Positions 1-22,380 of a stretch of DNA of 22,380 nucleotides are shown piece after piece (positions within the stretch are counted from its first letter, which is position 1; each line of letters begins with the position of its first letter). The stretch is taken from NCBI GenBank assembly GCA_037446215.1, contig JBBIJB010000022.1, positions 2,733 through 25,112 of the forward strand, given 5' to 3'. The position numbers were made by a program, and so were the translations under genes. Source of the DNA: Armatimonadota bacterium. GTDB taxonomy: Bacteria; Sysuimicrobiota; Sysuimicrobiia; Sysuimicrobiales; Humicultoraceae. The notes under the pieces were generated by a model, which had not been told where the DNA came from, made no database searches, and saw only the letters and a list, made by a program, of their open reading frames with translations.

Positions 1-1
1 G

Positions 2-730
2 TTCGCGTTTGTGGCGCTGGGCAGCGTGGCGCGGTACCTCGTCTGGGTGAACGTGCTGCTGGGCCTCTTCAACATGCTCCCGGGCTTCCCCCTCGACGGC
101 GGGCGCCTGCTGCGGGCCGGGCTGTGGAAGGCCCGGGGCAGCTTCCAGAGGGCCACCCGGATAGCGGCCAGGGTGGGGCAGGTGGTCGCGATGCTCTTCG
201 TCGGGGTCGGGCTGCTCTCACTGCTGACGCGGAGCCCGCTCACCGGCCTGTGGTTGATGCTCATCGGCTGGTTTCTCGACACCGGGGCGCAGTCATCCTA
301 CCAGCAGGTCGTTCTGAAGGGCGGCCTGGGAGGGGTTCGCATCGGCGAGATAATGGCGCGCGAGCTGCACACGATAGAGCCCGGGCTGACCGTCGAGCAG
401 GCGATAGCAAGCCACTTCCTTCCCTACCGACACGGCGGCTTTCCTGTGATGTTTGGGGACCACCTGATCGGCATTGTGACGCTCCAAGACGTCACCGGGG
501 TGCCGGCCGATCAGCGGGGAGAGGTCACGATTCGCCAGATCATGACCCCGCGCGAGCGCCTGAAGACGGTCTCCGTGCACGAGTCGGCCTACGACGCCTT
601 CACGCGGATGACGCGCGAGGGGATAGGCAGGCTGCTGGTGCTGGACAGGCACGGGGACCTGGCAGGCATAGTAACCCGTAGCGACCTGATGCACGTGCTG
701 CGGCTCCGCAGCGACGCAGAGGAGAAGTAG
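2..730 (+). CDS. Site-2 protease (peptidase M50 family) with C-terminal CBS domain pair; 5' truncated by window edge
   Basis: M50 motif FNMLPGFPLDGGR within hydrophobic helices, then two CBS repeats (GGFPV...LIGIVTLQD; IGRLLV...LAGIVTRSD). Frame is open from position 2. Confidence 0.9.
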   Translation, partial: FAFVALGSVARYLVWVNVLLGLFNMLPGFPLDGGRLLRAGLWKARGSFQRATRIAARVGQVVAMLFVGVGLLSLLTRSPLTGLWLMLIGWFLDTGAQSSYQQVVLKGGLGGVRIGEIMARELHTIEPGLTVEQAIASHFLPYRHGGFPVMFGDHLIGIVTLQDVTGVPADQRGEVTIRQIMTPRERLKTVSVHESAYDAFTRMTREGIGRLLVLDRHGDLAGIVTRSDLMHVLRLRSDAEEK

Positions 731-742
731 GCCGGCCCGGGC

Positions 743-1291
743 CTACCTGAGCAGGATCAGGGCTGCGATCGCGGCGAGCACCGCGAGGGTGATCGCCGGG
801 CCCGAGAGGCAGCCCGACCGTGCCTTTCCCTCGCCCGGCCGGCCTCCCCGGGAGGGAAGGCGCAGCACGCTCCGCGCGGAGAGCCGCGTGGCCTTCCGCA
901 GCGCCCTGACCGCCTCATCGGTTCGGCCAAGCTGTTTGTACAGCCCCCCGAGGTTCTGGTGGGCGACCCAGTAGTCGGGGTCGGCGGCCACGGCGCGCTC
1001 GTAGGCCTCGAGCGCCTGCTCGGTGCGCCCCTTCTCCCGGTGGACGTTGCCCAGGTTGCTCCACGCCGGGGCGTAGCGGGGGTCCAGCGCCACCGCCCTG
1101 GCGAACTCGGCCTCGGCCTCGTCCAGCCTCCTCTGGTGGACCAGGGCGATCCCGAGCTTGCTGCGCGCTACCGCGGAGCGAGGGTCTGCCTCGGCCGCCA
1201 GCCGCAGGGCCGCCTCGGCCTCCGGCCACTCGCCGGCCTCGAGGTGCGCCTCTCCCTGCGAAAGATGTGCCTCGCCCAATACCGGCTTCAT
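743..1291 (-). CDS. Tetratricopeptide repeat protein with C-terminal transmembrane anchor
   Basis: About 4 TPR repeats (e.g. APAWSNLGNVHREKGRTEQALEAYERAVAADP) and a hydrophobic C-terminus AITLAVLAAIAALILLR. ATG at 1291 preceded by GGGGTG. Confidence 0.85.
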   Translation of the reverse strand: MKPVLGEAHLSQGEAHLEAGEWPEAEAALRLAAEADPRSAVARSKLGIALVHQRRLDEAEAEFARAVALDPRYAPAWSNLGNVHREKGRTEQALEAYERAVAADPDYWVAHQNLGGLYKQLGRTDEAVRALRKATRLSARSVLRLPSRGGRPGEGKARSGCLSGPAITLAVLAAIAALILLR

Positions 1292-1342
1292 CGCCCATGC
1301 ACCCCGGCGCGCGCACACCGCGTGCGGCCCTATGTGCCAGTT

Positions 1343-1462
1343 CTACCTGTCGGTGGGTGTGCCCTGCGAGAGGGAGTTCTCCCATAGAGGAAGATCGGCG
1401 TAGACCGGCGGATCGTGGCCCTCGGCCGAGGCGGTAGACGGGACGCGCAGGACCCGCCTCAC
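1343..1462 (-). CDS. Putative 39-aa small protein (VRRVLRVPSTASAEGHDPPVYADLPLWENSLSQGTPTDR)
   Basis: GTG start overlaps the stop of the preceding small ORF (GTGA). SD-like GAGGTG 5 nt upstream. 32 of 39 codons end in G/C. Confidence 0.4.
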   Translation of the reverse strand: MRRVLRVPSTASAEGHDPPVYADLPLWENSLSQGTPTDR

Positions 1463-1608
1463 CGCACCACCTCGAGCAGCGACGCGGCCATCATGCACCC
1501 AACCAGGAGGACGAGCTTGAGGCTGACGCCCTTCCGATCGTCCCAGAAGTGAGCCCAGGCGCCGCCCTCGCGCCGGGCCGTATCCCTGCGGACCCTGCCG
1601 GTAGTCAT
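1459..1608 (-). CDS. Putative 49-aa small membrane protein translationally coupled to lexA
   Basis: ATG overlaps the lexA stop (ATGA). SD GGGGAGGG upstream. 44 of 49 codons end in G/C. Basic N-terminus plus hydrophobic segment VSLKLVLLVGCMMAASLLEVV. Confidence 0.65.
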   Translation of the reverse strand: MTTGRVRRDTARREGGAWAHFWDDRKGVSLKLVLLVGCMMAASLLEVVR

Positions 1609-2252
1609 GAGGCCCTCCCCGCGGAGTAACGCCGCAACAGGCCCGTAACCTTCCCAAGGATCTCGAACTCGCCGTCGATCGGGCCGAAGGAAGGGTTCTC
1701 TGCGCGGAGGTAGGGGCGTCCTCCGGCGTTGGCAAGCCTCTTGACGGTGGCCTCCTCGCCCCGGAGGGCTACGACTATCTCGCCGGGGGTCGCGTGCGAC
1801 TGGCATCGAACGACCACCATATCGCCGTCGAAGATCCCGGCCCCGGTCATGCTGTCGCCGCGCACGGTGAGCAGGAAGCTCTCCTCGTTCCACCCCACGA
1901 ACCTGCGGGGGACCGGGATCATCTCCTCGATGTGCCCCTCGGCCAGGAGAGGCACGCCCGCGGACACCCTTCCAAGCAGCGGAAGGCTGACGACATCGTC
2001 GCGGCCCGTCAGGTGGGCGGCGGCTCCGGTGAGCTCGATGACCCGCATCCGGTCGCCATCGCGCTTGAGATAGCCTTTGCGCTCGAGCGCGCCCAGGTGC
2101 TGGTGGACGGTCGACGGCGAGCGCATGCCCAGGGCTTGGCCTATCTCCCTGATGGAGGGGACGATGCCGGACCTGCGCATGCACGCGGCGATGTGGTCGA
2201 GGATCTGCCTCTGCCGCGAGGTGAGCTGTCGGGCCGTGCGGGGTTCTCCCAT
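1605..2252 (-). CDS. lexA: SOS transcriptional repressor LexA
   Basis: N-terminal wHTH (LTSRQRQILD...PSIREIG...SPSTVHQHL), Ala-Gly cleavage site (VSAGVP), catalytic Ser (GDSM) and Lys (ATVKRL). SD GGAGGTG. Confidence 0.97.
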   Translation of the reverse strand: MGEPRTARQLTSRQRQILDHIAACMRRSGIVPSIREIGQALGMRSPSTVHQHLGALERKGYLKRDGDRMRVIELTGAAAHLTGRDDVVSLPLLGRVSAGVPLLAEGHIEEMIPVPRRFVGWNEESFLLTVRGDSMTGAGIFDGDMVVVRCQSHATPGEIVVALRGEEATVKRLANAGGRPYLRAENPSFGPIDGEFEILGKVTGLLRRYSAGRAS

Positions 2253-2277
2253 GGGAACACCTCCGGCCCGAGGATAC

Positions 2278-2291
2278 CGAACGTATGTACG
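2278..2291. promoter_or_regulatory. LexA operator (SOS/Cheo box) 1, CGAACGTATGTACG
   Basis: One mismatch to CGAAC-N4-GTTCG, 25 nt upstream of the lexA start. Confidence 0.8.
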
Positions 2292-2311
2292 TATATCAAG
2301 GGTGGTTAATG

Positions 2312-2325
2312 CGAACGTTTGTGCG
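2312..2325. promoter_or_regulatory. LexA operator (SOS/Cheo box) 2, CGAACGTTTGTGCG
   Basis: One mismatch to CGAAC-N4-GTTCG, in the relatively AT-rich lexA promoter region. Confidence 0.75.
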
Positions 2326-2340
2326 GTATTCCCTCTGGAG

Positions 2341-2386
2341 GCGGCGTGGGGCCGCCCGGTCTCGTCCGGACGGCCCTTTTCGCCGC
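2341..2386. terminator. GC-rich stem-loop between the dehydratase stop and the lexA promoter (possible terminator or insulator)
   Basis: GCGGCG(2341-46)/CGCCGC(2381-86), GGGCCG(2349-54)/CGGCCC(2371-76), CCGG(2356-59)/CCGG(2366-69). The T-run lies on the + strand only. Confidence 0.45.
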
Positions 2387-2415
2387 GTTGCTTTCGATTT
2401 CGCCCCGGGCGTGCC

Positions 2416-3360
2416 CTAGCCTGCCCCTTCCGACAGCAGGCGCGAGAGGAGTGCCGGGTCTATGTTGCCCCCGCTGATGATAGCGACCGCGGGCCGTTCC
2501 TTTATCAGGCCTGACTCGATCGCGGCCAGGGCGATGGCGCCCGAGGGCTCGACCACGAGGTGGCCCTCGAGGCAGAGCCGGCGGACCGCGGCGAGGATGG
2601 CGTCGTCGTCCACCTTCACGAAGTCGTCCACGTAGCGGGAGGCGATCTCCCAGGTGAGCTCCCCGGTCTCCTCGGCGCGGAGCCCGTCTGCCACGGTGTC
2701 CACCGATCGCACGGCCACGCGCCTACCCGCCTCGCGGGAGGCCGAGAACCTCGCCACGTTCATCGGCTCCACCCCCACCACGCGCGCCTTGGGCCTCAGC
2801 AGCTTGACCGCGGTGGCGACTCCGCTCAGCAGCCCGCCCCCGCTGACCGGAACGGCTACCACCGCGACCTCGGGAATCTGCTCGATCACCTCCAGGCCGC
2901 ACGTGCCCTGGCCCGAGACGACCAGCGGGTCGTCAAACGACGGGACCATGTGCAGCCCGCGCTCAGCGGCGATCTTGCGGGCCAGCACGTACCGCTCGCC
3001 CATGGTCTTGCCGCAGAGCACCAGCGCGGCGCCATATCCGACGATCCCGGCGGCCTTGTTGGGGGGAACCGTCTCCGGCACGACCACCACCGCGGGTATC
3101 CCGAGGCGGGAGGCCACATAGGCCACCGCCTGCCCGTGGTTGCCGGAGGAGGCGGTCACGACGCCGGCCGTCCCGGCGGGCAGCGCGCGCAGGTGGTTGG
3201 TGGCCCCGCGCACCTTGAACGCGCCGGTGGGCTGGAGACTCTCCAGCTTGAGGTGGACCCCCCCCTCGCCCCACGGGTGGAGGGGGGTGCGGCGGACGGT
3301 CCCGGCGATCCTGTCGGCGGCCTGCCTGATATCTTCCAGGGTCGGGATCTCCCTGCTCAA
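2416..3360 (-). CDS. PLP-dependent threonine/serine dehydratase family protein (no ACT regulatory domain)
   Basis: [16 protein letters not shown] (PLP Lys), SSGNHGQ, VSGGGL, ISGGN. TTG start at 3360 overlaps the gcvPB stop (TTGA), with SD GGAGG. Confidence 0.9.
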
Positions 3361-4835
3361 CTCTCGGCCTCCCCTCCGGGCTCCGGGCGCCATCTCAGGT
3401 TCAGCTTCCGGGCCGCGGTCACTTCGTCGAGCCGCTTGACGACCGTGTCGTGAGGAGCGCTGCGCACCCTATCGGGATCGGTGGCGCACTCCTGGGCGAC
3501 GCTTATCATCGCCTCGACGAACCGGTCGAGCGTCTCGCGGCTCTCCGTCTCAGTGGGCTCGATCATTATCGCTTCGTCCACGATCAGGGGGAAGTACACG
3601 GTGGGCGCATGGAACCCGTGGTCCAGGAGACGCTTCGCCATGTCACGCGTCGTCACGCCGTGCTGGGCCTTCTGCCGCCTCCCCGAGAGTACAAACTCGT
3701 GCATGCAGACCCGGTCGTAGGGCAGGGCGAAATGCTCCCTCAGCCTGGCCAGCAGGTAGTTCGCGTTTAGAACCGCCGCCTCGGAGACCTGCCGGAGCAG
3801 CGGGCCGTACGCCATGATGTAGGCGTAGGTACGTACGAAGATGCCGAAGTTGCCCCAGAACGCCCTCACGCGGCCGATCGACTTCGGCCGGTCGTCGTCC
3901 AGGTAGAACCGGTCGCCGTCGCGCTCGACGGTCGGGACCGGCATGTACGGCGCGAGGAACTTCTTGGCCGCGACAGGCCCGGCGCCCGGACCGCCGCCGC
4001 CGTGGGGGGTGCCGAAGGTCTTGTGGACGTTCATGTGCATGACGTCGAAGCCCTGGTCTCCGGGGCGCGTGATCCCCAGCACCGCGTTGAAGTTGGCGCC
4101 GTCCAGGTACATCAGACCGCCGCACCCGTGGACGATCTCCGCTACCTCGCAGACGCCCTCCTCGAACAGGCCGAGCGTGTTGGGGTTGGTCAGCATCAGC
4201 GCCGCCACCGAGTCGTCGGCCACCTGGCGGAGGGCATCGTGGTCTATGTTCCCCCTCTTGTCGCTCTTGACCGTTGTGACCTGGAAGCCGCACATCGCCG
4301 CCGAGGCGGGGTTGGTGCCGTGCGCGGAGTCCGGCACGATGACGCGGGGCCGCCGCTCGCCGCGATCCTCGTGGTAGGCGCGGATCATCATCAGGGCGGC
4401 CATCTCTCCGTGCGCGCCGGCAGAGGGCTGGAAGGTCACACGGTCCATCCCGGAGACCTCGCAGAGCAGCCGCTCGAGACGCCACAGCATCTCCAGCGCC
4501 CCCTGGGCCAGCTCAGGCGGGGTGTTGGGGTGGAGCCGCGCAAACCCCGGAAGGCGGGCGGCGTCCTCGTTGACCTTCGGGTTGAACTTCATCGTGCATG
4601 AGCCGAGCGGGTAGAAGCCCGTGTCGACGGCGTAGTTGCGCTGAGAGAGGCGCGTGTAGTGGCGCACGAGATCCAGCTCGCTCACCTCTGGAAGCGCGGG
4701 CGGCCGTGACCGGAGGTTGCCGGCACCCACTATCTCCTCCAGGGGGGTCTCGGGAACGCCGGGATCCTGAAGGGAGACGGCGATCCGCCCGGGGAGGCTG
4801 TGCTCGAAGATGATCGGGAAGTCGGCGTCGTTCAC
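3357..4835 (-). CDS. gcvPB: Glycine dehydrogenase (decarboxylating) subunit 2
   Basis: [42 protein letters not shown] (PLP Lys), EPTETES. GTG start at 4835 overlaps the gcvPA stop. Confidence 0.97.
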
Positions 4836-6247
4836 TTGGCGGCACCTGCCTTTCCGGTTGCCCTGCTGCGCCTGCGCGTCGAGCGCACGGCCCACCTGAC
4901 GGCGTCCACCAGCCCATCTATCTCGGCGGGGCTGCGCGCCTCGGTCACGCAGAGCAGCCAGGCGTTCTCGAGCTCCGGGTACCAGCGCCGAAGCGCCAGC
5001 CCGCCCAGTATTCCTCTCTCCAGAAGGCGCTCGTTGAGCGTCTCGGGATCGATCGGGCACTCCAGCACGAACTCGTTGAAGACCGGCGCGTCGAAGGCCG
5101 GCCGAAAGCCCCGGAGGGAGCACAGCCGCTCCTTCGCGTAGTGCGCGCGCCGCGCGTTCACCTCTGCCACGCGGCGGATGCCCTGGGGTCCAAGGGCCGC
5201 CATGTAGACCCCCGCCGCCAGCGCGTTGAGGGCCTCGTTGGTGCAGATGTTGCTGGTGGCCTTCTCGCGCCGGATGTGCTGCTCCCTGGTCTGCAGGGTG
5301 AGGACGAACCCCCTCTTGCCCTCGCGGTCCACCGTGGCGCCGACCAGCCGGCCCGGCATCCTCCGTACGTAGTCCTGCTTGGCGGCTAGCGTGCCCAGGT
5401 ACGGCCCTCCGAAGTTGAGGTGGTTGCCCAGCGGCTGCCCCTCTCCGGCGACGATGTCCGCGCCGTAAGCCCCGGGGGGCTCGAGCAGGCCGAGGCTGAT
5501 CGGCTCGACGACCGCGACCACCAGCATCGCGCCGGCGGCATGAGCGGCCTCGGCCAGCGCTCCGCCCGCCTCTATGCATCCGAAGACGTTGGGGGACTGA
5601 ACGATGACGGCGGCCGTCCCGTCTCCGGCGGCCTCCCTTACCGCCTCCGGGGTCGTGACTCCGCCCTCGTGGGGGAGTTCCTTCACCCCGATCCCCAGGT
5701 GGTGGGTATAGGTGCGCAGCGTCTCCCGATAGTGGGGGTGTACCGCCCCGGAGACCAGCACCTCGTCTCGCCGGGTCAGGTCGCGGGCCATGACGGCCGC
5801 CTCGCCGAGCGCGCTCGCGCCGTCGTACATCGAGGCGTTGGCCACATCCATTCCCGTCAACTCGCACATCATCGACTGGTACTCGTAGGCGGCCTGCAGC
5901 TCTCCCTGCATCAACTCCGCCTGATAGGGGGTATAGGCGGTCACGAACTCCGCGCGCCCCGCGAGGTGCCAGACGACGCTGGGGACCTCGTGGTCGTATG
6001 CGCCTCCGCCGAGGAAGCAGGTCAGGGTATCGGCGTCGCCGTTGGCCTCCGCCAGGGCGCGCATGTGAGCGAGGAGCTCGCCGTCCGGCATCGGCGGCGG
6101 TAGGTCGAGCCGCTTCTCGACCCGCACCGCGGCGGGTATCTCGGCGAACAACTCCGCCACCGAGCCCTTGCCGATGACGCGGAGCATCTCGTCGCGCTCA
6201 TCGGCGGTCATCGGGATGTACTTGTGGGGAACCCAGGGGGTGGACAT
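4832..6247 (-). CDS. gcvPA: Glycine dehydrogenase (decarboxylating) subunit 1
   Basis: [49 protein letters not shown] at 6247. Confidence 0.97.
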
Positions 6248-6248
6248 C

Positions 6249-6641
6249 CTATCCCTCTCCCTCCTCGGAGGCGACGAACTCGCCGTAGGCGGCGGCATCC
6301 ATCAGCCCCTCCCACTCCGCCTCGTCGGAGGCCTCGAGGACGACCATCCACGCGGTGCCGTGGGGGTCCTGGTTCACGATCTCCGGTGTCTCCATGACCG
6401 CGGCGTTGGCCTCGGCGATCTTGCCGGAGATCGGAGCGTAGAGGTCGCTGGCGGCCTTGACCGACTCGATCGCCCCGAATGCCTCGCCGGCCTTCACCTC
6501 GGCGCCCACCTTCGGGAGCTCGACGAACACTATGTCGCTGAGGCGCTCCGCCGCGAAGGAGGTGATCCCTACGCGGACAAGGCCGTCCTCACGCTTGGCC
6601 CACTCGTGGTCCTTCGTGTACTTGCGGTCGTCCGGGTACAT
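6249..6641 (-). CDS. gcvH: Glycine cleavage system H protein
   Basis: YTKDHEW, lipoyl-Lys motif IESVKAASDLYAPISG. Confidence 0.97.
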   Translation of the reverse strand: MYPDDRKYTKDHEWAKREDGLVRVGITSFAAERLSDIVFVELPKVGAEVKAGEAFGAIESVKAASDLYAPISGKIAEANAAVMETPEIVNQDPHGTAWMVVLEASDEAEWEGLMDAAAYGEFVASEEGEG

Positions 6642-6689
6642 CGCTCACCTCGTGTGCGCCGAAGGCGTCTCTCGGCGCGTGATGACTGA

Positions 6690-7790
6690 TCAGCGGCCCT
6701 TCCTCTTGTAGAAGGGCAGCCGTACCACCCTGGCGGGAACCCTCCTTCCCCTTACCTCCACCTCCAGCTCCTTCCCCGTCGCCCACTCCCGCTGGACGTA
6801 GCCCATAGCTATCGGGCGCCGCAGCGTGGGAGAGAAAGTCCCGCTGGTCACCGACCCGATCCGCGCCTCTCCCCCGAGGATGGGGGCTCCGTGGCGCGGG
6901 ATGGCGCGCTCCTCCGCCTCGATCCCTACCAGGCGGCGCGAGATGCCTCTCCTGCGCTGCTCCACCAGTGCCTCCCTGCCGACAAACGTCTCCTTGTCGA
7001 AGCTGACGGTCCACGAGAGAGGCGCCTCCAGGGGAGAGGTGGTCTCGTCTATGTCCTGCCCGTAGAGCATCATCCCGGACTCGAGCCGCAGGGTGTCGCG
7101 GGCCCCTAGCCCTACCGGAGTCAGGCCGCCGGGGCCGGCAGCGGCGAACAGCCCTTCCCAGACGGCCGCCGCCTCGCCCCAGGGCGCCGAGATCTCGAAG
7201 CCGTCCTCGCCGGTGTACCCGGTCCTCGCCACCGTTACCTCCGCGCCGGCGACCCGGAATCCGCTCGCTATCTGGAAGGGCTGCATCCGGGAATAGTCGG
7301 CGCCGGAGGCCTCCGAGAGGATCGCCTCCGCCCGCGGTCCCTGCAGCGCCAGGAGCGCCACCTCGTCCGAGATGTCGTGAACGGCGGCTTCGGCCGCGTG
7401 CTCCCTGATCCAGGACAGGTCCGCGGCGGACCTGGAGGCATTGACCACCATCATGTAGGCGTCATCGTCCACGCGGAAGACGATCAGGTCGTCCACGATT
7501 CCACCCGTGGGGTTGCACATCGGCGAGTAGAGGCCCGCTCCGACGGCCAGCCGGGAGACGTCGTTGGTAAGGAGGCGTTGCAGCGCCGCGAGCGCCGCCG
7601 GGCCCTCGATCCGAACCTCCCCCATGTGAGAGACGTCGAACAGCCCCGCGCGGGTGCGCACCGCGCGGTGCTCCTCTACCACACCGCCGTACTGAATCGG
7701 CATCTCCCACCCTGCGAAGGGCACCATCCGGGCCCCTGCCGCGACATGGATCTCGTAGAGGGGGGTACGCCTCGCCCTCTGCTCCGACAT
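6690..7790 (-). CDS. gcvT: Glycine cleavage system aminomethyltransferase T
   Basis: RTPLY, FAGWEMP, LFDVSHMG, RTGYTGEDGFE, GLGARDTLRLE. Confidence 0.97.
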   Translation of the reverse strand: MSEQRARRTPLYEIHVAAGARMVPFAGWEMPIQYGGVVEEHRAVRTRAGLFDVSHMGEVRIEGPAALAALQRLLTNDVSRLAVGAGLYSPMCNPTGGIVDDLIVFRVDDDAYMMVVNASRSAADLSWIREHAAEAAVHDISDEVALLALQGPRAEAILSEASGADYSRMQPFQIASGFRVAGAEVTVARTGYTGEDGFEISAPWGEAAAVWEGLFAAAGPGGLTPVGLGARDTLRLESGMMLYGQDIDETTSPLEAPLSWTVSFDKETFVGREALVEQRRRGISRRLVGIEAEERAIPRHGAPILGGEARIGSVTSGTFSPTLRRPIAMGYVQREWATGKELEVEVRGRRVPARVVRLPFYKRKGR

Positions 7791-8434
7791 CAGCCGCCCT
7801 CCTCGGGAATCCCTCCGCCGGCTAGAAGGTCGCAGACCGCCTCGTCCTCCAGCTGCCTGAAGTCGTCGTAGAACTGCCCGACGGCCTGGAACATCACGGG
7901 CGCGGAGAGGCAGACCACCTCGTCCGCCTCTTCAGCCATCCGTGCCACGCCCTCGGGTGGAGCCACCGGCACCGCCGCGACGAGGTGGGCCGGCCCCAGC
8001 GCCCTGACGGACCTGAGGGCCGCCACCATCGTGGCGCCGGTGGCTATGCCGTCGTCGGTGACGATCGCCGTCCGGCCGTCCAGCGGGGGTATGCGTCGCG
8101 CTCCCCGGTAGGCCAGGACGCGCCGTTTGATCTCGGCTTCCTGCTCCGCTATCTCGCCGTCGATGTAGCGCTGGTCGACTCCCCTGGCCGACTCGTCGTC
8201 GATCGCAACCGCGCCGCCCTCCGCGACGGCACCGATGGCGAACTCGGGGTTGAAGGGCGCCCTCAGCTTGCGCGGCACGACGACCTCGATGGGCGCGCCG
8301 AGGTGGTCGGCTATCTCCCGGCCGACGACCACGCCTCCCCGCGGTATCGCGATCACGCAGGGGCGGCGGTGGCGCAGGTGCTCCAGGGCCCTGGCAAGCC
8401 TGCGACCCGCGTCCTTGCGGTCAGAGAAGATCAT
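7790..8434 (-). CDS. Phosphoribosyltransferase family protein
   Basis: FSDRKDAGRRLA, IPRGGV, PRPP-binding motif VTDDGIATGATM, AVGQFY. Confidence 0.9.
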   Translation of the reverse strand: MIFSDRKDAGRRLARALEHLRHRRPCVIAIPRGGVVVGREIADHLGAPIEVVVPRKLRAPFNPEFAIGAVAEGGAVAIDDESARGVDQRYIDGEIAEQEAEIKRRVLAYRGARRIPPLDGRTAIVTDDGIATGATMVAALRSVRALGPAHLVAAVPVAPPEGVARMAEEADEVVCLSAPVMFQAVGQFYDDFRQLEDEAVCDLLAGGGIPEEGG

Positions 8435-8445
8435 CTTCGCAAACG

Positions 8446-8904
8446 TCAGGCCTCACCCACGGCCCGCAGCTCTTCCTCGGAGAGGGTGAAGGTGGACCGC
8501 CCGCCCGAGATCGGCTTGGCGTACGCCCTTGCTCCTTCCCGGTCGTTGAGGACGCTGATCACGACGCCGTCCTGCCGGGCATCGAGCAACGCCAGGCTGA
8601 AGCTGAGGTGGCCTCCCATCTCCCTGAAGGCATCGTATCTGACCAGGGCCACACGCTGCAATGACCGCTGGGTCGTCTCGGCGAGCCTGTCCACCCTTCC
8701 GGACAACCGCTCGGTCTGCCGCGCCGCGGAAGCGGTCTCGCGCTCGGCCGCGGCTATTCGGTCGAGCACGCCGGTTTCGCCGCGCAGCGCCGCCACCTCG
8801 CGCGACAGCGCGCGCAGCCGCAAGGCGGCCAGCAGCAGCGCAAGCGCGAGTACGGCGACCGCGCCCAGCGAGTAGATGTCAAGAGGGTCTATGCCTGCGG
8901 GCAT
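8446..8904 (-). CDS. DUF4446 family membrane-anchored protein
   Basis: N-terminal TM helix, coiled coil, then VRYDAFREMGGHLSFSLALLD...YAKPI...LSEEE as typical of DUF4446. ATG at 8904 with SD GAGGAGG. Confidence 0.8.
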   Translation of the reverse strand: MPAGIDPLDIYSLGAVAVLALALLLAALRLRALSREVAALRGETGVLDRIAAAERETASAARQTERLSGRVDRLAETTQRSLQRVALVRYDAFREMGGHLSFSLALLDARQDGVVISVLNDREGARAYAKPISGGRSTFTLSEEELRAVGEA

Positions 8905-8929
8905 GGTCGACCACCGCCTCCTCGCATGA

Positions 8930-9646
8930 CTAGAGTCCGAGGGCCTGCGCGGCCGCCCGGAGGTACGGGAGGGCCGCGGTGAGCACGACCGATACCAGGA
9001 GCGCCGGCAGAAGGCTGCCCACCCGGATCCGGCGTATCTGCAGTATCCCCAGGCCCAGCGCAATTATGAGCGCTCCTCCCGTGGCCGTCATCTCCCGCGT
9101 TACCTCCGGGGTCATCACTCCGCTGACGGCGGCGGCCGCCAGGGTAACTCCTCCCTGGTAGACCAGCACAGTGCCGGCCGAGAGCAGGACGCCCGCGCCG
9201 AGCGCGGCGCCGAGGGCAACGGAGGAGATCCCGTCGAGTAGCGACTTCGTGTACAGCAGCACCGGCGTCTGCCCGAGCCCGTCTTGGATTGCGCCGAGTA
9301 TCGTCATCGGGCCGACGCAGAACAGCAGGCTGCTGGTGACGAAGGCCTGGGCGGTTCCCCCGCCGGCCGCGACAGGCCCGGCGAGTCGCTCCGCCCACCG
9401 GCCGAGGGCGTCTATCCCTTCCTCGATGTGCAGCCCCTCGCCCAAGGCCGCGCCGAGGGCCAGGCTCACTATCACGCCCAGGATGTTCCTGGTCTGCAGC
9501 GCCATCTGGAGTCCGATCAGGAGCGTGGCCAGGCCGATGGCCGCCATCACCGCCTCTCGGACCCGCTCGGGGAGGCGCCTCTGCAGGCCCAGGCCCGCGG
9601 ATCCGCCCACCACGACGGCGATCACGTTCACGATGGTTCCTTCCAA
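8930..9646 (-). CDS. DUF554 family multi-pass membrane protein
   Basis: GTIVN start, FVTSSLLFCVGPMTILGAIQDG, KSLLDG motifs, multiple TM segments. TTG start. Confidence 0.88.
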   Translation of the reverse strand: MEGTIVNVIAVVVGGSAGLGLQRRLPERVREAVMAAIGLATLLIGLQMALQTRNILGVIVSLALGAALGEGLHIEEGIDALGRWAERLAGPVAAGGGTAQAFVTSSLLFCVGPMTILGAIQDGLGQTPVLLYTKSLLDGISSVALGAALGAGVLLSAGTVLVYQGGVTLAAAAVSGVMTPEVTREMTATGGALIIALGLGILQIRRIRVGSLLPALLVSVVLTAALPYLRAAAQALGL

Positions 9647-9647
9647 C

Positions 9648-10232
9648 TCAGGTCCCTTCCAGGCCCAACTCGGCCGCGACTCCCCGCATCGCCTCGATCA
9701 CTGTGGTCACGTGCTCGTCGAACGGGACCCCGAACTCCTCCGCGGAGCGCAGCAGCTCCTCGCGGGCCACCGCCCTCGCGAACGCCTTATCCTTCATCTT
9801 CCGGCGCACGGCGGCGGCGTCCACGTCGTGGACGCTGCGCGAGGGGCGCACGAGCGCGACCGCCGCGACGAAGCCGGTGAGGTCGTCGCACGCGTGCAGG
9901 GCCTTCTCCATCTTGGACTCCCTCGGCACGCCCGTGTATCCGGCGTGGGAGAGGACCGCGCGGGTAACCGCTTCGGGGTAGCCGGCGGAGCGCAGGTGCT
10001 CGGCGCCCCGGATCGGGTGGCCCGCCTCCTGCGACGGAAACCGCTCGTAGTCCAGGTCGTGCAGCAGCCCCACCAGCCCCCACAGCTCCTCATCCTCGCC
10101 GAGGCGCCGGGCGTAGTGCCGCATGGCGGCCTCCACGGCAAGCACGTGCTTCCGGAGGCTGGGGGTGGGGATCCATTCGCAGACCAGGGCCCACGCCTCT
10201 GCCCGCGGGGGTAGTGATGCCGCCTCGCTCAT
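9648..10232 (-). CDS. HD/HDIG domain metal-dependent phosphohydrolase
   Basis: H...HD...H...D pattern (KHVLAV, LLHDLDYE, LSHA, ACDDL). Start overlaps the parB stop. Confidence 0.88.
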   Translation of the reverse strand: MSEAASLPPRAEAWALVCEWIPTPSLRKHVLAVEAAMRHYARRLGEDEELWGLVGLLHDLDYERFPSQEAGHPIRGAEHLRSAGYPEAVTRAVLSHAGYTGVPRESKMEKALHACDDLTGFVAAVALVRPSRSVHDVDAAAVRRKMKDKAFARAVAREELLRSAEEFGVPFDEHVTTVIEAMRGVAAELGLEGT

Positions 10233-11134
10233 CTCGCTCCCCCTCCTGCTCCGGGTCGGAGCGCCAGCGCCTCCACCAGGCGCTCAAGGTCGTCCGTCGA
10301 GAAGAAAGCTATCCGAATCTCGCCGCCCCCTCCTCTCTTGACGCGCAGGCTGACCGGCGCGCCCAGCGATTCTCGGAGGGTTTGTTCAATGACGCTCAAC
10401 TCTGGGTCGCGAGCCTTGCGCTTCGCGCCTATTTCACGTGAAATGAGCCTCCTCGCGGCCTCTGCCTCCGTCTCCCTGACCGACATCCCCCTGGCCTCGA
10501 CCTTGCGCCAGACGAGGAGGAGTCTCTCGGGATCCGGGATCGCCAGCAGCGCGCGGGCGTGGCCTTCGGTGATCCGCCCAGCCTCTAGAGAGGCCTGGAC
10601 CTCCGCGGGCAGCGAGAGGAGGCGGACCGCGTTGGCAATCGTCGGTTGGCTCCTGCCGACCCTGCGCGCCACCTGCTCCTGCGTCAACCCGAACTCGTCT
10701 ATGAGCCGCCTGTACGCCCTTGCCCTCTCCATGGGGTTCAGGTCCTCGCGCTGGAGGTTCTCGACGAGGGCTACCTCGAGGGCGTTCCGGTCGTCCATCT
10801 GGCGGACCACGGCGGGCACGGAGCTCAGCCCGGCGGCCACGGCCGCTCGCCAGCGCCTCTCTCCCGCCACCAGCTCGTATCGGTCGCCGGATGGGCGAAG
10901 GAGCACCGGCTGCAGCACGCCGTGTTCGCGGATCGAGGCCTCCAGCTCTGCGAGCGGCTCGCGGTCAAACCCTGCGCGGGGCTGCAGCGAGTTCGGCCTG
11001 ATCCGGTCCACCGGGATCTCCGTGACGCCGGTCTCCGGCACGAGGCCGGCGCCGGGAATCAGGGCGCCCAGGCCCCGGCCGAGGGCACGGCGGGGCTGGC
11101 CGTGCTCAGGTGCCCTTGGTCTGGGGTCCTCCAC
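10229..11134 (-). CDS. parB: Chromosome partitioning protein ParB/Spo0J
   Basis: ALGRGL N-terminal peptide, QPR, GVLQP, GERRWRA (CTP-binding box), ENLQREDL, HTH, GHARALL. Confidence 0.97.
   Translation of the reverse strand: MEDPRPRAPEHGQPRRALGRGLGALIPGAGLVPETGVTEIPVDRIRPNSLQPRAGFDREPLAELEASIREHGVLQPVLLRPSGDRYELVAGERRWRAAVAAGLSSVPAVVRQMDDRNALEVALVENLQREDLNPMERARAYRRLIDEFGLTQEQVARRVGRSQPTIANAVRLLSLPAEVQASLEAGRITEGHARALLAIPDPERLLLVWRKVEARGMSVRETEAEAARRLISREIGAKRKARDPELSVIEQTLRESLGAPVSLRVKRGGGGEIRIAFFSTDDLERLVEALALRPGAGGGAR
10430..10445. promoter_or_regulatory. parS centromere-like site inside parB (TATTTCACGTGAAATG)
   Basis: Perfect 14-bp palindrome ATTTCACGTGAAAT (10431-10444) sharing the core of the consensus TGTTTCACGTGAAACA. 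Conspicuously AT-rich within a GC-rich gene. Confidence 0.8.
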
Positions 11135-11906
11135 GGCTTATCACCTCCTGGGCCAGTGATCTGTAGGCCTGGGCGCCGCGCGAGTCCGGGTCGTAGAGGG
11201 TGATCGGCTTGCCGTAGCTCGGCGCCTCGGCCAGCCTCACGCTGCGCGGCACGACCGTATCGAAGACCTTCTCCTTGAAGAATCGCCTGACCTCGCTCGC
11301 GACCTGCTCAGACAGGTTGGTGCGGGCATCGTACATGGTGAGCACGACGCCCCCGATGTCCAGGGCCGGGTTCAGGTGCTTCCGCACGAGCTCGATCGAG
11401 CGGAGCAACTGCCCGAGCCCTTCGAGCGCGTAGTACTCGCACTGGATCGGGATCAGCGCCTCTCCCGCGGCGGTCAAGGCGTTCACGGTCAGCATCCCCA
11501 GCGAGGGCGGGCAGTCGAGCAGCACCACCGGGTAGTCGGCCGGCATGAGCGCCGCCTCGAGCCTCCTCTCGGGAGAGCCGCTCCCGACGAGTTCGACTTC
11601 GGCGCCGGCAAGGTGGATCGTGCTTGGGGCCAGGTCCAGCCCGGGAACCTCTGTGGGGACTACCACCCTGCGCAGATCGACCCCATTCAGGAGCACGTCG
11701 TACAGGGAGCCGGTGGGCAGGTCGCGGCCGACGCCGAGCCCGCTGGTGCTGTTCGCCTGCGGGTCCAGGTCCGCAAGGAGGGTCCTGACTCCTGCCTCGG
11801 CAAGGCACGCGCCGAGGTTGACGGCCGTCGTGGACTTCCCGACGCCGCCTTTCTGGTTGACGATGGCGATGGTGCGCTTCACGGTCCCAGGACTACCATT
11901 CGTCAA
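11106..11906 (-). CDS. parA: Chromosome partitioning ATPase ParA/Soj
   Basis: Deviant Walker A NQKGGVGKSTT, DLDPQAN, DCPPSLG, QCEYYALEG, PRSVRLAEAPSYG. Start is TTG 11906 or GTG 11882. Confidence 0.97.
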   Translation of the reverse strand: MTNGSPGTVKRTIAIVNQKGGVGKSTTAVNLGACLAEAGVRTLLADLDPQANSTSGLGVGRDLPTGSLYDVLLNGVDLRRVVVPTEVPGLDLAPSTIHLAGAEVELVGSGSPERRLEAALMPADYPVVLLDCPPSLGMLTVNALTAAGEALIPIQCEYYALEGLGQLLRSIELVRKHLNPALDIGGVVLTMYDARTNLSEQVASEVRRFFKEKVFDTVVPRSVRLAEAPSYGKPITLYDPDSRGAQAYRSLAQEVISRGGPQTKGT

Positions 11907-11938
11907 GGAGGATCGCCCTTCCCTCTAGCCGGCAGGGC

Positions 11939-12712
11939 CTACACAGGCCTCCCGAGGGCAGGGCCCCGCCTTGGATACGGCTGAGGGGTTGGGGCGTGCT
12001 TCCGCAGCACGAGCGCGGCCGTCTTCCGGCCGGGCTCCGGGAAGGAGCGCACCTCGCAGGCTTCAACTGAGGCGCCCATGGCGCCCACCAGGGCGGCGAT
12101 CTCTCCGATCTCTTGCTCTACCGCGGGGCCCTTCAGCAGCACCGCCGCCCCGCCGACCTCGACCAGCGGCAGGGTGAGCTCCACCGAAACCGCGGTCCTG
12201 GCCGTGGCCCGCGAGACGACGACGCCGAACGCCTCCCTGAACCCCTCGGCGTGCCCCATCTCCTCGGCGCGGGACCAACGCACCGCCAGGTCCGGTAGGT
12301 TGAGCGAGGCCCTCACCTCCTCCAGGAAGGCGCACCGCTTGCGGGAGGCCTCGATCAGGACGACCTCCAGGTCGGGCCTGGCGATCTTCATCGGAACCCC
12401 AGGGAACCCGGCGCCGGACCCGACGTCAGCCAGCCTGCACCCTCGGGCCGGGCAGAGCACGGCGAGGGGCACAAGCGAGTCGAGGAAGTGGCGCAGGACT
12501 ACCTCGGTGTCCGAGGACGCCGAGGTGAGGTTCAGGCGCCCGCGCCAGCGAGCGATCTCTTCGAGGTAGGACCGGAAGCGCTCGCTTGCTCCTGGTGGAA
12601 GCGCAACACCGAGCGCCCCGGCGCCCTCCACCAGCTTTGCCAGGGCCGGGCTCACCCGGCCAGGGTCAAGGGTTGTCTCCGGGGGAAGTTGAGTGGTGCT
12701 CTTCTTTTCCAT
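11939..12712 (-). CDS. rsmG: 16S rRNA (guanine527-N7)-methyltransferase RsmG/GidB
   Basis: NLTS, HFLDSL, SAM motif DVGSGAGFPG, RAEE, VSRA, YPRR. Start position uncertain (ATG 12712 overlaps the jag end). Confidence 0.93.
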   Translation of the reverse strand: MEKKSTTQLPPETTLDPGRVSPALAKLVEGAGALGVALPPGASERFRSYLEEIARWRGRLNLTSASSDTEVVLRHFLDSLVPLAVLCPARGCRLADVGSGAGFPGVPMKIARPDLEVVLIEASRKRCAFLEEVRASLNLPDLAVRWSRAEEMGHAEGFREAFGVVVSRATARTAVSVELTLPLVEVGGAAVLLKGPAVEQEIGEIAALVGAMGASVEACEVRSFPEPGRKTAALVLRKHAPTPQPYPRRGPALGRPV

Positions 12713-13346
12713 GGTCTGGGCCCTCGCCCGGGGAGGCGGGCCTGACCACGACGTGCCTGTAGGGCTCCTCCCCGCTGCTCTCGGTCGCCACCCGAACATC
12801 GTCGCGAAGCGCGATGTGGGCCGCGCGGCGGTCCCTGGGCCCCATGGGCTCGAGGGCTACCGGCCTCCCCTGCGCGGCCGCCTGCTCGGCGGCACGATGA
12901 GCCGCCTCGGCGATCGCTTGCTCGTGCTTGGCGCGGTAGCCCATGGCGTCCACGGTCAGGGCGACGCGGCGGCCGAGTCGCTGTTGCACATGCAGGGCGA
13001 CCAGGAGCTCGAGGGCGTCGAGCGTACGCCCGTTCTTGCCTATGATCCCCTTGAGGTCGGGCCCCTTGAGTACCACCTGGATGCCGTCTTCCGACCGCGA
13101 GGCCTCGCCCTGGGCCTCGTGGCCCATCAGGCGAAGGATCTCTAGGGCGACGTCGCGGGCGACCTCGTGGTCCGCCTGGAGAGGCGACAGCCTCACCCGC
13201 GCCTCGCGGCCTCCAAACCCGAGGAGCGCGGGCCGCGGCTCCTGGAGCACCTCCACGGTCACCTGGTCCCGCGGCACACCCAGCTGGGCGAGCGCGGCCG
13301 CGATCGCCTCGGCGATAGTCCTCCCGGTACCCTCGGCCGTGTCCAT
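12666..13346 (-). CDS. jag: RNA-binding protein Jag/KhpB/EloR (Jag_N-KH-R3H)
   Basis: Jag_N (GRTIAEAIAAALAQLG...LLGFGG), KH GxxG (IIGKNGRTLDAL), R3H (RDRRAAH...SSGEEPYRHVVV). ATG at 13346 overlaps the yidC stop (TGATG). Confidence 0.93.
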   Translation of the reverse strand: MDTAEGTGRTIAEAIAAALAQLGVPRDQVTVEVLQEPRPALLGFGGREARVRLSPLQADHEVARDVALEILRLMGHEAQGEASRSEDGIQVVLKGPDLKGIIGKNGRTLDALELLVALHVQQRLGRRVALTVDAMGYRAKHEQAIAEAAHRAAEQAAAQGRPVALEPMGPRDRRAAHIALRDDVRVATESSGEEPYRHVVVRPASPGEGPDHGKEEHHSTSPGDNP

Positions 13347-14036
13347 CAGTCGCCCGAACCCTTCTTGGCCGCCTTCGCTGTCTGCGCGCGCGGCTTCCTG
13401 GGGGGCGCGACGCCGATCTTCTTGGGCAACCCAACGACGATCAGGTACTCGGCGATGTAGATGAACGTGGAAGAGATCCAGTAGAGGGACATGCCGACAG
13501 GGAACTGGGTCGAGAACCAGGCGATGAGGAAGGGCATGAACACGAACATCCTGGCCTGCTGGGGGTCGGTTATGGACAGCCGCTGCTGCATGTATGTCGA
13601 GGAGGGGGATCATGGCGATCAACGGGAACTCCCCGATCACGGCGAAGGTGGGGTGCGCCTCGAGGGCGACGCCGAGGAACGTCTCTCCACCGAACAGGTT
13701 GGGCCTGCGCAGCAGCGCGAACAGCGCCCAGAGCACGGGCAGCTGCGCGAGCATCGGCAGGCAGCCGCTGAACGGGTTGACCTTGTTGGCCTTGTAGAGG
13801 TTCATCACCTCGGCGTTGAGCTGCCGCGGATCCTCCTTGTACTTGCGGCGCAGCACCTCCATCTGGGGCGCAAGGGCCTGCATCGCCTTCATCGAGTTGA
13901 GCTGCTTGCGCGTGAGGGGGTGCAAGACCACCTTGATGGCGAGGGTGAGCGTCACGATGGCAAGGGAGTAGCTGTGGGTCACCCCGTAGATCGCCTGCAA
14001 TCCGACGTTGAGCGTCGTGGCTATCGCTTCTATCAA
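13346..14036 (-). CDS. yidC: Membrane protein insertase YidC (short form lacking the large periplasmic domain); reading frame broken at about 13598-13609
   Basis: N-half ([20 protein letters not shown]...[15 protein letters not shown]) is in the 14036 frame. C-half (TYMQQRL...[24 protein letters not shown]) is in a different frame ending at 13346. Canonical position between yidD and jag. Confidence 0.9.
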
Positions 14037-14257
14037 TGCCTTGCCTCCCTGGGAACCGGATCATAACCGCCTGGATTGAAGGGGTGGCACCTCGCGATGC
14101 GTCGGGCCGCGAGGAAGGCCCCGAGCGCCGGTCCGTGGCGCTCCACGGCCTCGGCGGCGTAGGACGAGCAGGAAGGGTAGAACCTGCAGGCGCGCGGCAG
14201 GAGCGGGGAGAGGAGCCGCTGGTAAGCGCGGATCAGAAGCAGGAGGAACCTCTTCAT
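14033..14257 (-). CDS. yidD: Membrane protein insertion efficiency factor YidD
   Basis: [35 protein letters not shown]. Confidence 0.96.
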
Positions 14258-14616
14258 TGAGCGCCCTCGCCCTGGTCGCCCAGTAGTCCGGCCGAGCCAA
14301 GGGCCTGCTCGACCGACCCTCTCAACTCCGAGAAAGAGGCCTCCGCTGCCGACTCCCTCGGCGTCACCACGATCTCCGTTCCCGGCGCGATCCTGCGTGC
14401 CAGGGCGCGGACGGCCTCGCGTAGGCGCCGGCGCAGCCGGTTTCGCCGAACCGCGGAGCCAAAGCGCCTACCGACGGCAACTCCCAGGCGCACGCCTCCG
14501 CGGTCGCCTGGGAGGTAACGTATGACGACGAGCGGCGACGACCGGCGGCCGCCTTCGCGGTAGACGCGCCGGAACTCCTTCTCGCTCGCCAGGCGCTCAA
14601 GGGGGCCAGCGCACAC
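14254..14616 (-). CDS. rnpA: Ribonuclease P protein component
   Basis: [34 protein letters not shown] (RNR motif). Confidence 0.95.
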
Positions 14617-14626
14617 GGCTCCGTCC

Positions 14627-14767
14627 TTAGCCTGAGACGGTGAGCCGATGCCTCCCCTTTGCCCTGCGGCGGCTGAGGGTACGGCGACCGCCGGGTGTGC
14701 GCATCCGGGAGCGGAACCCGTGGACCCGGCTGCGCGATCTGTTCTTAGGCTGAAAGGTGCGCTTCAC
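14627..14767 (-). CDS. rpmH: 50S ribosomal protein L34 (not in the ORF track)
   Basis: Manual translation [46 protein letters not shown] (46 aa). GTG start with SD AGGAGG. Confidence 0.97.
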
Positions 14768-14794
14768 GTTTGTGCCTCCTGGCAGAACAGAGAA

Positions 14795-14823
14795 ACTATA
14801 TCACAGGGTCCTTCCCGCGGCAA
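14795..14823 (-). promoter_or_regulatory. Sigma70-type promoter for the rpmH operon
   Basis: Minus strand TTGCCG-17 nt-TATAGT with extended -10 TG, 27 nt upstream of the rpmH start. Confidence 0.7.
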
Positions 14824-14884
14824 CGAACACCTCGCATCAAGGGACAACCTGCGATCGGGCCGATCGGTAGGGCCCCCGCGCGGG

Positions 14885-15143
14885 TGTTGGAAAGCTGTAG
14901 AAAACCGGGGGGGCTGTCCACATGTTTGTGCGCGGCCCGGTCACGGGGTCGCGCCTTCCCCCGCCTTTCTTCGGGTATTCCGGCCGGAAATCCACAGGGG
15001 GCCGTATGTTATACACATAGTTCTCCACACCTGTGGATAACCCCGGGGGTTCTCTTCCTGTTTGGGTTTCGGCCCGCTGGTCCCTGGAGGAGGAGCGGCG
15101 GCGAGAGGCGAAACCCCCCTACTGTCGGTCCGCGTTATCCACA
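14885..15143. promoter_or_regulatory. oriC part 1: DnaA-box cluster
   Basis: Consensus boxes TTATACACA 15009-17, TGTGGATAA 15032-40, TTATCCACA 15135-43. Near-consensus TTCTCCACA 15021-29, AAATCCACA 14988-96, CTGTCCACA 14914-22, TGTAGAAAA 14896-904, TGTTGGAAA 14885-93. Confidence 0.88.
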
Positions 15144-15258
15144 GGAGTGCCTCTCCGCTGACGGTCCCGGGGTCGTCGTGAAATCGGACGGTCGGCCGTG
15201 GGCCGGATAGGAGTCCATTGATGCGCGGGCAAACTATCGGCTGCGTGTGGCGGAGACG

Positions 15259-16053
15259 ATGTCGATACGTGAACTGATAGCAAAGGTTCTCGAGGAGCGC
15301 CGGTCGCTCGATGGCCCCGCAGAGGGTACCGATGATCCTGAGGTGCGGCTGGCGGTCTACGACTCCCCGCTGGCGGCTCCCCAGGTTCACTCCCTGCGAA
15401 GCGACGACTTCCGAACGCTGGTGGGCGAGATCTCCGCGCGCACCTACTCTGTGTCGAGGGAGCGGGGGGGCAAGATCCCCTTCGTGGTGATCCAGGAGAT
15501 AGTCGAGAACCTCATACACGCCTACTTCCGAAACGCGACGGTGACGATCCTCGACGACGGGAACACCATACGCGTGGCGGACGGCGGCCCCGGCATAGCC
15601 AACAAGGAGGGCGCGCGTCTCCCCGGGTTCTCGACCGCGACCTCAGAGATGCGCAGGCACATCCGGGGTGTGGGCAGCGGACTGCCGGTAGCCAGCGAGC
15701 AGATGAGCTTCCTTGGAGGGACGCTGACGATCGAGGACAACCTGGAGGCGGGTACCGTGGTGACCCTCAGCATCCGCCGCGCGCCCGAGCCCTCCGGCAT
15801 CCCCGCTCATGAACCGCCCGGCCGGCGGCCGCCCTCCATAACGGCACGCCAGAAGAAGGTGCTGCTCTTGATAGCGGAGCTGGGGGCGGCGGGGCCGACG
15901 TCGGTCGCAAAGGAGCTGGACATCAGCCACAGCACCGCCTACAGGGAGCTGCAGGCCCTGCAGGCCCTCAACCTCGTGAGCGGCAAGGGGCACGGCAGGC
16001 GCACCCTTACGGAAGAGGGAATCGCCTGCCTCGACGAGATCTTCAGGCCGTAG
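15259..16053 (+). CDS. GHKL (HATPase_c) ATPase/kinase domain fused to C-terminal winged helix-turn-helix; function unknown
   Basis: N-box QEIVENLIH, G1 DGGPGI, F-box PGFST, G2 GVGSGL, terminal GTVVTL. Pro-rich linker, then wHTH ITARQKKVL...TSVAKELDISHSTAYRELQAL...RRTLTEEG. Start ATG 15259 (SD GGCGGAG) or GTG 15247. Confidence 0.85.
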   Translation: MSIRELIAKVLEERRSLDGPAEGTDDPEVRLAVYDSPLAAPQVHSLRSDDFRTLVGEISARTYSVSRERGGKIPFVVIQEIVENLIHAYFRNATVTILDDGNTIRVADGGPGIANKEGARLPGFSTATSEMRRHIRGVGSGLPVASEQMSFLGGTLTIEDNLEAGTVVTLSIRRAPEPSGIPAHEPPGRRPPSITARQKKVLLLIAELGAAGPTSVAKELDISHSTAYRELQALQALNLVSGKGHGRRTLTEEGIACLDEIFRP

Positions 16054-16114
16054 GTGGCGGAGGGAGCCCTCCGCGCGCGGCCGCGAGACGGGAGAACCTG
16101 GAGAGGAGATAGGC

Positions 16115-17476
16115 GTGTCAACCGAGGTCTCGGCAGTCGAGCTGTGGGAAGAGGCACTGCGCAGGATAGAGAGCCAGCTCAACAAACCCACCCTCGAGTC
16201 GTTTCTCCGGGTGATGCGCCCGGCAGGGCTCCAAGCCGACACCTTCCACGTCACCGTTCCCAACCGGTTCGCCAAGGATTGGGTGGAGCAACGGCTGATG
16301 GGTGTCATTCGAGGCGCGCTGAAGGAAACGGCCGGCCGCGAGATCGCCGTCCGGGTTTCGGTCGTGGACGGACCGGTCTCCTACGGACAGCCCGCCGCGG
16401 CGGCGCCCCCTGCTCCGGGCCCGGCTCAGATCAGGAGTCCAGAGGGGATGCACCTCTCCCCCAAGTACACCTTCGAGACATTCGTTGTCGGGGCGGGAAA
16501 CCGGTTCGCGCACGCGGCATCGCTCGCCGTCGCCGAGGCGCCGGCAAGGGCCTACAACCCGCTGTTCATATACGGCGGCGTCGGGCTCGGCAAGACCCAC
16601 CTCCTGCAGGCCATCGGGCATAGGGTGCTCCGAAACGCGGGGATCGCCCGCGTCGCCTACTTGAGCAGCGAGAAGTTCACGAACGAGCTGATAAACTCGA
16701 TTCGGGACGACAAGACGCTGGAGTTCCGACACCGCTACCGCAGCGTGGACGTGCTGCTGATCGACGACATCCAGTTCCTCGCGGGAAAGGAGCGCACCCA
16801 AGAGGAGTTCTTCCACACCTTCAACACGCTTCATGAGTCGAGCCACCAGATAATAATCTCGTCGGACCGCCCGCCGAAGGAGATTCCGACCCTCGAGGAC
16901 CGGCTCCGGAGCCGGTTCGAGTGGGGGCTGATAGCCGATATCCAGGCACCCGATCTTGAAACCAGGATAGCGATCCTGAAGAAGAAGGCGGAGATCGAGG
17001 GGATGCTGGTGCCCGACGAAGTCTCCGAGTTCATCGCCCAGCGCATCCAGACCAACATCCGCGAGCTGGAGGGAGCTCTCGTGCGGGTCGTCGCCTACGC
17101 CTCGCTGACCCGGTCGCCGGTGAGCGCCGAGCTGGCCGCGGAGGTGCTGCGCGACCTGCTGCCGCCGGCCAGGGCGCGGGTGGTCACGATACAGGCGATA
17201 CAGACCGCGGTCGCCGCCTTCTTCGGGATCCGCGTGGAGGAGATGCGCGCCAAGCGGAGGACGAAGGGCGTGGCCTTCCCTCGGCAGGTGGCGATGTTCG
17301 TGGCGAGAGAGATCACCGACGCCTCCCTTCCGCGAATCGGGGAGGAGTTCGGAGGCCGCGACCACACCACGGTCATGCACGCCTGTCAGCGGGTGCGTGA
17401 GGTGCTGGACCGCGACTCCCATCTTGCCGCGAGCGTGAAACGGCTTGTGGAAGACCTGCAGCGCCAGAGCGGATAA
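16115..17476 (+). CDS. dnaA: Chromosomal replication initiator protein DnaA
   Basis: KYTFETFVVG, YNPLFIYGGVGLGKTHL, LLIDDIQF, RLRSRF, NIRELEGAL, GGRDHTTVMHA. GTG start with SD GAGGAG. Confidence 0.99.
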   Translation: MSTEVSAVELWEEALRRIESQLNKPTLESFLRVMRPAGLQADTFHVTVPNRFAKDWVEQRLMGVIRGALKETAGREIAVRVSVVDGPVSYGQPAAAAPPAPGPAQIRSPEGMHLSPKYTFETFVVGAGNRFAHAASLAVAEAPARAYNPLFIYGGVGLGKTHLLQAIGHRVLRNAGIARVAYLSSEKFTNELINSIRDDKTLEFRHRYRSVDVLLIDDIQFLAGKERTQEEFFHTFNTLHESSHQIIISSDRPPKEIPTLEDRLRSRFEWGLIADIQAPDLETRIAILKKKAEIEGMLVPDEVSEFIAQRIQTNIRELEGALVRVVAYASLTRSPVSAELAAEVLRDLLPPARARVVTIQAIQTAVAAFFGIRVEEMRAKRRTKGVAFPRQVAMFVAREITDASLPRIGEEFGGRDHTTVMHACQRVREVLDRDSHLAASVKRLVEDLQRQSG

Positions 17477-17663
17477 CCTGTGCACAAGGGGCGTGCCCGG
17501 AGCGGGAGGAGCGGGGGGGCGAGGCCGGGGTCGCGGATGCACAATCCATCCACGTCCCGTCAACAGGGGGCGACCGGCGCAAAGGCGCGTCGCTCATGGA
17601 TGCCGGCAATTGCCAACACTGTCAACACCCTCTATTAGTACTACTGTAGTTATTGATTAAATA
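17468..17663. promoter_or_regulatory. oriC part 2: degenerate DnaA boxes, DnaA-trios and AT-rich unwinding element
   Basis: TGTGCACAA 17479-87. Boxes at 17535, 17546 and 17557. Abutting TTGCCAACA/CTGTCAACA 17610-27, CCCTC spacer, TAT-TAG-TAC-TAC 17633-44, then AT-rich TGTAGTTATTGATTAAATA. Confidence 0.8.
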
Positions 17664-17684
17664 CCTTAGGAGAAGGAGACGGGC

Positions 17685-18794
17685 ATGCAGTTTGTGTGCG
17701 CTCATGAGAACCTGAGCAAGGCGGTTGCCCTGGTGGGCCGCGCGGTATCGACCCGGACCACGATGCCGATACTGGGCAACATACTCCTGGAAACCCGAAA
17801 GGACGCGGTCAAGCTCGCCGCCACCGACCTGGACCACGGGATCCAGACCGAGGTCCCCGCCAAGGTCAAGAAGGGCGGCGCCATCACGCTTCCCGCCCGC
17901 CTCTTCTCCGAGATCGTCTCCAACCTGCCCGGAGAGCCGGTGCTGGTGAAGGTCGGCGAGGGCGGAACCGACGTGGAGGTTCAGTGCGACAGGGTCACCT
18001 ACGACCTGGTGGGCCTTCCGGCCACGGAGTTCCCCCTGATGCCCGAGCCCGAGGCCGCGCCCGTGGCCACCGTGGACGCCGTTCTCCTGCGCGCGATGAT
18101 CCGTCAGACGGAGTTCGCGGTTTCAACCGACGAGACCCGCGCCTTCCTCACGGGTCTCTATCTGGTGATGGACGGTAAGGAGGTCCGCCTGGTGGCGACC
18201 GACGGCGGCAGGCTCGCCCTGCGCACCGGGGCCCTGCCGAAGCCGGCCACACAGAAGGTCGGGGTCATCGTTCCCGCCAAGACGATGCAGGAGCTTGCAC
18301 GGGCGCTCTCCGGAGTGGAGGGAGACGTCGAGATATCGCTCGCGGAGAATCAGGTCCTGTTCACGATGCCGGGCGCCAGGCTCGTGAGCCGGCTGCTGCC
18401 CGGGCCGTTTCCCAACTACCAGCAGGTGATCCCCCAGGCGTATAAGCAGACGATCACGGTCGGGGTGGAGCGCCTGATCGACGCGGTCCGGCGCGTGGCC
18501 ATCACCGCCAGAGACTCCGCCAACGTCGTGAGGCTGCAGGCAGAGGGCGACACAATGACCCTGGCCTCGAACACTCCCGACTACGGCAGATCCGAGGAGA
18601 AGGTACCAGTCTCTACCGAGGGCGAGGTGATCGCCACCGCCTTCAACGCGCGCTATCTCCGCGAGTGCCTTTCGGTGCTGGACGTGGGCGAGGTGACCCT
18701 GCAGCTCACCGGTCCGCTCAGCCCGGGCGCGGTGCGTCCCGCGGGCCAGACGGACTACACCTATGTCCTGGCGCCGGTGCGGGTTGCCACCTAG
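17685..18794 (+). CDS. dnaN: DNA polymerase III beta sliding clamp
   Basis: MPILGNILL, ATDLD, ATDGGRLA, SRLLPGPFPNYQQVIP, AFNARYL, C-terminal LAPVR. Directly follows dnaA. Confidence 0.98.
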   Translation: MQFVCAHENLSKAVALVGRAVSTRTTMPILGNILLETRKDAVKLAATDLDHGIQTEVPAKVKKGGAITLPARLFSEIVSNLPGEPVLVKVGEGGTDVEVQCDRVTYDLVGLPATEFPLMPEPEAAPVATVDAVLLRAMIRQTEFAVSTDETRAFLTGLYLVMDGKEVRLVATDGGRLALRTGALPKPATQKVGVIVPAKTMQELARALSGVEGDVEISLAENQVLFTMPGARLVSRLLPGPFPNYQQVIPQAYKQTITVGVERLIDAVRRVAITARDSANVVRLQAEGDTMTLASNTPDYGRSEEKVPVSTEGEVIATAFNARYLRECLSVLDVGEVTLQLTGPLSPGAVRPAGQTDYTYVLAPVRVAT

Positions 18795-19062
18795 GCGCGA
18801 GGTCGGCATCCACACCGAGAGCATCGCCCTGGGGGCCCTCCTGAAGTGGGCGGGCCTGGTCGGAACCGGGGGCGAGGCCAAGGAGATGGTGGCCTCCGGG
18901 CGCGTGAGAGTGAACGGCAGCCCAGAGACCCGCCGCGGCCGGCGCGTCGCCCCGGGCGACGTCGTCGCGATCCTGGGCGGGCCGGAACTGGTCGTCTCGA
19001 GGGAACCCTCCAGGGAAGCGAATGGCCCTGCTCCGACGGATCCGGCTGAAGGCATTCCGTAA
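18784..19062 (+). CDS. yaaA: S4-domain RNA-binding protein YaaA family
   Basis: IALGALLKWAGLVGTGGEAKEMVASGRVRVNGSPETRRGRRVAPGD. Canonical dnaN-recF position. Start inferred at TTG 18784. Confidence 0.88.
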   Translation: MPPRREVGIHTESIALGALLKWAGLVGTGGEAKEMVASGRVRVNGSPETRRGRRVAPGDVVAILGGPELVVSREPSREANGPAPTDPAEGIP

Positions 19063-20110
19063 CTTCGACGAGCTGGACCTGGCTCTTCCCGGTGGGGTGG
19101 TCGCGTTCGCGGGCCCCAACGGGCAGGGGAAGTCCAATCTCCTCGAGGCCGTATACATGGTGGCGACCGGCCGCTCCCACCGCACCGTCCAGGAGGCCGA
19201 AGCGGTCCGTCACGGCGAGTCCGCCGCCAGGGTGAGGGCGGTTGTCTCTCGGCGGGGACGCGACGAGGAGATCGAGCTGACGCTGCGGGTAGAGGGAGGG
19301 CGTCTCTCCACCGAGATGCGCGTGAGCGGCGCGCCGACCCCGCGCGGGGGCGTCCTAGGTAGACTCCCGGTGGTGATCGCCGCGCCGTGGGACCTGGAGC
19401 TGGTCAGGGGACCGGCCTCCGGCCGCCGACGCATGCTTGATGGAGCCCTGGCGCAGTTGAGCCCCGGCTACTTCTTCGCGCTTCACAGATACCACCGCGT
19501 TGTAGCGCAGCGCAACGTGGAGCTGCGGCGAAAGGCGCCCCAGGGACTCGACCCGTGGGACGCCCAGATGGTGACCCTGGGAGGCAGGATCACCGGCTAC
19601 CGGACGACCCACCTGCGAAGGATGGCCCCTCTCGCGGCGTCCTGGTTTGGGAGGCTGGGCGGCCAGGGAAGGCTCGCGCTCGGATACGCTCCTTCCTGGA
19701 AGGGAGAGGGTGAGGAGGAGATAGTGGCCTCGGCCAGGGAGGCAATCGCGCGGCTGCGCGCCGATGAGATAAGGCGGGGGGCCACCCTCTCGGGGCCGCA
19801 CAGGGACGACGTGACCCTCGGCCTCGACCACAGCGCCCTGCGCGCCAACGGCTCGCAGGGCCAGTGGAGAACGGCGATGCTCGCGGTCAGGCTGGCCGAG
19901 AGGGAGGTGCTGGAGGCGGAGCTCGGAGACTCTCCGGTCCTGCTGCTCGATGACGCGCTGGCGGAGCTCGACCCCGGCCGCCAGAGGCGGGTGCTGGAGT
20001 TGGGAGTGGAGGGGCAGATCCTCCTGACCACCACCCTCCTGCCCGCGACCGACCAGCCGGTGCGGGTGTTCAGGGTAGAGGCGGGCGCGGTCGTGCCGGG
20101 TGAGCGGTAG
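19022..20110 (+). CDS. recF: DNA replication and repair protein RecF
   Basis: FRN, Walker A GPNGQGKSNLLEA, GPHRDD, signature GSQGQ, Walker B VLLLDD. Confidence 0.97.
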   Translation: MALLRRIRLKAFRNFDELDLALPGGVVAFAGPNGQGKSNLLEAVYMVATGRSHRTVQEAEAVRHGESAARVRAVVSRRGRDEEIELTLRVEGGRLSTEMRVSGAPTPRGGVLGRLPVVIAAPWDLELVRGPASGRRRMLDGALAQLSPGYFFALHRYHRVVAQRNVELRRKAPQGLDPWDAQMVTLGGRITGYRTTHLRRMAPLAASWFGRLGGQGRLALGYAPSWKGEGEEEIVASAREAIARLRADEIRRGATLSGPHRDDVTLGLDHSALRANGSQGQWRTAMLAVRLAEREVLEAELGDSPVLLLDDALAELDPGRQRRVLELGVEGQILLTTTLLPATDQPVRVFRVEAGAVVPGER

Positions 20111-20412
20111 TGGTCACGCCGCTTAGGGAGATACTGCGGGCCGCGGCGCGGCGGATGGGAATCGAGTCCGTCGCCTACCTGGTCGAGGCGCAGGCGGCGT
20201 GGCCGCGCGTGGTCGGTCCGGCCCTGGCGGCGGAGAGCGCGCCGGTGCGGCTGCGCAAGGGGCTCCTGCTCGTAGGCGTCAGGCATCCGGCGGCCGGCCA
20301 CGAGATCCGTTTGAGGCAGGGAGAGATAGTGCTGGCGCTGGCAAGGGAGATAGGGGAAGGGGCCGTGACCGCCGTACGGCCGGTCGGTCGCCGGAAGCTG
20401 CCCGGACGATAG
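20110..20412 (+). CDS. dciA: DUF721/DciA family protein (putative replicative helicase loader)
   Basis: WPRVVGPALAAESAPVRLRKGLLLVGV pattern typical of DUF721. Located between recF and gyrB. Confidence 0.75.
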   Translation: MVTPLREILRAAARRMGIESVAYLVEAQAAWPRVVGPALAAESAPVRLRKGLLLVGVRHPAAGHEIRLRQGEIVLALAREIGEGAVTAVRPVGRRKLPGR

Positions 20413-20440
20413 GTGCGCTGCGGGCCGACCAGGAGGCGAG

Positions 20441-20722
20441 ATGAGGATAGGGGTATACGCGCACCTGGGCCAGGAGATGGTTGTGGACGTCCGGAGGGTT
20501 GTCGCCATCCTCGATGCCAGGCGCCTTCAGAGGAGCCCTTCTGCCCGCGCCATGATCGAACGCGCCGCGAAGGAGGGGCGCCTGATCGCGGAGGGAGCCG
20601 CAGGGGAAGCCCGAGCGATCGTGGTCACCGACACCCGTGTATACGCGGTAGGAGCCACCGCGCAGACGGTCGCCAGGCGTATCGAGGAGGGTGCCAACTC
20701 CCGGAGGGTAAATCGCCTGTAA
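20441..20722 (+). CDS. remB: DUF370/RemB (YaaB) family protein
   Basis: YAHLGQEMVVDVRRVVAILD...AIVVTDTRVY...TVARRI, matching the RemA/RemB pattern. Upstream of gyrB as in Bacillota. Confidence 0.78.
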   Translation: MRIGVYAHLGQEMVVDVRRVVAILDARRLQRSPSARAMIERAAKEGRLIAEGAAGEARAIVVTDTRVYAVGATAQTVARRIEEGANSRRVNRL

Positions 20723-20748
20723 TATAGACAGGGCGTGGCTTTTCACCG

Positions 20749-20777
20749 TTGACACCCCGCCATCGGAATGGTAGGAT
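20749..20777 (+). promoter_or_regulatory. Sigma70-type promoter for gyrB
   Basis: TTGACA(20749-54)-17 nt-TAGGAT(20772-77) with extended -10 TG. Confidence 0.8.
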
Positions 20778-20820
20778 TATTGGTGGGCATGCGCTTCGGG
20801 GCGTGTGCCCGCTTGCTTGA

Positions 20821-22380
<1,560 letters not shown>

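What the first reader, a model, noticed from the sequence alone, without database searches (positions are those of the whole stretch)
15259..16053. GHKL kinase/ATPase-winged-helix gene lodged inside the origin directly upstream of dnaA: candidate undescribed replication-initiation regulator
Seen: the rpmH-dnaA interval, normally gene-free, contains an ORF of about 264 aa between the DnaA-box cluster and dnaA. It is on the same strand, 61 GC-rich nt before dnaA with no evident promoter between, so it is probably co-transcribed and placed under DnaA-box control. It has all GHKL nucleotide-binding boxes (EIVEN, DGGPGI, GFST, GVGSGL, GT) but no recognisable His-phosphoacceptor/dimerisation domain, sensor, TM segment or adjacent response regulator. 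The stretch DGGPGIANKEGARLPGFST...GSGLP resembles the partner-switching Ser/Thr kinases RsbT/SpoIIAB. The C-terminus is a wHTH. Its GC-rich codon usage looks native and no mobility genes are nearby. Established: known oriC/DnaA regulators (SeqA, Hda, DiaA/HobA, YabA, SirA, Soj, CtrA, MtrA, AdpA) do not have this architecture. Inference: an ATP/ADP-sensing, DNA-binding switch or kinase acting on oriC, the dnaA promoter or DnaA itself. I recall similar hypothetical 'ATP-binding proteins' in Coriobacteriia, but this is unverified memory.
Basis: partly seen in the sequence, partly recalled or inferred. Interest (0 to 1): 0.82.

Follow-up and report, generated by a model that had tools for sequence, protein, structure and literature searches.

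The report
Conserved ATPase–DNA-binding gene heading dnaA
A real, unstudied gene joining a kinase-type ATP-binding module to a DNA-binding winged helix sits directly in front of the replication initiator gene dnaA here and in hundreds of species from three bacterial phyla, which makes it a strong but untested candidate for a new controller of chromosome replication.

Summary
Window 15259-16053 (+) encodes a 264-aa protein, here called X. It has a variable N-terminal helix, a GHKL ATP-binding domain with every nucleotide-binding motif conserved, a flexible linker and a MarR-like winged helix.

X lies 61 nt before dnaA, behind a DnaA-box cluster whose box positions are conserved, so it most likely leads an X-dnaA-dnaN operon.

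- **Own order:** X is single copy and present in 80/94 genomes (54/54 high-quality). dnaA lies directly downstream in 77/80.
- **Coriobacteriia class:** 184/201 genomes carry X, and 128/132 are adjacent. The other four are contig ends or circular wrap.
- **Bacillota-phylum sample:** 31/301 genomes carry X. All 10 loci inspected have dnaA adjacent.

The nearest solved structure is the uncharacterised GHKL-winged-helix protein DIP2311 (3LMM, Z 15.3). Histidine-kinase catalytic domains and SpoIIAB tie at Z about 11.8. X has no HisKA domain, sensor, membrane segment, response regulator or STAS partner.

Six literature searches found nothing, and databases call it 'ATP-binding protein'. The function is inferred: an ATP-gated, DNA-tethered regulator of dnaA supply or DnaA activity.

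One lead: none of the 31 Bacillota carriers has YabA, against 138/270 non-carriers. This is not phylogenetically controlled.

This scan has already reported the same family on at least 8 other genomes, with the same reading.

The parts
14627..14767 (-). rpmH (ribosomal protein L34), divergent left neighbour
   Evidence: 46-aa [13 protein letters not shown].... rnpA, yidD and yidC/jag follow on the same strand.
14896..15143 (.). DnaA-box cluster upstream of X. Boxes start at 14896(-), 14914(+), 14988(+), 15009(+), 15021(+), 15032(-) and 15135(+).
   Evidence: Box positions at about -250, -238, -227(-) and -124 from the X start recur in the 29 loci of the order examined.
15163..15216 (+). Conserved non-box blocks (consensus CGCTGAC..GTCC.GGGGTCG..GCGTGAAATC and GGTAGGAGTCC). 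Candidate promoter or leader of the operon.
   Evidence: Alignment of 29 upstream regions of the order. Its function is not tested, and no sigma-70 consensus match was found.
15259..16053 (+). Gene X: 264-aa GHKL ATP-binding plus winged-helix protein
15259..15336 (+). X residues 1-26: N-terminal helix (3-17) and loop, poorly conserved
   Evidence: Model. Mean column conservation is 0.17.
15337..15480 (+). X residues 27-74: conserved beta-hairpin (R-L-A-V-Y-D) and helix 51-68 preceding the N-box helix
   Evidence: This part is included in the structural alignments to DIP2311 (model residues 23-174) and SpoIIAB (35-176).
15481..15780 (+). X residues 75-174: GHKL core with N box (E80, N84, H87), G1 (D108-G-G-P-G-I), PGF(S/T)TA lid, G2 (G137-V-G-S-G-L) and G3 (G165-T)
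   Evidence: Pfam HATPase_c. Invariant columns are given.
15781..15837 (+). X residues 175-193: Pro-rich flexible linker, very variable in length between lineages
   Evidence: pLDDT 61-76 and conservation 0.22. Forms of 464-535 aa differ only by a longer linker.
15838..16050 (+). X residues 194-264: MarR-like winged helix-turn-helix, recognition helix 224-236 (S-T-A-Y-R), wing G-x-R-x-L-T
   Evidence: VIA Z 12-13.7, rmsd 1.2-2.0 A over 70-75 residues. Conservation of the recognition helix is 0.62.
16054..16114 (+). 61-nt X-dnaA spacer with the dnaA ribosome-binding site
   Evidence: No promoter-like or terminator-like site and no DnaA box with <=2 mismatches.
16115..17476 (+). dnaA
   Evidence: Bac_DnaA, Bac_DnaA_C and DnaA_N. 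It is the only DnaA-family gene found in the genome.
17477..17684 (.). dnaA-dnaN spacer holding the most AT-rich 40-mer of the window (17635-17674, 72% AT). Candidate unwinding element of a two-part origin.
17685..18794 (+). dnaN
   Evidence: Three beta-clamp domains

Best explanation
X is a dedicated ATP-binding, DNA-binding regulator of the dnaA/oriC locus. It is most likely made from the same transcript as DnaA and DnaN, from a promoter region covered by DnaA boxes.

**Proposed mechanism.** The C-terminal winged helix anchors X to origin-proximal DNA. The flexible linker lets the GHKL module act nearby. The nucleotide state of the GHKL module (ATP bound, hydrolysed or exchanged) switches its activity. 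The result is control of how much DnaA is made and/or how DnaA assembles at the origin, coupling initiation to cellular ATP status.

**Shown:**
- the gene and its domain structure;
- intact nucleotide-binding motifs;
- single-copy core status;
- near-invariant position directly upstream of dnaA in three phyla;
- the DnaA-box cluster in front of it.

**Inferred:**
- co-transcription;
- DNA binding and its target;
- ATP dependence;
- any effect on dnaA expression, DnaA or initiation.
For: **Gene order (main evidence).**
- In the own order, 77 of 80 X-bearing genomes have dnaA 27-122 nt downstream on the same strand. The other 3 are cut by contig ends.
- In the Coriobacteriia-class sample, 128 of 132 genomes with both genes listed are adjacent. 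Two more wrap round a circular start and two are split over contigs. In 9 of them the two matches overlap.
- In the Bacillota-phylum sample, all 10 inspected loci are adjacent, at GC 0.30-0.60. Only 10 of the 31 carriers were inspected.

**Core status.** X is present in 54/54 high-quality genomes of the order and is single copy in the own genome.

**ATP pocket under selection.** N84, D108, G110, G112, G137, G139, G141 and G165 are invariant, and E80 is >=90% conserved, in 50 sequences down to 33% identity.

**Winged helix.** The recognition helix and wing are conserved across phyla, which argues for a conserved DNA target. The only 8-mers shared upstream of X in all three clades are DnaA-box variants.

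**Upstream region.** Box positions relative to the X start are conserved.

**X-dnaA spacer.** No promoter-like or terminator-like site was found.

**Architecture.** It is constant; longer forms only lengthen the linker.

**Lead only.** 0 of 31 X-carriers in the Bacillota-phylum sample have YabA, against 138 of 270 non-carriers. The own genome has no YabA match at 91% completeness.
Against: - There is no functional datum of any kind.
- No conserved palindrome or other non-DnaA-box motif that could serve as an operator was found upstream across the three clades.
- The winged helix lacks the flanking dimerisation helices of MarR proteins. Structural alignments cover only the core of the MarR chains, for example residues 31-110 of 131.
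- At least 6 genomes of the Coriobacteriia-class sample have dnaA with about 2 kb of assembled upstream DNA and no X. X is therefore not indispensable for a dnaA locus of this type.
- The YabA exclusion is not phylogenetically controlled. No taxonomy is given for those genomes and relatives are not independent.
- Gene order alone does not show a shared function.
Confidence: 0.5

Rival explanations
1. X is a protein kinase or partner-switching factor. Like SpoIIAB or RsbW, the stand-alone GHKL domain binds a protein partner in its ATP form and phosphorylates it or an antagonist. DnaA, made from the next gene, would be the target.
For: - X aligns structurally with SpoIIAB over 128 of its 140 residues (Z 11.8, rmsd 3.5 A). 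The match includes the extra helix before the N-box helix.
- It has an N-box with a His three residues after the Asn (N84, H87 invariant). From memory, this resembles the N-A-x-x-H-G/A motif of anti-sigma kinases.
- A JGI pipeline names relatives 'anti-sigma regulatory factor (Ser/Thr protein kinase)'.
- It has an HK-type F-box/lid and G2 box.
Against: - The spIIAB model scores 22.1 bits against a cut-off of 135.
- No HATPase_c_2 match was reported at E<=0.1.
- No STAS-domain or sigma-factor gene is adjacent.
- SpoIIAB is not a better structural match than histidine-kinase CA domains (CpxA Z 11.8). It is 3.5 Z units below DIP2311.
- This reading does not explain the conserved DNA-binding domain.
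Confidence: 0.12
2. X has a function unrelated to initiation, for example a global or stress transcription factor or a nucleoid protein. It merely rides on the dnaA operon for origin-proximal dosage or cell-cycle-linked expression.
For: - Other genes near origins are conserved in position without acting on initiation. Examples in this window are rsmG, jag, yidC and rnpA.
- Some relatives lack X altogether.
- The closest structural relative, DIP2311, has no reported link to replication. The literature search for it gave nothing relevant in its listing.
Against: - X takes the position immediately 5' of dnaA, with spacers of tens of nt or overlaps, in three phyla and at 33-75% protein identity. 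This is far tighter than ordinary origin-region synteny.
- No copy was found anywhere else. Every case that could be judged is next to dnaA.
Confidence: 0.2
3. X is a GHL-type (MutL/MORC-like) ATP-driven DNA clamp or compaction factor. It dimerises on ATP binding and acts on origin DNA topology rather than on transcription or DnaA.
For: - The N-box E-I-V-E-N-L-I-H-A resembles, from memory, the E-L-V-E-N-S-L-D-A motif I of MutL and MORC.
- A profile of X matches MutL residues 16-78 (E 7e-6).
- The Glu four residues before the Asn is >=90% conserved.
- An N-terminal helix could act as a strap.
Against: - There is no transducer domain. The protein goes from the GHKL fold into a linker and the winged helix.
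- The G2 box and lid are of histidine-kinase type.
- The N-terminal 26 residues are the least conserved part, at 0.17.
- Dimerisation was not tested.
Confidence: 0.08
4. The ORF is not a real gene, only a chance open frame in GC-rich DNA.
For: High-GC DNA gives many long chance frames. One search lists several overlapping ones.
Against: - 2021 homologues at E<=1e-3 and 379 representatives of 50%-identity clusters at E<=1e-30.
- A Pfam domain above its cut-off.
- An AlphaFold model with mean pLDDT 91.3.
- Conservation in genomes of 30-70% GC.
Confidence: 0.01

Closest known systems
DIP2311 of Corynebacterium diphtheriae (PDB 3LMM), an uncharacterised structural-genomics protein
   Same: It is the best structural match of the GHKL part: Z 15.3, 150 residues, rmsd 2.8 A, 17% identity. 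Foldseek gives E 6e-8 over 276 alignment columns, so the match extends beyond the GHKL domain. That the following domain of DIP2311 is a winged helix, in the same order as in X, is my recollection.
   Different: - DIP2311 has about 230 further residues before the GHKL domain (chain range 234-409 aligned). From memory these are an AlbA_2/Schlafen-like domain of COG2865 proteins. X has only about 22 residues there.
- No sequence-level family match was seen.
- I know of no link of DIP2311 to dnaA, and none appeared in the listing.
Catalytic (CA, HATPase_c) domains of sensor histidine kinases (KinB 3D36, BceS, CheA P4, CpxA, HK853, WalK)
   Same: - These are the best sequence matches among solved structures (KinB E 5.6e-9).
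- Pfam HATPase_c scores above its cut-off.
- They share the N, G1, F-like, G2 and G3 boxes.
- Structural Z is 11-11.8.
   Different: - X has no HisKA/DHp domain, sensor, membrane segment or partner response regulator.
- X has an extra beta-hairpin and helix in front of the N-box helix, and a winged helix behind.
Anti-sigma factor Ser kinases SpoIIAB/RsbW (partner switching)
   Same: Both are small stand-alone GHKL domains with a helix preceding the N-box helix. X aligns over 128 of SpoIIAB's 140 residues (Z 11.8). This gives a model of ATP-dependent binding of a protein partner.
   Different: - X falls below the family thresholds.
- No STAS antagonist or sigma factor is nearby.
- X carries a DNA-binding domain that these proteins lack.
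Known regulators of DnaA/oriC encoded elsewhere (YabA, SirA, Soj, Hda, DiaA/HobA, SeqA, CtrA, MtrA, AdpA), and the Bacillus-type dnaA-dnaN operon with a two-part origin
   Same: - The locus is of the Bacillus type: DnaA boxes upstream of the operon and an AT-rich element between dnaA and dnaN.
- X would be another lineage-specific accessory factor of a universal initiator.
- X and YabA were never found together in the 301 sampled genomes.
   Different: - None of these regulators has a GHKL domain, and none is the first gene of the dnaA operon (established knowledge, recalled).
- X matches none of them in Pfam or NCBIfam.
- No function of X is shown.
MarR-family winged-helix repressors
   Same: The fold of residues 190-264 matches at Z 12-13.7 and rmsd 1.2-2.0 A, including MarR bound to operator DNA (5H3R).
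   Different: Only the winged-helix core is present, without the MarR dimerisation helices. Pfam MarR_2 scores 15.3 bits against a cut-off of 27.

Membership tests
Two-component sensor histidine kinase | HATPase_c catalytic domain with N, G1, F, G2 boxes | tested here: met
   PF02518 at 44.2 bits against a cut-off of 26.4. The boxes are conserved.
Two-component sensor histidine kinase | HisKA/DHp dimerisation domain with phospho-acceptor His | tested here: not met
   No HisKA-type family at E<=0.1. The model shows one short helix, a beta-hairpin and one helix before the N box, not a DHp hairpin.
Two-component sensor histidine kinase | Sensor or membrane segment and a cognate response regulator | tested here: not met
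   The maximum 19-residue hydropathy is 1.08. The neighbours are rpmH and dnaA, and no response regulator is in the window.
Partner-switching anti-sigma Ser kinases (SpoIIAB/RsbW/RsbT) | Match to the family models | tested here: not met
   TIGR01925 spIIAB scores 22.1 bits against a cut-off of 135. No HATPase_c_2 match at E<=0.1.
Partner-switching anti-sigma Ser kinases (SpoIIAB/RsbW/RsbT) | Compact stand-alone GHKL fold with a helix before the N-box helix | tested here: inconclusive
   Z 11.8 over 128 of 140 residues, tied with histidine-kinase CA domains and below DIP2311.
Partner-switching anti-sigma Ser kinases (SpoIIAB/RsbW/RsbT) | Adjacent STAS-domain antagonist and sigma factor | tested here: not met
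   None among the genes of the window. The rest of the genome was not searched for STAS genes.
GHL ATPases (MutL, GyrB, Hsp90, MORC) | Motif I with catalytic Glu four residues before the Mg-binding Asn | tested here: met
   E80 is >=90% conserved and N84 is invariant. The profile matches MutL 16-78 at E 7e-6.
GHL ATPases (MutL, GyrB, Hsp90, MORC) | Transducer domain following the GHKL fold | tested here: not met
   The GHKL fold ends at about residue 174, followed by a low-confidence linker and a winged helix.
DIP2311/COG2865-type GHKL plus winged-helix proteins | GHKL domain of this subtype followed by a winged helix | tested here: met
   Z 15.3, 150 residues. Foldseek E 6e-8 over 276 columns.
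DIP2311/COG2865-type GHKL plus winged-helix proteins | N-terminal AlbA_2/Schlafen-like domain (recalled) | tested here: not met
   X has about 22 residues before the aligned part, where DIP2311 has 233. No such Pfam family was reported for X.
MarR-family repressors | Winged helix-turn-helix fold | tested here: met
   Z 12-13.7, rmsd 1.2-2.0 A.
MarR-family repressors | Family model above threshold and flanking dimerisation helices | tested here: not met
   MarR_2 scores 15.3 bits against a cut-off of 27. Only the core of the MarR chains is matched.
Regulators of DnaA/oriC (as a functional class) | Binds DnaA or origin DNA and changes initiation | not testable with these tools
   Only context evidence is available. 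This needs ChIP, EMSA, interaction and ori/ter assays.

The most novel reading that the evidence does not exclude
X founds a new class of initiation controllers. It would be a GHKL nucleotide switch, tethered by its winged helix to the DnaA-box cluster. In one nucleotide state it captures or remodels DnaA as DnaA is made from the same mRNA. It would set initiation frequency according to ATP status, and in its lineages it would fill the role that YabA, SirA or Hda play elsewhere.
Probability: 0.3. Interest if true: 0.9.

Novelty: new variant of a known kind. Interest (0 to 1): 0.78.

Why it matters
DnaA is universal, but its regulators are lineage-specific and known only for a few model phyla. 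Almost nothing is known for Coriobacteriia, which are common human gut and oral bacteria, for the Armatimonadota-labelled lineage of this window, or for many uncultured Bacillota.

A single-copy core gene fixed immediately upstream of dnaA in hundreds of species is the most obvious candidate for the missing regulator. It would bring GHKL nucleotide chemistry into initiation control, where it has not been described.

The question is directly testable. Cultured carriers exist, for example Olsenella uli. Natural relatives without the gene also exist for comparison.

Tried and rejected
- **Complex prediction.** DnaA (27-row alignment) was folded with X (50-row alignment). Scores were 0.02 and 0.00 against a mark of 0.32, and the controls were not run. 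The tool's verdict is 'no answer', so this is evidence neither for nor against binding.
- **RNA evidence.** No RNA holder was listed for window 14600-17700, so co-transcription could not be examined.
- **Natural X-DnaA fusions.** Long open frames around X in two genomes (703 aa, 676 aa) looked like possible fusions. X and dnaA are not in one frame there, and I take the long frames to be chance read-through upstream of X in GC-rich DNA. A search among longer proteins found 27 at E<=1e-15 (464-535 aa), of which 26 carry PF02518 + PF25213 and one only PF02518. These are long-linker forms, not fusions.
- **Shared operator.** A search for a second shared DNA motif upstream of X in the three clades found only DnaA-box variants.
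- **Promoters.** The sigma-70 consensus scan found no promoter on the + strand anywhere in 14600-17800. The real operon promoter is therefore unidentified, and the organism may use another consensus.
- **Literature.** Six full-text searches were read as listings and abstract starts only. None described a gene of this kind upstream of dnaA, and no paper was opened.
- **Taxonomic range by name.** The names retrieved give Armatimonadota, Coriobacteriia, Actinomycetes, Firmicutes/Bacillota, Clostridia and Limnochordia MAGs, plus one partial Bryobacteraceae-labelled MAG protein. I do not count that last one as a further phylum.
- **Finer GHKL classification.** I considered a domain-only fold to rank GHKL subfamilies more finely. 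I dropped it because the second-look alignment already separated DIP2311 from the rest.
Full report
**What is in the window**

One search lists an open frame at 15247-16053 (+). The ATG at 15259 gives 264 aa. It is the likelier start because homologues begin at the same M-S/A-I/L-R and GGAG lies 5 nt upstream.

To the left, on the other strand, lie rpmH (14627-14767), rnpA, yidD and yidC/jag. To the right, on the same strand, lie dnaA (16115-17476) and dnaN (17685-18794). Further out come an S4_2 gene, recF and gyrB on the right, and rsmG, parA and parB on the left.

This is a canonical origin neighbourhood, and no mobility gene is in the window. GC3 of X (0.849) equals that of dnaA (0.850).

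**The non-coding parts**

- All four matches to TTATCCACA with at most one mismatch in the 22 kb window lie in 15009-15143. The expectation is 0.72, and 1 of 100 shuffles reached four.
- With two mismatches allowed, there are 7 boxes in the 491-nt rpmH-X spacer, against 1.25 per kb window-wide.
- There are none in the 61-nt X-dnaA spacer and one in the dnaA-dnaN spacer.
- The dnaA-dnaN spacer holds the most AT-rich 40-mer of the whole window (17635-17674, 72% AT).
- The locus therefore looks like a two-part, Bacillus-type origin. X lies between the upstream box cluster and dnaA, not inside the unwinding element.
- The X-dnaA spacer carries a ribosome-binding site. It has no promoter-like or terminator-like site. 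That scan found no + strand promoter anywhere in the region, so it says little about where the operon promoter is.

**The protein**

Pfam gives HATPase_c at residues 77-174 (44.2 bits, cut-off 26.4). The C-terminal 70 residues give only sub-threshold winged-helix matches. NCBIfam gives nothing near a cut-off.

In a 50-sequence alignment reaching down to 33% identity, these residues are invariant: N84, H87, G101, D108, G110, G112, G123, G137, G139, G141, N161, G165 and V167. E80, R197, G212, P213, R229 and R248 are at least 90% conserved. Both the ATP pocket and the recognition helix and wing are therefore under selection.

The AlphaFold model is confident (mean pLDDT 91.3, pTM 0.64). Its parts are:

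| Residues | Feature |
|---|---|
| 3-17 | helix |
| 28-47 | beta-hairpin |
| 51-68 | helix |
| 75-88 | N-box helix |
| to about 174 | rest of the GHKL fold |
| 175-195 | low-confidence Pro-rich linker |
| 196-261 | winged helix |

No membrane segment is present. Conservation is lowest in residues 1-26 (0.17) and in the linker (0.22). It is highest in the GHKL core (0.63) and the recognition helix (0.62).

**Structural relatives**

- By sequence profile, the best solved relatives are histidine-kinase catalytic domains (KinB 3D36 at E 5.6e-9, BceS, CheA). MutL (7e-6) and SpoIIAB (3e-4) follow.
- By fold, Foldseek puts DIP2311 of Corynebacterium diphtheriae (3LMM) first, at E 6e-8 over 276 columns.
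- In the second-look alignment of Foldseek's best 1000 chains, DIP2311 scores Z 15.3 (150 residues, 2.8 A). SpoIIAB (128 residues) and CpxA (116 residues) both score 11.8.
- The independent wide search gave the same order with smaller gaps: 12.6, 11.5 and 11.3.
- The C-terminal domain matches MarR-type winged helices at Z 12-13.7 and rmsd 1.2-2.0 A.
- X is thus closest to the GHKL plus winged-helix half of an uncharacterised structural-genomics protein. It is not a member of the histidine-kinase, anti-sigma-kinase or GHL families by their defining features (see the membership table).

**Distribution and gene order, the main result**

*Family size.* X has 2021 homologues at E<=1e-3 in the 90%-clustered collection. 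It has 379 representatives of 50%-identity clusters at E<=1e-30, 548 at 1e-10 and 9462 at 1e-3. The last figure is the generic HATPase_c background.

*Own genome.* X is single copy.

*Own GTDB phylum.* The 94 genomes held all belong to one order.
- 80 have X at E<=1e-10, including 54 of 54 high-quality genomes.
- 80 have dnaA.
- Comparing the places, 77 of the 80 X-bearing genomes have dnaA on the same contig and strand, 27-122 nt after the X match (median 56). The other three are cut by contig ends.
- These counts include two unpublished genomes, G017 and G025, both adjacent. Without them the counts are 78/92 and 75/78.

*Coriobacteriia class.* A pattern scan of species-representative genomes found a Coriobacteriia MAG (53% identity) and a 'Bacilli' MAG (36%) with the same order: rnpA(-), X(+), dnaA(+), dnaN(+).
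- In a 201-genome sample of the class of the first MAG, 184 have X at E<=1e-30 and 146 have dnaA at E<=1e-40 with that query.
- Of the 132 genomes with both genes in the printed rows, 128 are adjacent. One search printed 150 of its 184 matches.
- Of the other four, two have X at the end and dnaA at the start of a circular contig, and two are split over contigs.

*Bacillota phylum.* In a 301-genome sample of the phylum of the second MAG, 31 have X at E<=1e-25. All 10 loci fetched have dnaA directly downstream, at GC contents from 0.30 to 0.60. The other 21 were not inspected.

*Names.* Sources label the proteins as coming from Armatimonadota, Actinomycetes, Atopobiaceae, Olsenella (including O. 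uli), Parolsenella, Firmicutes/Bacillota, Clostridia and Limnochordia. The name is always 'ATP-binding protein', 'histidine kinase', 'hypothetical' or a pipeline label. Olsenella uli is in Coriobacteriia.

**Against universality**

Seventeen of the 201 class genomes had no X. For six of them I fetched dnaA with about 2 kb upstream and found no X even at E<=10. One of them shows rpmH(-), a spacer of roughly 750 nt and then dnaA. X can therefore be absent from a locus of this type.

**Upstream region in relatives**

In 29 loci of the order, the boxes sit at nearly fixed distances from the X start: about -250, -238, -227 on the other strand, and -124. An alignment also shows two conserved non-box blocks, at 15163-15185 and 15207-15216. 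Two of the 29 loci come from the unpublished genomes.

Across the three clades (30, 12 and 11 loci), the only 8-mers shared upstream of X are DnaA-box variants, present in 83-100% of loci. No separate candidate operator emerged.

**A lead on function**

In the same 301-genome sample, YabA (PF06156) was found in 138 genomes. None of these is among the 31 X-carriers. The table is 0/31 against 138/270 (Fisher 1.5e-9).

The own genome has no YabA match at 91% completeness and only one DnaA-family gene.

The exclusion is striking but not phylogenetically controlled. The tool gives no taxonomy for these genomes, the carriers may form one or a few clades, and a small protein can be missed in a six-frame search. 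I treat it as a hypothesis to test, not as support.

**Mechanism**

*Shown:*
- a conserved single-copy gene;
- an intact nucleotide pocket;
- a conserved DNA-reading surface;
- a tether of very variable length;
- a fixed place immediately 5' of dnaA behind DnaA boxes.

*Inferred:* X is co-transcribed and co-regulated with DnaA, binds origin-proximal DNA, and uses its nucleotide state to control DnaA supply or DnaA assembly.

I put 0.5 on this broad reading. Within it I cannot choose between an autoregulatory transcription factor and a direct DnaA or oriC modulator. Rivals are a SpoIIAB-like kinase or partner switch (0.12), a function unrelated to initiation that rides on the operon (0.2), and a GHL-type DNA clamp (0.08).

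**Novelty**

Six full-text searches, read as listings only, found no description, and no database gives a functional name.

Earlier agents of this scan reported the same family on at least eight other genomes with the same reading. My counts are independent of theirs.

The domains are known, and a structural analogue of unknown function exists. The conserved X-dnaA-dnaN operon and a GHKL protein as candidate initiation regulator are new.

Noticed in passing
window 12666-14036 (-), with 13346-13591 (-): yidC looks frameshifted. The 456-aa ORF joins the first two thirds of the YidC domain (profile positions 1-106 of 163) to Jag_N, KH and R3H. A separate 81-aa ORF in another frame carries the YidC C-terminus (profile 112-161). 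This could be an assembly indel in the MAG or a real break.
   Followed up: partly
window 17600-17674: The dnaA-dnaN spacer ends with two CCAACAC/TCAACAC repeats. They are followed by TAGTACTACTGTAGTTATTGATTAAAT, the most AT-rich stretch of the window. From memory, this resembles the DnaA-box plus DnaA-trio plus AT-rich arrangement of Bacillus-type unwinding regions.
   Followed up: partly
window 15163-15216: Two sequence blocks conserved across the order that are not DnaA boxes: CGCTGAC..GTCC.GGGGTCG..GCGTGAAATC and GGTAGGAGTCC. They lie 45-95 nt before the X start and could be a promoter, leader or operator.
   Followed up: no
window 15021-15040: Two DnaA boxes face each other and form the palindrome TCCACACCTGTGGA. 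The 8-mer ACACCTGT occurs upstream of X in 60% of the order's loci but in only 17-18% of the other two clades.
   Followed up: partly
L061-L066 (G131, G196, G105, G117, G108, G126): Six genomes of the Coriobacteriia-class sample have dnaA but no X within about 2 kb upstream. L062 shows the plain rpmH-spacer-dnaA layout. These are natural X-less comparators.
   Followed up: partly
301-genome sample of the phylum of G095: X and YabA (PF06156) were never found in the same genome: 0/31 carriers against 138/270 non-carriers. This is not controlled for relatedness.
   Followed up: partly
G051:C248:10482-11270 (-): In one genome of the order, X matches in two pieces (residues 18-185 and 175-264) just upstream of dnaA. 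This could be a frameshift or an assembly error. In G014 the dnaA match contains one TAA.
   Followed up: no
window 18763-19062 (+): A small S4_2-domain gene lies between dnaN and recF. From memory this is the position of yaaA in Bacillus.
   Followed up: no
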